64,000 bases of DNA from an uncultured Planctomycetota bacterium (GTDB lineage Bacteria > Planctomycetota > Planctomycetia > Isosphaerales > Isosphaeraceae): the NCBI GenBank assembly GCA_963823665.1, contig CAWGMQ010000010.1, forward strand, positions 1,408,001 through 1,472,000, written 5' to 3'. Below are positions 1 to 64,000 of the stretch, one piece after another (position 1 is the stretch's first letter; the number at the start of each line of letters is the position of its first letter). A program made the translations under genes and the position numbers. A model generated the notes under the pieces. The model was not told where the DNA came from. It did not search any database and was given only the letters and a program-made list of their open reading frames with translations.

Positions 1-511
1 CTGGTTCGGCGGCACCAAGGGCGAGCTACGCGAGGCTCTGCCTGCCGGCGCCGTCACACAAGTCGACATCCCGCTCGCGCCGAAGGACTGGGACAAATCG
101 CTTGCGCGCTTCCTGGTCGCCCCCGACGGCCGTGAGCAGCCCTTGTTCGCCGCCGCCGGTGCGCCGAAGGTGACGGTCGGCCCGCTCGACCGTTGCGGAA
201 TCTGGAGCGTGATCGAGCGAGCGCCGGGAGCCGGGTCGCAAGCGAAACAAGCGAAGTCATCGGCATCCGGCTCGAAAGCCGAGGCTGCCGCACCGGTGTT
301 CGAGAGCAAGACGGCTACTCTCGCCGAGCTTGCCTGCAACCTGGCCGACCGTCGCGAGAGCGACCTTCGGCCCTGCGAGGGCCTTCCGGATCGGAATCCG
401 GGCCTGGCCGCTGGCTTCGCGGTGCGTCCGATCTGGTACTATCTCCTGGTCACGGCCCTCATGCTCACCTGCTGGGAATGGTTTCTCTATCAGCGGCGGT
501 GGATTGACTGA
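1..511 (+). CDS. 3' end of a membrane-anchored protein of a vWA/BatA-type operon (partial)
   Basis: ORF ends ...ACNLADRRESDLRP...IWYYLLVTALMLTCWEWFLYQRRWID; its TGA overlaps the next ATG (TGATG at 509-513). Confidence 0.7.
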   Translation, partial: WFGGTKGELREALPAGAVTQVDIPLAPKDWDKSLARFLVAPDGREQPLFAAAGAPKVTVGPLDRCGIWSVIERAPGAGSQAKQAKSSASGSKAEAAAPVFESKTATLAELACNLADRRESDLRPCEGLPDRNPGLAAGFAVRPIWYYLLVTALMLTCWEWFLYQRRWID

Positions 512-3184
512 TGGGTAGCGTACCCCCGACAACGTTGATGGGCATCGAGCTTGGCCGCCCCTGGTGGCTGCTGGGGCTTTTCGCGCTCCCCGTCCTGTTC
601 TATTTCTTCCGCCGCAGCCTTGTCGATTTTGCACGCCCGCAGAGGATCGCCTCGCTCGCGCTCCGCGCCTTGATCGTGGTGCTCCTGGTGCTCGCACTCG
701 CCGGGCTCTCCCTCGTCCGCCCGACCCGCGAGCTCTTCGTCGTCTTCGCCGTCGACCGCAGCGAGAGCGTCGGTAAAGAAGGGATGGAAGCCGTCGACAA
801 ATACTTGAGCGCGGCCTTCTCCTCGGCTGGGAGCAACAAATACGCGATGCTGCCATTTGCGGCGGAGCCCGGAACTGTCGTTCCCGGCCCGGTCGCGCGG
901 GAAGAACTCGAGAAGCGTGCTGCATCGAGCCCCGCGAAAGACGCTGGGCGGGGCGCAGACCTCGCCCGTTCTTGCCGACGCCTCGTCCCTCGACCGCAAG
1001 GGCACCGATCTCGCCGCTGCGCTCGAGGTCGCCGCCGCGGCGATTCCACCGTTCTACGTGCCGCGGATCGTGCTCTGTTCCGACGGCAATCCCACCGGCG
1101 GCGAGGCCCTGCAGGCCGCCGCATCGCTGCGCGGCAAGGTCGAGATCCTCACCGTCCCTCTGCCGGGCAGGACCGAGCCCGAGGTTCAGCTCTCGTCGGT
1201 GTTGGCTCCGGCCCAGGTCTTGCAGGGCGAACCGTTCAACGTGGAAGTGGTCATCGACGCCAACCACGACGACGAGAAGGGCCGAGTCGAGGTCTTTCGC
1301 GGCGACATCAAGGTTGCCGAGCAGCCCGTCAAGCTCAAGAAGGGTGAGAACAAGCTGACGCTCAAGCAAACGATCGACGCCGGCGGCTTGACGCCGGTGA
1401 CCGCGCGGCTCAAGGGTTACGAAGACACACTGCTCGACAACAACAGCGACTTCGCCCTGGTCTCGGCCGCGGGCAAGCCGCGCGTGCTGCTGCTCGAGAG
1501 CGATCCCGACCAGGCCAAGCACCTGACGTGGGCGCTCGAAGAGCAGAACATGCAAGTCGACGTGCGGCCCCCGCGCGGAGCCCCCGAAAGCCTGGCCGAG
1601 CTGCAAAACTATGATCTCTTCATCCTCTCAAACGTCCCCGCCACGGCACTCACGCTCAAGCAGATGGAGGTGGCCCGCACCTACGTGCAAGACTTGGGCG
1701 GTGGGCTGATGATGCTGGGCGGCGACCAGTCATTTGGCCTGGGCGGCTATTACAAGACGAGCCTGGAAGAGATCTTGCCGGTCCGTAGTGACTTCGAAAA
1801 GGAGAAGGAGAAGCCCAGCCTGGCGCTCATGCTGGTGATCGACAAGTCCGGCTCGATGGGGGGCGAGAAGATCGAGATGGCCAAGGAAGCAGCCCGCGCG
1901 GCCGTCGAGCTTCTGGGCCCCAGCGACAAGGTCGGCGTGCTGGCTTTCGAGGGAGAGAATTTCTGGATCAGCGAGATGCACTCCGCGACGGACAAGGGCT
2001 TCGTGCTCGACCGGATCGCCAGCCTGGAGGCCGGCGGTGGAACCGTCATGGCCCCGGCGATGGAAGAAGCTCATGAGACGTTGCGGTCGACCGTCGCCAA
2101 GCTCAAGCACGTGATCATCCTGACCGACGGCGTGTCGTCCCCCGGCGACTTCGAGGGAATCGCCCAGGCCATGACCGCCGACCGGATCACCTGCTCGACC
2201 GTGGCGATGGGGGGCGACGCCGACCAGTCGCTGCTCGAGGAGATCGCGCGGCTGGGCAACGGCCGGTCGTACGTCGCCGATGACCCCGGCCAGGTGCCCC
2301 AGATCTTCGCCAAGGAGACCGTCACCGCCAGCAAGTCGGCGATCAACGAGCAGCCGTTTCCGCCCACGGTCGTGCGTTCAACCCAGGTTCTCTCCGAGCT
2401 GCGGATGGACGAAGCCCCGTTCTTGCTGGGCTACGTCGTCACCCGAGCGAAGCCCACCGCCGAGGTGATTCTCGCCACCGAATCGGGCGACCCGCTCCTG
2501 GCCTGGTGGCGCTACGGTCTGGGCATCACGGTCGCATTCACCTCCGACGCCAAGGCACGCTGGGCCGCGGAATGGATCTCCTGGCCCCAGTTCAGCCAGT
2601 TCTGGGCGCAGGTTGCCCGCCACGCCCTGCGCAAGGCCGAGGCGAAGGGAACGTTTGTCCAGATCGAGCGACGGGGGCGAAAGGCGGTGGTGTCGCTCGA
2701 CGCGATCGAGCCTTCCGGGCGGTTCCTCAATCAGGTGTCGACCGATCTGACAATGGTCGATCCCGGGCTCGCGACCAAAAAGGTCGAGATGGGACAGGTC
2801 GCGCCGGGGCGTTACCAGGCCGAATTCGACGTGACCCGGGCCGGTTCGTACCAGTTGATGTTCAGCCAGACCAAGGACACGCAGGTACTGGGCCGCCAGT
2901 CGCGAGGGCTCGCCGTCGGGTATCCCGACGAGCTTCGCCTGCGGGCGGTGAATAACGAGTTGTTGCGATCGATCGCGGCCGCGGCGGGCGGCCGGTTTGA
3001 GCCCAAAGCCGCCTCGGTCTTCGATCGGCCGGAGGCAACTGCTCCGCGGGCCGAGCCGTTATGGCCGCTCCTGGTGGCCGCGGCTGTGCTATTCTTTGTT
3101 CTGGACGTCGCCCTGCGGCGGATCGACCTGGCATTATTATTTGTAAGACGGCGGCGGGTCGCACTTTCCACGCGGAGCGCTTGA
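511..3184 (+). CDS. vWA domain protein: BatA-like N-terminal TM region, glutamine-amidotransferase-like domain, vWA domain (frameshift at ~900-960)
   Basis: N-term PWWLLGL..; VFAVDRSES and LVIDKSGSMGG MIDAS motifs; IILTDG; GGGLMMLGGDQSFGLGGY; C-terminal TM; joins ORFs 511..1347 and 857..3184. Confidence 0.85.
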
Positions 3185-3270
3185 TCGTACAATCGTCGAA
3201 TTGAAAAGATCCCGCGTTGTTTCTCAGACGCGACTTTCGGTCCCTCGGTGCAATAAAGGGAGCGGTTGCC

Positions 3271-4767
3271 ATGAGTGAGCGGATCCTCGAATCGCTGGAG
3301 CCGGTGCGACGGCGGCAACTCTGGCTGGAGATCTTCCGCTGCAGCGCGATCGGCCTTCTGGCCGGCTCGCTTGGGGGCGTGGTCATGGCTCTGCTTCGCT
3401 GGCAGGGCTTCGGCGCAACGCCCACGGCACTCGGCGCGGCTTGCCTGGCAGGAGGGCCGTTGATCGGAGCACTCTTTGGGGTCCTGCGCGGTCGCTCGAT
3501 CCAGCTTAGCGCAGCCGCGGTTGACCGTTGCTACGGTCTCAAGGACCGCGCGACGACCGCGATCGAATTTCTCCGCCGCGGCCGGCCGACGCCGGTGCAT
3601 GTCCTGCAAGTGGCCGATGCCGAGCGGCACCTGGCCGGCATCGACGCTCGCAAGGTCGCGCCCTATCGCATTCCCAGGGTGATGCCATATTCCCTGGCCG
3701 CGGCCGCCCTCGCGCTAGGGCTCTTGCTTTGGCCGCAATCAGCGCGCGTTCACGCGAAGCCGTCCGAGCCGCTCGAGGCCGTGCTCCAGGCCGCCATCGA
3801 AGCCGAAGAGAGCCTTGAAGATCTCGCGGACACCGCAAAGAAGGAAAACGACCCCAAGCTCAAGGACCTCGTTCAGAAGCTGAATGAGACCATCCAGGAA
3901 ATGAAGCAGCCGGGCGTGGATACCAAGGAAGCCCTGGCCAAGCTCTCCGAAATGCAAGCCGCTATCACCGCCCAGCAGGCCCAGTTCAACGTCGGGCTGG
4001 TCGACGCCCAGATGCAGGCCCTGGGTGAAGCCATGGCATCGACCCAGGCGCTCGAAGGCGCAGGGCAGGCGCTCGAGCAAGGCAAGTACGATCAAGCCGC
4101 CGCGCAGCTCGAGAAGGCCGAGCCCAAGTTCGACCGCAAGGAAGCCAAGACCTTGAAGGAGAAGCTCGCCAAGGCGGCCAAGGCAATGGAAGATGCGGGA
4201 CTTTCCGACCTGAGCACGGCCACCACCGAGCTTTCCGAGGCGATGGAAGACGCCGATGCCGCCGCGGGCGCGTGCAAGAAGCTCGGCAACCTGGCCCGCA
4301 GCCAGGGCCAGCGCAAGAAGATCAGCGACTTGCTTGCCCTTCAGTGCCGCAACCTCGGTGAGTGCAAGGGCAACTGCCAGAAGAAAAGCACGGCCAAGCT
4401 GCGGCTCCGGACTAAATCCGACAAACCCAAGAGCACTTGGGGCATGGCCACCAGCGGCAACACCGACGGCGAGATGACCAAGCTGGACTCGGCCCGGCAG
4501 AAGGAGCAATTAAAGGTCGAGATGGGCGAAGGCGCATCCGAAACCGAAACCACCCACATGCCCGAAGGCAAGCAGGCCGCCGCGCGGGCCTATCGCGAGC
4601 AGTACCAGAAGTACCGCCGCATGACCGAGGCCGCGCTCGACACCGAGCCGATCCCCCTGGGCCACCGCCAGACCATCCGCCGCTATTTCGAGCTAATCCG
4701 TCCCCAGGGTGAGGAAGCCGACAACGCCGCCACCCCCGCCGCGGGAGCAGAGAAGCCAAAGCAGTGA
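3271..4767 (+). CDS. Membrane-anchored coiled-coil protein typical of vWA/MoxR operons
   Basis: N-terminal TM helices, long Ala/Glu/Lys-rich helical region, C-terminal EPIPLGHRQTIRRYF motif; RBS GGGAG upstream. Confidence 0.75.
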   Translation: MSERILESLEPVRRRQLWLEIFRCSAIGLLAGSLGGVVMALLRWQGFGATPTALGAACLAGGPLIGALFGVLRGRSIQLSAAAVDRCYGLKDRATTAIEFLRRGRPTPVHVLQVADAERHLAGIDARKVAPYRIPRVMPYSLAAAALALGLLLWPQSARVHAKPSEPLEAVLQAAIEAEESLEDLADTAKKENDPKLKDLVQKLNETIQEMKQPGVDTKEALAKLSEMQAAITAQQAQFNVGLVDAQMQALGEAMASTQALEGAGQALEQGKYDQAAAQLEKAEPKFDRKEAKTLKEKLAKAAKAMEDAGLSDLSTATTELSEAMEDADAAAGACKKLGNLARSQGQRKKISDLLALQCRNLGECKGNCQKKSTAKLRLRTKSDKPKSTWGMATSGNTDGEMTKLDSARQKEQLKVEMGEGASETETTHMPEGKQAAARAYREQYQKYRRMTEAALDTEPIPLGHRQTIRRYFELIRPQGEEADNAATPAAGAEKPKQ

Positions 4768-4777
4768 TCGGATGGAT

Positions 4778-4967
4778 TGTCACCCTTCGCTTCGCGAAGG
4801 GGCACACACACCAACCCGAAGCGCCAGCGAGGTGCCTCGATCGTCGGCCCCCGCGCACCTCGTAGACGTCGGGCCACGGCGTACAAAAGGCACACACACT
4901 AACCCGAAGCGTCAGCGAGGCGCTCGAGCGTCGGCCTCCCGCGCACCTCGCAGACGTGTCCGGCCAT
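4778..4967. repeat. REP-like hairpin plus two ~88-bp direct repeats (CACACAC-AACCCGAAGCG(C/T)CAGCGAGG...) between convergent genes
   Basis: Units start at 4801 and 4889; hairpin CCCTTCGC-TTC-GCGAAGGG just upstream. Confidence 0.8.
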
Positions 4968-4982
4968 GAGACACAGACGCGT

Positions 4983-6874
4983 TCAGTTCCGTATGGCCCG
5001 CCGACCAGCCGGAGCGCTGTGCGAGTCTTCTTCATCGCCAACGCACCCAGCCCCCGCCGGCACGCCCAGATTCGGCAGCCCGAGCGCCTCGGGCGCCGCG
5101 CCATCCGCAAGCCGCTTGATCGCTATGCCAAAGCCTGTCACCTTCGCCTCCCGCTCGCTGCGGTCATGCCGCAAGAGCGCGGTTCCCGATCCGAACATGT
5201 AGCCTCGCTCCGCGACGAGTCTCCATTCCTGCGCGCCCAATCCAAAGTGAGCTGCGCAGGCCGCGATGTCGATTCGGGGAGTTGGTGCCCGATTCGCCCA
5301 GCCCAGAGCCCCGCGCTCGCGGATCGCATCGAGGATCCCCTGTGCGAGCGTGACCTGTCCCAGGAGCGACGGATGCATTGCGTCCATGAAGAGCCGATCG
5401 TCGAGCAGGCCCGTTGCCCCGATTGCATGGAACAGCGCCTGGCCGTCCACGAGTGGGCAACCATGCCGCGCGGCGACCTCGCGACAGGCCTCCTGGAACG
5501 GCGACAGACAGCGCATCGGCATCCCGTCGAAGTCCCGCGCCTTGACAAAGTGCTCATAGGCCTCGTCCCACGCACCTGCGTTTGCCAGCAGACGTGCCAG
5601 GCGATAATGCGTCTCGGCGAAACCCGGTTGCGACTGAAGCAGCGACCGATATCGCTGCTCGGCACTCGCCGGGTCGGTCACCTCCAGTTGCGCGCAGCCA
5701 GGAATTCACGAGCGAACGCTTCGCGTTTGGCGCTCGTGGTCTCGGCCGGCAGATAAGAACGATTGGGGTCGAATCCCGCGTCATTGGCGGGAGGAACGAC
5801 CAGGATCGCGAGCGCTCCGACGCGCTGGCAGAAGCCGGCGATCGCATCCAGACGAAACCGGAAATCATCCAGACGCACAGCAAACTCCGCGGGCGTGAAC
5901 GCCGGAGTGTCGACCAATGGAGGGCGCATGCCTTGGGGCGGCACCACCCCGACGCGGAACCGATCAGCCGTGTCGCGGATCAAGCTGCATACCGGCGAGA
6001 CCGTTGCTGCAAGATCGTCGAGCCTCTGCAGCGGCGGTGCTTTCTCGTCGACATAGTAGTCTAGCTTCCGCGACCAGGGAATCCTCGATGCGAACTCGTT
6101 GTGGCCGGAGTACACGATGAGGGCATCCGGCCGTCGCTTGAGAGCACCCAGCTTTCGATACTGCTCCTCGAGCGTGGCCCCCGGCTCGGCGAGCATCTCG
6201 ACATGGACGCTCTGGCCGAGAACGGCTTCTTCGAGCTGCCAGGCGACGATCTTCCCCACCGAAAGCCATCGGTCAAACGGCAAGCCAGTTGCACTCGACC
6301 CGCCGAGCACGGCCAGAGTCACGCCGGGCTCGCGTGAGGTTTCCCAGACTCGCCCGTCGCCAAGCAGGGGGTCTTCGGTCAAGCGGCGCTCGCGCAACGG
6401 ATCGGCAAACCGATCAGCAATCTCTGCCTCGGCATGGGCCGGTGCAATTGCAAGCTCGGTCCTGGCACGCCCGAGCCCCACAACCAGCTCGGCCAGTCCG
6501 ATCGCAACCAACGAGGAGACGCAAACCGACAATCCGCGTACGGCCGTGTGTCCCATTGTCGCCTTTCGCTCCGCGAAAGTGCGTCCCAAAAATCCGCGCA
6601 CGGCTGCCTTTGACTCGGTCCCGCTCCGCCGTGCCCGCCACAACATTGAGCTGAAAATCACCGCGCCCGCCGGGAGCGCAGCCAGAGCCGCAACGTAGAC
6701 GACTTCAAGCCCGATCAGAAACCCGAGCGTCGCCTTTCGCCGGATCATGGGGGTGATAATGAACCCGAGCCAGGGCAGCGCGACCAACACCGCCGCAACG
6801 GCAGCACTCAAGGCGAAAGCCGTCAGGATCACGCGCAGAATCCGGTGACCCGCGGATCGATCGAACATGCCCAT
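4983..6874 (-). CDS. Membrane-anchored SGNH-hydrolase-like/TPR protein, paralog 1 (frameshift at ~5680)
   Basis: TM N-terminus; VLGGSSA, YSGHNEF and FMDAMHPS motifs; TPR-like AETHYRLARLL segment; joins ORFs 5678..6946 and 4983..5681. Confidence 0.75.
6558..6587. repeat. 30-bp palindromic REP-like element inside a CDS
   Basis: GTCGCCTTTCGCTCCGCGAAAGTGCGTCCC is the exact reverse complement of 35696-35725. Confidence 0.85.
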
Positions 6875-7162
6875 CGCATGGAATCTCCCCGATCTGATTT
6901 CACAAACTGCTATTGTCGAACGTCTTGCTCTTTGCGCCAACGTCAAGCCACTCTCGCCCGCTGGGGATAAAAATCTCGGAAAGATCGAAACGCCGCGATG
7001 AATCTGCGAGCGTTTTACTTATATAAATAATGGAACGTATCCCGCTCCCGAGCGGTTCGTGCATGGTCCAAGACCATGCGACGCGCATGCGTGTTTGGAT
7101 CGGGTGCGGTCCAAGTTAACCAATCAACAAAGATAGTGAAATTTTCTAACGCGAGGAACTCG

Positions 7163-7915
7163 ATGATGCGGTTTCCGATGTGGCGGCAAGCGAAGCGAGT
7201 TTTGTTCGCGATGGCGGCGACCTATCTCACGATCGGGGTGGCGGCTCGCGTACGGGCGGACGTTGTTTACAGCGATAACTTCAGCAACGGCATCACGTTC
7301 ACGGTCAACGACCCGTACTGGCTCGACAACAACAGAGCGAATGGATTCGTCACCCAGACCACGAACACTTCCGCCATCTGGCCGGGGTCTCCTGGCGAAT
7401 TTGGCAATGATATTCCGCAGGGTGTAAGCCCAGGAGGGTATTTCCTATTCGAGGGAACGTATAATTACAGCGGCAGCAGTGTGAACATACCGGCGGGCCA
7501 CGACGAGTTCTTCATCAGCCCGACGTTTGATGTCAATCCGAACACCATTTACAGCGTCAGCTTCTACGCGACCAACGCAGACGCAATCAACATCGCTTCG
7601 ATCCAACCCGAGCTCGGCGGCTCGCTCCTGGGTTCTCCGATCAGCCCTCCGGGAGACTACCAGAACGGCAACGTTTGGCAGCAATACACGTTCACCTGGA
7701 ACTCGGGCAGCAACACGAGTGCCTCATTGATCCTTCACGATTACCAGCAGTCGCCGGACGGCAATGACTTCGGCATCGCCAACATCCAGGTTGCGTCGGT
7801 TCCGGAGCCGTCGTCGATAATCTTGCTCTGCGTCGGGGCCGCTGGCCTGGCAGGGTTTACGAACTCGAGGCGAAGCACTGCCCGACACTGCTCTGAGGCC
7901 GTGGAGCACCGGTAA
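7163..7915 (+). CDS. PEP-CTERM sorting domain protein
   Basis: Signal peptide ending ARVRA-D; C-terminal VPEPSS + TM + RR. Confidence 0.9.
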   Translation: MMRFPMWRQAKRVLFAMAATYLTIGVAARVRADVVYSDNFSNGITFTVNDPYWLDNNRANGFVTQTTNTSAIWPGSPGEFGNDIPQGVSPGGYFLFEGTYNYSGSSVNIPAGHDEFFISPTFDVNPNTIYSVSFYATNADAINIASIQPELGGSLLGSPISPPGDYQNGNVWQQYTFTWNSGSNTSASLILHDYQQSPDGNDFGIANIQVASVPEPSSIILLCVGAAGLAGFTNSRRSTARHCSEAVEHR

Positions 7916-8452
7916 GGGCTGCCCTGGCGGAACCGCCTGCCACGAGCCGCTCGACGGCTGCGAGCCGTCCGGGCTGTTCCACGCGGTCCGGCTCGGGCAG
8001 AGCCGGACCGCAAACAGTCGATAATCGCCTCGCATGATCCAGTACGGCGACTGCGTCGGGCGCATGCTCTGTGGCGCCGGCCAGTTCGCCCAGCACTCGC
8101 ATCGGTCGCGACGGAATAGCAACATCGGTTTTTCCATCTGCAGGATTCCGAATTCGACGTCCTGGAGCATCGTGCGCGCCGGCCCGATCTCGAAGGGAGG
8201 GAGGCTTCCTGCAGGCTTTCCGTGAAGCGACTTGCGGGCGATGATGCCACCAAAACCGGTGTGCCGGCCATGACAAACTGGGCAGACTTGCCAGGCGAGC
8301 ACATGAAAGGGGCTCCCGATGGATGCCCGCCAGCCTGATCCGCGACGCGCTGCGCGATAAAGCACGCTCGCTTGACCGGGCTATCTCCGCCTGCTCAGAT
8401 GGTTCTTGAATCCGGCCAGAACCGGGAACGAGCCAAAAACCAGTTGGACGCA

Positions 8453-8835
8453 ATGGAGCCGATGCCCGGTCAGTCGAACCGCAGGTTCCTCATTTCCGAC
8501 GGCATGATTCTCATCGCGGCGACCGCCGTCGGCATCGCGCTCACCAGGGCCATTTTGCCGGAAATCGACAAACTGTCGCGACGTGCGTCATGACGCTCGA
8601 GACGATTCTGCAAATCGCCCTACGGGCGCTGGGATCTCGAGCCATGCCTTTTCAGTTCACTTTCATGGAATACGCCGGGCCCGTGAGCTTCGCCATACTG
8701 GGCGGTTGGCTCTTGATAGCTTTGATCGGGCGATGGCGGCCCGAGCCGAGCTGGATTGACCGCGCGGGGAGACTCGCGGCTGCAACCTGGCTTATCATCA
8801 CGGCAATCGAATGGTCCAGTTATTTCTTGATCTGA
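8453..8835 (+). pseudogene. Small membrane protein, split or internally deleted
   Basis: RRFLISDGMILIAATAVG leader in one frame, GRWRPEPSWIDRAGR C-terminus in another. Confidence 0.5.
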
Positions 8836-8935
8836 AGCCACGTCAGTGGTCCTCGGGCTCGCGTCGCTCGTGGCAGCCGTCACCGCGCTCTTGATCCTGA
8901 TCGAGTGTCCCCGCCCCCGTTTCTTCGCGTCTCAT

Positions 8936-10671
8936 TCATTCTGCGCCAGCGCTTGCCACGCCCAGATTTGGCAATCCGACGGACTCAGGCGCTGCGCCGT
9001 CAGCGAGGCGCTTGATGGCTTCGCGAAGAGCAGCCACCTTGGCCTCTCGCTCGCTCCGATCGTATCGGAACAGGGCAGTGCCCCACTGGAACATGGCGCC
9101 TCGCTCGGCGACGAGCCTCCATTCACTCGCACCCAATCCAAAGTGGGCAGCGCATCGCGCCACATCGATTGTGGGCACCGGTGCGTTTTTCGGCCAGCCC
9201 AGGGCCCCGCGCTCGCGGATTGCATCGAGGATTCCCTGTGCGAGCGCGACCTGTCCGGCGAGTGAGGGGTGCATCGCGTCCATGAATAGCTGATCGTCGA
9301 GCAGGCCATGTGCTCCGATCGCGTGGAACAGCGCCTGACCATCGACGAGCGGGCGACCATGTCGCGCGGCCACCTCGCGATAGACGTCCTGGAACGATGA
9401 CAGGCATCGTATCGGCATACCGTCGCAGTCCCTCGCCCGGACAAAGTGCTCATAAGCCTCGTCCCAGACACCGGCATTTTCGAGCAGGCGGCCCAGGCGA
9501 TAATGGGTCTCGGCGAAGCCCGGTTGAGCTTGCAGCAGCGAGCGATAGCGCTCCTCGGCCCGCACCGGATCGCTTGCTTCAAGCCCGCGCGCTTCGAGGA
9601 ACTCGCGACCGAATGCCTCGCGAGCCTCGCGTGTTGTCTCCGCGGGCAGGAACGAGCGATTGGGGTCGAATCCAGCGTCATTGGCGGGAGGAACGACCAG
9701 GATCGCGAGCGCGCCGATGCGCTGGCAATGCCCGACGATCGCATCGAGGTGCTGCCGAAACTCGGCCAGTCGCAACGCGTATTCCGCGTCGGTGTATGCG
9801 GGCGCGTCAACCAGCGGAGGCCGCAGACCCTCGGGCGGCAATAATGCGGCGCGGAACCTGTCAGCCGATTGCCGGATCAAGCGGCAAAGCGGCGAAACAC
9901 GTGCGAGAGAATCGTCGATCCTTTCGACCAATGACGGTTTCTCATCCACATAGTAGGCGAGCCTTCGCGACGAGGGGATGGTGGCTGCAAACTCGTTGTG
10001 GCCGCAATACACGACGAGCGCATCGATGCCGTGCCGGATGGTGGCCAGCTTTTGATACTGGCGCTCGAGTGTGGCTCCGGGCTCTGCGAGCGTCAGAACG
10101 TCAATCGTTCGGCCTGGGGTCGCTTGTTCGATCTGCCAGGCGACGATCTTGCCGACGGAGAGCCAGCGTTCGAAGGGAATTCCGGCCGCACTCGACTCGC
10201 CCAGCACCGCGATCGTGACCCCGCTCTCACCTGACAGTTCGGTCACCCCGCGCCGGGGGGACAGTTCGGACGGCGGCGGTAATGCCGCCATGTGAGCAGG
10301 TTCACTGGCAGCCGTGGTCCCAGTTTGACCCAGCCCGACCACCAGCTCGGCCAGTCCGAAGGTGATCGAGGAAGAGACGCACAGCAACAATCCGCGCGCG
10401 GGTGGCCGCCAGTTGCGCGAGTGCGGTGTGCCAGCCAGAGCAGCACGCCGCAGATCGCCGCTCCGCAGCAGAGTGCCACGCTGGCCCCAACGTAGGTGAC
10501 CTCGAGCGCGATCAGAACGGCGAGAGCTGCGTTTCGCAGCATCCGCGGGGTGATGAGCGCGTCGAACCAGGGCAGCGCCAACAACACCGCGGCGACGACC
10601 GCGCCCAGCGCGAGCGACACCAGGATCAGTCTCCGGAACCGATGAAGCCGCGATCTACGGAACATCGCCAT
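8936..10671 (-). CDS. Membrane-anchored SGNH-hydrolase-like/TPR protein, paralog 2 (frameshift at ~10400)
   Basis: Highly similar to 4983..6874 (VLGESSA, YCGHNEF, PPANDAGFDPNRS, FMDAMHPS). Confidence 0.75.
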
Positions 10672-10974
10672 CTCTCTGAATCCTCGCGCGAGGTCGATCT
10701 CGCCGATTCACATTGTCGAGCGATTTTTTCCCTGCGCCAACGGAGAGCCAACCGTCGGACCCTGAGCCATCGGACTTCCGTTCCCCAGAACCGGCCTTTC
10801 CGGGCGGCCTCGCTTGCCGTTCGCGGAGACTTTTCGATGCCTGGCGTGCCTGGAATGATCGGTTCGAGTAAGCTGAACCCGGTGTTGTTTCGCGCATCGA
10901 GCCGATTGCTCGGGGTTGACTTCCGAATAAACTCAAGAAGTAACCGGCTCGTTCACGCGACGTGGGGCACCAAG

Positions 10975-11349
10975 ATGGTCACACTTGTCTTGAGCCTTGG
11001 CGGACTTTGGATTCCGCCGATGCTCTTCTTCGGTTGGTTGGTGCACAAGCCGGTGGATCTCGCCTGGCGAGACTATTTCGCCTCCGCAAGCCCGCGACTG
11101 CGGCGGCGCGGCATGCGGCTCAACGTGCTGATGATTCTCGTGCTCGTCTTCTCCATCGACACTGCCTTTACGATGGCCATGTTTCCGAGGGAATTCGCCT
11201 TCGTCTGCGTCGTGGCCGATGTGGTGGTCCTCGGGACGACAATGTTATCGTCCACCGTCCTCAAGCTATCAGTCGGCCAGTGCGTCGCACTGGTCGTGGC
11301 CCTCTCGTTCGTCGCCATGATGACGATCTGGAATCTGCTCCATGATTAA
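10975..11349 (+). CDS. Hypothetical membrane protein (about 4 TM)
   Basis: Hydrophobic ORF with consistent codon usage. Confidence 0.55.
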   Translation: MVTLVLSLGGLWIPPMLFFGWLVHKPVDLAWRDYFASASPRLRRRGMRLNVLMILVLVFSIDTAFTMAMFPREFAFVCVVADVVVLGTTMLSSTVLKLSVGQCVALVVALSFVAMMTIWNLLHD

Positions 11350-11407
11350 GCCATCTGAAGTGGAATCGTGGCCAGCATGCGGACGAAGGTGTTGTGAGAC
11401 GGAGATC

Positions 11408-11815
11408 CTACTGCCCCAAAAGCTCGAGCGTCCGTTTCACAAACGCCGAAGAGGCCTCGACTGCTTCCGCCGGCGACAATTTGAGCCGCTGTGCCAGCTC
11501 GAACTTCCGCAGGAAGTCGCCGTCGAGCTGGCCGGTGCGAACATAAAGCCCGTCGCACGCCAGCATCAGACAGCGTAGGCCGAATTCGCGGTAACCCTTG
11601 GCGTAGACCAGGGCCCTCAAGCAACTGAACATCGCCTCGTAGCTCAGGAAGACGACGTCAGCCGGATCGCCCTGGCCGGACGTGTGGATATTCGCGGCCG
11701 CCTCGAGCCGGTCACCCGCCTTGGCGAGCAGGTCGACAATTCGAGTCGGCGCTTCCTTGTCCTCGAAGAGGTATGGGCTTTCCAGGCACTTTTGAAACGT
11801 GTTGATGATCGCCAT
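11408..11815 (-). CDS. HEPN-like domain protein
   Basis: 135 aa helical; LAKAGDRLEAA...SYEAMFSCLRALVYAKGYRE resembles the HEPN N-terminal helices. Confidence 0.6.
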   Translation of the reverse strand: MAIINTFQKCLESPYLFEDKEAPTRIVDLLAKAGDRLEAAANIHTSGQGDPADVVFLSYEAMFSCLRALVYAKGYREFGLRCLMLACDGLYVRTGQLDGDFLRKFELAQRLKLSPAEAVEASSAFVKRTLELLGQ

Positions 11816-12128
11816 GGCCGAAAGGATCTCGAATCAAGAAGTTGACGCTTTTGAACCGGATGAGCAAAAGCCGGTTTTCTCGTCAGCGCGCTGGTCGCAC
11901 GCCGTCTGACTGACTCAGAAGTTCCTAATCCGCCTTCATCGCAACGGCTCCCGCACCAGCCAGGGCGGGGACGCTCCGGCTTGCTCCGCGCACCGGGGTT
12001 CGCCTTCGCGGGCACGACGTTCCCGGGAACGGTGGCGCCGCCGCCACCCTTCGTCGCTTTCGCCTTGGGTGCCGCCTTCTTGCCAGGCGCACCGCCGCCG
12101 CCACCTCTGCCGCCCCTGCCGAAACCCT

Positions 12129-13905
12129 TCATGCTCTCCTGCTCTTCCGGCGTGTAGCTCTTCTTCTTCTGGCTGGCCTCGGGCCCGGCCCCGGACCCGT
12201 TTGAGGGCCCAAGAAGATCGCGTCCTTGGGGAACACGGGCTTGGGCCGTTGCGGCATGTCCTTGGGCGGCTTTAGCGCCGCCGGGATCTCCACCGGCTGC
12301 GTCAGCATCGGCACGGCCGCGGCCTCCATGATGCTCATGAGCGAGCCGGGCATCACACCGAAGATCACGACCACGATCGCTCCCAGGACGATCGGCGCGG
12401 CGATTGCGCGACTCGCCGGCGCCAGCCGCTTGTCGCCCGGCGGCCGCAGGAACATTGCCTTCAAGACCCGCACGTAGTAAAACGCCGAGACAACCGAATT
12501 CAACAGCCCGAGCGCCACCAGGTAGATCAGGCTCACCGGCTGGTTCGTCGTCGGTTGATTGAGCGCTTCCATGAACACATACAACTTGCCGAAAAACCCC
12601 GCCAGTGGAGGTATGCCGATCAGCGAGAGCATGAGCACCAAAATCGAAACCGCCAAGAGCGGCTGCTGGAACCCGAGCCCGTTCAAGTCGTCGATGTTGT
12701 CGCTGTTCTTGTCGCGCACCAGCCACGCCGCGGCGGCGAATGCGCCGACGTTGGCGAAAGCGTAGACGATCAAATAGTAAAGGACCGCACCGGCGGCCTT
12801 CGAGTCGGCCGCCACGCTCACAGCGGCCACTCCCACCAGGATGTAGCCGGCGTGAGCAATCGAGGAGTACGCCAGCATTCGCTTGAGATTCCGCTGCGCC
12901 AGCGCCGCAAAGTTGCCGTAGGTCATCGTGACGGCCGCAATCACCGCAACGATTCCGATCCAGCCCGGCCCGAGCACGCTCGTCGACGGGTTGGACCACG
13001 GCAATAGCGCGTGCAGGAACACCTTCATCATGGCGACGAAGCTGGCAAGCTTCGAGCCCGTCGCGATCCACGCGGCCACGGGAGCGGGCGCACCCTCGTA
13101 TGCGTCGGGCGCCCACTGGTGAAACGGCACCGCGGCAATCTTGAACCCGAAGCCCACCATCAAGAGCAGAATGGCCGTCGCGCCGGCCACGTTACCGCCC
13201 AAGCCAGGCGTTCCCGCTGTCCGGAGCAGCTTCTGGATCCCGTCAAGCTGCGTCGTCCCGGTCATGCCGTAGATCAGGCTCAGGCCGAAGAGGAACAGCG
13301 CTGACGACACCGAGCCATACACGAAATACTTGAGCCCCGCCTCGGCAGAGCGCTGGCGAGTCTTTTCGAGTGCCGTGCTCAGATACAGGCAGATCGTCAT
13401 CGTTTCGAGCGTCAAGAACAGCGTGACCAGCTCCTCGGCCGCGGTCAAGAGCATCATGCCGACCGTGGCCCAGAACAGAAGCGCGAAGTACTCACCCAGC
13501 TCCTCGGTGAACGACGACGACATCGAAAGGCCGACCACCAGGCCCAGCAGTCCGACGAAGAGCAGGTTGAAGATCGTGCTCTGCATGTCTCCGGCGATCG
13601 TACCGAAGAAGATCACCGGGTCGGTATTGTGCAGGTATTTGGCGAAGGTGTCGCTGATCCACCAGCGCTCCTCGCCCGGCGCGCCCCGGACAAACAGCGG
13701 CACGAGGCACACAATCGCCGCGGTCAGCAAACGCCAGCGCAATTCCCAAGAGCGAAAGCATGCCGACGCGATAGCGCCGAACCTCCAAACTCGCGCGCCG
13801 GGCCAGCCCCAGATCAACGAGGAGCACCAGCAGCCCCCAGACCGTGAGCACAATCTCCGGTGCAACAAAGAACACGTCATAATAGTTGAAATTGGGCTCG
13901 GACAT
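12129..13905 (-). CDS. nuoN: NADH-quinone oxidoreductase subunit N (frameshift at ~13730; low-complexity tail may extend to ~11910)
   Basis: EAGLKYF, GFKIAAVPFHQWAPDAYEGAP, LKRMLAYSSIAHAGY, GIPPLAGFFGK. Confidence 0.93.
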
Positions 13906-13960
13906 CGATGGACTCGCGATATTGATCGATCGATTCAGACCGGCCGGGGACAGGCGGCCG

Positions 13961-14293
13961 TCAGCCTTCCAGGCTGTCGTAACGGTCCACGTCAGCGGCG
14001 TGCCAGCGGCGATAGCACAGCAAGATCAAGCCGATCCCCACCGCGACCTCGGAGGCCGCCACCGTCAGCACCATGATGGCCAGCACGATCCCGCCAATCG
14101 GCCCGGCTTCGGGCCGTTCCGGCCCGTATCGCCAGAAGGCGACGAGATTCACATTGGCCGCGTTGAGCATGATCTCAATCGCCATCAGCACCGCGATCGC
14201 ATTCCGGCGCACCAGCACCCCCGCCAGCCCGATCGCGAACGAGGCGGCCGCGAAATACAAAAACCAGTTGAGCGGAATGTCTGTAGTCATCAA
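13961..14293 (-). CDS. nuoK: NADH-quinone oxidoreductase subunit K
   Basis: RRNAIAVLMAIEIMLNAAN; VAASEVAVG. Confidence 0.95.
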   Translation of the reverse strand: MMTTDIPLNWFLYFAAASFAIGLAGVLVRRNAIAVLMAIEIMLNAANVNLVAFWRYGPERPEAGPIGGIVLAIMVLTVAASEVAVGIGLILLCYRRWHAADVDRYDSLEG

Positions 14294-14973
14294 TTTTCCC
14301 CCGCACCCGCCGTAACCGGCGCCACCGCCAAAGGCGATTCCTGCCCGTTCCCGGAAGCTTCCCCCGCACCCGCAATCGCCGATCGTTTCGAGGCGCGCCC
14401 AGCCGCCGGCGGTAGCTCTTCGCGATGTGCGATCGCAATCGCACCCACGAGCGCGGCGGTCAGCAGCAACCCGGCCACTTCGAAGGCGATCATGTACCGA
14501 CTCACCAGCTCGTTGCCGACAGCCCTGGCCATGTTGCCCACCGCCTGAGAGCGGTCGGCAGGCCCGTCAGGATTGTATTTCTCGATCGGGGGACGCAATT
14601 CGAGCGTCGCCCACGATTTCTGATTGCCAAGCGGCCGCTGCGAGCTGATCCCGTAGGCCAGCACGGCGAACACGAGCAGCCCGGTCGCGATTCCCGGTAG
14701 CTTCCACACAGAGAGCGTGCTGGTCGGGTCATCGCCCTGGATGTTTCGCGTCAGCATGATGCCGAACATCAGCAGAATCGCGACCGCACCGATGTAGACC
14801 AGCACCTGCAAGGCCGCCAGGAACTCGGCCTCGAGCAGCACGAAGATGCACGCGACCGCGAAGAAGAACCCGATGAGGTAAAGCGCCGCCCGCACGAGGT
14901 TCCGCGCCAGAATCGTTCCCAGCGCCGCCAGGAGCCCCACCGCTGCGATCACCACGAACAACACCTGGATCAC
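14290..14973 (-). CDS. nuoJ: NADH-quinone oxidoreductase subunit J
   Basis: AEFLAALQVLVYIGAVAIL; FEVAGLLL; GTG start at 14973. Confidence 0.93.
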   Translation of the reverse strand: MIQVLFVVIAAVGLLAALGTILARNLVRAALYLIGFFFAVACIFVLLEAEFLAALQVLVYIGAVAILLMFGIMLTRNIQGDDPTSTLSVWKLPGIATGLLVFAVLAYGISSQRPLGNQKSWATLELRPPIEKYNPDGPADRSQAVGNMARAVGNELVSRYMIAFEVAGLLLTAALVGAIAIAHREELPPAAGRASKRSAIAGAGEASGNGQESPLAVAPVTAGAGEN

Positions 14974-16243
14974 GGATGCAGCTCCATTCTCTGCGGCCGC
15001 CTCGATCCGACCGATGGCCAGTCCGAGCCGAGCGGGGCCGCGGCACTCACGCTCCGGTTGAGCCTGAAGACAAGCCAGATCGCAAAGAGCACGATCGGGC
15101 CCGTCACGAGCGTCCCCAACACCCAGTTGCCCAGGTCGCAGGGTGCCCGGCCGGATCACGAACTCATACCAGATTGCCGCAACCAGAACATTGACGATCG
15201 CCAGCGGCACAAGGTACTTCCACGCAAAATTCATCAACCGGTCGACCCGCATCCGCGGCAAGGTTGCCCGGACCCAGAACATCAGGAAGATGAAGCACAG
15301 CACCTTCCCCATGAACACGGCGAGCAGGATGAAGTCGACGAAAATGTAAGCCACCGTTTTCGAGCCCGCGTTCAAGAACGTCGTCGGAAACTCGACAAAC
15401 GGGATCGGCGTCCCCCCGCCCAGGAACAGGGCTGTCGCCAGACAGCTCACGGCGAAAACGCTCAGATACTCGGCGAGGAAGAACAAGCCGAACCGCATGC
15501 CCGAATACTCGGTGTGATACCCGGCGATGATCTCCGACTCGGCCTCCGGCAGGTCAAACGGCGTTCGGTTCACCTCGGCGATGCTCGAGATCAAGAGCGT
15601 GATGAACGCCAGCACTCCCGGCGGCGAGAAGATGAACCAGCCGAATTCAACCTGCTTGTCGAAGATCGTGACCAGGCTGAGACTCCCCGCCCAGAGCACG
15701 ATCGGCACCAGCGAGAGCACCTGTGGAACCTCGTACGAGACGAGCTGCGCCACCGACCGCATCGATCCCAGCAACGAATACTTGTTCCGGCTCGACCACC
15801 CCGCGAGGAAGATGCCCAGCGGGGAAAGACTTGAGACAGCGACGAGGTAGACCACCCCGCTCGGGAGATTCACTGGCGCCATCCCCATCGCGAACGGAAT
15901 CACCGCGATCACCAGAAACGCGGAGACGATCACGAGAACCGGCGCCAGCAGGTGCACCCATCGATCGGCGTCGCGCGGGATCAGGTCTTCCTTGGTGATC
16001 AGTTTGAGCGCGTCGGCAATCGGTTGCAACAGCCCGAGCGGCCCCACCCGGTTGGGCCCGATCCGGTCCTGAAACCGCGCCGCCACTTTCCGCTCGAGCC
16101 AAACCATGTAGGCCACGATGCCCGGAAACACGCCGAAGAAGCCCACCACCAGCCAGGCACCCCAGCGACCAGTAGGTCCCACTTCCGAGCTCAACGGCCT
16201 GATCCTGCGCGAAAATCACCCAAAATGGATTCGCGTCTCCCAT
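14970..16243 (-). CDS. nuoH: NADH-quinone oxidoreductase subunit H (frameshifts near 16160 and 15140)
   Basis: ERKVAARFQDRIGPNRVGP, AEVNRTPFDLPEAESE, RATLPRMRVD. Confidence 0.93.
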
Positions 16244-16611
16244 CAAACCCACTTCAGCACCCCCTTCGCCCAGGCGTAAACCAGCCCCACCGCGAGAATC
16301 AGCAGGAAGACAACCATCTCGAAAAGCGGAAAGAGCCCGAGCTTTCCAAACGTCTCGTACGCCGCCGCCCAGGGAAAGAGAAACACCGTCTCGATATCGA
16401 AAACGACAAACATGATCGCATAGATGTAGTATTGAATGCGGAACCGCACCCAGGTCTCACCGTAAGTCTTCACGCCACACTCGTAAGCATCGCCCTTGGC
16501 CAGCGTCCCCTTCCGCGGCGCGAGTATCCCCTGGATCATCACCGGCGCAAGCGCAAAGACGATTGCCACCAAGAGCAGCAAGCCAACGAAGATATAGTTA
16601 TAAAGCACCAC
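16243..16611 (-). CDS. nuoA: NADH-quinone oxidoreductase subunit A
   Basis: YECG; YYIYAIMFVVFDIETVFLFPWA; KGVLKW. Confidence 0.95.
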   Translation of the reverse strand: MVLYNYIFVGLLLLVAIVFALAPVMIQGILAPRKGTLAKGDAYECGVKTYGETWVRFRIQYYIYAIMFVVFDIETVFLFPWAAAYETFGKLGLFPLFEMVVFLLILAVGLVYAWAKGVLKWV

Positions 16612-16679
16612 GTCGATTTCTCCGCTTCACCACCATGTTTCTCAGACGCGACTCAATCCAGAATCTAAAATCCAAAATC

Positions 16680-16940
16680 TCACCCGAGTGTCTTGATCTC
16701 GGTTTCCGCGTCCACGGTCACCAGCGTGCGCTCGCCGCTTTCTCGTTCCAGCTCCAGCGTCTTCTGGTGGCAGTATGGGGTCTTTCCCCCCATCTCGATT
16801 CCCCCCACCGGCCGCCAGCCTTCCCCGACCACGACGCCTTCGACCTGCGTCGACCAGCGGCGATGGCCCACGCGTATCTGCTGTGTCACGCGAACTCGGG
16901 TGCCGGGCGGATACTGTGGCTCAGGTGGCGAGGGAATCAT
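16680..16940 (-). CDS. Small beta-rich hypothetical protein inside the nuo operon
   Basis: MIPSPPEPQYPPGTRVRVTQQI...; same strand between nuoI and nuoA. Confidence 0.7.
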   Translation of the reverse strand: MIPSPPEPQYPPGTRVRVTQQIRVGHRRWSTQVEGVVVGEGWRPVGGIEMGGKTPYCHQKTLELERESGERTLVTVDAETEIKTLG

Positions 16941-17014
16941 GCGTCGGTTCTTCTCTCGGGTGGGAAAGAGCGAACATCTTAATGGCTGGAAAATCCGCTT
17001 GCAACTACCCGAAG

Positions 17015-17716
17015 TCACGCCTTGGCCGGCGCGGCAGCGGGCTTGGCCGCCGGTTTCGATGCGGCGAGGGCCTTTTGAAGCCGCCCGTCCTTCTTCTTCG
17101 CAACCTTGTTCCGCTCGGTCACCTCGTCGCTCGAAGCCCAGGCTTCGGGGTGGGTCTTGGCGTAGAAGTCGCTCGAAACCAGCAAATCTTGCAGGTCGAA
17201 AATGTGGGTCTGGTGCCGCTCGTAATTCGATAGCTCGAAATTGTGGTCCATCTTGATCGCGTCGAACGGGCAGTATTCCGAGCAGAGCCCGCAGTTCATG
17301 CAGACGTCCATGTCGATATAAAAGTCTTCGGGCAACGGAACGACCGTCCCCTTGGGGCTCTTGGCCTGCGCCATCCAAATGCACTGCGGCGGGCAAACCT
17401 TCGCACAGATGTTGCACGACGTGCAGCGCACGTTGCCGTCTTCCGTGTCGTAGATCAGAACGGGCAAGACGCGAAACCGCTCGTAGACCGGCAGCCGCTC
17501 GTCCGGATACTCGACCGTGAACAGGCCGTCGGTCTTGAAGTCCTGCTGGACGGTCGGTTCGTCGCCGCGACCCGGCGTGCGGAAGAGATCGATGAAAAAC
17601 GTGCCGCCGCCGCGGCGTTTCAGCCCGTTTCCCGCCCGGATGTCGCGCCAGAACGTCAGCGCGAATCGCCGTAACGTGATGAAATGCCCCCGGATCACCC
17701 CGGCACCAATGCTCAT
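17015..17716 (-). CDS. nuoI: NADH-quinone oxidoreductase subunit I
   Basis: TVEYPDE; CTSCNICAKVCP and CMNCGLCSEYCP 4Fe-4S motifs. Confidence 0.95.
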   Translation of the reverse strand: MSIGAGVIRGHFITLRRFALTFWRDIRAGNGLKRRGGGTFFIDLFRTPGRGDEPTVQQDFKTDGLFTVEYPDERLPVYERFRVLPVLIYDTEDGNVRCTSCNICAKVCPPQCIWMAQAKSPKGTVVPLPEDFYIDMDVCMNCGLCSEYCPFDAIKMDHNFELSNYERHQTHIFDLQDLLVSSDFYAKTHPEAWASSDEVTERNKVAKKKDGRLQKALAASKPAAKPAAAPAKA

Positions 17717-17776
17717 CGCCTCTCCTCTTCCCGGATTGCTGAAAATCACCCGCCTGATCCCACCCAGACACATTCT

Positions 17777-20485
17777 CTAGCGGTCGACCTCGCCCAGGAC
17801 GATGTCCAGGCTTCCCAGAATTCCGACCACGTCCGCGATCGTGTGATTCAGGCACATCGCCTCGAGCGCGGTCAGGTTGATGAAGCTCGGGCTGCGGACG
17901 TGATAGCGATAAGCCGACGGCGACCCGTCGGCATAGACGTAATAGCCCAGCTCGCCCTTGGGGTTCTCGACCCGTGAATACGCCTCGCCGGCCGGCACCT
18001 TGATCTGGTAGCTCTTTTTGCCGGGGATGATCGGCCCGCCGGGGATATCCCGCACGGCTTGCTTGAGGATCCGCGCGCTCTCACGCATTTCTTGAAGCCG
18101 CACCCAGTACCGGTCGTAGAGATCGCCTTTTGACCCGGTGACAACCTGGAAATCAAAGCGGTCGTAGATGCTGTACGGGGCTGCCCGGCGGATGTCGTAG
18201 TTCACGTTCGAGGCACGCAGCACCGGCCCGGCCGTCGAGAAGTTGATCGCCTGCTCCCTCGTCAAGACGCCTATTCCCTTGGTGCGGTCGAGCACGATCT
18301 CATTCTCGGAGAGGTATCGGTCGAGCTCGTCGATCTTCTTGTCGATCCGGTCGTTGACGATGCCCCGGCAGCGCTCGATCCAGCCTGGCGGCAGGTCGAA
18401 TGCGACCCCGCCGAACCGGAAGTAGTTGCACATCATCCGGCTGCCCGCGGCCCATTCGAAGAGGTCCAGAATCAGCTCACGTTCTTCGATGCAATAGAGC
18501 GCCGGGGTGAAAAACGCGCCCAAGTCGTTGAGCAGGAAGCCGATCGACCACATGTGGCTGGCGATCCGCGTCAGCTCGGCCATGATCACGCGGATGTACT
18601 CGGCTCGCTCCGGCGGCTTCGAGTCCTCGCCCATCAGTTGCTCGACAGCCAGCGCGTAGCCGAAGTTGTTCCCCATGCTCGTCAGGTAGTCGAGCCGGTC
18701 GGTGAACGGGAAGTTCATCAGGAACGTATTCCGCTCGCCGATCTTCTCGTGATTGCGATGCATGTAGCCCATGACCGGCTTGAGCCCGATGATCGTCTCG
18801 CCATCGACCCGCAGGTTCAGCCGGAACACGCCGTGGGTGCTTGGGTGCTGCGGCCCCATGCTCACGATGAACTGGTCGGTGCCGAGCTCCTCGATCTCGA
18901 CCCCGCCCGGCAAGAGCCCCACCCCCTTCGGGTCGCTGGCGCTCGAGAGGCTTGCCCAGTCCTTATAGTCCGCCGGAACCTTCATGTTGGTCCCGTACGG
19001 ATTGATCTCTTCGGCGCGGAAGTGCTGGCCGAAGCCTTCGTCCACCCGGCTGGGAAACACCTTCTGAGGGGCTTCGTAATAGGGCTCGAGGAAATCTTTG
19101 CGAAGGGGATAGTAAGCGAAGCCTTCCCACATGAGGATGCGCGAAAGGCTGGGGTGGCCCGTGAACCGCACGCCCATCATGTCGTAGACCTCGCGCTCCT
19201 GGAAGTCGGCGCCGCGATAGACGTGATAGAGCGAAGGAACCTCGCCCGCACCTTCCGCTTCAGCCGTGCGCACCCGCAGCTCGATCAGCTTGCCGGGCTT
19301 GTCGATCGAGTCAAGCTGGTAGTTGACCTCGATGCAATCTTCAAAGTGCACGCTCTGCAAGCTGGCCAGGTAGTCGTACTTGATCGGGTTCTTGTCGCGC
19401 AGATAAAGGGCCACGTCCACCAGCTTTTCCGGCGGCACGAGGAGCGCCGCCTGCACGATGGTGGCGGTCCCTTCGCCCAGCGCCGAGTTCAGGGCCGCGG
19501 CCAGATCGGTGAGCCCGGGCATGCCCAGCCAGACCAGGGTCGGCCGCGCCTCGGCCTTCTTCGCCTTCTTGCCGCCAGCGGGCTTCGCCGCCGGTGCCGG
19601 GGCAGGGGCGGCCGCCTCCGCGGCCGGCGGAGCCGCTTCCACCGATTCGCCTCGTTGCTTGGCGCGGATCATCTCGATCTTGCTCATCGCTTTGGACGCT
19701 GCGGGAGCCGGCGCCGCCCCATCGGGGGTTTCGGTCGCGACTGGCTCGGGTTGTGGGGCGGGGATCTTGGCGGGCTTCTCCACCTTGGCCTCGCGGGCGT
19801 CGACCAGTCCCTGCGCAGTTTTCTCGGCGGCGATCTCCACCGTGCGCAGATCGATCAGGTCCGGCCCCAGCACAGGGATCGGTATATCTCGTTCCACCTC
19901 GCTGCCGTACCACGGCGCGAACCCCTTCTTGTTGAGGAGTGGAATCTCGAGCCGCTCGCCGTCGATCTTCTTCTGGAGGACGATCAATCCGTTCAAGAGC
20001 GCCTGGGGCGTCGGCGGGCAGCCCGGGATATACACGTCGACCGGGATGTATTTGTCGACGCCGGACACGACGTTGTAGCCTTCCTTGAACGGCCCGCCAC
20101 CGGTGGCGCAGGCGCCCATCGCGATCACGTATTTCGGCTCGGGCATCTGGTCGTAGAGCCGTGCGATCATGGGCATCATCGTCTTGGTGACGGTGCCCGA
20201 GACGATCATCAGGTCGGCCTGTCGGGGCGAGCCCCGGAAGACCTCGGCGCCGAAGCGTGCGATGTCAAACCGGCTCGAGGCCGTGCAGATCATCTCGATC
20301 GCGCAGCATGCCAGGCCGAATCCCAGCGGCCAGAGTGCCGAGCGACGGCCCCAGTTGTAGACCGTATCGATGATCCCGAGCAACTGGTCCCATTTCGTGA
20401 CCAGAACGTATTGCTCCAATTCCTTCTGGAGCACCGGATCGATCACCGTGCTCCACTGCGGGCGCGTGACTGTCGCGTTCGTCAT
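17777..20485 (-). CDS. nuoBCD: Fused NADH-quinone oxidoreductase subunits B/C/D
   Basis: GLACCAIEM and PGCPP (B); EREVYDMMG and PLRKDF (C); [13 protein letters not shown] and GEVDR (D) in one frame, with an Ala/Pro/Lys linker after B. Confidence 0.93.
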
Positions 20486-20741
20486 GGTGTGTCGTCTGTA
20501 CCTGGAAGGTTGCCGATGCCGAGGCGGCATGTTCTCTAGCTTTGCGGCCTATCGTAGCCCGGTGAGCGTTCGTTCGCCAGTGGCTGCCACCATCGGGCTC
20601 GACGGCACCCCGGGCGGGTGACGGATCGCCATGCCGATCGGGCTGGATTCCTCCGGGTTGCACCGAAGCCGCCTGCGATGTCCTCTTTTCGGCAGATCCT
20701 CATCTTCCCGGTGTCGCCTCGCCTCGCCCATAATGGCACTC

Positions 20742-20999
20742 ATGGAACGTCCCCTGCTGCAAATCAGTGTCGCCACCATGCTTCGCCTCGTGGCGTGCAT
20801 TGCGCTCAATATCTGGCTCTTCCGCGTCGGTATCTTCTGGGGAATCCTGGGCTTGAATGTCACCAAGCACGTGATGATCGCCTATTTGTGCGGCGCTCTG
20901 GGCGTCGATCGCCGCCAGGGGAGCCCGCCAGCAGCGGCAACGGCGCCCGCGTCAGCACCCGGGTCCCATCTCCCGGCGCCGCATCTGCCTGTTGCGTAA
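20742..20999 (+). CDS. Small membrane protein
   Basis: Hydrophobic 85-aa ORF divergent from the nuo operon. Confidence 0.6.
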   Translation: MERPLLQISVATMLRLVACIALNIWLFRVGIFWGILGLNVTKHVMIAYLCGALGVDRRQGSPPAAATAPASAPGSHLPAPHLPVA

Positions 21000-21149
21000 C
21001 ATGGCCGGAAGCCTTTACCTGCGCCGCACAGGTTGCAATTGATGCTGCGAGCGATGTGCTCGCGCGTGAAAGCGTGCTCAGTCGGAACTCGAGTGGGCGC
21101 CTTGCGGCTTCGCGACTAGAATACGGCCCCTTAGCTCAGGAGGAAACAC

Positions 21150-21668
21150 GTGGACCGAACTCGAGCACGGAAGCTCTTGCTGGTCGAGGACGAAGGCACC
21201 CTGCGGGGATTGATCGCTCAGTTCCTGCGGTGCGACGGTTTCGAGGTGGTCGAGGCCGCCGACGGCGGTGAGGCCCTCGACGCCTACTCGGCGCGGCGAC
21301 CCTTTGATGTGGTCTTGCTTGACCTCAATCTGCCCGTTTTCTGCGGGATCGAGGTCTGCCGCCGGATCAAGATGCAGGATCCGGCTCAGCCGGTGCTGAT
21401 CTGCAGCGCGGCGATCCTCGATGCGGACGTCGAAATCCTCCGGACGCTCGACGTCGATCGTTACCTGACCAAGCCGTATCATCCGCTCGAGCTTTTGGCC
21501 GAGATCGCCGCGGCGACTCGGACGGTGCCCGAAGCCGGTGCGGCGCGGGCTGATCGCTCGCATGGGCCGGCGGTGGGCTTGCATCGAGCGCCCGGACGCT
21601 CCCTTCTGCCGCTCAATTCCGAGCGCGCGGAAGCCCAAACTCTGGCGAAATGCCCCGTCCTTGATTAA
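21150..21668 (+). CDS. Single-domain response regulator
   Basis: LLVEDE, VVLLDLNLP, LTKPY receiver motifs. Confidence 0.9.
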   Translation: MDRTRARKLLLVEDEGTLRGLIAQFLRCDGFEVVEAADGGEALDAYSARRPFDVVLLDLNLPVFCGIEVCRRIKMQDPAQPVLICSAAILDADVEILRTLDVDRYLTKPYHPLELLAEIAAATRTVPEAGAARADRSHGPAVGLHRAPGRSLLPLNSERAEAQTLAKCPVLD

Positions 21669-21768
21669 AATGCTCGGCCGTAGGGTCGTCCTCTCAGGGC
21701 CTTTTGGTCTTTACTGGTGAGAGTGGCGGCATCGCATCTCGAGGTGTTTTTGCGCGAAGGACGGTTTC

Positions 21769-22321
21769 ATGGCCCGAAAACCTCTGAATCGGCTTGATCT
21801 GCGGCGACAACGTGAAGCCGCCGAACCGCTTGACCCCATGGAAGACGAGGCCGAGGAAGCGGCAGAAGAAGTCGAGGAAGAGGAAGTTGTCGACAAGAAG
21901 CCGAAGAAGAAGCCGAAGGCCGCGCCCAAGTCGCGGGCCAAATCAGCCCGGCCGGGTAAGCCGGCGGCGCGGATGCGTATCGTGTGGGTTGTCTTGAACG
22001 ATGCGTTCAAGCCGGTGGGCACGTTCGAATACAACCAGAAAGAGGCGGCCGACGCCCGCGCGGCCGAGCTGACCGCGAAGGGAAAGGGCACGCACTTCGT
22101 CCAGCGCACCAAGGAGGCGATGGCCGAAGACGCTCCCGGCTTGGGCGCAGATTCCTCGTACCGTTGCTCCTGCCACCAAGACATCGAAGAAAGCCGCCGC
22201 CGCTGCCGCCGCCGCCGCCGCCGCGGCTGCCGCCGCGGCCGTTGAAGACGACGAAGAGGTTGAGGACGAAGAGGAAAGCGAAGTCGATGTCGCCGAAGAC
22301 GCCGACGACGAGGACGAATGA
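21769..22321 (+). CDS. Acidic/basic low-complexity hypothetical protein (frameshift at ~22150)
   Basis: MARKPLNRLDLRRQREAAE...RMRIVWVVLND..F; Ala-rich and Asp/Glu-rich tail in a shifted frame. Confidence 0.7.
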
Positions 22322-24105
22322 GCGAGCCCCCGGTCGCGGACGCTCGGGATCAGTTGCGAGCGCCTCGACACCACTCGATGCTGATCCGAACATCGACTTC
22401 GGACCGTTCCGTGCTGCGCAGCTAGCAGACTACCAAGGCACTCCGGAGCGCCATCTGTACTACTACTTACTTCACGTCGATGAACACTCCGAGGTATTGC
22501 CAAGGGCGTTCGACCTGGCGATCACCCGGCTGAGGCAAGCAGATCAACTCGCTAAAGAACTGCCTGACGAACTGAATCTCCGGCCTGGATGACTTGAGCC
22601 AAGGCTTGCAGGCAATGCGGGCTTCGTGGCTCGACCAGCGGGCCCAACTATCGGCAGCCCTGAGAGATTTGACCAGAGAGAAATGCGAGTACCTGCTCAA
22701 ACAATTCGCCCCGACGGCCTTGCTGGACGGCTGCTGGCTGCAGAATTTCTCTTCTGCCGCAACGTCGCACAAGGAACTGACTGCAGGGATGCTCAAGCTC
22801 TATTCTTATGAGGTCGGCGACGGCTATCCCGCTCAACATCACGGCAACACCTATCGCGATCTCGTGCACAGCATGGGGATCTACCTGCCGGAAGCAGGGT
22901 CGTTCTATTTCATCGAGCAGCGCGACGTGATCGACGCCTCGTTCAGTTATCCGGTGTTCCTCCTGTCTATCTCGCAATTTCCCCGATCGTTCACGCCTGA
23001 AATCCTGGGCTTGAGTCTGTTTTATTACGTCTGCGGAATCTGCCAGCTCTACCTCGCGCTGCGCGACCGGCTCGAGCAGTTCGGAGCAGGTATCAGATTC
23101 TTGAACATACATTTGATGGGCACATCCATTGAGGGGCGGGCCGAAACGGCCATCCGGATGGTCAGACACTACATGGAGAGGGCCGCCGACCATGCCGCCG
23201 GCGACATTGATCGATACTGAGGTCGAGTCCGGCGTGGCTTCGTCGCGGCTTTTCGGGCGTCGCGGGAGGGGCTGGACCGAGGTGTTCGGTTCGCTCGCTC
23301 ATCCCCGAAAAGCCAGCGTGAAAAAATGATCGAGCCGATCGCTCGAAAAGCACATCATGCCAGCGGCTATCACGCGGCAACGATGATGCATGGCAAGAGC
23401 ATCGATGATTGGTTGAATCCTGACGACCTGGATCCGGAGCAGTTTCTGGCTGCTTTTGCCCGGTCGCGCTATGTCAAGCCAGGCGACTCGAAGGGGAGTC
23501 TTTTACTCTCCGAGCTCACCGCGTTCGGCGGATCGACGTTTCGAGTCTTCCCGCCCGATGAGCTGCAAGTGATCGCCGACTGGTTCGACAGTCTTCCACG
23601 AACATTTCCCCGACGTTCGGCCTTTCGCAGAGCACTTCGCGTTACGTTGGCTTGACCGGGCGGGTACACGGCTGAGGCATGGCGTTCGGCCGATCCCATT
23701 TGAGCCCTACGAGCATCAAGCCCTGGACTCGTGGCTCGATGCGCAGCACAGGCGGCAGGTTGGCTCATACAAAAAGCACACAGGCGAGCCGCTCCAGATG
23801 CGGGAGCAGGTTATTGAAGCCACGGTCCAGGCGGCTCCCATGATTCTCATCGACGGGGCTTGGGTTCAGAACGCGGGCAACGCGAGCACGAGCCACAGCC
23901 AGGTCGGGAGCAAACTGTTTCACATCTACGTTGACGAGGTCGGCAACGGCGAGGTAAAGCTCAACCACCGCAACGTCCATCGCGAGCTTCTGGCACAGAT
24001 GCAGGTTGAGCTGCCCGAGTTCGGAACGCTGGAATTCAGTCGATGGCCGGGCTTTCGCCCTCAAGCGTTCCAGGTTCCGGTATTCTGGCTCTGCATCTCC
24101 CCCAG
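22318..24105 (+). pseudogene. Heme-oxygenase-like iron-containing redox enzyme with two domains, disrupted and 3'-truncated
   Basis: Two copies of Q.AP..L.DG.W.Q...EVG.G....H.N..R.L; in-frame TGA at 23218-23220, further breaks, abrupt end after FWLCIS. Confidence 0.75.
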
Positions 24106-24613
24106 CGAGAAGCTCTGGACCGCTTTAAGTCCGGCGCCGCCGGCCCTGACCTTGCCGGACTCAGTTGACGTCGATGCGTTCGCACTGCGAGTCCGCCGGG
24201 CTTTATTCGACCCAGTTTCGCCATCGATCTTATCCCCGCGGCGCCGCCAAGACAACCACCATGCGGCAGTCAGCTAGTAGGGGTCATCGAGCACGTATGA
24301 CGCGAATCGGTCCTGCAAGAAATTGCCGCGCCAGTGCTCGCGCAGGATTGACGATGGCCAGTGGCTGGGGCGGAGGACAGGGCTTCGTGGCGAGGAGACC
24401 TGAGCGCCGTCGCAGGGACCAAGACCGAAGAAGGGCGGCAGGAAGCCGCCCCGCATTCCACCTTCGGGATTGGTATCAAAGCGCTCAATCGTTTTTGCTC
24501 GTTTTTTGTTCAACCACTAGCTAACGCCGCAAACCGGAAACTCCGTTTCACGCTGAATCATTACAGTCCCGCGTCGGGTCTGAGTGCTCGCAAATCATTA
24601 CTCGCTTGGCGAT

Positions 24614-24687
24614 TGGGCGCACGAGGATTCGAACCTCGGACCTCACCCTTATCAGGGGTGCGCTCTAGCCACCTGAGCTATGCGCCC
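24614..24687 (-). tRNA. tRNA-Ile(GAT)
   Basis: Reverse complement GGGCGCATAGCTCAGGTGGCTAGAGCGCACCCCT-GAT-AAGGGTGAGGTCCGAGGTTCGAATCCTCGTGCGCCCA folds as a cloverleaf; no encoded CCA. Confidence 0.97.
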
Positions 24688-24940
24688 TTACAAATCCAGC
24701 CGCGGCTTAAACCGTTCCAAGATTGGCTGTTGCGGAAAGTCCGATTTGCGGAATCAACCACAGCAAACGGTGATCAGCGCGACTGAGACATATGGTATTT
24801 GAAGCACGCACGCGATGCAACCCCTAGCAACCACTCAGCTCGAAAGCAATTCGATCATCTGAATCGTCGAAGAGTGGCGACGTTCGCCAGTTCAGCTCTC
24901 AGGAACTTTCTCTCCTCCTTGCTGAGTCCGGTGTTTATCG

Positions 24941-25564
24941 GTGGACAAGGATGCCATCCCCGAGCTGAACGCACTCCTGAGTGACCCCGACCCGTTCGTG
25001 CGATTCGAAGCCGCTGGCACCCTGGGTTGGCTCGGTCCGGCGGCCAGCGACACGATCCCCACCCTGGTCAAGCTCCTGGACTCCGATGTGCACGTGAAAA
25101 GCACCGCCGCTGGCGCTCTGGGCCGGCTGGGATCGGTGGCCGACGACGCGGTTCCCTCGCTGATCAAGCTGCTGAGCGACCGCGAGCCAAACGTGCGATG
25201 GGAAGCCGTCCGGGCACTGAGCCGGATCGGACCGGCGGCCAAGACCGCCATCCCCGCCCTGGTCAAGCTCCTGAATGGCTCCGATGCGTCAATGCGATTC
25301 TTCGTCGCCACACTCCTGGGCCGGCTTGGACCTGCGGCCAACGCGGCCGTTCCCGAGCTGATCAAGCTGCTGAGCGACCCCGAGCCAGGCGTGAGACGGG
25401 CCGCCGCGGAAGTGCTGGGCGAGATCGGGCCCGCCGCCTAGGCCGCCATCCCCGCGTTGGTCAAGCTCCAGAACGACCCGAATCCGTACGTGCAATCCGT
25501 TGTCCCAGACGCGCTGCAACGGATTCGACAGGAAGGCGCGCCCGCTGGCTCCGGCCGGAACTAG
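24941..25564 (+). pseudogene. HEAT/PBS-lyase repeat protein, 5'-truncated with an in-frame TAG at 25439-25441
   Basis: Repeats of AIPALVKLLSD...VR..AA.ALG.IGPAA; the repeat continues in frame after the TAG. Confidence 0.75.
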
Positions 25565-25678
25565 CCGAACGCTCGATCGGTGCTCCTGGCGCTCGATCAT
25601 CTGCGGGATTTCGCCGGCGTCCACGTCGATGAAGAACGCTCGCACCGATGTGCCTGGTGGTCCTGGTCGCTGGTCTGG

Positions 25679-26733
25679 TTACGCTAGACCATTCTCATAC
25701 CGCTGCACGATCCGCCTCGCCCGCTCACAGACAGCGTACCTCAACTCCTCGGGCTCGATCACTTCTACGCCGTCACCGAAGCTGAGCACCCACGGGACGA
25801 TCTGTTCCACGGTTTCCACGGTCATGACCAGCTCGATCGTTCCGTCAGGCTCCGGCGGCATCATCTCCGCGCTTTTGCCGGGTATGTCGCGGATCAATGG
25901 TGCGACTCGGGCATCGAATCGCAGGCGGACTGCCGTCCAGTCATCGCCCTGCGGCGGCCTTGATTCCTCGAGGAACTTCTCGAGGCGAAACCTTGGTGGA
26001 ATCGCATAGTCCTCGCCGGTCGCCCGCGCCGACTCGATCGACGTCAGCCAGTAAAGCCGCACGCGCAGGTCGAGCGAGGAATGGCCGACAAGGGCCCACT
26101 GGCCCTGGAGCATCACAAGCTGGTGTAGCTCGAAGAACGTCGTCGAAACCGGCCCCGCGGCGCGCTCGCGATACTGAAGCCGGAGACGCTGCCGGTGTAA
26201 TAGCGCGATGACGATCGTCTCGTAAATCGCGTGCAGTTCCTTGGAGATCACCGTGGCCGGTTCGGCCGCCGGCAGCAGCTCGCCCATGTCGGCAACGCGG
26301 TCGCGCAGGCCATGGGGAAGAGCGTGAAGGACCTTGGAAAGGGCCTCGCGCCCGGCAGCACTGCGCCGAACGGATCGGGAATGCTCCCCACGCGGCTCAT
26401 GATCAACAGCGCAAGCGCCTCGCGGTCGTCGAGTTGCGGCGGCTGGAGCAGGCAGTCGTCGCGAATCTCATATCCGTGGCGATCAGACACGTATACCAGA
26501 GAAAGCCCCGCGGTCTCCATTGTCGCCAGGTCGCGATAAATCGTGCGCCGGCTGACCCCGCACGCGTCCGCCAGCCGCTGCACGTTCGGAAACCGCTCCG
26601 ATTGCAGGATCATCACCTCCTGGAGCAGCCGCGCCAGCGGTAGCCGCAATCGTGGCGATTGGGCGCCAAAACTCACCGCGCCATTATGAAAGCCATTTTC
26701 CACGCAGACATCCGACTGCATGACTGCACTCAT
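25679..26733 (-). CDS. HTH-WYL-WCX transcriptional regulator (frameshift at ~26350)
   Basis: LADACGVSRRTIYRDL HTH; QWALVGH WYL-like motif; WVLSFGDGVEVIEPEELR WCX. Confidence 0.88.
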
Positions 26734-26899
26734 GTATCGATAGACGAGCGATCTCGCGAGCGCCGACGCCCGCTGATCACGGTAAGACATTTTTGGGGAG
26801 AGTGAGAACTCGGCGACGTGAGTTTTGTCGAAATACCTGATTGGGACGGGAATAACGGGGATACGGCTTGGCGTTCGGCGGCGAGGCTATGCGAGCCAG

Positions 26900-26928
26900 T
26901 TGACATGGCCGATATCGTGCGTTATCGT
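26900..26928 (+). promoter_or_regulatory. Sigma70-type promoter for tRNA-Phe
   Basis: TTGACA-17 nt-TATCGT, 21 nt upstream of the tRNA. Confidence 0.7.
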
Positions 26929-26949
26929 CACATACGTACATGAATGTCG

Positions 26950-27022
26950 GGGCAGATAGCTCAGTTGGTAGAGCACAGGACTGAAAATCCTGGTGTCGTG
27001 AGTTCAATTCTCACTCTGCCCA
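26950..27022 (+). tRNA. tRNA-Phe(GAA)
   Basis: GGGCAGA/TCTGCCC acceptor stem, CAGGA-CTGAAAA-TCCTG anticodon arm, TTCAATT T-loop. Confidence 0.97.
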
Positions 27023-27082
27023 TTTGGTCCGATCGAACGGGACGCTGAACTTCCCGCACGTGGCATTACCGGTCTTGCCGGA

Positions 27083-27793
27083 GTGAAGCCGCGTCAAGGT
27101 GCCGAGCTCGCCAGTCCTAGGGGATCATCTCGAGTTAGCGAAGCGCTTCTCATCCGGGTACAGCGGTACGCTGCCGAGTTGGACAAGCCGATCACAAGAC
27201 GAGCGCGAACCGTGAGGGGGCGCACGAACCGCATTCGAAGGAATCGTCTCAATCAGCTTCGAGCCGCGGCCAGACTGCGTCGAATTGAAGGCGTCCTTGC
27301 TGTCGGCAACTGGCTTTATGGGGCGGTGAGCCTTGTGGAAGGAAACTGGCGACGGGAAGTTATTGAAGGTAACACGATTTACGACCCCGACGAAGAGACG
27401 TCGATCATGGACTTCTTCCGTGAGTGGTCGGCCCCGTGCGATCGCTGTCTGAAGGAGATCAACCTCGTCAGTGCGAAGCGTCTGCGGGTCGAGGGCGCGG
27501 ATCGTTTCAAGAGCAATCGCGTGCAAGCTAGGGCGATACTCGCGGGAAACAGCCCGTTCTTTGATGACCCAAAGAATGCCGCGCGATGGGCGAGAGTAAC
27601 AGGATTTCTTCACCCTGATGTTCGCCCCGTTCGTGTCGACGAGGATGGGCACATTTTCGAGGTTTCGGGCGAACAATTCCACATGCCCGGACTTGAGCCA
27701 GCTAACATTCTAGAGGCCTTCGACGACGAACGCGCCGGCCGACTTCATTCGTTCGAGGAAGTTGTCCGCTCGCTCGATCAGCATGAAATATGA
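27083..27793 (+). CDS. Hypothetical protein with an antitoxin-like C-terminus (start uncertain)
   Basis: Ends ILEAFDDERAGRLHSFEEVVRSL; overlapped by ATG at 27783 (MKYELEFT). Confidence 0.55.
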   Translation: MKPRQGAELASPRGSSRVSEALLIRVQRYAAELDKPITRRARTVRGRTNRIRRNRLNQLRAAARLRRIEGVLAVGNWLYGAVSLVEGNWRREVIEGNTIYDPDEETSIMDFFREWSAPCDRCLKEINLVSAKRLRVEGADRFKSNRVQARAILAGNSPFFDDPKNAARWARVTGFLHPDVRPVRVDEDGHIFEVSGEQFHMPGLEPANILEAFDDERAGRLHSFEEVVRSLDQHEI

Positions 27794-28156
27794 GCTTGAA
27801 TTCACGGAATGGTGGTGCTCGCAAGTCGCGATTTGCCGCGGGCTACGTCTTCCCGGTTCGCCCGAACGCATGCGCTCGAGCTCGTGGCTGCCAGGCTCTC
27901 GCCTCCCCGCGAAGTCCCTCCAAGTCGGCTCCGCCTGTTGGTTATTGCCCGGCTTGAACCGATCGGCGGAGTTCGAGCTGGCGTTCGATGCTCGGGCCGA
28001 GTTCGGCCTTTCCCGATTTTCGGCCTCCCCTGGGACTGGACGAGTTGGATCCGGGCGAGCTGGTCTCCGCCGGCCGTATGCCAGCCCGGTCTCCGGGCGT
28101 TACAATCCTGTGAGGATACCGCAATGAACGGTTGATGTCGTTCGGAGGGAAGACCG

Positions 28157-28483
28157 ATGCCGCCGATTCGTTTCCGAATCCGGACGGTCATGATCGTCGT
28201 CGCATCGCTGGCCGTGGGGATGGCCATGGTGAAGGCTCTGAGGGGGCCTTTCTTCGAAAACATGGTGATGTTCACGGCAGCGGTCGTTTTTCTCGCGGCC
28301 GCAACGGTCGTTTTTCTCGTCTCCGTGATCGTTTTTCTCGTCGCTGTTGTCCGTGATCTCTGCGCTTTCGCGGCTCATTTCTGGCGTTGCCGAACGAGAC
28401 TGTTGAAATTTCCAACGCATGTGAATAGTTCGTTCCGGGGACGAGAACCCGGCCGGAGCCGGGGGCCGGACGGAGTGCAGTAG
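28157..28483 (+). CDS. Small membrane protein with RFRIRT leader
   Basis: MPPIRFRIRTVMIVVA + TM helices; RBS GGAGG. Confidence 0.7.
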   Translation: MPPIRFRIRTVMIVVASLAVGMAMVKALRGPFFENMVMFTAAVVFLAAATVVFLVSVIVFLVAVVRDLCAFAAHFWRCRTRLLKFPTHVNSSFRGREPGRSRGPDGVQ

Positions 28484-28492
28484 AAGGGGCCG

Positions 28493-28738
28493 ATGATGCC
28501 GCTGATTCGATACCGGATCCAGACGATCATGAAGGTGATCGCGTCCGTGGCCGTTCTCGTGGCTCTCCTCCGATTGGCGGTTGAGGCTGACGACACGCTC
28601 ATCCTTGCCTCGATCATCGTTCTAACCGGCCCGCTCGTGCTCTATGGTTGGTTTTTCCGCACACCGCAGCGGCAACTCACGATATCCCGATCGCGGATTC
28701 AAGAAGCCGGCGAAAGCGGGGAGCCGAAGAGTCTGTAG
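28493..28738 (+). CDS. Small membrane protein with RYRIQT leader
   Basis: MPLIRYRIQTIMKVIA + 2 TM. Confidence 0.65.
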   Translation: MMPLIRYRIQTIMKVIASVAVLVALLRLAVEADDTLILASIIVLTGPLVLYGWFFRTPQRQLTISRSRIQEAGESGEPKSL

Positions 28739-28742
28739 TTGG

Positions 28743-28988
28743 TCACTTCTTCTGATCGACCGGAGACCCCATGTCCTGCCATTTCTCCGCGTCCGGACTA
28801 ACCCAGCAGCGTCCGGTGGTCGAATCGATGACGACCACGCCCCCGGCAAACGCCGACGCCTGGTATCGACCTGGCGTCATCGAGTGCGCCGGTTGTCCTT
28901 GACCGGATGTGGGACGAGTCAGCAATAGGCCGACCACGATGGCGAGCACCAGCAAGCATCCGAATGTCAGAACAGAAGTTCGACGCAT
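28743..28988 (-). CDS. Small secreted protein
   Basis: Signal peptide; GRYQ...VVIDSTTGRCW; RBS GGAG. Confidence 0.7.
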   Translation of the reverse strand: MRRTSVLTFGCLLVLAIVVGLLLTRPTSGQGQPAHSMTPGRYQASAFAGGVVVIDSTTGRCWVSPDAEKWQDMGSPVDQKK

Positions 28989-29271
28989 CGTATCATCTCC
29001 CCCAGCGGACAGGCGATGGAATTGCGATTCTGACGCCTTGCCTGGAGTCAGGTCCTTGTCTCAGGCTGTGGCGTAGCGGCCGGCATTATGGTCGAGGCCG
29101 AACTGTGGTCAAGACCAACGGTCATCCCAGCCGATGCCAGGCCACCACCCGCTCGATCGGATCAAGCCGGCGCTGGTCGCGGTCGATCGTATGCCGGGCA
29201 GGCCATTGGTTGTTACAATGCTTCATGTGAGTGGGCGGGACATGCCGTTTACGTCGCGGGGCACGGGACTG

Positions 29272-29550
29272 ATGTCGCGTATTCGCTTCCGAATCCGCAC
29301 GATCATGATCGCAATCGCGGTGGTGGCCGTGCTGATGGGCTTCCTCCGCTTGCCGGATGAAGTGCGAGCCGGTGTCGAATTGATCCTCTTCCTTGCCGTG
29401 ATCGTCGGTGTATTTGCGGAGTTCGTGGTTTTCTCGACATATTTGTGGCCGGGCACAAGGCCGCATGGCCGTCATTTGAGAAGGATCAAGTATCACCCCG
29501 GGATGACGCAAGCTCAACCGAAGCGGGGAGTCCGCGAGAGTGTTGGTTAA
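29272..29550 (+). CDS. Small membrane protein with RFRIRT leader
   Basis: MSRIRFRIRTIMIAIAVVA + 2 TM. Confidence 0.65.
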   Translation: MSRIRFRIRTIMIAIAVVAVLMGFLRLPDEVRAGVELILFLAVIVGVFAEFVVFSTYLWPGTRPHGRHLRRIKYHPGMTQAQPKRGVRESVG

Positions 29551-30197
29551 TGGGCGGCCAAAGCGTGCGAGGCTATCTGCGGTTCAGCGTGCGTGGGATG
29601 CTCATCGTCGTGCTGGTCATCGGCGCATGGCTCGGCTGGATCGCGAGAAACGCACGGATTCAGCGAGAGGCGGTGAGGGCGATCAAGCAGGCGGGTGGCG
29701 ATGTCCTTTACGATTTCCGATGGAAAAGCGGTCAATCGATCCAGGGAGGAAAACCGTTCGGCCCGAAGTGGTTGGTTGACCTGCTCGGTGTTGATCATTT
29801 CTGTGAGGTGACATGGGTGAGCTTCGTTCGTTCGCCGTGTTCCGACGACGAGTTGAAACAAATCGGCCGCCTGAAACGCCTCGAGACTCTTATTCTTATC
29901 GGGTCCAAAATGACCGATGACGGCTTGGACAATCTCGAAGTGCTCGCGGAGCTACGACTCCTCGAGCTTCACTCAGCCCGCATCACCGACGCTGGCTTCG
30001 CGCGTCTGAGGGGTCTGGCCAAACTCACGGACCTGGACATCTCCGACTGCGACGTTTCCGACAAAGGGCTCGAGAGTCTGAGCGGTTTGACGAGCCTCCG
30101 CTCGATTGGTATCCGGCGGACGAGGATCACGGGCTCCGGGTTCGAACGCCTCCAGCGCGATCTGCCGCGGGTCAGGTTGGCGGACATTCACCCTTAG
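29550..30197 (+). CDS. Leucine-rich repeat protein 1
   Basis: LRFSVRGML leader, QREAVRAI..AGG, 24-aa LRRs. Confidence 0.85.
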   Translation: MGGQSVRGYLRFSVRGMLIVVLVIGAWLGWIARNARIQREAVRAIKQAGGDVLYDFRWKSGQSIQGGKPFGPKWLVDLLGVDHFCEVTWVSFVRSPCSDDELKQIGRLKRLETLILIGSKMTDDGLDNLEVLAELRLLELHSARITDAGFARLRGLAKLTDLDISDCDVSDKGLESLSGLTSLRSIGIRRTRITGSGFERLQRDLPRVRLADIHP

Positions 30198-30223
30198 GGT
30201 CCACGACTGCACCGGAGCAATTG

Positions 30224-30523
30224 ATGCCACCGATGCGCTTCCGAACTCGGTCGCTGATCCTCGCGGTCGCCGCGCTCGCCATCCCGGCGGCGTTCTTCCG
30301 TCCGGATTCGTACAACGATCCGCCCTTCCTGAGCGTCGCGTATTGTGCAATCATCGTCGCTGGACTCGTGCAATTGTTGATTTATGCAATCAGCCTTGTT
30401 CAAATCACGGATGCCGAGGACTCCATTCCCGGAACGGGTGGATCGTCACATTCGGAAACCAGACTCGGAGCAGGGCAGGAGGGCGCAGAAGATTCAGGTC
30501 AAGACGGAGCTGAGCGTCGATGA
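30224..30523 (+). CDS. Small membrane protein with RFRTRS leader
   Basis: MPPMRFRTRSLILAVA; RBS GGAG. Confidence 0.6.
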   Translation: MPPMRFRTRSLILAVAALAIPAAFFRPDSYNDPPFLSVAYCAIIVAGLVQLLIYAISLVQITDAEDSIPGTGGSSHSETRLGAGQEGAEDSGQDGAERR

Positions 30524-30683
30524 AATCCTGTCCGACGACGTTGCAGAGATTCCAGTTCAACACGGCTCACAATTCGTTCGTTCAATCGCTAGAATGATGC
30601 GGGTCGTGCGCAAGCGGCGAAAGCGCGGTGCGGGTTGGAACAAGTGCCCTGAAGACGGTCTCTCGCAACGCTTTGGAGGCGAT

Positions 30684-31436
30684 ATGAGCTCGGTAACGAC
30701 CCCACAATCCATCGAGCCTTCCGGATCCGCCGACATTTCGCCCCGACCCATCCCCAGCTTGGACGAGCTTTACGCGCTGACGTCCGAGCCCGATCATCGT
30801 GCCGTCATCCGTGGTGTCGACTGGGCCTTCTATGAGCAGCTCGTTGACTCGATCCCGGAGGGCACTCATCTCCGGATCGATTTCGATGGAAAGGATGTCG
30901 AGATCATGGCCCCGAGCCCGCTTCACGATGGAGACAAGAAGCTATTTGGCCAACTGGTTGAGGCGATTGCTCAAGAACTGGAGATCCCATACAATAGCGC
31001 TGGTTCGACCACATGGAAACGGCTTGAGGTCGCCCGCGGGTTGGAATCCGACGAATGCTACTTTTTCGACCTCCGCAAGCTGGCAGCGATCGCCGGAGCC
31101 AGGGCGAGACGATCGAAGAAAATCACCGATTATCCCAATCCCGATCTTGGCATCGAGGTCGACATCACTCCGTCAAAGATCGATCGGCCCGGCATCTACG
31201 CCGCTCTGAAGGTGTCCGAGGTTTGGCGGTTCGACGGCGAAGGCGATGAGGTCATCATCGAGAGGCTGGGTGAGGACGGTTCCTTTCACGCTGTCGACAG
31301 CAGCATGTTCCTGCCGATTCGCGACACGGAGATCCGACGATGGGTGGTTGACGAGGACTCGAGCGACCAGTCGGCCTGGGCTCGCCGGCTCCGGGCGTGG
31401 GTTCGAGCCGAGTTGGCTCCCCGTTTGTCACGGTGA
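30684..31436 (+). CDS. Uma2 family (DUF820) putative endonuclease
   Basis: GVDWAFYE, EIMAPSPLH, GLESDECYF, PDLGIEVD, YAALKVSEVWRFD. Confidence 0.9.
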   Translation: MSSVTTPQSIEPSGSADISPRPIPSLDELYALTSEPDHRAVIRGVDWAFYEQLVDSIPEGTHLRIDFDGKDVEIMAPSPLHDGDKKLFGQLVEAIAQELEIPYNSAGSTTWKRLEVARGLESDECYFFDLRKLAAIAGARARRSKKITDYPNPDLGIEVDITPSKIDRPGIYAALKVSEVWRFDGEGDEVIIERLGEDGSFHAVDSSMFLPIRDTEIRRWVVDEDSSDQSAWARRLRAWVRAELAPRLSR

Positions 31437-31510
31437 TCGGCGATCGCTACACGCCTCGTTTACGGAGATGAACGAGTTCGAGACGGTACCTGCCCTGGAG
31501 ACTGGCCACC

Positions 31511-32536
31511 ATGCGGGCCAAGCCCGTCTTGCGTCCCTGCCGAAGATTCATGCGGTTCAGCGTGCGGGGGCTGATCGTCCTTGTGCTCTTGATCGGCGCC
31601 TGGGTCGGCTCGATCGTGCGAAGTGCCCGCATCCAGCGCGAGGCGGTGGCAGCGATTCAGAAGGAGGGTAATGGCGTCGCATACAACTGGGAGTGGAGCA
31701 ATGGGAGTTTCGTCGTACCGCGCGGACGACCCTGGGTTCCACGCCGGCTGGTCGATCTTCTGGGGATCGACTACTTCGGCCACGTCACTTCTGTCTGGCT
31801 TCGAGATACCACCGATTTGGCGATTGCGAACGTCTCGCGTCTCGATCGCCTCGAGCAACTGAAAATCAATACGCTTGCCAGGACCGGCGCCCGGGCCAAC
31901 ATCGACGACTATCTGGCACAGCTAAGCGGCCTGACTGAGCTCACCGAGCTCGATCTCGGATTCGCGGCGGTCACCGATGCGGGGCTCGCTCATCTGAAAG
32001 GCATGACCAAGCTGTCGACGCTCCAGCTCCGGAGTGCCGCAATTACGGATGCTGGGTTGGCGCATCTGGAGGGTCTGACCAACCTCAGGGCGCTCGCTGT
32101 TTTTGACACACGAATCACGGGCGCCGGGCTCGTTCATCTGAAAGGGTTGAGCAAGCTTTCGGGCCTCTTTCTCAGAAGCTCGCAAATCGACGGCAACGGG
32201 CTCGAGCACCTGAGCGGGCTGGCCGGCCTCACGTCGCTTAGCCTCATTGGATCGCCGGTGACCGATGCGGGGTTAGCGCATTGCAAGGACCTGACCAGGC
32301 TTCGTGACTTCAGCCTCGATGGCGCGCAGATCTCTGACGCCGGAGTTGCGAATTTGAGCGGGCTGACGAGCATCGCCATGCTCTCGCTCTCCGGCACGAA
32401 GGTCTCCGACACAGGATTGGTGCACCTGAAGGGGTTGACCAAGCTGACCAGCCTCAACCTCGGCGGCACTCGAGTTACTGACGCTGGAGTGAAAGAACTA
32501 CAGAAAGCTTTGCTGCGCCTGGAGATCTCCCGCTGA
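31511..32536 (+). CDS. Leucine-rich repeat protein 2
   Basis: RFSVRGL leader + TM; repeats of L..LT.L..L.L....VTDAGLAH. Confidence 0.92.
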   Translation: MRAKPVLRPCRRFMRFSVRGLIVLVLLIGAWVGSIVRSARIQREAVAAIQKEGNGVAYNWEWSNGSFVVPRGRPWVPRRLVDLLGIDYFGHVTSVWLRDTTDLAIANVSRLDRLEQLKINTLARTGARANIDDYLAQLSGLTELTELDLGFAAVTDAGLAHLKGMTKLSTLQLRSAAITDAGLAHLEGLTNLRALAVFDTRITGAGLVHLKGLSKLSGLFLRSSQIDGNGLEHLSGLAGLTSLSLIGSPVTDAGLAHCKDLTRLRDFSLDGAQISDAGVANLSGLTSIAMLSLSGTKVSDTGLVHLKGLTKLTSLNLGGTRVTDAGVKELQKALLRLEISR

Positions 32537-32689
32537 TCTGCGGCCCGTGCAAACGGCATCGAATCGTCCCTGTTGCAGGCGCGAGTTGAATCGCAACCGA
32601 TGGAATGAAACGCGCGAGTACTTGGTATGATCTGAGCCGGCGGAGCGAATCGCCTTCGAAGGGCCCCGGATCCCGGGAGAATTTCGACG

Positions 32690-34000
32690 ATGCCGGCCAA
32701 ATTCGGCCCACTTCCCTGGCGAAGATTCTTGCGATTCAGCGTGCTTGGGCTGATCGTCGTTTTGCTGATCGGTGGATGGCTTGGGTGGTTCGTGCGAAGC
32801 GCGCGTATTCAGCGCGAGGCGGTGGCTGCGATCCGCAAGGACGGCAATTTCGTCAAATACAACTGGGAGTGGAAGAATGGGAGTGTCGTTGGCCCGCCTG
32901 GAAATTCCCGAGCACTACGCCGCCTGGTCGATCTTCTGGGGATCGACTATTTCGGCCATGTCACGTCCGTCTGGCTCCGAGATACCACCCCTACCGCGAT
33001 CGCGCACGTCGCGCGTCTCGAACTTCTCGAGCAACTCCGCCTCGATGGTTCTCCAAAGTTCGGTGATCGGTCCAACATCGACGATTATCTGGCGCAGTTA
33101 AGCGGCCTGACTGAGCTCACCGAGCTCGGCCTTGGCCGCTTGCGCATCACCGACGCCGGAGTCGCGCATCTGAAAAACATGACGAAGATGTCGAAGCTCC
33201 ACCTCTACCAAGCCGAACTTACCGATGGTGGGCTGGCGCATCTGCGGGGGATGACCGAACTCACAGAACTCGACCTCGGCCAGACGCACGTAACCGATGC
33301 AGGGCTAGCGCGCCTGAAACACTTGACGAAGCTGTCGAAGCTGCGCCTCCGCGGCGACAAGCTTACCGATGCAGGACTCGCGCAACTGCACGGCATGACT
33401 GAACTCACGGAGCTCGACCTTGGCGTCGCGCCGGTTACCGATGAAGGGCTAGCCCATCTGAAAGACATGACCAAGCTGTCGTCGCTGCACGTCTGGAGTG
33501 ACAAAATTACCGATGAAGGGCTGGCGCATCTGGAGGATCTGACCAACCTCTCGACTCTGGTTCTGAACGACACGCGAGTCACCGACGCAGGGCTCGCACA
33601 TCTGAAAGGGCTGACCAAGCTTTCGGCGCTCGTCCTCGAAGGTTCGCAAATCGACGGCACTGGGCTTGAGCACCTCGGCGGGATGGCCGGCCTAGGACTA
33701 CTCAGCCTCAACATATCGCCGGTGACCGATGCGGGCTTGGCGCATTGCAAGGGGCTAACCAGTCTCCGCGACTTGAGCCTGGACTACACGCAGATCTCCG
33801 ACGCTGGACTTGCGCACTTGAGCGGGCTGACGAACCTCGACATGCTCTCCCTCTGGGACACTAAAATCACCGACGCCGGATTGGTTCATTTGAAAGGGCT
33901 GACCAAGCTGACCAGCCTCAACCTCTACGGCACTCAGGTCACCGACGCTGGAGTGAAAGAACTACAGCAAGCTTTGCCGCGCCTGGATATCTCGCGCTGA
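32690..34000 (+). CDS. Leucine-rich repeat protein 3
   Basis: Close paralog of LRR 2 with about four extra repeats. Confidence 0.92.
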   Translation: MPAKFGPLPWRRFLRFSVLGLIVVLLIGGWLGWFVRSARIQREAVAAIRKDGNFVKYNWEWKNGSVVGPPGNSRALRRLVDLLGIDYFGHVTSVWLRDTTPTAIAHVARLELLEQLRLDGSPKFGDRSNIDDYLAQLSGLTELTELGLGRLRITDAGVAHLKNMTKMSKLHLYQAELTDGGLAHLRGMTELTELDLGQTHVTDAGLARLKHLTKLSKLRLRGDKLTDAGLAQLHGMTELTELDLGVAPVTDEGLAHLKDMTKLSSLHVWSDKITDEGLAHLEDLTNLSTLVLNDTRVTDAGLAHLKGLTKLSALVLEGSQIDGTGLEHLGGMAGLGLLSLNISPVTDAGLAHCKGLTSLRDLSLDYTQISDAGLAHLSGLTNLDMLSLWDTKITDAGLVHLKGLTKLTSLNLYGTQVTDAGVKELQQALPRLDISR

Positions 34001-34087
34001 TCTACGGCCCGTGCAATCGGCATGGAATCCTCCCTGCTGTATCGCGCGAGTGGAGTCGCAATCGATTGAATGAAGCGCGCGCGTAAT

Positions 34088-34096
34088 TGGTATAAT
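34088..34096 (+). promoter_or_regulatory. Extended -10 promoter element (paralogous copy TGGTATGAT at 32623-32631)
   Basis: TGGTATAAT in a duplicated intergenic spacer upstream of an LRR gene. Confidence 0.55.
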
Positions 34097-34153
34097 TTGA
34101 TCCGCGGAGCGAATCGCCGCCGAAGAGTGTCGAATCCCAGAGAGTGTCGACCA

Positions 34154-35128
34154 ATGTCGGCCAAATTCGGCCCACGTCCCTGGCGAAGATTCCTGCGCTT
34201 CAACGTGCGGGGATTGGTCGTTCTCGTGCTCGTCATTGGCGGGTGGCTTGGCTGGCTCGTTCGAAGCGCGCACATCCAGCGCGACGCGGTGGCGGCGATC
34301 ACGAAAGCCGGGGGAATTGTGTCTTATGACTGGAACTCCGGCAGGGGGACGTTGAAGCCGGCACGGAAACCTTGGGCGCCGTGCTGGCTCGTGGATCTTA
34401 TTGGAGTCGACTATTTCGGTCACGTCACCGAAGTCACGCTTTATGAGAAGGGAACCGATGCCGTGATGCGACACGTCGCGTGGCTTTCGCAGGTCGAGCG
34501 ATTGATTCTCGATCAATCACCAGTCAGCCGCGACGTCGCGCTGAACGGGCTCACCTTCCTCGAGGTCAAGGACACACGTGTTACCGACGCCGGGCTGGCG
34601 CATCTCAAGGGGCTGACCAAGCTCTCCTACCTGATCCTCGACGACACTCCTATCACCGACATCGGGCTGGCGCATTTGAAGGATCTGAGCAATCTCTCCG
34701 TCCTTGACCTTGGAAACACGAATGTCACCGATGCCGGGCTGATGCATCTGAAGGGGTTGACGAAGCTGTCCCATCTCGACCTTCGCGGCACCGTAGTAAC
34801 CGATGCCGGGCTGGCGCATCTCGCGGGGCTGACCACGCTCGAAGAGCTGCTTCTCGGCGGGAAATCGTTCACCGACGCCGGACTCGTGCATTTGAGAGGA
34901 TTGACCAACCTCAGCACGCTCGACCTCGACGGCGCTGTGATCACCGACGCCGGGCTCGCACATTTAAAGGGGTTAAGCAAGCTCGCCGACCTAGACCTCA
35001 GCTTCACGCAGGTCACCGATGAGGGGCTCAAGCACCTGAAAGGGTTAACCAAGCTCTCTGGCCTCGAGGTTGACGGCACTGCTGTCACGGAGTCTGGAAC
35101 GAAGGAGCTCAGGGAAGCGCTGCCTTGA
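34154..35128 (+). CDS. Leucine-rich repeat protein 4
   Basis: RFNVRGL leader; TDAGLAHLKGL repeats. Confidence 0.92.
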   Translation: MSAKFGPRPWRRFLRFNVRGLVVLVLVIGGWLGWLVRSAHIQRDAVAAITKAGGIVSYDWNSGRGTLKPARKPWAPCWLVDLIGVDYFGHVTEVTLYEKGTDAVMRHVAWLSQVERLILDQSPVSRDVALNGLTFLEVKDTRVTDAGLAHLKGLTKLSYLILDDTPITDIGLAHLKDLSNLSVLDLGNTNVTDAGLMHLKGLTKLSHLDLRGTVVTDAGLAHLAGLTTLEELLLGGKSFTDAGLVHLRGLTNLSTLDLDGAVITDAGLAHLKGLSKLADLDLSFTQVTDEGLKHLKGLTKLSGLEVDGTAVTESGTKELREALP

Positions 35129-35187
35129 CTCTCGATCAACCATGATTAACGTGGCGCTCAGGCTCTTTGAGCAAGACGCCAAGAACT

Positions 35188-35595
35188 TCAGAGCTCTTCG
35201 ATCTGACTCGCCTTGCCCGAATCAAGCTTGGCTCCGCACTTCGAGCAAAATCGGGTGGGGGAGAACCAGTTGTGGTCCACGATCGTGGCTCCGCACTTAC
35301 CGCAGAATTTCGTGAACTTCAGGTTCAAGTAGCAGATCAGTGTTAGCGCCGGCACCACGAAGACCAACATCCAGAGTGAAGCGAACGAATTTGACCCAGC
35401 AACCGTCATCGCGGAGACGAACAGCACGAACAGAACGCCAGTGAGCACGATGTATCGCGGAAACCACTTCCGTTTGAACGCGGCGTCACGGCTGAGAAAG
35501 AAGACGATGAAACCGGTGACTCCCAAGACAACCCACGTGGCGACGAACAACACGGGCACGATACCGGCAAAGTTGCGCGCTGCGATCTCGTTCAT
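35188..35595 (-). CDS. Membrane protein with C-terminal zinc ribbon
   Basis: 3 TM, then CGKCG...CSKCG. Confidence 0.75.
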   Translation of the reverse strand: MNEIAARNFAGIVPVLFVATWVVLGVTGFIVFFLSRDAAFKRKWFPRYIVLTGVLFVLFVSAMTVAGSNSFASLWMLVFVVPALTLICYLNLKFTKFCGKCGATIVDHNWFSPTRFCSKCGAKLDSGKASQIEEL

Positions 35596-35695
35596 GTGGT
35601 CGCTCCGCGTTTATCAGAGGGCCATCCTCATGCTCTGCGCTTCACAAGATCGGAATACAAGGGGCTGGCGCTTGTGAACGGTAGGAACGAGGGCG

Positions 35696-35725
35696 GGGAC
35701 GCACTTTCGCGGAGCGAAAGGCGAC
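35696..35725. repeat. 30-bp REP-like palindrome (intergenic copy)
   Basis: GGGACGCACTTTCGCGGAGCGAAAGGCGAC; stem CTTTCGC/GCGAAAG. Confidence 0.85.
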
Positions 35726-35948
35726 TTTACCGGCTTCCCGGCGGTCGAGACCAGCGCGGTTCTCCGCGATCTTGTCCCAGCGATTCAAAGGCTTTGCAAA
35801 CCCGTCTCAACTGGCTAAGATGCTTTTCCGTCAGGATATTCGGCGGCTGTTGGACTGGCCGCGCGGACCGCCTCCGGGCCGTTCTGACGTGCGTCTCAAT
35901 CGCCATCAGCCCACTGGACAAACCCGCAATGGAGACAACGCGGCGATC

Positions 35949-37655
35949 ATGGTGAAAACACTCTCGATGGTCGGCTGGCTCTTACTCGCCCTGATCGGGG
36001 CAACAAGCACAATGTCGAAGGCAAGTGAACCGAACTCCCTGGACGACCCCATCGCCGCGGCTCGCGAGTTCATCGCCGAGCACGAGAAAACCGTGCGCCC
36101 GCTCGAGTATGCCGCGGCGCTCGCCTGGTGGAATGCCAACATCAGCGGGAAAGACGAGGATTTCGAGGCCAAGGAACGAGCGCAGAACCGGCTCGACGCG
36201 GCGCTTTCCGACCATGAGAAGTTTGCACGGCTCAAGACGCTCAAGGAAGCCTCGATCGCAGACCCACTCCTGGCTCGCCAGATCGCGGTGCTCTACCTCG
36301 GTTATCTGGAAAAGCAGGTCGATCCCGAGCTGCTGCGCCAGATGACGGCCAAGGCCAATGCCATCGAGAAGGACTTCAATGCGTACCGCGCCAAGGTGGG
36401 CGGCCGGACGCTCGCCGATAGTGACGTTCGCCGGATCCTCAAGGACTCGCGCGACTCCGCGGAGCGCAAGGCTGTCTGGGAAGCGAGCAAGGGAGTTGGC
36501 CCGGTCGTCGAGAGCGAGCTCAAGGCGCTCGTCAAGCTGCGCAACGAGTCGGCCCGCAAGCTCGGGCACGCCAATTATCAAGCTCTTCAGCTCTATCTCA
36601 ACGAGCAATCAGTCGCGCAGGTCCTCAAGCTCTTTGACGAGCTGGACGAGCTGACACGCGAGCCCTTCCGCAAGCTGAAAGGCGAGATCGATGCCAAGCT
36701 CGCCGAGCAGTGCCGCGTCACGGTCGACGAGCTGCGCCCGTGGCATTATCACGACCCGTTCTTCCAGGAATCGCCGGCGATTTTTGCAGCCGACTTCGAC
36801 TCCGTTTACGCCAGGGCCGATATCCTCAAACTCTGCCGCGATTTCTACGCCGGCATCGGCCTGCCGATCGACGACGTGATCGCCCGCAGCGACCTTTACG
36901 AAAAACCGGGGAAGAGCCCGCACGCATTTTGCACTGACATCGACCGGAAAGGCGACGTGCGCGTGCTCGCCAACATCGTGCCCAACGAATACTGGATGGG
37001 CACCATGCTCCACGAGCTGGGCCACTCGGTCTACAGCAGCAAGAACATCCCGCCCTCTGTTCCCTACATTCTCCGCACGGATGCCCACATCCTCACAACC
37101 GAGGGAATCGCCATGCTCTTCGAGCGGTTCTCGATGGACGCTGACTGGTTGACCGGGATGGGTGTGCACGTCTCCGACCCTGCGGCGTTCGACCGCGCCG
37201 GGGCCAAGATGCACCGCGCCAAGCTGCTGGTTTTCTCACGCTGGGCCCAGGTGATGTTCCGGTTCGAGAAAGGGCTCTACGAGAATCCCGATCAGGACTT
37301 GAACACGCTCTGGTGGGATCTGGTCGAGCGGTATCAACTGGTGCGCCGGGGCGAGGGTCGCAACCTGCCCGACTACGCCAGCAAGATTCATATCGTGAGT
37401 GCGCCTGTCTATTACCACAATTATTTGATGGGCGAGCTGTTTGCCGACCAGGTGCTCGCGGCGATTGCTCGAGACGTGCTGCACGGAGTCGAGCCGTCGC
37501 GGGCGAGCTTTGTCGGCAACAAGGCCGTCGGGGAGTTCTTGAAGACCCGTGTCTTCGCACCGGGCCGGTCGCTCGACTGGAACGGCCTCACTCGCCACGC
37601 AACCGGTGCCGACTTGAGCGCCAAGGCGTTCGCCGCCGAGATCGCCGCGGAATGA
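35949..37655 (+). CDS. Secreted M2/M3-like zinc metallopeptidase (peptidyl-dipeptidase A-like)
   Basis: Signal peptide; HAFCTDID; HELGH; TEGIA; APVYYHNY. Confidence 0.9.
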   Translation: MVKTLSMVGWLLLALIGATSTMSKASEPNSLDDPIAAAREFIAEHEKTVRPLEYAAALAWWNANISGKDEDFEAKERAQNRLDAALSDHEKFARLKTLKEASIADPLLARQIAVLYLGYLEKQVDPELLRQMTAKANAIEKDFNAYRAKVGGRTLADSDVRRILKDSRDSAERKAVWEASKGVGPVVESELKALVKLRNESARKLGHANYQALQLYLNEQSVAQVLKLFDELDELTREPFRKLKGEIDAKLAEQCRVTVDELRPWHYHDPFFQESPAIFAADFDSVYARADILKLCRDFYAGIGLPIDDVIARSDLYEKPGKSPHAFCTDIDRKGDVRVLANIVPNEYWMGTMLHELGHSVYSSKNIPPSVPYILRTDAHILTTEGIAMLFERFSMDADWLTGMGVHVSDPAAFDRAGAKMHRAKLLVFSRWAQVMFRFEKGLYENPDQDLNTLWWDLVERYQLVRRGEGRNLPDYASKIHIVSAPVYYHNYLMGELFADQVLAAIARDVLHGVEPSRASFVGNKAVGEFLKTRVFAPGRSLDWNGLTRHATGADLSAKAFAAEIAAE

Positions 37656-37673
37656 CGTCAGCGAAGGGTCTGG

Positions 37674-38420
37674 TCAGCCGACAGGCTGTGAGAGGCCAGT
37701 GCGGGCCTGGTTCTTGGTCTCGATCGCTCGAGCCGGGTTGCGATCGGTCTGTTGAATCAGGACGCGCAAGCTTCGTCCAAGATCGATGACCAGGATGATG
37801 AGCACGGTCGCCGAGAGCGACAGGAGCAGGAATGCGATCGTGCCGACGCAGCCGATGATGAGAGCAGTGATCGAGGAGCTGAGGATATGGCCTGCGACGA
37901 GCGCGCTCAAGAGCAGGAAGCCCAGAACGGCAAGCGACGAGGCGGCAAAACCGAGGACGACGTAGAAATGAACCCGTCCCCAGGACTCGATGACTTTGTA
38001 ATACCGCGGAACCACCAGCGCGGATTCCGAGCTTTCGGATTCGAACGCCGGAACAGTCTCGACCTCGTCCGAGCCTTCAGCCGCGGACGTGAAAGCCGGC
38101 AGCTCGACCTGCGAGTCGTCCGGGTCGCCTCCGAGCACGGCGGATGAAGTCGCCTGCTGCCAGTCCGATTGCGGCGGCGACTGGAATACCGGGTGATCGT
38201 CGTCCGTGTCGACCTCAGTCCTTGAACGGACCCGCTCGTGGACGAGCCGCGCAATCGCGCCGGCGACTGCCAGGTCTGATTGATCCAGCCCGTTCGTCAC
38301 TGGCGTCCGGTCAATCTTGAATCGAGCCCCGCAGGGGCGGCAACGAACCGTCTGCGATACGCGACCCCGGCTATCCGGAGCGTTCCCTTCACGTCCGCAG
38401 CTCGGGCAGCGGATGATCAT
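37674..38420 (-). CDS. N-terminal zinc-ribbon membrane protein
   Basis: CPSCG...CRPCG; two C-terminal TM helices. Confidence 0.75.
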   Translation of the reverse strand: MIIRCPSCGREGNAPDSRGRVSQTVRCRPCGARFKIDRTPVTNGLDQSDLAVAGAIARLVHERVRSRTEVDTDDDHPVFQSPPQSDWQQATSSAVLGGDPDDSQVELPAFTSAAEGSDEVETVPAFESESSESALVVPRYYKVIESWGRVHFYVVLGFAASSLAVLGFLLLSALVAGHILSSSITALIIGCVGTIAFLLLSLSATVLIILVIDLGRSLRVLIQQTDRNPARAIETKNQARTGLSQPVG

Positions 38421-38949
38421 GGATCCGAGTATCCTTCTGTGTGGCCACGATCGAAAGCCCAAACGGAGAGGAACTCTATCGTGTTTAACGGAGAGCGAAT
38501 CCGTTATAGAAGACAAGTGAACCAAAAGCAACAAACTGCTTCGCTTAAATCGGCTATTCCGCGCCAACCATATCTTCTTAATCGGAAGATCCACGACTCT
38601 TTCGTCCAAAGGCGAACAAAGGATAGGTTTTTATTGGCTAGTAATGGGCCCGAGCGCTGCGGTGCTGGGCAACGATGAGATGAGATAATGATCTCCGGGC
38701 GGCGAGCCCCTGGGTCACGAGGGCGTTTCGCACGGTGAGAGGCGTGAAGAGGCCGCAGAACCGGCCGAACACCACGTCGACAGGATGCCCACGGGTGCTG
38801 ACCATGAAGTCGACGTGCTCGGCGCTTTGGTTATCCCGCAGAACACCGGCCGAAGGATACGAGGATTTTGCCGAATCTGCGGAAAGTACCCAATGTGTTG
38901 CCAAAACACAATGGTTGCCATCAAGTGTTGCATACGTGGAGTTGCCAAA

Positions 38950-40329
38950 TCACAACAAAGTGCCGCGGAGGAGCACTATGGCGATGCTGAAGTAGATAAT
39001 CAGCCCGGTGACGTCGACGAGAGTCGCCACGAACGGCGCGGAGGAGGTTGCCGGGTCGAATCCAAGTCGCCGCAGCAGGAATGGAAGCATCGAGCCGGTC
39101 AGGGTTCCCCAGACGACGACACCGATGAGCGAGAAGCTGACCGTCATACCGACCAGGATCCAGTGTGGTCCGTAGATGTTCGAGAACGCGTTCCAGGCGG
39201 CGATCCGGACGAAACCGATCGAGCCCAGGATACATCCGAGCAACACGCCTGCGAGCAGCTCGCGGCGCATCACGCGCCACCAGTCCTTGAGCCCGACTTC
39301 GCCGAGCGCCAGGGCGCGGATGATCAAGGTGGCGGCTTGCGAGCCGGAGTTGCCACCGCTCGAGATGATCAGCGGCACGAAAAGCGCGAGCACGACGGCG
39401 CGGGCGATCTGCTTCTCGAAGAAGCCCATGGCCGTCGCGGTGAGCATCTCGCCCACGAACAGGATCACGAGCCAGCTTGCCCGCTTGCGGATCATCGCCG
39501 GCAGGGGCGTGCTCATGTAGGGCTCGTCGAGCGCTTCCAGGCCGCCGAAGCGCTGCAAGTCGCGGGTGGCTTCCTGTTCGGCGACGTCGAGCACGTCGTC
39601 GAGCGTGACGATCCCTGCCATCCGTCCCTGGGTGTCCACCACCGGCAGCGCGGTCCTGTCGTACTTGCCGAAGACTTCCACGGCCTTCTTGCGGCCGTCG
39701 GTGACGCAGAGACTCACGAACTCGTTGTCCATCAGATCCGAGACATGGGCGTGCAGGGGCGCGAGCAGAATCTCGCGAATCCGCAGGTCATCGACGAGCT
39801 TGTTGTGCTCGTCCGTGATGTAGATCACATTCAAGGTCTCACGGTCGCGGCCGTGGGCGCGGATGTGGTCGAGCACGTGCCGGATGGTCCATTCCCGGCG
39901 CACGACCAGGTAGTCGGGAGTCATCAGCCTGCCCACGCTGTCCTCGCGATATTCGAGCAAAGCCCGGGCGATCGCGCGCTCACTCTGATCGAGCAGGTTG
40001 AGGAATCGCTCGGCCTGTTCCGAAGGCATCTCGGCGAGGAGGGCCGTCCGGTCGTCGGGAGCCATCTCGTTCAAGACGAATCGGGACTCGTCTTCCGAGA
40101 AGGTGGTCAAGACGGTCTGCTGGGTGTCCAGATCCAGATAGGCAATGGTCTCTGCCGCTCGTTTGGGCTGGACGAGCCGCAGCACCTGAACACGCTCGGG
40201 GCCCGACAGCGCATCGGCGAGCTCGGCAAGGTCGGCGGGCAGCCAGCGGTTGAGTGCCTCGCGGAGCGTGTTGTCGTCGCCGGTGGCGAGCAGCTCGCGA
40301 ATCGATGGCAGCGCGAGCTTTCCCAGCAT
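38950..40329 (-). CDS. mgtE: Magnesium transporter MgtE
   Basis: CBS pair; PLIISSGGNSGSQ; DPATSSAPFVATLVDVTG. Confidence 0.96.
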   Translation of the reverse strand: MLGKLALPSIRELLATGDDNTLREALNRWLPADLAELADALSGPERVQVLRLVQPKRAAETIAYLDLDTQQTVLTTFSEDESRFVLNEMAPDDRTALLAEMPSEQAERFLNLLDQSERAIARALLEYREDSVGRLMTPDYLVVRREWTIRHVLDHIRAHGRDRETLNVIYITDEHNKLVDDLRIREILLAPLHAHVSDLMDNEFVSLCVTDGRKKAVEVFGKYDRTALPVVDTQGRMAGIVTLDDVLDVAEQEATRDLQRFGGLEALDEPYMSTPLPAMIRKRASWLVILFVGEMLTATAMGFFEKQIARAVVLALFVPLIISSGGNSGSQAATLIIRALALGEVGLKDWWRVMRRELLAGVLLGCILGSIGFVRIAAWNAFSNIYGPHWILVGMTVSFSLIGVVVWGTLTGSMLPFLLRRLGFDPATSSAPFVATLVDVTGLIIYFSIAIVLLRGTLL

Positions 40330-40606
40330 CGCTTTTCGTCCGGTTGTCCTGCGGGATAGGGCGAGTTCGACAGCGTGGACCAAGGTGGCCATGCACAGGC
40401 ATCGAGCGTACTGCCCGGGACGTCCCGGGGCCAGCCTGATAACCGGCAGGTTGACGATTTAGTCTGTCACAGCAGAGTAAAGCTTCACCGCGAGCTGGTG
40501 CTTCTGGATGATGAGCGTTCCCTGCCAGATCGCGCGTACGGTCACCTCGCTCCACCTTTCACTCTGCCGGTCGCGATTCCCCCGATACCGGCTGAGATCG
40601 CCAGCA

Positions 40607-41461
40607 TCACGATGAGTGCGCCGGCACGGCGTCTGCAGGAACGCCGTCCTCGTCGAGCGGTAGAAGTACGTCACGAGTCTGGAGCCTCGGAATCAAGCCT
40701 CGGCTCTGGAGCGTCTCACGAACGAAGAGAAACGCGTCTCCCGCCGCGGAAACGTCGGGATAGCTCAGCCAGCCAACGAAGCGGCCATCTTCGATTTGTG
40801 ACCTGGCCGCGACGACAGACCCCGTGCGTAGCTGCCCGAAGAGCTCGATCAATGTATGCAGAGTCTCGCCGGATGAGGGAAACTCAACCGCGCGATCTAC
40901 CAGCGCATGCGGCGGCCATGATATGACCATGCACACGCTGAGAGTGGCGTCATCCGCCTCTTGTGTCAACGAGAACGGGCCCACCGCATCCTTCTCATAC
41001 CGGGTCCAGACCAGCTCGACGTTGACGCGGCGTAGCTCATCTGGTTCCGGCCGGAAGTCTCCCGACTCGTGGGATGCTCGAGCCGGCTCCTCGTCCGCAA
41101 CGGCATCAGATCGGGGACCCGTATCGTCTACCGGGGCCGCATGGGTGCTCTCCCAGCGAGGAGCCGAGGAATCGGCCCGGCTGGAGGATGCACCTCGAGC
41201 CCAGCTCCAGCGTTGTTCCTGATCTGGAGCCGGGCCGCCCGGCGCCCGCTGCTCCCACGGATGAGATGATTGTACGCTCGCGGTTGTCTTCAGGACCTCA
41301 TAGGCCCGTGCCACCATGCGGAACGCCCATTCGTCGCCACCCGCATCGGGGTGGTGCTTTTTCGATTTCGCATGATAAGCCTCTCGAATCTCGTCCGGCG
41401 AGGCGCCAAGGCTGACGCCCAGCACCGTGCGCGGATCCAGTGAAAATGCGTGACAGCTCAT
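40607..41461 (-). CDS. J-domain (DnaJ-like) protein
   Basis: VLGVS...AYH..SKKHHPD...F.MV..AYEVL. Confidence 0.85.
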   Translation of the reverse strand: MSCHAFSLDPRTVLGVSLGASPDEIREAYHAKSKKHHPDAGGDEWAFRMVARAYEVLKTTASVQSSHPWEQRAPGGPAPDQEQRWSWARGASSSRADSSAPRWESTHAAPVDDTGPRSDAVADEEPARASHESGDFRPEPDELRRVNVELVWTRYEKDAVGPFSLTQEADDATLSVCMVISWPPHALVDRAVEFPSSGETLHTLIELFGQLRTGSVVAARSQIEDGRFVGWLSYPDVSAAGDAFLFVRETLQSRGLIPRLQTRDVLLPLDEDGVPADAVPAHSS

Positions 41462-42087
41462 GTTTGCTCCGCGAGGGTTGGTAGCCTGGGGCCAGCGTCT
41501 TTCTGAACCAAGTTCGGGCCGGACACCGGCGCCGGAGCTTCGCCGGCTGCGTGCTCGGCGGCTGCGGTGTCATCGGCTTTATCTTCAATCTCGTTTTGAA
41601 TCTGGCGGACGATCTCGGCGTGCTTCGTCTCTGCCTCGAATGCCCGTCCGTTGTTACATTTGTGCAGACCGAGCCCGGAGTGCTCGCAGAGAAGCCGCAA
41701 AAGACGGAGGATTTCTGTCGTCTCTTGCTCCGCGAGCATATTGATTTGCAGATCGAGATGATTGCGCCGCTCGCTCAGTTTTGCTTGCCGGTTCTGGCTC
41801 ATCATCAGGATTGGCGCGGCGTAAGCGGCCTGGAATGCGAGCACAAGATTCAGGAGTACAAATGGATAAGGATCCCAATGCTCGATCCAGGCGGCCAGGT
41901 TGAAAGCGATCCATACAAGCAGGGTCGCCGACTGCACGACGAGAAACGTCCAGCTTCCGACCCAGGCCGCCAGCCGATCGGCCACGCGCTCCCAGCGGGT
42001 CCGGACCTGGGCCTCGGCCTTCTCCATCTCGGCGATGATCGCCACGTTTCGGCGCGTGAGCTCTTCGATCGACTTCTCGGGTTCCAT
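41458..42087 (-). CDS. DUF1003 membrane protein
   Basis: GSWTF, DPYPFVLLNL, APILMMSQNRQ. Confidence 0.9.
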   Translation of the reverse strand: MEPEKSIEELTRRNVAIIAEMEKAEAQVRTRWERVADRLAAWVGSWTFLVVQSATLLVWIAFNLAAWIEHWDPYPFVLLNLVLAFQAAYAAPILMMSQNRQAKLSERRNHLDLQINMLAEQETTEILRLLRLLCEHSGLGLHKCNNGRAFEAETKHAEIVRQIQNEIEDKADDTAAAEHAAGEAPAPVSGPNLVQKDAGPRLPTLAEQT

Positions 42088-42088
42088 C

Positions 42089-42601
42089 TTAGCCGCCCAC
42101 CGCTTGCTCAACCTCGGCGGCCATCGGCAGCAGTTCATCCTCGGAAATGGAGGTCAGCTTCTCATCCGCCGCCGATTCCTCATCGAGCGTTTCTTGCAGG
42201 AGCTCGGCAACGTCCGCATGACCGAGCTGCTGAGCAAACGTTCGGGCGGTACCATACGCCGAGATTTCGTAGTGCTCCACTCGCTGCGCCGCGGCGATCA
42301 GCGCCGAATCGATGACGGGTCCAGGTCCCTCGGCTTCAAGGACTTCGGCTCCCTCTTCGATCAGTCCCTCCATCGCCTTGCATTTCTTCCCGGAGAGCTT
42401 GATGCCGAGAGACTCACCGATCTGGTCCAGTCGCTCGACCTGATGCTTGGTCTCTTCCAGGTGGTTTGTGATCGCTTCCTTGAGACTCTTGGCCGAAGCC
42501 TTCTTGGCCATCTTCGGCAATGCCTTCACGAGCTGATTCTCCGCACTATAGATGTCTTTGAGCTGATCTTCGAGCAACTTGGTGAGCGTCGGCATCTTCA
42601 T
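42089..42601 (-). CDS. YciE/YciF ferritin-like protein
   Basis: LKDIYSAENQ, HLEET, QRVEHYEISAYG. Confidence 0.92.
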   Translation of the reverse strand: MKMPTLTKLLEDQLKDIYSAENQLVKALPKMAKKASAKSLKEAITNHLEETKHQVERLDQIGESLGIKLSGKKCKAMEGLIEEGAEVLEAEGPGPVIDSALIAAAQRVEHYEISAYGTARTFAQQLGHADVAELLQETLDEESAADEKLTSISEDELLPMAAEVEQAVGG

Positions 42602-42776
42602 GTTGCACCTCAGTTGGATTGAATTTCGAGAGTGAACGAACCGGACACAGTCATCAGGGGCCGGGCGGGCCAGCGTGTCGCGAATCCGTCATCACACGAA
42701 TGGCGTGCGCAGTTTTTCGTCCGCCCCTGGAATGCTGCGAATTCCACGGAGCAAACGGTATGCCGAGATCTGGTGA

Positions 42777-42971
42777 GATGATGGGCTATCGCTGGGATCA
42801 TTTGGAATCGACGGCTCAACGGTCGGATTCGATGTCAATTTCGCGAATGCCAACAATGCGATCTACACCGCACTGGTTCCGGAGCCGAGCAGCTCACTAC
42901 TGCTGGTCCTTGGCGTGGCCGGACTGGCCGGCGCGCGCCTGTGGCGGGCTCGCCGGCAACGGTGCGCATGA
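42777..42971 (+). pseudogene. Orphan 3' fragment of a PEP-CTERM gene
   Basis: Frame reads ...NAIYTALVPEPSSSLLLVLGVAGLAGARLWRARRQRCA*, preceded by an in-frame TGA and no start. Confidence 0.7.
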
Positions 42972-43123
42972 TGCGCCGCGGCACGATGGCGGCGCTCGAA
43001 GCGGCGGCTCCAAGCGGCGAGAGGCTTCGGCCCACTTGACGTCCCGCGGCGGCGTCCTCTAGCATCAAACCGATACTACGCCTCGAGCCCAAGCCGTCTT
43101 CCTCTGTTTATTGAATGCACGCC

Positions 43124-43488
43124 ATGCCCACGTTGATCGAAAAGCCGGTCCGGATCGAGGCCGCTGGAAACAAGCCCAAGCTGATCGATGAGTTCGTCGG
43201 CCGGGTGAACACCCAAGATTCCACGGTGAGCATCGCACGGATGCGGTCTCCCTCCGGGTGGGTCGAGCCGGGGCAGAGGCCCGACTTTGACGAATACACG
43301 ATTGTTCTTGCCGGGTCACTGCGAGTCGAGCACGAGGCCGGGCTCATCGACGTCGATGCCGGGCAGGCTGTGCTTGTGAGACGGGGCGAGTGGGTGCGTT
43401 ACAGCACGCCCGGGCCCGGGGTGCCGAATATATCGCGGTCTGTCTGCCGGCTTTCTCGATCGAGACTGTTCACCGCGACGCGTCGTGA
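43124..43488 (+). CDS. Cupin (EutQ-like) protein (frameshift in G-run at ~43420)
   Basis: GNKPKLIDEFVG, GWVEPGQRPDFDEY; shifted frame gives AEYIAVCLPAFS..TVHRD. Confidence 0.85.
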
Positions 43489-43522
43489 GGCACTCACTTT
43501 CCTGGCGGTGCGGAAGGGCTGC

Positions 43523-44410
43523 ATGCAAGGACAGGTCTGCCTGGTGACCGGCGCGACCGCCGGAATTGGTCTGGTCACGGCGCGCGAGCTGGCGCGAAAG
43601 GGTGCGCACGTCATCCTGGTCGGGCGCTCGAGCGAGCGATGCTCGCGCGCGGCGGACGAAATCCGCGCGGCAGCCGGGTCGAGCTCGGTCGAGTGGCTGG
43701 TGGCCGACCTCAGCTCGCAGGCCGAGGTTCGGCGGCTCGCTGAAGACGTGCGCCGGCGAACGCAGCGTCTGGACGTGCTGGTCAACAACGCCGGCGGCAT
43801 CTTCTGGAAACGGCAGGAAAGCGCCGACGGAATTGAAATGACGTTTGCCCTGAACCACTTATCCTATTTCCTGCTGACCGACCTGCTGCGTCCGCTGCTC
43901 GAGAAGAGCGCACCGGCACGCGTTGTGAGCGTTTCTTCCGAAGCCCACAAGGGCGTTTCGATCGAGTTTGGTGACGTCGAAGGGAAAAAAAAGTTCGGCG
44001 GCTGGCGTGCCTACAAGCAGTCAAAACTGGCGAACATCCTGTTCACGCTCGAGCTGGTGCGGCGGCTGCATGGAACGCGGGTGACGGCGAACACGCTTCA
44101 TCCGGGTTTCGTGCGCACGAGCTTCCTGCGTCAGGGCGGCGCGATCGGATGGCTGCTGCGACGCGCCAGCGACTTGATCGCCTTGTCGCCGGATGAAGGA
44201 GCGAAGACATCCATTTATCTCGCATCCTCACCCGACGTGGCCCAGGTCACCGGCCGCTACTTTATCAAGGAACGGCCGGTCGAGAGCTCGCGGCAATCGC
44301 GCGACGCCCACGCCGCCCTTCGCCTCTGGCGGCTGAGCGAGGAAATGACCGGCCTTCAATCCGACGAGCGAACGGAAACGGCGGAAGGGAGAAGGTCGAC
44401 CGAGTCCTGA
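43523..44410 (+). CDS. Short-chain dehydrogenase/reductase
   Basis: TGATAGIG, NNAG, YKQSK. Confidence 0.93.
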   Translation: MQGQVCLVTGATAGIGLVTARELARKGAHVILVGRSSERCSRAADEIRAAAGSSSVEWLVADLSSQAEVRRLAEDVRRRTQRLDVLVNNAGGIFWKRQESADGIEMTFALNHLSYFLLTDLLRPLLEKSAPARVVSVSSEAHKGVSIEFGDVEGKKKFGGWRAYKQSKLANILFTLELVRRLHGTRVTANTLHPGFVRTSFLRQGGAIGWLLRRASDLIALSPDEGAKTSIYLASSPDVAQVTGRYFIKERPVESSRQSRDAHAALRLWRLSEEMTGLQSDERTETAEGRRSTES

Positions 44411-44412
44411 TT

Positions 44413-44973
44413 CTAGGCTTCCGTTCCGTGCAGCCGTTTCAGAAGCTGAATCTGGCCGGCGTGATAGACGTCGTGCAACGCGATTCCATAAATCTGCGTG
44501 AGGAAGCGAACCTTGCCTCCCTGCGGAAACTCGTCGAGCCGGTCCGGCGGGAACGCGGCGATCGTCTGGCGCAGCGCGAGGTGTTCCCGGTCGAGGAGTG
44601 CGGTATATTCCTTCCACGCGGCTTCGCTCAGAGACGAGGCGATCGCGAACCAGTTGCTGCCCTTGAGCGGGAATGAACCGCGTTTTTCGCCCGTAAGCCG
44701 CCGGCGGACCGCGTACTTCCAGTAGGCGCAGTGCACGACATTATCGGCGATCGAATGGCGCGGCGGGCTTGGGCGCCATGCGGCTTCTGCCGCGGAGACC
44801 CGGCGGATCGATCCTTTCAAATTCGGTCCGTGCCAGGCTTTCTTGTCGTAGCCTTCGTCGACCAAGCGGAGCAGCAAGGAGATCTCGGCGCCGGGGCTTG
44901 CAGTGGACGCGGGAATCTGGTCGTGCTTGAGGCCGGGACGGACTCGATGTCGTTCTGCGTGGATGACTGTCAT
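44413..44973 (-). CDS. DinB family protein
   Basis: AWHGP, HSIADNVVH, HDVYHAGQI. Confidence 0.85.
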   Translation of the reverse strand: MTVIHAERHRVRPGLKHDQIPASTASPGAEISLLLRLVDEGYDKKAWHGPNLKGSIRRVSAAEAAWRPSPPRHSIADNVVHCAYWKYAVRRRLTGEKRGSFPLKGSNWFAIASSLSEAAWKEYTALLDREHLALRQTIAAFPPDRLDEFPQGGKVRFLTQIYGIALHDVYHAGQIQLLKRLHGTEA

Positions 44974-45186
44974 GGATCGCTCGCGGGATGAGGCCCCGGC
45001 ATCCTGGTGCGCCGGTCGGGCTAGGGCGGGAAACGTGTGGTGCGCCTCTCGTTTCGATTATATCGCCGCAAAATCACTCACAACAGTTTCGGCCGTTGGT
45101 TTAGAATGCGCAAATCGATCCGCGGCGCCTCGGGTTCGCGGCAGGCGGCGTTGTTTTTTTGATCATCAGGGTTGAGGTGAATCCTC

Positions 45187-46410
45187 GTGCGCGTGAACGT
45201 TAACTTCCACGGCGAGACTCTCGAGATTGAGCTTCCGGACGAGCAACTGGTCGCCGCCTGGCAGGCGCCGGTGGGTCGCACTCGCGCGGAATCCGCGGTG
45301 ATGATCGGCGCGGCGCTGGACGCTCCACGGGATTTTCCACCCTTGCGGCAGACCGTCGTTCCGGGCGACCGCGTGACGCTCGCGTTTGACCCATCGATTC
45401 CGGATGGCGGCCTCGTTCTGGAAGCGATTGCGGGCAGGTTGATCGATGCGGGCGTCGAGCCCGGGGGCCTGACGGTGCTCCTGCCGCAGGCGAGCTCGAT
45501 CGAGCTGGAAAAATCGCTGCCTGCCGGAGCGGTGCTCGCCGTGCATGACCCGGATGATCGCAGCCAGTTGGCGTATCTCGCGACGACGAAGCAAGGGCGG
45601 CGTGTCTACCTCAGCCGGCATGTCACCGACGCCGACCTGGTCATTCCGGCCGGGCGCATCGGATTCGACCCGATTCTGGGCCACTGCGGCCCCTGGAGCG
45701 TTCTCTTTCCTGGGCTGGCCAGCCGCGAGATTCTTCAGGAACATCGGAGCTTACTTCGTGCCGACGACGGCAACGCCCGCCAGGAGAGCTCGGCACGGTC
45801 GAACCGCGAGGAGTCACTCGAGGTGAGCTGGCTGCTGGGCACGCAATTTCACGTCGGGGTTGTCGCCGCCCTGGATGGGTTTGCCGAGGTGACCGCCGGG
45901 CGGGAGACCTCGGTGTGCGAGCAAGGGATCGCGTGGCTCGACGAGCGCTGGACGTTTCGTCCGGAATCGCGCGCGGAGATCGTCGTCGCCGGTGTGGGAT
46001 GCGGCCCGGCGGCGGCCACGCTCGACGCCCTTGCGGAGGGCCTTGCGACCGCCAGGCGGCTGGTGCAGCGCGGGGGCAAGATCGTCGTGCTCTCGCGTGC
46101 GGCCGGCCCGGTTGGACCGGCGCTTCGATGCCTGATCGACGCAGGTGGGGCAGAGCGCGGACCGACTCTGCTACACGGCCACCAGAAGGACGACGACTTC
46201 CACATCGCGCTACGGATCGCGGAGGCCGTTGCCTGGGCGGACGTGTTCCTGTACAGCGGGATGGATCGCGAGCTGGTCGAAGAATTATCGATGGTCGCGC
46301 TCGAGAAACCGGAACAGGCCCGTCGCCTGGTGGCGCAATGTCGCTCGGCCACGTTTGTGAGCGCGGCGGACTGGACGAGAGCACGTGCGCAGGGCGACGA
46401 TGAGTCTTGA
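45187..46410 (+). CDS. Lactate racemase (LarA) N-domain-like protein
   Basis: ALDAP.DFPPL, VHDPDD, YLATTKQGRRVYLSR...ADLVI. Confidence 0.75.
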   Translation: MRVNVNFHGETLEIELPDEQLVAAWQAPVGRTRAESAVMIGAALDAPRDFPPLRQTVVPGDRVTLAFDPSIPDGGLVLEAIAGRLIDAGVEPGGLTVLLPQASSIELEKSLPAGAVLAVHDPDDRSQLAYLATTKQGRRVYLSRHVTDADLVIPAGRIGFDPILGHCGPWSVLFPGLASREILQEHRSLLRADDGNARQESSARSNREESLEVSWLLGTQFHVGVVAALDGFAEVTAGRETSVCEQGIAWLDERWTFRPESRAEIVVAGVGCGPAAATLDALAEGLATARRLVQRGGKIVVLSRAAGPVGPALRCLIDAGGAERGPTLLHGHQKDDDFHIALRIAEAVAWADVFLYSGMDRELVEELSMVALEKPEQARRLVAQCRSATFVSAADWTRARAQGDDES

Positions 46411-46455
46411 TCGAAGCCGGGAGACGACTGAACTTCATTGCGGATCGAGAGCACC

Positions 46456-47481
46456 ATGTCTGACGCCCAGGTTTTTCACAGCATCGCGGGCCGCGCCGGC
46501 CTGTTTGATCGATCGGACCGCTGCCGGCTCGCCATCAGCGGGCCGGACCGGGCCAAGTTTCTGCATAACCTGGTCACAAACGAGGTCAAACGGCTGCCGG
46601 TGGGCCGAGGCTGCGAGGCGTTCGTCACGAGTCCGCAAGGCAAAACGATTGCGTTCGTGATCGTGCTGGCGACCGAGGACTCGATCTTGCTGGGCACCGA
46701 CCCGGGTGGAACCGACGCGCTGCTTCCTCATCTGGCGAAGTACGGCGTTTTCGACGACGTCGCGATCGAGGATCGTTCGGGGTCGACGTTTGAGTACCAC
46801 GTGGCTGGTCCCGCGGCTGAAGAAGTCGTGAGGAAGTGCCTGGGCCAGCTTCCGGAAGGTGTTGACTTGGCGCACGTGCAAGCCGCGTTCGGGGGAGAAC
46901 CCGTCAGGCTCATTCGTGAATCGCCGGCGGGAATGCCAGGCTTCTCGCTGGTCGGCAATCTCGACGCGGGTGTTGCGCTCAAAGCCGGCTTGCTCTCAGC
47001 CGGGAGAGGGCTGGGCCTGGTCGAAGCCGGTGGTGACGTATTCGAGGTCTTGCGGATCGAGGCGGGCACGCCGGTGTTCGGCAAGGACATCACCGAGAAG
47101 AATCTTCCCCAGGAAATCGGCCGGGATTCTCGAGCGATCAATTTCGTCAAGGGTTGCTACCTGGGTCAGGAGACCGTGGCGCGACTTGACGCACTCGGGC
47201 ACGTGAATCAAGTGCTGAAGGGCCTGCGATTTGAACCGGGCTCGCCGTGCCCTGAGCCGGGATGCCCGCTGGAAGAAGAAGGCAAGAGAGCGGGCGAGGT
47301 GACATCGGCGGCATTCTCGCCGGTACGAAACGCTCCAATCGCTCTGGCGATGGTTCGGACCAAGCCGAGCGCGGCGGGCACGAACGTTCAGATCGCACTG
47401 CCGGGCGGCAGCGTGGTTGCCGCGATCGTCAGCGACTTGCCGTTTCACGCTCACTCGAGCGAAAAAAATGGAACGCTTTGA
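46456..47481 (+). CDS. ygfZ: YgfZ/GcvT folate-binding protein
   Basis: KGCYLGQE signature; LRIEAG. Confidence 0.9.
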   Translation: MSDAQVFHSIAGRAGLFDRSDRCRLAISGPDRAKFLHNLVTNEVKRLPVGRGCEAFVTSPQGKTIAFVIVLATEDSILLGTDPGGTDALLPHLAKYGVFDDVAIEDRSGSTFEYHVAGPAAEEVVRKCLGQLPEGVDLAHVQAAFGGEPVRLIRESPAGMPGFSLVGNLDAGVALKAGLLSAGRGLGLVEAGGDVFEVLRIEAGTPVFGKDITEKNLPQEIGRDSRAINFVKGCYLGQETVARLDALGHVNQVLKGLRFEPGSPCPEPGCPLEEEGKRAGEVTSAAFSPVRNAPIALAMVRTKPSAAGTNVQIALPGGSVVAAIVSDLPFHAHSSEKNGTL

Positions 47482-47530
47482 ACTTTGACTGCATGAAGAG
47501 AGTGAGTCATCGATCTTGACGTACGGGGTC

Positions 47531-49008
47531 ATGGCCATGAGGCAGTCGCCGGCGGTTCTCCACGACATTCACACGCTGTTTCAGGACGGGACGAGCAACG
47601 GCCTGACTGACGCCGACTTGCTCGATCGGTTCAGGGCGCGGTCTGATCTCGATGCGTCGGAGGCCGCATTCGCAGGTCTCTTGGCCCGCCACGGCCCGAT
47701 GGTTCTTGGTGTCTGCCGTCGCGCCCTGCGAAACCCGGAAGACGTCGCCGACGCGTTTCAAGCGACGTTCTTGATCCTGGTTCGTAAAGCGGATTCCGTG
47801 CGGGTGGACGACTCGCTGGGACGCTGGCTCTACGGAGTGAGCCGCCGGGTCTCGGTCCGCGCGAAACTCGCGGAGGCCCGCCGGTCGGCCAGGCAGGTTC
47901 CAGGAGCCGAGCTCGCGGCAGCCCCGGCTGACGACGCCGATCGGGACGAGCTGCGCGACGTTCTGGACGAGGAGATCGGCCGGTTACCAGAGAAATTCCG
48001 CTCGGCGGTGGTGCTCTGTGAACTGCAAGGATTCGGTCATGACGAGGCGGCGCGGCGATTGGGATGTGCCGTGGGCACGGTCAAGAGCCGGCTGAGTCGC
48101 GCACGGGAGAAGCTTCGCTCTCGGTTGATTCGCCGGGGCGTCGCGCCCGCGGCCTGGGCGGTGTATGCCGAGTCTTCATCGGCCGCGGTACCGGCAAAAC
48201 TGATGGAGGCGACAATCAACTCCGCGACCGCCGGCGCGGATGGGTCTATTCCACCGGCAGTCACTTTTCTTATCGAAGGAGTGTTACGAGCCATGTTACT
48301 GAAAAAGGTGTCGATGATCGCGGTCACCGTCGTCGCGGGCCTCGCTCTGGCGAGCAGCGCGGCAGTCCTGCGCGACAGGCAGCAGCGTTCCCGAGAGAAG
48401 GGCAACAGGACGGGCAACGCGATGAACGGAAATTCAGCGGCGACAATGAATTGAGCAACACTTCCGCTTCGTCCGGCGCCCTCTCTCGCGAATCGACGGA
48501 ACAGCAGGATGAAGCGATTGACCAGCTCGAGTTACTTCGCTTGGATATCGAACTACTCGCAGGGGAAGTCGACGCTCGTAAACTGGCGATCGGTCATACT
48601 ACTCAGAGTGTCATTCAGATGCGAGTTTCGGGCCGCGTTTCTAATACCAACGACGTTCTCCAAGGGCAGGCCAGGCAAGATCGCCTCGAAGTGCTGGAAA
48701 AAGGTCTTAACGAGGTACGGAGAGTATGGATCGCAAAGAATCGGGAGCTCAGGAAGAAAAAATCCGAGCTGGGCGAACTGGAGGCGAACGCCCAACGTGA
48801 AAGAAACAATCGGGTGGCTGGAATCAGATCCCCGCAGACGGCTGGCAAAGACAAAAGGGAAGCCGACAGGAAGAACGCAGCTTCCAATCAGCTCGCAGGC
48901 TCGCCCTCGATCGCACCGGTGCTGGAGAAACGTTTGTCCGAGATTGAACGGAAGCTCGACAGTGTTTTGAACGCACTGGAGGACTTGAAACGCGAACCGC
49001 GCGAGTGA
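47531..49008 (+). CDS. ECF sigma factor with TM and C-terminal coiled-coil extension (frameshift at ~48380)
   Basis: RHGPMVLGVCRR, DAFQATFLIL, GTVKSRLSRAR. Confidence 0.88.
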
Positions 49009-49087
49009 CTCGCCTTCACGCAGCGGGCACGGCGGCGATAAGTCAGCAGGTAACAGCTTTGCTGTAGGCCGCGTGAACAGTGATTGT

Positions 49088-49241
49088 CTAGGACCCCTCG
49101 AGTCGGCCGTCCCGCTCGTCGCGCTCGAATCTGCTCGTCCCAGAGGCGATCGGCATATTCCGCGAGCCAGGCCCGGACGCGAGCCACATCGCTGGCGGGC
49201 AGACGTTCGATCGCGGCGGTAATCTCGTCGAGTGTGCTCAT
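49088..49241 (-). pseudogene. Small putative antitoxin-like protein, frameshifted or truncated
   Basis: MSTLDEITAAIERL...WLAEY...WDEQI(ERD..GRL); no partner gene visible downstream. Confidence 0.5.
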
Positions 49242-49284
49242 GAGCAACTCAGCAATCCACAATTCTTGAAGTTATGACTGATGT

Positions 49285-50154
49285 TTATCGACGGCTTGGT
49301 GCCAGGGTAAGCCGAGAACTGCTACAGGTGGATTCGGCGCTCTTCTCGGCGATGATTTCCAATACCATTGGTGTCAGCATCACGGTTGTTGGATCCGATT
49401 CGGCCATCGCCCATTCGTTTCTCACTCGATCGCAGAAGCCCGCGTCCACTCGACCGAGCTCGAGGAGTCTCCGAAGATTGGTGTCCAGGAATGATGCAGG
49501 CCAGCGCCAGTGGAAATCTGCAGGGTGGACTGCGAAGATGATCGGTTCCACATGAGTAAGACGAAAACCTGCGGCCGTGAGCACGAGGGGAAGCGCGAGG
49601 GCCACGTCAGGTTCTCCGCCCGTGGCCTGCCAACTCGCCATTACCTCGGCAACGAATGCCTCGACGGCGTGTCGGCGTGGGGCGAGCCGCCAGGTCCGAT
49701 AGTCGGCGTATTCATGAAAGACAACTCTGCCCCCGACGCGGAGGGTCTGGTGGATCGCCCGCACGAGCTGCTCAGGGCTTTTGACAAATGACGCTACCCA
49801 CCGGCACCAGGCCACGTCGAATCCGGCTGCCTGGATCGGTTCGGACATCAAATCGAGCTCGTGGACGCGGACGTTGTTCAAACCGTGCCTGGCGACCGCA
49901 TCTCTCAACGCAGTGACGAACCGATCTGACCGCTCCGCCGCCACGACCTCGCCGCGGTCTCCGACGATCTCGGCCAGATCAACGGTCGCGAAGCCGGGGC
50001 CCGCACCAACGTCGAGGACGCGCGATCCAACCGTCGCGCCTGCGCGCCTCAGTGCGTCGAGCATCCTTGGCCGCCAGACTCGGTGCTGCAGGCCCAGTCG
50101 CTGTAGTTCCTCCTCATGCGTTCCAAGGACATAGTCGCGATCCAAAGTACCCAT
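49285..50154 (-). CDS. Class I SAM-dependent methyltransferase
   Basis: YVLG..EELQRL..QH; VLDVGAGPG; FDVAWCRW. Confidence 0.92.
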   Translation of the reverse strand: MGTLDRDYVLGTHEEELQRLGLQHRVWRPRMLDALRRAGATVGSRVLDVGAGPGFATVDLAEIVGDRGEVVAAERSDRFVTALRDAVARHGLNNVRVHELDLMSEPIQAAGFDVAWCRWVASFVKSPEQLVRAIHQTLRVGGRVVFHEYADYRTWRLAPRRHAVEAFVAEVMASWQATGGEPDVALALPLVLTAAGFRLTHVEPIIFAVHPADFHWRWPASFLDTNLRRLLELGRVDAGFCDRVRNEWAMAESDPTTVMLTPMVLEIIAEKSAESTCSSSRLTLAPSRR

Positions 50155-50545
50155 GTCTTGCCCTTTCCCAACGTTTGACCTGGTGGGGAGTTTGGACAAG
50201 ATATCGCGAGCGGAACGAGCCGTCTCGCCGTTTCCGGCCGTGCAATTGCGATTCGGGCAATCTGGAGCCAGAGGCATTCTGGAGCCAGACACCCAACCTC
50301 TGGAGTTGGTTCCGGGGCACCCGTTGCAGACATCCACCGCTCAGGGGGCACCCGAGCTGTTCGCAGCAGCGGACGCGTCCAAACGCTGGCGACCTACCCG
50401 AGCGCACACGATTGCTGACCGTGCGTCTTACAGCGCGTGCTGTGCGCAACGTCGGCCGCGAGGCGCCCTGCGAACGCGGGACGCGAACCGGTGTCAGTCA
50501 CGTGTGCAGGTTTCGCCCGGGACCCACTCCGGTTGGTGGGTGTCT

Positions 50546-51278
50546 TTGCGTCAGGAAAAGCTCGAGAAAGGAGGAAGTGCCTCGAAACACAGAAACCTTT
50601 CATCGCGACCCTGCGGGTTAACGAATCCCGCCCGGCAGAGCCTGGCCGGCAGCCGGAAGCAAGTCTTGCGTGGGGAGGGGTGACCCTCACTGCGAAGCGT
50701 AGACAGCGAGTCTCCATGCCATGCTATCGAGCCCCGAAATACTCATCGTGGGAGCCTCCGTTGTAGACACAAGCGGGGGCCGTGTCGACACGCCGCAATG
50801 GCCTGGCGTGTTCGGTCCTGCCGGGGTCCAAGAACATGGCGCAGGGACGCGAGGGTTGCTCGGGAACCTGAGAGCCCCATCCGTCTCCACTGACATTTCC
50901 GGCTCGGGAACCGGAATACCAACTCCCCGGCCCACGACCCCGCGTCGGGTCGCTGGGAGCGAACAAGACGCAAGGGTGGTATCGCCAAACGAAGGCAACG
51001 AAGTGCGGCGAAATGGGCGGACGGGAGTCGGAGTGCTCCGTAGTAGCAGTGAAGCGGGGGAATGGGCCCTCCCAGACCCTGTGGAGCGAAGGGGGTACCG
51101 TGTCGCGGACTGGAAGCCGGAACCACGCCGAGGGCATTGGACCTCAGAGCGCGTCACCGCGAGGCGACCAGATCGTGAGAGGGACAGCGACGCCGCGACA
51201 TGACGAGCCGGATGCCTTAATTGGGCACGTCCGGATCAGTGGGAGCCCTGGCGGAGCGATCCGCCAGGGCGACCCGGC
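50546..51278 (+). mobile_element. ORF-less group II intron, copy 1 (733 nt)
   Basis: Domain V at 51205-51237 (AGC triad, AC bulge); domain VI 11-bp stem with GCGA loop and bulged A 51272; EBS1 AGACAC (50765-50770) complementary to exon end GTGTCT (50540-50545). Confidence 0.92.
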
Positions 51279-51302
51279 GGTTTCCCCGGTTGGTGGGTGT
51301 CT

Positions 51303-52035
51303 TTGCGTCAGGAAAAGCTCGAGAAAGGAGGAGGTGCCTCGAAACACAGAAACCTTTCATCGCGACCCTGCGGGTTAACGAATCCCGCCCGGCAGAGCCT
51401 GGCCGGCAGCCGGAAGCAAGTCTTGCGTGGGGAGGGGTGACCCTCACTGCGAAGCGTAGACAGCGAGTCTCCATGCCATGCTATCGAGCCCCGAAATACT
51501 CATCGTGGGAGCCTCCGTTGTAGACACAAGCGGGGGCCGTGTCGACACGCCGCAATGGCCTGGCGTGTTCGGTCCTGCCGGGGTCCAAGAACATGGCGCA
51601 GGGACGCGAGGGTTGCTCGGGAACCTGAGAGCCCCATCCGTCTCCACTGACATTTCCGGCTCGGGAACCGGAATACCAACTCCCCGGCCCACGACCCCGC
51701 GTCGGGTCGCTGGGAGCGAACAAGACGCAAGGGTGGTATCGCCAAACGAAGGCAACGAAGTGCGGCGAAATGGGCGGACGGGAGTCGGAGTGCTCCGTAG
51801 TAGCAGTGAAGCGGGGGAATGGGCCCTCCCAGACCCTGTGGAGCGAAGGGGGTACCGTGTCGCGGACTGGAAGCCGGAACCACGCCGAGGGCATTGGACC
51901 TCAGAGCGCGTCACCGCGAGGCGACCAGATCGTGAGAGGGACAGCGACGCCGCGACATGACGAGCCGGATGCCTTAATTGGGCACGTCCGGATCAGTGGG
52001 AGCCCTGGCGGAGCGATCCGCCAGGGCGACCCGGC
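51303..52035 (+). mobile_element. ORF-less group II intron, copy 2 (733 nt)
   Basis: Direct repeat of copy 1 at a 757-bp period; only difference noticed is A50576 vs G51333. Confidence 0.92.
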
Positions 52036-52247
52036 GGTTTCCCCCCCGCGTTCTTTGCGGTAATGTGTACTGATCTCACGATAATGTTCTCACTTAGAGT
52101 GCTTGTGGCAAGTGGAAGCCAAATCGGGTCGTCAGCCGCTTGCCGGCGCCGGCATCCGAGGACGATATGCAGCTTCGGCCGGATTGTGTCGCGGACTGCA
52201 TCGGCTTGCTTGGCGTGAGCCAACGATAGGACCCTGGCGAAAGGATT

Positions 52248-55200
52248 CTACTTCGACGTCTTGCCCAGAAGTTCGTCGAGATGCGGAGTGACCGGCTCGT
52301 TTAACGGCAGGAACCAGATTGACGGCTTCTTCTGCGCACGGTATTGCCGGTCGAGAGATTCGAGCACTTCCTTGATCGTCTTGCCAGGGCCGAGGACCGC
52401 ATCGACGCGTGGCGCAATTTGTTCAGTCAGTGCCACAAACCAGGACGAGTTCTTCGCCTTCGCACTGTAGTGCTGGTCGAGCTTGTCGAGGACCTCTTTC
52501 GCGGGGATGGCCGGCCCGAGGAGTTGGTCCAGCAAGGGAGCGGCCCTTTGGTCGAGGCCGAGTTTAGTTCAGCGCCTCCCGAGCTTGATGGCGTGCGCGA
52601 GCCGCCTCGATCGCGGCCGGTGCGTCGATTGCGGGTTGGGGTGGTGGTATCCTTCCATCCTTCAATGCCGCGAGTAGCTCTGCCGACTGCGGACGGAGGG
52701 CGGGATCGATTGCCCCTACTTTCAGAGCGCTGTCGTACGCGGCGAGGGAGTCCTCGGCAGACTTTTGAGCCGCTGCCTGCGCGCCCAGACGCCACAGGCA
52801 TAGTGCGAGATGATAGCGAACTCGACCGTTCCACGATGCGTCCTCGGGCTCTGCCCGCTCGAGTTCCGGCATCAGCGCCGAGATCTCGTTGCAGGCTTTC
52901 TCCGCCAATCCGAGCTCGCGCAGCGCAGCCGCCCGGAGAATGCGAGTTCGAAGCATGGCAAAGGGCTTCACAGATTGGTCGGCCATGGGGTCTAGCGCGG
53001 CCTCGCAGAGCACGACTGAGTCGGCATGAGCACCCTCGTTGAAGGCGGCTAGGCCCCGTGCAGTCAGTTCATCCCCGTTTGGCCGAAGCAGGTTGTCGAG
53101 ATGCTGGGCGATTGGTTCATCCGGCCCGAGGAGATAGACAGCCGGCTTGCCCATTTCCTTGTAATGGCGATCCAGGAATGACAGCACGTCCGCGACTGAT
53201 CTGGTCGGGCCGATGAGCCTTTCCACCTCGGGAACGATCGGCGCCAGCTTGTCCGTCACCTCCGTCGTTGATTTGATCCGCCGGGAGATCTCGGGCTCGG
53301 CCAGCTTCAGCGCGGCGAGCAGTTGGCGGTAGTTATCGAGATTTTGACGCAGATTCGGATGCTCATGGCCCGTCGATCGTTGGAATCGCGATAAGATGCG
53401 AACGGCGCGTGCCATAAGTGGCTCGGCCGCCTCGATGCGGTTAGTGGAGAAAAGAAGCAACGCCTGATTGTTCAGGTCTCTTGCGACGGCGGGGTGATCG
53501 GGGCCGTACGTCCGTTCGTCGATGTCCATCGCCCGCCGATATAGCGGCTCGGCCTCCGACATTCGATTCGTCGCGCGGAGCAGCTCCGCCATGTTGTTGA
53601 GACTTTTTGCCACATCCGCGCTGTCGGGGCCGTACGAGCTCTGATCGATCGCCAGCGCCCGCCGCATCAGTGGCTCGGCCACCACCGTGCGGTTCGTGTC
53701 GTGGAGCAACCCCGCCAGGTTGCTGAGGTCGATCGCGACGTTGGGGTGGCGTGGGCCGTACGACCTTTCGTCGATCGCCAGCGCTCGCCGATATAGCGGC
53801 TCGGCGTCCGCGATGCGGTTCGTATCGTGGAGCAGCGTCGCCAGGTTATTGAGGCAATTCGCGACGAAAGGGTGGTCGGGCCCGTACGAATGCTCGTCGA
53901 TCGCAAGCGCCCGACGACAGAGTGGCTCGGCCTCCGCCATGCGATTCGTTGCCTGGAGCATCGCCGCCAGGTTATTGAGGCGATTCGCGACGAGAGGATG
54001 GTCGGACCCGTACGACTGCTCGTCGATCGCCAGCGCCCGGCGATAGAGCGGCTCGGCCTCCACCACGCGGTTCGTTGCCTGGAACATCGCCGCCAGGTTA
54101 TTGAGGCAATTCGCGACGAGGGGATGGCCGGGCCCGGTCGACGGCTCGGCGATCGCTAGCGCCCGGCGAAACAGCGGCTCGGCGTGCGCGGTACGGCCGG
54201 TCGCCTCGAGCAGAAGCGCCAGGTTGTTTAGGTCGGCCGCGAATTCAGCTTGGTCCGGGCCACGCGACCGCTCGTTAATCGCCAGCGCCCGACGGAATAG
54301 CGGCTCGGCCTCTGCGATGCGGTTGGTGTTACGGAGCAACTCCGCCAGGTTGTTGAGGTTAGTCGCGACGTTTGCATGGTCAGGGCCGTACGACCGCTCG
54401 TTAATCGCCAGCGCCCGACGGAATAGCGGCTCGGCCTCCGCGATGCGGTTGGTGTTGCGGAGCAACTCCGCCAGGTTGTTGGATCCCATCGCTTCCTCAC
54501 CGGGTTGCGCAGCCAGTTTCAACGCCTCGCGGAGATGGGGTTCCGCGTCGCTGTACCTCGCGAGTTCCAATAAGAGAACACCCAAATCGATACGCGAATC
54601 GAACCAGCTAGGATTCTCGCGAACAATCAGGTCACGAATTCTGAGTGCTTCGTCCCACCTCAGACTGCTTTCGTAAAGGTCAGCTTGAAGCACCGTCGGG
54701 CGATAGGCCTCGCGCAAGCGTTGGTCGGCACGATCGCGGAAAGACTTCGCCGCGCCGATTTTCCTTTCGATGGTCGGCTGTTTTTGTTCGAGGTACTTGA
54801 TTGCCGCATCGACACCCTCGATCGGTTTGTCGAGGATGTTGGCGGCTTCGATGAAAATCGGATCCGGATCTCCGGCCAAACCTTCGCGAATCGTCGCGAC
54901 GAGATCCTGTACGGCTTCCAAGGTCTGATCGCGGCGTTTCTCGATCTCGTCGCGCTTTCGCCAATCGTCAGGGGACCGCGCTTGCGCGGCGGCGATTTCT
55001 TCGACGGCCCGTCTGCGAATGTGGCTCTGCATCTTGCCGACCAGAACGTCAGGATCCGCGTCCTGTTTTCCCAGTGCTTCCAGGTTTTTGTTGACACTCG
55101 TGATTTGTGTGGTGAATCCTTGGCCGAGATTGAGCGTTACGGCCGCAACCGCCACCAGACTTGCCACGCCGATCGCGCCGAGGGCGACTCGCGTTCGTGA

Positions 55201-56043
55201 AGGAGGAGTCACGCTCGCCGGCCGCAGCCCAATCTCATTGCGCCGGAGTTCCCGCTGGAATCCACGGCGATCGGCGCCAGTGCGTTTCGTCAACAGCCCC
55301 CTGCAATAGCCCTTTAGAAGCTTGTATGCGGCTTCGGCTTGGGTCGGGTCCACGAGCACGGCAGTTCGGAGCTTGTCCATCGCCGCGTTGTCGGCATCAC
55401 CGTCGGTGCCGTCGGCACTGACATCAAGCGTATCGATTCTCATCATAGAGAAGAAATCGCGGAGATCCCTCGGCGAGGGCTCAGTCCCGTGAGTTCGGCG
55501 CCAGAATAAGTGAACATGGGAGAGGAGTATCTCAGACGCGGCTTTCTCCTCCTTGCTATTGGCGGCGTCCGTCAACACCGTACAGCGTGCATCGCCTTGG
55601 AACCGATCAAGTACGGCTGGTAGTTGCGAACAGGCCCACATAGGCGCCAGACCATCGGTCACCAGGACGAGACGATCGCGCTCCTGATCTAGCGGACGTT
55701 CCCACGGGTGATTTCCTCCCTTATGGAGTCGCTGTGACAGAAAGTGACGAACGAATTGCCCCACGGCTGATCCGAGCGCTGAATCCTCGGCGGCAGAAAG
55801 CCTTAGACCCCGCTTTGCTTGCAAATATACAGCGCCGCCGGCTGATGTGATGAGCAAGACGTCGTCGACGGGCAGTCCTGTCTCGCATCGAACTTCGGTG
55901 TAATAGACCGTTGGCTCCAACCCCCAACGCGGCGTCACAGCTTGTTCCGCGAGTACGCCGACCGCTGCCCATGCTGCGATGCTGTCCTGGAAGGAAAACC
56001 CTCCGGCAGCAGCAGCTCCGCCTCCTGTGCCAACGGGTAACAT
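52248..56043 (-). CDS. PD-(D/E)XK nuclease-like domain + TM helix + TPR array + C-terminal repeats (frameshift at ~52565)
   Basis: GGFSFQ...E..CET...DD...YLQAKR; hydrophobic VALGAIGVASLVAVAAVTL; about nine 42-aa LNNLA..AEAEPLYRRALAIDE..YGPDHP repeats; ORF 52248..52535 continues it. Confidence 0.8.
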
Positions 56044-56890
56044 GCCGGCGCCCTGGTCTGATTGAGTTCGCGAACATCCCCACGAACGGGAAAAGCTCGA
56101 TTATACCAGGGCGCCGCGTGCGCCACGTGGCCATTTACTCCGGCAGCGGTTTGGGCACCGTCCGCATGCAACGGCTGAGCGGCGGTTTGTTCCTCGTATC
56201 AAAGCTCACGCGACTCGCGCTCATCGCTCGGCTTTAGGCCCGCGCGCTCGAGAAGTTCGGGGCGACGTTGGCGTTCTTGAGAACTGAGGCTCGCCACGAA
56301 AGCGGCGAGGTGGTCGTCGGTCGTCTGGGCGTCGGTTTCATTGCAAACAGGATTACAACGAGTGAACGGCCTCGCCGTTAATTGGGACGGGCTCTCCTTT
56401 GCGATCCATCGACCTTTCACTCCTAAACAAAACATCGTTCCTCGCATTTATCAGTCATGATTATGTTCGACATCAACCTGATTCGGTTTTCTGCAATTCT
56501 TCTGCACACATTGCCCATGTCAGCCCAATGCGACTACAATGCGAGCGAACACCGACGGCTATCGTGGACCTCGGCAAAATCCCTGAAATCAACGTCAAAT
56601 CAACATCAGCCCAACGTCAGACAGATGGCAGACGCGCCGGTCCCAAAATCCCGATAGATGAACGACCTCCAGATCATTGGCCGAGCTCGCCGCATCGGCG
56701 CGGTCCTCAACCGCGAATCTATTTCTCCTCTTCCGGCCGACCGTCGGGTTCCGTCCCAGGAGCTCGCCAGCCGGCCTCGGCCGAATCGGCGGTTGGCGAC
56801 GTGGCCGGGATCGGGACTTCAAGCGAGGAGTGGCGGGATCTGGTACGCTGAAGTGTGCTCAACGACTGGCGCACCAAATAGCGAGCAATT

Positions 56891-57720
56891 ATGCTAATCC
56901 GAGTCGGCTGCGAACTTCGTTTCGTCTTTCCAGAGCCCACGGCCATAATCCTGATGCTAAGCCTCCATCCGTTACGCGCGCCACGATTCGTCAGCACGAG
57001 CAGTTGCAGGTTGAACCGCTGGTTCCGTTATCTGCGTATTTTGACCAATACGGCAACCGCTGCCACCGCGCGTTCGTTCCGTCAGGCCTCGTGACGTTTA
57101 GAAATAGCGCAGTCGTCGATGACTGCGGGCTGCCGGATCTGCAGGTCCTCAATGCCCCACAAAACAATGTCCAGGACCTGCCCCAGGAGGTCCTGCAATT
57201 TCTCCTCGGCAGCCGTTATTGCGAGGTGGACAGCGAGCTGAACCAATTCGCTTGGTCCCAATTCTCACAGACCCAGGCGGGTTGGCCGCGGGTTCAAGCA
57301 GTGTGCGATTTCGTGCACCAGCATATTCGGTTCGACTACCAGAAAGCCCGGTCCAGTCGAACGGCGTGGGACGCCTATCATGAGCGCACGGGTGTATGCC
57401 GCGATTTCACGCACCTCGCGATCACCTTGTGCCGCTGCTTGAATGTGCCCGCGCGCTATTGCACCGGCTATCTGGGCGATATCGGCTTGCCACCGACGCC
57501 AAGCCCGATGGATTTCAGCGCGTGGTTCGAGGCATTCCTGGGCGGGCAATGGTACGCGTTTGACGCGCGTCACAACGTTCCCCGCATCGGTCGCGTGCTC
57601 ATGGCCCGCGGTCGTGATGCCGCCGATGTTGCCCTGACGACGACGTTTGGAATCAATCAGCTCCAGTCGCTCACCGTCTGGACCGACGAAATTGGTGTCG
57701 GATCGACCGCAGAACCGTAG
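56891..57720 (+). CDS. Transglutaminase-like family protein (frameshift at ~56970)
   Basis: MLIRVGCEL start; SRYCE; GVCRDFTHL; ARYCTGYLGDIG; DFSAWFE; GRDAADV. Confidence 0.9.
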
Positions 57721-57776
57721 CATTGTTGCTATGGCACTCGATTCTTCGGGCCGGAGCCGTGCGAGGGGATGCTCTT

Positions 57777-58328
57777 ATGGAGTCGTGGTACTTTGCTTAT
57801 GGCAGCAATCTCTGGATGGACCAAATGATCGAGCGCACGGACTCGATCGGCCATCCCGAGAACGGTCCCAGGATCGCTCGATTGGCGAATCATCGGCTCG
57901 TGTTTCAACGGCTGGACGCCGCAGACGAAGCCTTCGCCAACATTTTATGTCCGGGAGACGGCGTGCTTGGCGTGGTCTATCGCTGTAGCCAGACGGACCT
58001 CGAGCGGTTGGACCACTACGAAGGCGGGTATGAGCGCCGGTCGATTACCGTAACCGACCAGCATGGCGAAGTCTTGGCAGCCGTTGCGTATGTCCTGATC
58101 CCTGCGCAGGCAGCAATCACCGGCAGACCCACCGCCGCGTACCTGGAACGAATCGTTAGCGGCGCGCGGCAGCATGGATTTCCCGAGGAGTACATTCGCA
58201 ACATCGCCGCCATCGCGGATTCGGCAATTCTTCGAGGCGATCACTCCGAGCAATTCGATTGCTGTTCTAACGAGGAGTTCCAGACACCCACTAATTCCCA
58301 GGTCGGAGGTGGGAATCGAGGAGGTTGA
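57777..58328 (+). CDS. Gamma-glutamylcyclotransferase family protein
   Basis: YFAYGSNL; GVVY; LDHYEG. Confidence 0.9.
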   Translation: MESWYFAYGSNLWMDQMIERTDSIGHPENGPRIARLANHRLVFQRLDAADEAFANILCPGDGVLGVVYRCSQTDLERLDHYEGGYERRSITVTDQHGEVLAAVAYVLIPAQAAITGRPTAAYLERIVSGARQHGFPEEYIRNIAAIADSAILRGDHSEQFDCCSNEEFQTPTNSQVGGGNRGG

Positions 58329-58449
58329 CTCGACCGATTCAGGCTGAACCGCCCGGGCATGCTGTCGGCAGGTGGTCGCCTCAATGCGCAGATTATGTCG
58401 ACGGTTGCGCACAGGGCGAATGAGGCCGGTGGCATCTTGATCGCAAAAA

Positions 58450-58544
58450 GTGGGTGTCTTTGCGTCACGGGACGCGAACCGGTGTCAGTCACGTGAGCAG
58501 GTTTCGCCCGGGACCCACTCCGGTTGGTGGGTGTCCGGTTTCCC
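58450..58544 (+). repeat. Intron-free copy of the intron flank, preceded by an exon/intron junction stump
   Basis: 58468-58535 matches 50477-50544 with one mismatch, then C-GGTTTCCC; 58450-58467 is identical to 50536-50553. Confidence 0.9.
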
Positions 58545-58554
58545 GTATGACCTC

Positions 58555-59290
58555 TCAGCGCGCCGGAGGTAGTTTGCTCGGCGAGAGGCGATACACTGTT
58601 GCGAATTGTTGACCACCCCGTTCGGTGACTTGATCGAGCAGGTACAACTTACCATCCTGTCCGAGGGCCATCCCCTGGATAATATCAGCTCGGCCACGGT
58701 CGAAGTTGGGCAGGTAATAGGACGTTGCCTTGCCGCTGACCGTGATCCGGCCGATCTCGAGCTCCTTCGAAGAATCGTTCGTGAACCAGAGCGATCCGTC
58801 GTCCCAACCCTGATCAATCAAGAATGGCCCGGAATTCGCCGCCGGGATCTTGTAACGCGTGACGGCGCCAGCGGTTGACACCTGGAAGACTTCGTTCTGC
58901 CCACTCAAGGTTTGGCCGTACACGATGAGGGTGCCGTTGGGCCCGTTTGCGACGCTCGGCTCAGAAAGTTCAGGGACTGGGAAATCCGTCACAACGCCGC
59001 TCGGTGACATCCGGCCGAAAACGGACTCGTTGCCCGAGTCGCCCACGCTCTCGGCGAACCAGAGATTTCCGTCGGCTCCGGCCGCGAGCGAGTCGATTGT
59101 AGGCCAATACGCGATAGTCGGCCCGGAGCTGACGGAGGAGATGGGGAACAGCTTGACAGCCCCAGCGGTCGTCATCCGTCCGATGTAGTCTGAGTTCTGA
59201 CCGTGGGAACCGAAGACCGTATAGCCGAACCAGAAGTCGCCGTCGGGCCCACTGACGATTGAGGTGTCCTGAGCGCCTCCTTCCAGGGAA
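58555..59290 (-). pseudogene. Virginiamycin-B-lyase (Vgb)-like beta-propeller, 5'-truncated
   Basis: GPDGDFWF, GADGNLWFAE, IGRMT..G repeats; no credible start, and the frame begins inside a GACACCCA inverted repeat. Confidence 0.7.
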
Positions 59291-59837
59291 TCCAAGACAC
59301 CCACTCTCCGCCGTGGAATCAGTGGGTGTCCGGGAATCTCTGGCAGCCCTAGCAACCCTCTGGCAACCCCTGGCTTCCCCGGGGGGTCGATGTCTGGCTT
59401 CCCAGAGGGTGGATGTCTGGCTTCCCGGCTTCCCTTAGCGCGTTTGGATGCTCATTTTTACAGATCTTCGCGTACGACCAGCACAACTGGCCGGCGGTTG
59501 ATGAAAACAGGCGAAATTCTGGCGATTTCTGGCAAATGGCTCGACGCTTTTGTAGATCATATTGGTAAAGAGCGGCGTTGCGTTGCCGTCGAACGGGGGC
59601 GAGAACGCAAGGCTGGATAGGAAAGCCTTCATCGGTTTGGCGTGCCCTGGAGGATTTGCTGAAGAAACGAAGAAGCCGTGTTTTCTGTACGTGGGACGGT
59701 TGTCTTCGATATTGATCGGACGATTCGGCGTATTGCCTTGGTATGGGACGAGAACGGCGATTGGGGGTGAGACGCTTTCTCGTGATTTCGTCCCATTTCG
59801 TCCCATCAGAGCTCGATGATCCGTTTGGTCGGACCAA

Positions 59838-59955
59838 GGGCGGAGGGTGGAGGACGGAGGACGGAGGAAAGGCCGAGACAAAGATCAGGGCGGCGGGACG
59901 GAGGGCGGAGGACGGAGGAAAGGCGGAGACAAACATCAGGGCGGAGGGCGGAGGA
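59838..59955. repeat. Heptamer (GG(A/G)CGGA) tandem repeats arranged in ~51-bp units
   Basis: Two units ending GAAAGGC.GAGACAAA.ATCAGG; same heptamer at 61263-61290. Confidence 0.8.
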
Positions 59956-61629
59956 GACTTGCTCGAAATGGACGAATTCCACATCTATTGCGCAAATAAA
60001 CTGGGGCGTTTGTAGATCATTTGGGTAGAGGCCGAGGGTACCGTCATTAGAATACGAGTACGAGTACGAGCAGGAGGGGACGTGTCGGGCCTACGACTTC
60101 GAGATCGACCTTCGTTGCGTCGGCGGTAAAGATGTCGCCACGATGCCCGGCCGACCAGCAAGGCGACGTCCTCCGCTATTGCCACCGTTTCATCGTTTCA
60201 AAACGCGTTGAACGTGCTCATCTGAATGAGAATCTTTAACGCGAGACTGATGGTTAATCGCCTATCGCGGTTGAATTTGTGTTTTTACGCAGAGATTTAC
60301 AAGTGTGATTGAGAGATAGCCAACGCCCAAAACCCGCGCATAGTATAAGAGGAGGCCGGCTGCGGGCATGGTGGTCGAGTCACCGTTGGTCTGCGCGGCG
60401 ATCCGCCTGGCTTCCCCCCCCACCGCCGCCTGCGGCGGCACCTCGCCGACGGTGGGCTACTCGATCACGATCGCCGACGCCCGAGTTGGCGCGATCGGCA
60501 CCCACGTCTCTGGAACCGAGAATGACTGCTTCGTTTGCTCGATCGCGTGCTCGAGGACCTCAGCCCGGCCTGGCGATGCCCGTGCAGTGGGAAAAACGCG
60601 GCCGCACTGCGCCTGTAAATAGGGATCGGTGCTCGACGAAATTCCACCAAATCTTGAGCTGTGCCGGGCGTGGGACGGGTCTGGACCCCGGTACGGGTGA
60701 GTTTTCTCCTCGCGGGCCGGGCAAACCTGGAGAGGGGCTCGTGGCGTTATCCTCTTTGGCGGTCAGCATTTCCGTACGGCTGCGAGGCTTCCCGGCCAGC
60801 CATCGGACGGGGTTCAAGACGGCAACCAAAATGAGACCTTTTTCAGGGTGATTCGTCCCATTTCGTCTCATTTTGTCTCATTCATTTCTACTTATTTGAA
60901 GCCTGCGAGACATTTCTCGAGAGCCCATCCGCGGAACGCAACAGGGCACTGCGATCTTATGTGGGGAATGCCCGAAACAAGAACGACGAGGGCCACGTAC
61001 CGCCTGCTGGCGCTGCCAATTTACCCCGGTGTACGGATGCTTGATGGGCTCCGGTACTTGCCACTTTTTGCCATTTTTCGAGTCGGCGAACGGTTGTCAC
61101 GCGCGGAGCACGTTATCTGGAACTTCAGTTTGTTCCAGGCATAAGAGGCTGATGGATCGACCGAAACCTTTTTCACATGTGGACTTGCGGAGGGCGGACG
61201 AGGTGGGCTCTGGGGGTGGAGCGCTGCGCCGTCTGCGGGGTGGCGATTCGGGGCCGGAATCAGGACGGAGGGCGGAGGGCGGAGGACGAAGCGCGGAGCG
61301 AAAAGAGCCGGAAGCCGGAAAGCGGGGATCGGAAGAGACCTTCATCGTGGTATCACTCTGGTATCATTTCGCACCAGGGGGCGAGAGGCTGGTGGATCGA
61401 CCGAAGACATGTGCGCATTTGCGTTTGCGGAGGGCGGCCGAACCGGATTCGGGGGGCTGTGCCAGGTCGCGGGCCGCACCTTGGCGATTTTGGGCCAAAG
61501 CCGGGCGATTGCGGGCGAGGTTTCGGCTTCGAATTCGGCCCTTGGCTCGGCATCTGGACCGCGTTAGGGCGTTCCCGTAGTCCTTGTGGGGTAAGGATGC
61601 GCGACGAATAAACAAAACGAAAGCGGGGA

Positions 61630-61752
61630 TGAAATCCGAAATTCGAAGTACGAAATTCGAAGGGGAAGGAGCAGCGAAGGGAGGAGGACTGAGTACGAGT
61701 AAGAGCAGGAGTACGAGTAAGAGCACGAGTAAGAGTAAGAGTAAGAGCAGGA
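61630..61752. repeat. Heptamer (CGAAAT(T/C)) and hexamer (GAGTA(C/A)/GAGCA(G/C)) tandem repeats
   Basis: Directly visible; hexamer also at 60050-60075. Confidence 0.85.
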
Positions 61753-61992
61753 GAGAATACCGTCGGGCTCCGGAGCCATCCGACTGCACGACCCCCGTTC
61801 CGCCGCGTGCGGCGGCACCTCACCCACGGGGTGGGGGGCTACGCGAGCGAGTGCCGATCAACGTTGACCGCCTTTGCGAATTATGACAAAACTCCCCGGC
61901 CAGTTACGGCCGATCGAAAGTGTGTCGGCTGGACGCATCTCACACCGACGTCGTTCTTAGCATCGTCGACCTCTCAGGACGAGGAGTCGCTC

Positions 61993-63563
61993 ATGGGGGC
62001 AGAGAAGCCGCACTCAGAGACTTTGCGCTCTGCGCTCATTCCCCATCGCTGGACCCGTGTTGAAGATCCGGCAAGTGTCTCCGTCGTAGCCTCGCACGAA
62101 ACGGTGATTGCCGGTGGTGGACCCGCCGGGCTCACCGCCGCGTACGAGTTGAGCAAACACGGAAGATCGTGCGTTGTGCTCGAGTCAGATCCACGCATGG
62201 TCGGTGGCATTAGCCGCACGGATCACTACAAAGGATATCGTTTCGATATCGGGGGCCATCGGTTTTTCTCGAAGAGTGACGAGGTCAATCGATTGTGGCG
62301 CGAGGTGCTTGGTGAGGAGCTGCTCACTCGCACTCGGTTGAGTCGCATCTACTATGATCAAAAGTTCTTTCACTACCCGCTCAAGCCGGCTGATGCGCTC
62401 ATGAAACTGGGGTTTGTGCGATCGTGCCGGATCGTGCTGAGTTATCTGCGAGCGAAGATGGCCCCCATCAAGCCGGAGCTGAGCGTAGAAGACTGGGTGG
62501 TGAACCGGTTCGGCCGCGAGCTGTTTGAGACCTTTTTCAAGTCGTACACGGAGAAGGTGTGGGGGATGTCGACCCGCACGATCACCGCCGATTGGGCGGC
62601 TCAGCGCATCAAGGACTTGAACCTCGTCAAGGCGGTGACGTCGGCGCTTTTCGGGCGGTTTCGCCGGCGCGGCACCGTGATCAAGACGCTGATCGAGGAG
62701 TTCTCGTATCCGCGGCTGGGGCCCGGCCAGATGTGGGAAGTGACTCGTGACCGGATCAAAGAGCAGGGGGGGGCCGTGCACCTGGACCGCCGCGTGGTGC
62801 AGGTGGAGCACGACGGGTCGAAGGTCACTGCCCTCGTGGCGCGCGACAGCGAGGGGCGGCTCACACGCTACATGGGCGAGCACTTCCTCTCAACCCTGCC
62901 CATCCGCGACCTGATCCGAGCCATGAGCCCGGCGGCGCCCGAGAACGTGATCCGCGCTGCGGAATCGCTCAAGTATCGCGATTTTCTGACGGTTGTCCTG
63001 ATCGTCGACCGCGCCGAGACGTTTCCCGACAACTGGATCTATATTCATGAGCCGTCGGTCAAGCTCGGCCGCATCCAGAACTTCAAGAACTGGTCGCCGG
63101 ACCTGGTTCCGGACCCGCAGAAAACCAGCCTGGGCCTCGAGTACTTCTGTTTTGAGGGCGACGACCTGTGGACCAGCTCGGATCAGGACTTGATTGCGCT
63201 GGTCGGCGCGAGGTCGACGCGATCGGGCTGGTGGAAGCCAAGGACGTTTCCGATGGGTGCGTGGTGCGGATGCCCAAGGCATACCCGGTCTACGACGAGG
63301 AGTACCTGGGGCACCTTGCCACGATTCGCGGCTGGCTGGCCAAACTTCCCAATCTCGAGCTTGCCGGGCGTAACGGCATGCATAAATATAACAATCAAGA
63401 TCATTCGATGATGACGGCTCTGCTGGCCGCCCGCAACATCCTGGGGATTGGAAAGTTTGACACCTGGAAAGTGAACACCGACGCCCAATATCACGAAACG
63501 GATAGTCCCGAGAGTTGTCAGAAAGCAGGGCGGGCGGTGCCAGAGCGGATCAGTGTGGCTTAA
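61993..63563 (+). CDS. FAD-dependent oxidoreductase (protoporphyrinogen oxidase/UDP-galactopyranose mutase-like; frameshift at ~63205)
   Basis: GGGPAGLTAA; RFDIGGHRFFSK; GRNGMHKYNNQDHSM. Confidence 0.9.
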
Positions 63564-63615
63564 GGGGTGCGCCACGCGCGCGATCCGAGCAGGCTCGTTC
63601 CAGGTGCCTTGACCG

Positions 63616-64000
63616 ATGAAACGAAACAAGAGCGGACGACGGCGATCGCTCGGCCTCTCGTGCGCTCTGGAAATGCTCGACCCGCGAGTCTTGCCCAGCG
63701 GGTCATCTGCTGTTTCGTCGCTGCTGGCGAATCCAATCGGTTATCGGGCGGTCGCGCCTAATCGCCCGGTCATGCCCTTTTCGACTCCGCCCAAGAAGGC
63801 GACGTATATCGACCCCACCGTTTCGATCGAGAATGGCAATTCCGTTATCGTCGGCTACCAGTGTTTCATCGGGCCGTACGCTAATTTGAACGGCGGCGGC
63901 GGGGCGATCAAGATCGGCAACAGCTCGAGCGTGCTCGATAACGCGATCATCCGTGCCAACCACGGTTTTGCCGGCAAGAAAACCGAGATCCTGATCGGCA
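63616..64000 (+). CDS. Secreted left-handed beta-helix (gamma-carbonic-anhydrase-like) protein, partial
   Basis: MKRNKSGRRR...LEMLDPRVLPS planctomycete-type leader, then YIDPTV, FIGPYA, IKIGNSSSVLDNA hexapeptides; runs off the window end. Confidence 0.7.
   Translation, partial: MKRNKSGRRRSLGLSCALEMLDPRVLPSGSSAVSSLLANPIGYRAVAPNRPVMPFSTPPKKATYIDPTVSIENGNSVIVGYQCFIGPYANLNGGGGAIKIGNSSSVLDNAIIRANHGFAGKKTEILIG

What the first reader, a model, noticed from the sequence alone, without database searches (positions are those of the whole stretch)
50529..52045. Head-to-tail pair of ORF-less group II ribozymes separated by a 24-nt mini-exon
Seen: two 733-nt copies (50546-51278, 51303-52035), with one substitution noticed, each with intact DV, DVI, branch A and an EBS1 matching its own upstream exon. 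The spacer GGTTTCCCCGGTTGGTGGGTGTCT is a 3'-exon head joined to a full 5'-exon tail, so both copies have complete splice contexts. There is no RT ORF in the intron or elsewhere in the window and no host gene. Established: ORF-less group II introns can be mobilised in trans by a related intron-encoded protein. Inference: a non-autonomous retroelement that forms tandem arrays, either by homing into a 24-nt tandem repeat or by duplication or circle integration that regenerates its target. Double splicing would give an RNA with a tandem 24-nt repeat, and exon skipping is also possible.
Basis: partly seen in the sequence, partly recalled or inferred. Interest (0 to 1): 0.85.

Follow-up and report, generated by a model that had tools for sequence, protein, structure and literature searches.

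The report
Twin introns filling duplicated repeat ends
Two copies of a small self-splicing intron that has lost its own enzyme gene sit side by side, most likely because the end of the genomic repeat it targets had been duplicated and each copy was invaded; the pair is a by-product, but it exposes an intron family living on repeat ends that appear to be cut at a fixed spot.

Summary
The tandem is in the assembly as described: two 733-nt ORF-less group II introns, one substitution, a 24-nt spacer. They belong to 20 copies in this genome (14 ORF-less, 6 RT-encoding), all inserted after GGGTGTCY at the ends of dispersed repeats. Empty repeat ends often carry short tandem duplications (36 of 133 sites; 5 of 1,400 random positions), and their 3' boundary falls about 7-8 nt past the insertion site. 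The spacer is exactly such a duplication. Best reading (0.72): the empty target duplicated first, then both copies were invaded using the RT of a parent intron elsewhere. A pair made of two different introns in the same genome supports this. Repeat ends carrying only 7-8 nt of intron suggest an enzyme, probably a Y1 transposase, cuts at that offset; that enzyme was not found for this motif. Sister introns have matching exon-binding sites for other repeat ends, some flanking Y1 transposase genes. The scan noted that targeting before on other DNA (e1-6756289, e1-7402139), and spacer-less tandems too. Splicing and spanning reads are untested. New variant of a known kind; interest 0.55.

The parts
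50546..51278 (+). ORF-less group II intron, copy 1 (starts UUGCG, ends GC)
   Evidence: identical to G000:C11:579626
51303..52035 (+). ORF-less group II intron, copy 2; one private substitution at intron position 31
51279..51302 (+). 24-nt spacer: 3'-exon head (7-9 nt) joined to 5'-exon tail (15-17 nt); one unit of a repeat-end duplication
50353..50545 (+). host dispersed repeat (~200 bp) whose right end is the intron target; continues as 52036-52043 after the introns; left boundary approximate
   Evidence: 21 matches in G000 and 14 in G001; 26 matches for 50440-50545
52036..52043 (+). 3'-exon head, the last bases of the repeat end
50535..50545 (+). IBS2 candidate (-11 to -7) and IBS1 (-6 to -1) for copy 1; the same at 51292-51302 for copy 2
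   Evidence: IBS1 GTGTCT at 19 of 20 filled sites
50765..50770 (+). EBS1 (copy 2: 51522-51527)
   Evidence: 6 of 6 pairs; covaries with the exon in relatives
50743..50747 (+). EBS2 candidate, 3 Watson-Crick and 2 wobble pairs (copy 2: 51500-51504); inferred
50829..50829 (+). EBS3 = C, pairs with the +1 G of the 3' exon (copy 2: 51586)
   Evidence: Watson-Crick with the +1 base in 17 of 19 rows scored; +1 is G at 18 of 20 filled sites
51031..51195 (+). ORF-less domain IV segment shared with ORF-less introns of other genomes (copy 2: 51788-51952)
51205..51237 (+). domain V, AGC triad, 2-nt bulge, 5-nt loop (copy 2: 51962-51994)
51241..51275 (+). domain VI with bulged A at 51272 (copy 2: 51998-52032, A at 52029)
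50261..50300 (-). second, oppositely oriented repeat end with its own 17-bp duplication, empty
58450..58545 (+). relic: repeat end followed by 8 nt matching the intron 5' end, then 68 nt nearly identical to 50477-50544 and an empty end

Best explanation
A non-autonomous group II intron (class E-like, endonuclease-minus lineage) homes to the GGGTGTCT|G end motif of dispersed repeats. It borrows the RT of a 465-aa parent intron elsewhere in the genome (inferred from established group II biology; not shown here). Independently, these repeat ends undergo short tandem duplications that start at a variable point upstream and stop 7-8 nt past the insertion site (pattern shown; cause inferred, most likely a Y1/TIRYT-type transposase cutting at that offset). 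Here a 24-bp duplication of the empty end made two complete targets, and two homing events filled both, the second possibly templated by the first. The pair is a by-product with no evident function; either intron could splice if transcribed.
For: 20 copies in G000 follow GTGTCT (19) or GTGTCC (1). 36 of 133 empty motif sites carry a tandem duplication across the site, units 8-43 bp, against 5 of 1,400 random positions; the boundary window includes +6..+9 in 37 of 37 G000 cases. The spacer is a -17..+7 unit of this kind. At G000:C3:194701-189461 a triplicated target holds an empty copy, an ORF-less intron and an RT intron, so those two insertions were separate. A metagenome contig (L344) holds two different introns, 89% alike over 244 nt, 35 nt apart. 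Duplications downstream of introns carry 5'-exon letters; 0 of 8 repeated exon heads were preceded by intron letters. EBS3 is C and the intron starts with U, so the known spacer-less route is closed. The parent RT has no HNH domain, and domain I is 100% identical to the parent.
Against: The two window copies differ at one base only and share a haplotype otherwise seen in one other copy, which direct duplication also predicts; single-base haplotypes are weak, since a contig in run X1 with that other copy's flank reads the commoner allele. No Y1 gene bracketed by GGGTGTCT ends was found among 41 Y1 loci or in 18 further regions. Duplications are commoner in regions chosen for introns (28 of 88) than in regions chosen for the motif (7 of 41). 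In G105 a hairpin is built from an intron 3' end plus exon head, so intron 3' ends can be copied with their flank. Only one RT copy (C6:911026) has both an open 465-aa frame and an uninterrupted ribozyme. No splicing or transcription data.
Confidence: 0.72

Rival explanations
1. The filled unit (17 bp exon + intron + 7 bp exon, 757 bp) was duplicated in one step, by slippage or by excision as a DNA circle that recombined back through the intron.
For: Near-identity and shared haplotype of the two copies; the G105 hairpin made from an intron 3' end and its exon head.
Against: All measured duplication units are 8-43 bp. On filled sites the offset appears to be measured from the upstream motif and falls inside the intron 5' end (7-8-nt stubs, one itself duplicated at +7), not 7 nt past the intron. 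Two other pairs consist of different introns.
Confidence: 0.13
2. The intron particle itself causes the duplications (abortive homing plus a staggered cut at +7/+8 by a host nuclease or by the HNH protein of the nested intron), so the intron does regenerate its own target, like a target-site duplication of a non-LTR retroelement.
For: The duplication boundary sits at a fixed distance from the intron insertion site, close to the +9/+10 bottom-strand cut of endonuclease-plus introns (recalled); duplications are enriched near introns; G001 and G033 carry intron-like stubs, so such introns were probably once there; an RT-HNH intron is present in 7 copies.
Against: The parent RT has no nuclease domain; the nested intron targets domain VI, not the repeat; duplications occur at 4 of 31 sites in G001 and 10 of 23 in G033, where the EBS1 hairpin was not found (84-85% complete); Y1-gene ends with other motifs and no intron start in the flanks printed show similar duplications.
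Confidence: 0.1
3. Assembly artefact: one intron copy was written twice.
For: No contig listed in four public runs spans the junction; 20 near-identical copies make the region hard to assemble.
Against: The spacer has the exact geometry of natural duplications at empty sites; copy 2 has a private base; the contig is 2.7 Mb in a 12-contig assembly; comparable pairs of different introns exist.
Confidence: 0.05

Closest known systems
RmInt2 of Sinorhizobium meliloti (class D; PMC4615759, passages read)
   Same: Endonuclease-minus intron that targets the inverted repeats of another mobile element (ISRm17) and forms head-to-tail copies.
   Different: RmInt2 dimers were seen in a mobility assay and are ascribed to EBS3(U) pairing with the first intron base; here EBS3 is C, the intron starts with U, a full target separates the copies, the copies are ORF-less, and the host is a non-coding repeat family.
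Tandem integration of EcKTE56.groEL (IIB1; PMC12584367, abstract and passages) and of retargeted RmInt1 (PMC4075523, passage)
   Same: Two copies of an intron, including a delta-ORF form, side by side after two homing events.
   Different: Those junctions have no spacer and rely on EBS3 pairing with intron G1; this pair needs a duplicated exon target.
ORF-less group II introns served in trans (Trichodesmium dnaN introns, as summarised in PMC12584367; Simon 2008 and Dai and Zimmerly 2003 seen only as reference titles)
   Same: Short ORF-less ribozymes with a related RT-encoding intron in the same genome.
   Different: Here the ORF-less domain IV is closer to ORF-less introns of other genomes (76-84%) than to any of 9 RT-encoding introns (57-73%), while domain I equals the local parent: a mosaic.
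TIRtron / TIRYT repeats, TnpA-Y1 subclass 2.1 (PMC3733652 and PMC6006769, passages read)
   Same: Y1 transposase genes flanked by inverted repeats that also form dispersed repeat families; sister introns sit in such ends.
   Different: GGGTGTCT does not fit the GGGGWSAS consensus and no Y1 gene bracketed by it was found; the passages read mention neither introns in these repeats nor terminal duplications.
Group IIC-attC introns (as summarised in PMC7923331, passages read)
   Same: An intron lineage specialised on the recombination or end sites of another mobile system.
   Different: IIC uses a hairpin and a short IBS1; this lineage is IIB-like with a 6-bp EBS1 that changes with each repeat family.

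Membership tests
Group II intron | Domain I matches a curated covariance model | tested here: met
   RF02005 138.4 bits, cut-off 49
Group II intron | Domain V with catalytic triad and 2-nt bulge; domain VI with bulged A | tested here: met
   folds
Group II intron | Match to Rfam Intron_gpII (DV/DVI) | tested here: not met
   no hit at E<=5; the RT-encoding parent is missed too, so this reflects the lineage
Group II intron | EBS1-IBS1 and EBS3-IBS3 pairing | tested here: met
   30 of 32 rows with >=5 Watson-Crick pairs, shuffled mean 11.7, max 19; EBS3 17 of 19; rows are kin
Group II intron | Ends GUGYG ... AY | tested here: not met
   ends are UUGCG ... GC, shared by planctomycete relatives
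Group II intron | Self-splicing | not testable with these tools
   RNA runs are contigs of relatives' pieces, no exon junction
Bacterial class E (IIE) | RT-X protein without endonuclease domain | tested here: met
   465 aa, RVT_1 only; TIGR04416 330 bits on the 434-aa copy
Bacterial class E (IIE) | RT groups with class E | tested here: inconclusive
   quick tree puts the clade sister to two class D references (96 SH-aLRT, long-branch warning), as PMC3552965 reports for class E; no labelled class E reference was included
Bacterial class E/F ribozyme | 5-nt loop in domain V | tested here: met
   feature from PMC3753933
Bacterial class E/F ribozyme | alpha-prime at the tip of a stem-loop in DId3 | not tested
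   not mapped
Class F / g1-g3 | RT groups with g1, g2 or g3 references; FADD motif for g2 | tested here: not met
   27-35% identity and separate branches; motif is YADD; g4 and basal F references not available
Non-autonomous (ORF-less) mobile intron | Many near-identical copies at separate sites and a related RT gene in the genome | tested here: met
   14 ORF-less and 6 RT copies
Non-autonomous (ORF-less) mobile intron | Mobilisation in trans shown | not testable with these tools
   needs a homing assay
Spacer-less tandem by EBS3 pairing with intron base 1 | No exon between copies; EBS3 complementary to first intron base | tested here: not met
   24-nt spacer; EBS3 C, first base U
TIRtron/TIRYT repeat (host element) | End motif flanks a Y1 transposase gene in inverted orientation | tested here: inconclusive
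   met for sister motifs (L145, L402); not found for GGGTGTCT in 41 Y1 loci
TIRtron/TIRYT repeat (host element) | GGGGWSAS consensus | tested here: not met
   motif is GGGTGTCT followed by a GRMWTCC-like end
TIRtron/TIRYT repeat (host element) | Dispersed repeats paired in inverted orientation | tested here: met
   419 motif hits against 110 for the control; 20 of 44 inverted pairs are 120-139 bp long

The most novel reading that the evidence does not exclude
A Y1 (TIRYT-type) transposase cuts these repeat ends 7-8 nt past GGGTGTCT whatever sequence follows. It thereby multiplies the intron's targets (terminal duplications, hence spaced intron tandems) and also carries repeat ends away from inserted introns, leaving 7-8-nt intron stubs. 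The intron 5' end would then serve as a natural tag that maps the cut site of a transposase class whose activity is untested, while an old ORF-less module follows each repeat family by swapping onto the local domain I.
Probability: 0.35. Interest if true: 0.75.

Novelty: new variant of a known kind. Interest (0 to 1): 0.55.

Why it matters
The dimer itself is explained by ordinary homing. What it exposes is more useful: a family of repeat ends that duplicate with a fixed boundary and that carry short intron stubs, which gives a concrete, testable cut position for the enzyme that maintains them; a group II lineage whose exon-binding sites track different repeat families; and a route to intron tandems that differs from the published spacer-less one. 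My ten literature searches found no paper on introns in these repeats or on the terminal duplications, but the library lacks most subscription papers.

Tried and rejected
Rfam Intron_gpII: no hit. Reads: four runs laid as contigs; X1 and X2 hold the intron with flanks of other G000 loci, none listed spans the junction; RNA runs X10 and X14 gave pieces of the intron with many differences, no exon junction, so no statement on expression. Sigma-70 promoter and terminator scan of 50100-52400: 0 and 0. Whole-intron folding z-score -1.86, uninformative. Loose junction pattern: 50 of 121 family genomes matched, almost all by chance; of 110 loci checked only L256 (G000) and L344 were true junctions, and 40 of 120 metagenome loci were not examined. 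G105 (L396) looked like a pair but its upstream piece is only ~33 nt of domain VI; G064 and G014 candidates are single introns. Strict junction pattern for sister targets: 0 of 401 phylum genomes. Search for the transposase of the GGGTGTCT repeats: none in 41 Y1 loci, 52 neighbouring ORFs or 18 further regions. Idea that the domain VI insertion is an IS: rejected, it is a second intron. Search for introns missing their first 7-8 nt: two G030 candidates lay at contig ends, the others had full starts. First EBS3 search picked invariant columns; the covarying position was then chosen by eye and tested. The careful tree did not finish; only the quick tree is used. One script failed part-way each; only printed rows are used. 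Term search of bioRxiv 10.1101/119735 found nothing relevant.

Full report
Observation. The window holds two 733-nt copies at 50546-51278 and 51303-52035 that differ at one base, with a 24-nt spacer. Both match Rfam group-II-D1D4-6 at 138.4 bits; Intron_gpII is not hit, nor is it by the RT-encoding parent. Domain V with a 5-nt loop, domain VI with a bulged A, and EBS1 pairing 6 of 6 with the exon are present. No RT match lies in the window (0 of 27 genome-wide matches). The pair is intergenic, antisense to a methyltransferase gene and a TPR gene.

The intron family. The window lies in G000, 16.5 Mb in 12 contigs; named relatives of the RT are mostly Planctomycetota. G000 has 14 ORF-less copies (97-100% identical) and 6 RT-encoding copies. 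The RT is 465 aa, has no HNH domain and a YADD motif. Two copies have the full frame, the others are shifted (sequencing error not excluded), and only C6:911026 has both a full frame and an uninterrupted ribozyme. The ORF-less form is a mosaic: domain I is 100% identical to the local parent, but positions 486-650 are 76-84% like three other ORF-less introns and 57-73% like nine RT-encoding ones. A quick tree places the RT clade beside class D references and apart from g1-g3 references; PMC3552965 (parts 2-3 of 4, Table S2 whole, rows of Table S1) reports D and E as sisters, so class E is inferred, not shown. Mobilisation in trans is inferred from established group II biology.

The target. All 20 copies follow GTGTCT (19) or GTGTCC (1), and the next base is G in 18. 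The motif TGGGTGTCY occurs 419 times against 110 for its control and forms the ends of repeats, often in inverted pairs (20 of 44 pairs were 120-139 bp). The window's host is a ~200-bp repeat from about 50353 with 21 matches in G000 and 14 in G001. In relatives (22 of 60 other genomes match) EBS1 changes with the exon: 30 of 32 rows have at least 5 Watson-Crick pairs against a shuffled mean of 11.7. EBS3 follows the +1 base in 17 of 19 scored rows (6 rows could not be scored, rows are kin and at least one locus is counted twice). Some sister targets flank Y1 transposase genes: in L402 an intron sits in one inverted end and the other end is duplicated, and in L395 an intron sits in the end just upstream of the gene. 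For GGGTGTCT itself no bracketed Y1 gene was found in 41 loci.

Why two copies. Empty ends are often duplicated in tandem: 36 of 133 sites, units 8-43 bp, against 5 of 1,400 random positions. Sites within one array count separately. Split by how regions were chosen, the counts are 28 of 88 near introns, 7 of 41 and 2 of 12 in motif-chosen regions, 4 of 31 in G001 and 10 of 23 in G033; the boundary window includes +6..+9 in 50 of these 51. The EBS1 hairpin was not found in G001 or G033 (84-85% complete). The window spacer is a -17..+7 unit of this kind. Three G000 duplications downstream of introns carry 5'-exon letters and 0 of 8 repeated exon heads follow intron letters (one of the 8 is a distant chance match), so these duplications came before insertion. 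At C3:194701-189461 three target copies are empty, ORF-less-filled and RT-filled, and metagenome locus L344 has two introns 89% alike, 35 nt apart. The published spacer-less route needs EBS3 to pair with the first intron base (PMC4615759, PMC12584367, PMC4075523; passages), which C and U cannot do. I put duplication first, then two homing events, at 0.72.

What makes the duplications. A pattern for the motif followed by an intron-like start gave 30 hits in G000 against 2 for the control. Twenty are long introns; ten are stubs, nine of 7-8 nt and one of 20 nt. The pattern forces 7 nt, so the informative point is that they stop by 8. Four of the ten belong to one composite family, and one is in the window at 58460. 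In G001 a stub is itself duplicated at +7. This fits an enzyme that cuts 7-8 nt past the motif whatever follows. A Y1/TIRYT transposase is the likeliest candidate by analogy with the sister motifs (PMC3733652, PMC6006769; passages), but this is inference; deletions at short homologies could also leave stubs.

Results against. The two copies share a haplotype and differ at one base, as direct duplication would predict. Duplications are commoner near introns. A G105 hairpin is built from an intron 3' end with its exon head. No listed contig from four runs spans the junction. Spaced pairs are uncommon: 2 true junctions among 110 loci checked and 0 of 401 phylum genomes for a strict sister pattern. 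Nothing shows transcription or splicing.

Comparison and verdict. It works like RmInt2, an endonuclease-minus intron living in another element's inverted repeats, and like known ORF-less introns, but the tandem arises by another route. Ten searches found no paper on introns in these repeats or on the fixed-boundary duplications; PMC3753933 (parts 1-2 of 7), PMC7923331, PMC4028801, PMC4853749 and PMC5894124 (passages) were also consulted, and figure supplements of PMC4028801 on class-specific ends were not seen. Earlier notes of this scan report the repeat-end targeting (e1-6756289, e1-7402139) and spacer-less tandems; I had reached the targeting independently and took the RmInt2 and RmInt1 papers from those notes. 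New variant of a known kind; interest 0.55.

Noticed in passing
G000:C6:1321400-1323860 (L049) and six other sites listed: A second group II intron (627-aa RT-maturase-HNH; Rfam D1D4-7 and Intron_gpII) is nested in the basal stem of domain VI of this intron family in 7 places, one of them an ORF-less copy.
   Followed up: partly
window 58450-58545: Repeat end followed by 8 intron-like bases, then a near-identical copy of 50477-50544 with an empty end; probably a relic of a former insertion.
   Followed up: yes
L023, L025, L028 (G000) and L112 (G001): A sister intron (about 72% identical) targets the same repeat end on the opposite strand with a matching EBS1.
   Followed up: partly
L399 (G033:C4:622037-622376): An array of 11 copies of the empty repeat end, spaced 28-39 bp.
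   Followed up: partly
L071 (G000:C8:1768807) and L068 (G000:C10:2124293): GGGTGTCT repeats interrupt or abut Y1 transposase genes whose own ends carry other motifs, evidence that the repeats move.
   Followed up: partly
L200, L202, L205, L206: Related introns sit after an A-run-G motif inside what look like transposase genes, possibly an IS3-type frameshift site (recalled, not tested).
   Followed up: no
L215 (Halomonas contig): A related intron is followed directly by another intron start, a spacer-less tandem.
   Followed up: no
G000:C11:551000-581000 and C6:911000-923500: Clusters with repeat elements every few kb and 6 and 4 intron copies, among variable genes.
   Followed up: partly
window 6558-6587 and 35696-35725: A 30-nt perfect inverted pair of a palindromic repeat, REP-like, unrelated to the intron target.
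   Followed up: no
window 31900-35070 and 52564-56043: 72-bp-period coding repeats in three blocks, and a 1159-aa TPR protein with 126-bp repeats.
   Followed up: no
window 59294-59331 and 59830-61760: A 37-bp hairpin with the same end motif, and further short direct repeats of other types.
   Followed up: no

Follow-up and report, generated by a model that had tools for sequence, protein, structure and literature searches.

Among the described systems closest to the locus analysed here is RmInt2 of Sinorhizobium meliloti, an endonuclease-less intron of class D that targets the inverted repeats of ISRm17 and for which head-to-tail copies have been reported (PMC4615759). TIRtrons and TIRYTs have also been published (Di Nocera et al. 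2013, PMC3733652; Quentin et al., 10.1101/279083; PMC5581495): TIRYTs are described as mostly of subclass 2.1, with a GGGGWSAS consensus, and the available text reports no flanking structure for subclass 2.3 (10.1101/279083). Group IIC introns are described as having an EBS1 of 3-4 bp and no EBS2 and as reading a stem-loop (PMC7923331, PMC7306698), and groups IIE and IIF as having the consensus ends GUGYG...AY (Nagy et al. 2013, PMC3753933). PMC3733652 does not contain the word "intron", nor 10.1101/279083 the phrase "group II intron"; one further paper lists RAYT among the genes occasionally found near RTs. Introns homing into TIRtron ends were not found in the literature searched, subscription papers and supplements aside, and intron-database papers could hold a case.

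We analysed a stretch of 64,000 nucleotides from an uncultured Planctomycetota bacterium (the window; G000:C10:1408001-1472000, source assembly 16.5 Mb) in which two ORF-less group II introns, differing by one base, lie at 50546-51278 and 51303-52035. It is highly probable that the motif at their junctions is the terminal inverted repeat (TIR) of predicted HUH/Y1 elements and of non-coding derivatives, and that the intron sits in this repeat at one fixed point, likely through base-pairing-guided retrohoming. One genetic parasite thus likely lives by insertion into the ends of another.

As in RmInt2/ISRm17, the targets are inverted repeats of a mobile element, with two sites per element on opposite strands (PMC4615759). 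Unlike RmInt2, whose target is an IS, the intron is hosted by a predicted HUH/Y1 element whose non-coding ends have been amplified into the hundreds, the majority of the intron copies are ORF-less, the intron has UUGCG...GC ends, opposite strands of one repeat serve two sister introns, and a 24-nt duplicated target separates the copies of a tandem. The strategy is already known from RmInt2 in the ISRm17 inverted repeats; the pairing of an intron with TIRtron ends is well supported. In large planctomycete genomes it would constitute a three-tier chain of parasites comprising a Y1 transposase, non-coding end units, and RT-bearing and ORF-less introns.

The repeat in the window

The motif TGG[GA]TGTCY has 10 copies within 50280-59430, two of them being the intron junctions, and 3 in the remaining ~55 kb of the window; 200 dinucleotide shuffles of the region gave a mean of 0.24 copies and a maximum of 4. 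Over the full window with one mismatch allowed, the excess was modest (7 vs 2.04 expected, with 1 of 100 shuffles reaching 7). An earlier note on this DNA had described a short repeat family concentrated in this 9-kb region, and all the motif positions that it listed were confirmed, including 58526-58544 and 59408-59426, which are identical to the reconstituted 19-nt target at 18 and, as the note had counted, 17 of 19 positions. The density that it proposed to compare with random expectation is far above it in this region (10 vs 0.24), but the family is spread genome-wide, with 233 exact copies of TGGGTGTCYG against 34 of a reversed control pattern, and three weak matches, at 39629, 40121 and 44213, lie elsewhere in the window, where the note had noticed none.

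The features of 50256-59434 are the following.

50256..50316, minus strand: left tip of a non-autonomous unit, with its arm at 50287-50316, a 17-nt tandem tip duplication at 50256-50289 and an empty intron target on the minus strand
50353..50545, plus strand: right (downstream) end of a Y1 transposase element, gene absent, terminating in the intron-holding TIR; aligned with four element ends
50546..51278, plus strand: ORF-less group II intron copy 1, 733 nt (Rfam RF02005, 138 bits; boundaries from genome copies; fold)
51279..51302, plus strand: 24-nt spacer that combines the 3' tail of the first TIR with the 5' portion of a TIR duplicated in tandem; the second insertion point lies here
51303..52035, plus strand: ORF-less group II intron copy 2, 733 nt, 1 nt different from copy 1
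52036..52044, plus strand: 3' tail of the second TIR (3' exon)
56792..58271, plus strand: module of a transglutaminase-like and a GGCT-like gene, with 97% identity to part of the congeneric genome G001
58280..58544, no strand assigned: second non-autonomous unit, with its left tip at 58280-58294 and its right end at 58468-58544
58450..58467, plus strand: internal TIR with the initial 8 nt of the intron behind it; the genome has 5 sites of this kind
58555..59280, minus strand: fragment of a Vgb-lyase-like beta-propeller gene that has lost its 5' part at the repeat cluster
59280..59346, no strand assigned: mini TIR dimer with 26-nt arms and a 15-nt spacer; homologues on contig C3; hairpin fold z -3.1
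59369..59434, plus strand: tandem-duplicated degenerate TIR tips

The motifs are the tips of larger units, arranged as outward-facing pairs and as tandem-duplicated tips. Tandem tip duplications are common in the repeat family. The stretch 50353-50507 matches the right end of an intact element on C3 at 81% over 156 nt (E 6e-36), 50353..50545 has about 25 homologous places in the genome, and 50287-50316 and 50516-50545 form 30-nt inverted arms that are 80% complementary. The right-end match and these arms place the window introns in the right TIR of a gene-less derivative spanning 50287-50545. The right end of the second unit (58468-58544) is near-identical to 50477-50545 and holds no intron. 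At 58450-58459 the motif is present as the earlier note had it. What the note had missed is that the intron's first 8 nt come directly after it; 58450..58467 is likely the stub of a lost intron insertion.

The note had taken the target for a REP-like element offering harmless landing sites. It is indeed a dispersed repeat rather than a gene, but of the terminal-inverted-repeat (TIRtron) type, with no GTAG-footed REP hairpin; neither a GTAG nor a CGTC foot of a canonical REP/REPIN (a hairpin of 20-40 bp) is present in the motif contexts listed. Harmlessness is not supported, as the repeat here overlaps or truncates genes: the copy at 58280 lies in the 3' end of the GGCT-like ORF, and the Vgb-like gene is cut at 59280. 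The remaining Vgb-like fragment matches PF24684 below the cut-off length, over model positions 55-231 of 290, and has a 408-aa homologue in genome G033. Between the introns and the gene module, the repeat-protein gene at 52564-56043 gave no Pfam match over its first 281 aa.

The predicted Y1 transposase element

A tblastn search that began from a weak match identified a cognate element of ~1.8 kb, encoding a 410-aa predicted HUH/Y1 transposase (TIRtron-like), for which the genome gave 67 matches, many of these being fragmentary. The repeat brackets this gene in inverted orientation and at fixed distances, about 220-230 nt upstream and 300-350 nt downstream: of the 12 copies retaining the N-terminus 8 have it upstream, of the 18 retaining the C-terminus 12 have it downstream, and 7 copies have it on either side of the gene (distinct copies of at least 80% identity, from 30 loci fetched, with overlapping loci merged by hand). 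A REP-associated tyrosine transposase flanked by the motif, which the earlier note had suggested looking for, thus has its counterpart in a RAYT-like gene with the motif inverted around it. As in TIRtrons, a Y1 gene with a Y---NP motif is flanked by TIRs, here in 7 copies and likewise in homologues from other genera, and TIRs are also dispersed as singles, dimers and clusters (PMC3733652; 10.1101/279083).

The protein carries the class 2 Y1 motifs HLH (77-79) and YVDLNP (190-195), with H77, H79, Y190 and N194 invariant in 53 sequences. It matches NF047646 with an E-value of 3e-8 and 33.6 bits, below the cut-off of 80; Pfam gave no match for the 410-aa query, and PF01797 matched weakly in only 8 of the 53 family members. 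Y1_Tnp clusters are Atlas neighbours of the transposase at 0.97, and many homologues are named RayT by JGI. PDB sequence searches with the transposase returned nothing significant, and the matches of a profile search to solved transposases had an E-value of only 0.6, over the HuH stretch. By written description (long, with core insertions, multi-copy) the protein fits subclass 2.3, and its TIR tip, which reads GGGAWNNCAGACACCCA inward, departs from the GGGGWSAS consensus, itself found in some TIRs only (10.1101/279083). Defined DNA ends for this long multi-copy Y1 group would make the function of RAYT-like proteins directly testable.

The 11 PF01797 Y1 genes of the genome were considered as cognate genes and rejected: none has motif tips on both sides, and some are flanked by other TIR families. 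In a separate observation, a diverged intron (L024) lies in a site that resembles the TIR of another Y1 family.

The same motif also forms the tips of deleted derivatives, of which 50287-50545 in the window is one, and of a 142-bp non-coding unit present in at least 40 places in each of G000 (the source genome) and G001. The body of the 142-bp unit has no match to the Y1 element, so that its link to the 410-aa transposase is through the shared tip. This speaks in favour of an improbable alternative, namely that the repeat is an independent REP/MITE-like family that accumulates beside Y1 genes and serves as intron target, its mobiliser being something other than the 410-aa transposase; the TIRs of other Y1 families in the genome, which differ from this one, also speak for it. 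Against it stand the 7 copies with inverted tips on both sides at fixed distances, the homologues in other genera with the same arrangement, and, in 3 of the 4 motif-rich genomes, a motif expansion that goes hand in hand with the number of copies of close homologues.

The intron, its copies and its target

Both window copies are group II introns by their match to domain I of RF02005 (138 bits), a predicted DV with the AGC triad and a predicted DVI with a bulged A 7 nt from the 3' end. Copy 1 begins with UUGCG and ends with GC, with EBS2 at 50744-50749, EBS1 at 50765-50770, DV at about 51205-51237 and DVI extending to 51278. Like group IIE and IIF introns, it has a small IIB-like ribozyme, EBS1, EBS2 and an enlarged DV loop; unlike them, it has UUGCG...GC ends (PMC3753933). 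Neither window copy has an RT/maturase in DIV, which is non-coding there and about 100 nt long.

Among the 40 of 85 candidates that were scored, the genome holds at least 14 near-identical ORF-less copies, 97-100% identical to each other, at least 6 RT-bearing copies, and diverged relatives. The six RT-bearing sisters match TIGR04416 (326 bits), and in two of these the match runs over 450 aa in one piece, uninterrupted by a stop; in Pfam, this 450-aa RT matched RVT_1 alone, and an endonuclease domain was not found. Copies are clustered, with 6 in 30 kb on C11 and 3 in 12 kb on C6, and C3 carries a tandem of one ORF-less and one RT-bearing copy as well as a 20-nt 5' intron stub. One read run, possibly related to the source, contains the ORF-less intron with 1 difference over 723 nt together with the flank of another genome copy, which indicates that the intron is not an assembly artefact. 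None of the read contigs bridges the window tandem. RNA contigs cover the intron family, and a splice or circle joint was not found in them.

The earlier note had proposed comparing all intron insertion flanks across the genome: TGGGTGTCY lies directly 5' of all 21 intron starts found (20 introns and the 20-nt stub). A whole-genome pattern count of the motif joined to the intron start gave 26 sites, that is, the 21 starts and 5 sites with only 8 nt of intron, including the one at 58452 in the window. For the start variant with four As, 13 of 13 genome matches fall among motif sites; the variant with three As was counted among the BLAST matches listed. Positions -6 to -1 of the target are the complement of EBS1 (AGACAC), and positions -13 to -8 that of EBS2 (CATCGT). 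Of the 21 occupied sites 19 allow EBS2 pairing of at least 5/6, as do 93 of the 170 empty sites in the fetched regions (Fisher p 0.0017). The 3' flanks resolved for 15 of the 21 are tip tails, with C at +7 in 15 and T at +5 in 14.

By BLAST threshold, 12 of the 21 occupied sites are ends of 142-bp units, one is a Y1 left TIR and one is the window right end; the other 7 fall below the threshold, and some of these are tandem tips adjoining assigned units, including the site of the second window copy. The occupied left TIR belongs to one copy of the Y1 element and holds an RT-bearing intron (L018). Judged against GC skew, the intron strand fitted a lagging-strand preference in 9 of 10 regions before masking and in 8 of 10 after it; such a preference is at most a possibility.

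In the mechanism that we propose, which builds on what is established for group II introns and HUH enzymes, the transposase would multiply its own ends as dimers, tandem tips and MITE-like units, and so provide a steady supply of intron targets, into which the intron RNP would reverse-splice at the IBS1 junction. As the RT has no endonuclease domain, the intron would depend on a host primer, probably obtained at replication forks. ORF-less copies, both window copies included, would be moved in trans by RT-bearing copies, and the window tandem would represent two insertions into a tandem-duplicated tip. Separate insertions are favoured because the 24-nt spacer equals one duplicated tip and because the C3 tandem joins an ORF-less with an RT-bearing copy.

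The clustering of copies on C11 and C6, the near-identity of the ORF-less copies and the single-nucleotide difference within the window tandem could also be produced by passive spread, in which intron-carrying units are moved by the transposase or by recombination between repeats and few true homing events are needed. We hold this to be highly improbable, and passive spread is unlikely as a sole route, given that flanks vary, that both ends of the 142-bp unit, the left and right ends of the Y1 element and other units are occupied in the same register, that the C3 tandem mixes the two kinds of copy, and that EBS2 pairing is enriched at occupied sites. It is scarcely credible that the intron reads the DNA hairpin of the repeat in the manner of IIC introns rather than its sequence: the tip is near-palindromic and the dimer at 59280-59346 folds well (z -3.1), but this dimer is the sole piece tested with a significant hairpin, 4 of the 6 repeat pieces fold no better than shuffles and one is borderline, and the pairing through EBS1 and EBS2 is complete and covaries across lineages.

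Recognition of the TIR looks like a matter of ordinary base pairing rather than of the IIC hairpin mode. The short EBS1, missing EBS2 and upstream stem-loop target that define group IIC were not found for the window intron, which has a 6-bp EBS1 and an EBS2. The analogy with IIC introns drawn in the earlier note accordingly survives for strategy and not for recognition, given the 6-nt EBS1, the presence of EBS2 and the single tips, most of which fold no better than shuffles. The shared strategy, as in IIC and IIC-attC introns, is spread via an abundant, mostly intergenic repeated site, here also in co-oriented arrays between gene modules.

Related introns and gene modules in other genomes

Clear motif excess was found in 4 of 61 genomes, with motif/control counts of 233/34 in G000, 166/31 in G001, 138/25 in G030 and 213/25 in G033. 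Several transposase homologues of 70-85% with the same tips are present in G001 and G033, and in 3 of the 4 motif expansion tracks how many copies of close homologues are present; in G030, whose genome is 73% complete, the motif is expanded, yet only a 74% transposase fragment was found. G009 has many homologues of 46-55% and a related tip, with the exact motif not in excess. Related inverted tips surround distant homologues in G009, G058, G057 and G022, and were not found at several other homologue loci tested.

The G030 introns have the same EBS1, and their 3 of 3 resolved junctions lie at GGGTGTCT. In G000 and G001, a sister intron with the EBS1 TGTCTG occupies the same repeat on its other strand. 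Among the best 80 of 497 related RT loci, the closest are from Planctomycetota, many of them Isosphaeraceae. EBS1-IBS1 pairing was present in 49 of the 55 related loci with a resolved 5' end, a count that includes 3 loci with a mis-located EBS window, against a shuffled mean of 25 and maximum of 34, in agreement with the covariation of EBS1 and target that the earlier note had proposed to look for in related genomes. In an RT tree of 81 sequences (FastTree, midpoint-rooted, no class labels), the RT of the window intron family groups with introns targeting CTGACA/C, which is the same core cut four bases further. As this tree is midpoint-rooted and weak at its deep nodes, we claim no single TIR-targeting clade. 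The shifted registers and opposite strands on one repeat would offer a natural series for EBS retargeting.

The published TIRtron consensus lies across the junction in 12 of 27 relatives of the UUGCG type, 0 of 13 of the GUGCG type and 346 of 7966 control 18-mers (4.3%), as scored in the 40 of 80 loci with both ends resolved. GGGGWSAS is present at many targets of related introns; 15 of the 27 relatives of the UUGCG type do not pass the strict TIR test, and the targets of at least two subclades are unrelated sequences, kin not being independent in these counts. Two related introns (L133 and L153) lie within one of the two TIR arms that enclose a Y1 gene, and two others (L129 and L149) adjoin a Y1 gene.

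In both G000 and G001, 142-bp units are arrayed in a common orientation. In a tentative reading that we hold to be rather doubtful as a whole, TIR units would be the exchange points of an integron-like system run by the HUH/Y1 transposase, in which co-oriented 142-bp units set apart gene-sized modules, such as toxin-antitoxin-like pairs and small enzymes, for exchange among arrays and among species, and the UUGCG...GC intron clade would be the counterpart of IIC-attC introns. If the shuffling of modules were driven by the transposase, this would amount to a gene-cassette system without an integrase. Recombination between repeats or insertion hot spots would account for the module pattern as well as a dedicated cassette mechanism.

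Among 13 segments of at least 85% identity shared by G000 and G001 in selected fetched arrays, 9 of 25 ends are no more than 25 nt away from a repeat, where 5% would be expected. One end enters this count twice, another that fell on a locus edge was excluded, and masking can inflate the proportion by forcing segment ends at shared repeats. The modules of one G001 array are distributed over three G000 arrays. The 1.48-kb module at 56792-58271 is 97% identical to its counterpart in G001, against 75-86% for the adjacent collinear core; it ends 2 nt from a repeat in the window and, in G001, 13 nt from a TIR of a different family.

Nested introns and the origin of the ORF-less form

When compared with loci L037 and L048, the ORF-less TIR-targeting intron at window 51303-52035 matches the RT-bearing copy at 95% identity in its opening 547 nt; at the 3' end the identity is 89%. 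The DIV of the ORF-less intron is short, however, and aligns with the ORF-less opposite-strand sister, a related intron with 72% identity overall, so we rejected an origin by simple ORF deletion.

Several TIR-targeting introns are themselves interrupted near the DV/DVI boundary by a second group II intron, forming twintrons:

L037:3060-6240 (source genome, contig C6, 913-916 kb), and also L014: second group II intron inside a TIR-targeting intron

The inner intron encodes a 627-aa RT with an HNH-like region at its C-terminus, for which seven copies were matched.

Putative truncated introns and Y1 loci

At several sites the TIR runs into a short piece of the intron's 5' end, just 8 or 20 nt long:

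Window 58450-58467: TIR and putative intron 5' stub
Source genome, contig C3, 130169, 131451, 198247, 200624 and 1268730: TIR and putative intron 5' stub

Reverse transcription that starts at the 3' end would not be expected to leave 5' stubs, and these sites suggest that deletions followed; the 8-nt cases may represent a natural variant of the TIR tip.

Elsewhere in this genome, the 142-bp non-coding unit splits a Y1 gene belonging to another TIR family (L056; contig C8, 1768.5 kb), and a CRISPR-like array of evenly spaced repeats lies directly 5' of a distant Y1 homologue (L061; contig C10, 187.5-188.7 kb).

Genes and other repeats of the window

The start and body of the transglutaminase-like gene (56891-57720) lie in different frames, and its copy in the congeneric genome G001 is a single 276-aa ORF; the disruption reflects either a real break or an assembly error. 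Further repeat-bearing features are:

52564-56043, minus strand: 1159-aa ORF built with 126-nt repeats
31900-35070: three adjacent genes composed of 72-nt repeats
56485-56651 and 59435-60450: additional multi-copy non-coding repeats

We take the 126-nt repeats to be TPR-like and the 72-nt repeats to be leucine-rich-repeat-like; a Pfam search with the N-terminal region of the 1159-aa ORF returned no match. The non-coding repeats, which bear no relation to the TIR motif, have many matches of 72-91% in the source genome and some in two other motif-rich genomes, G030 and G033.
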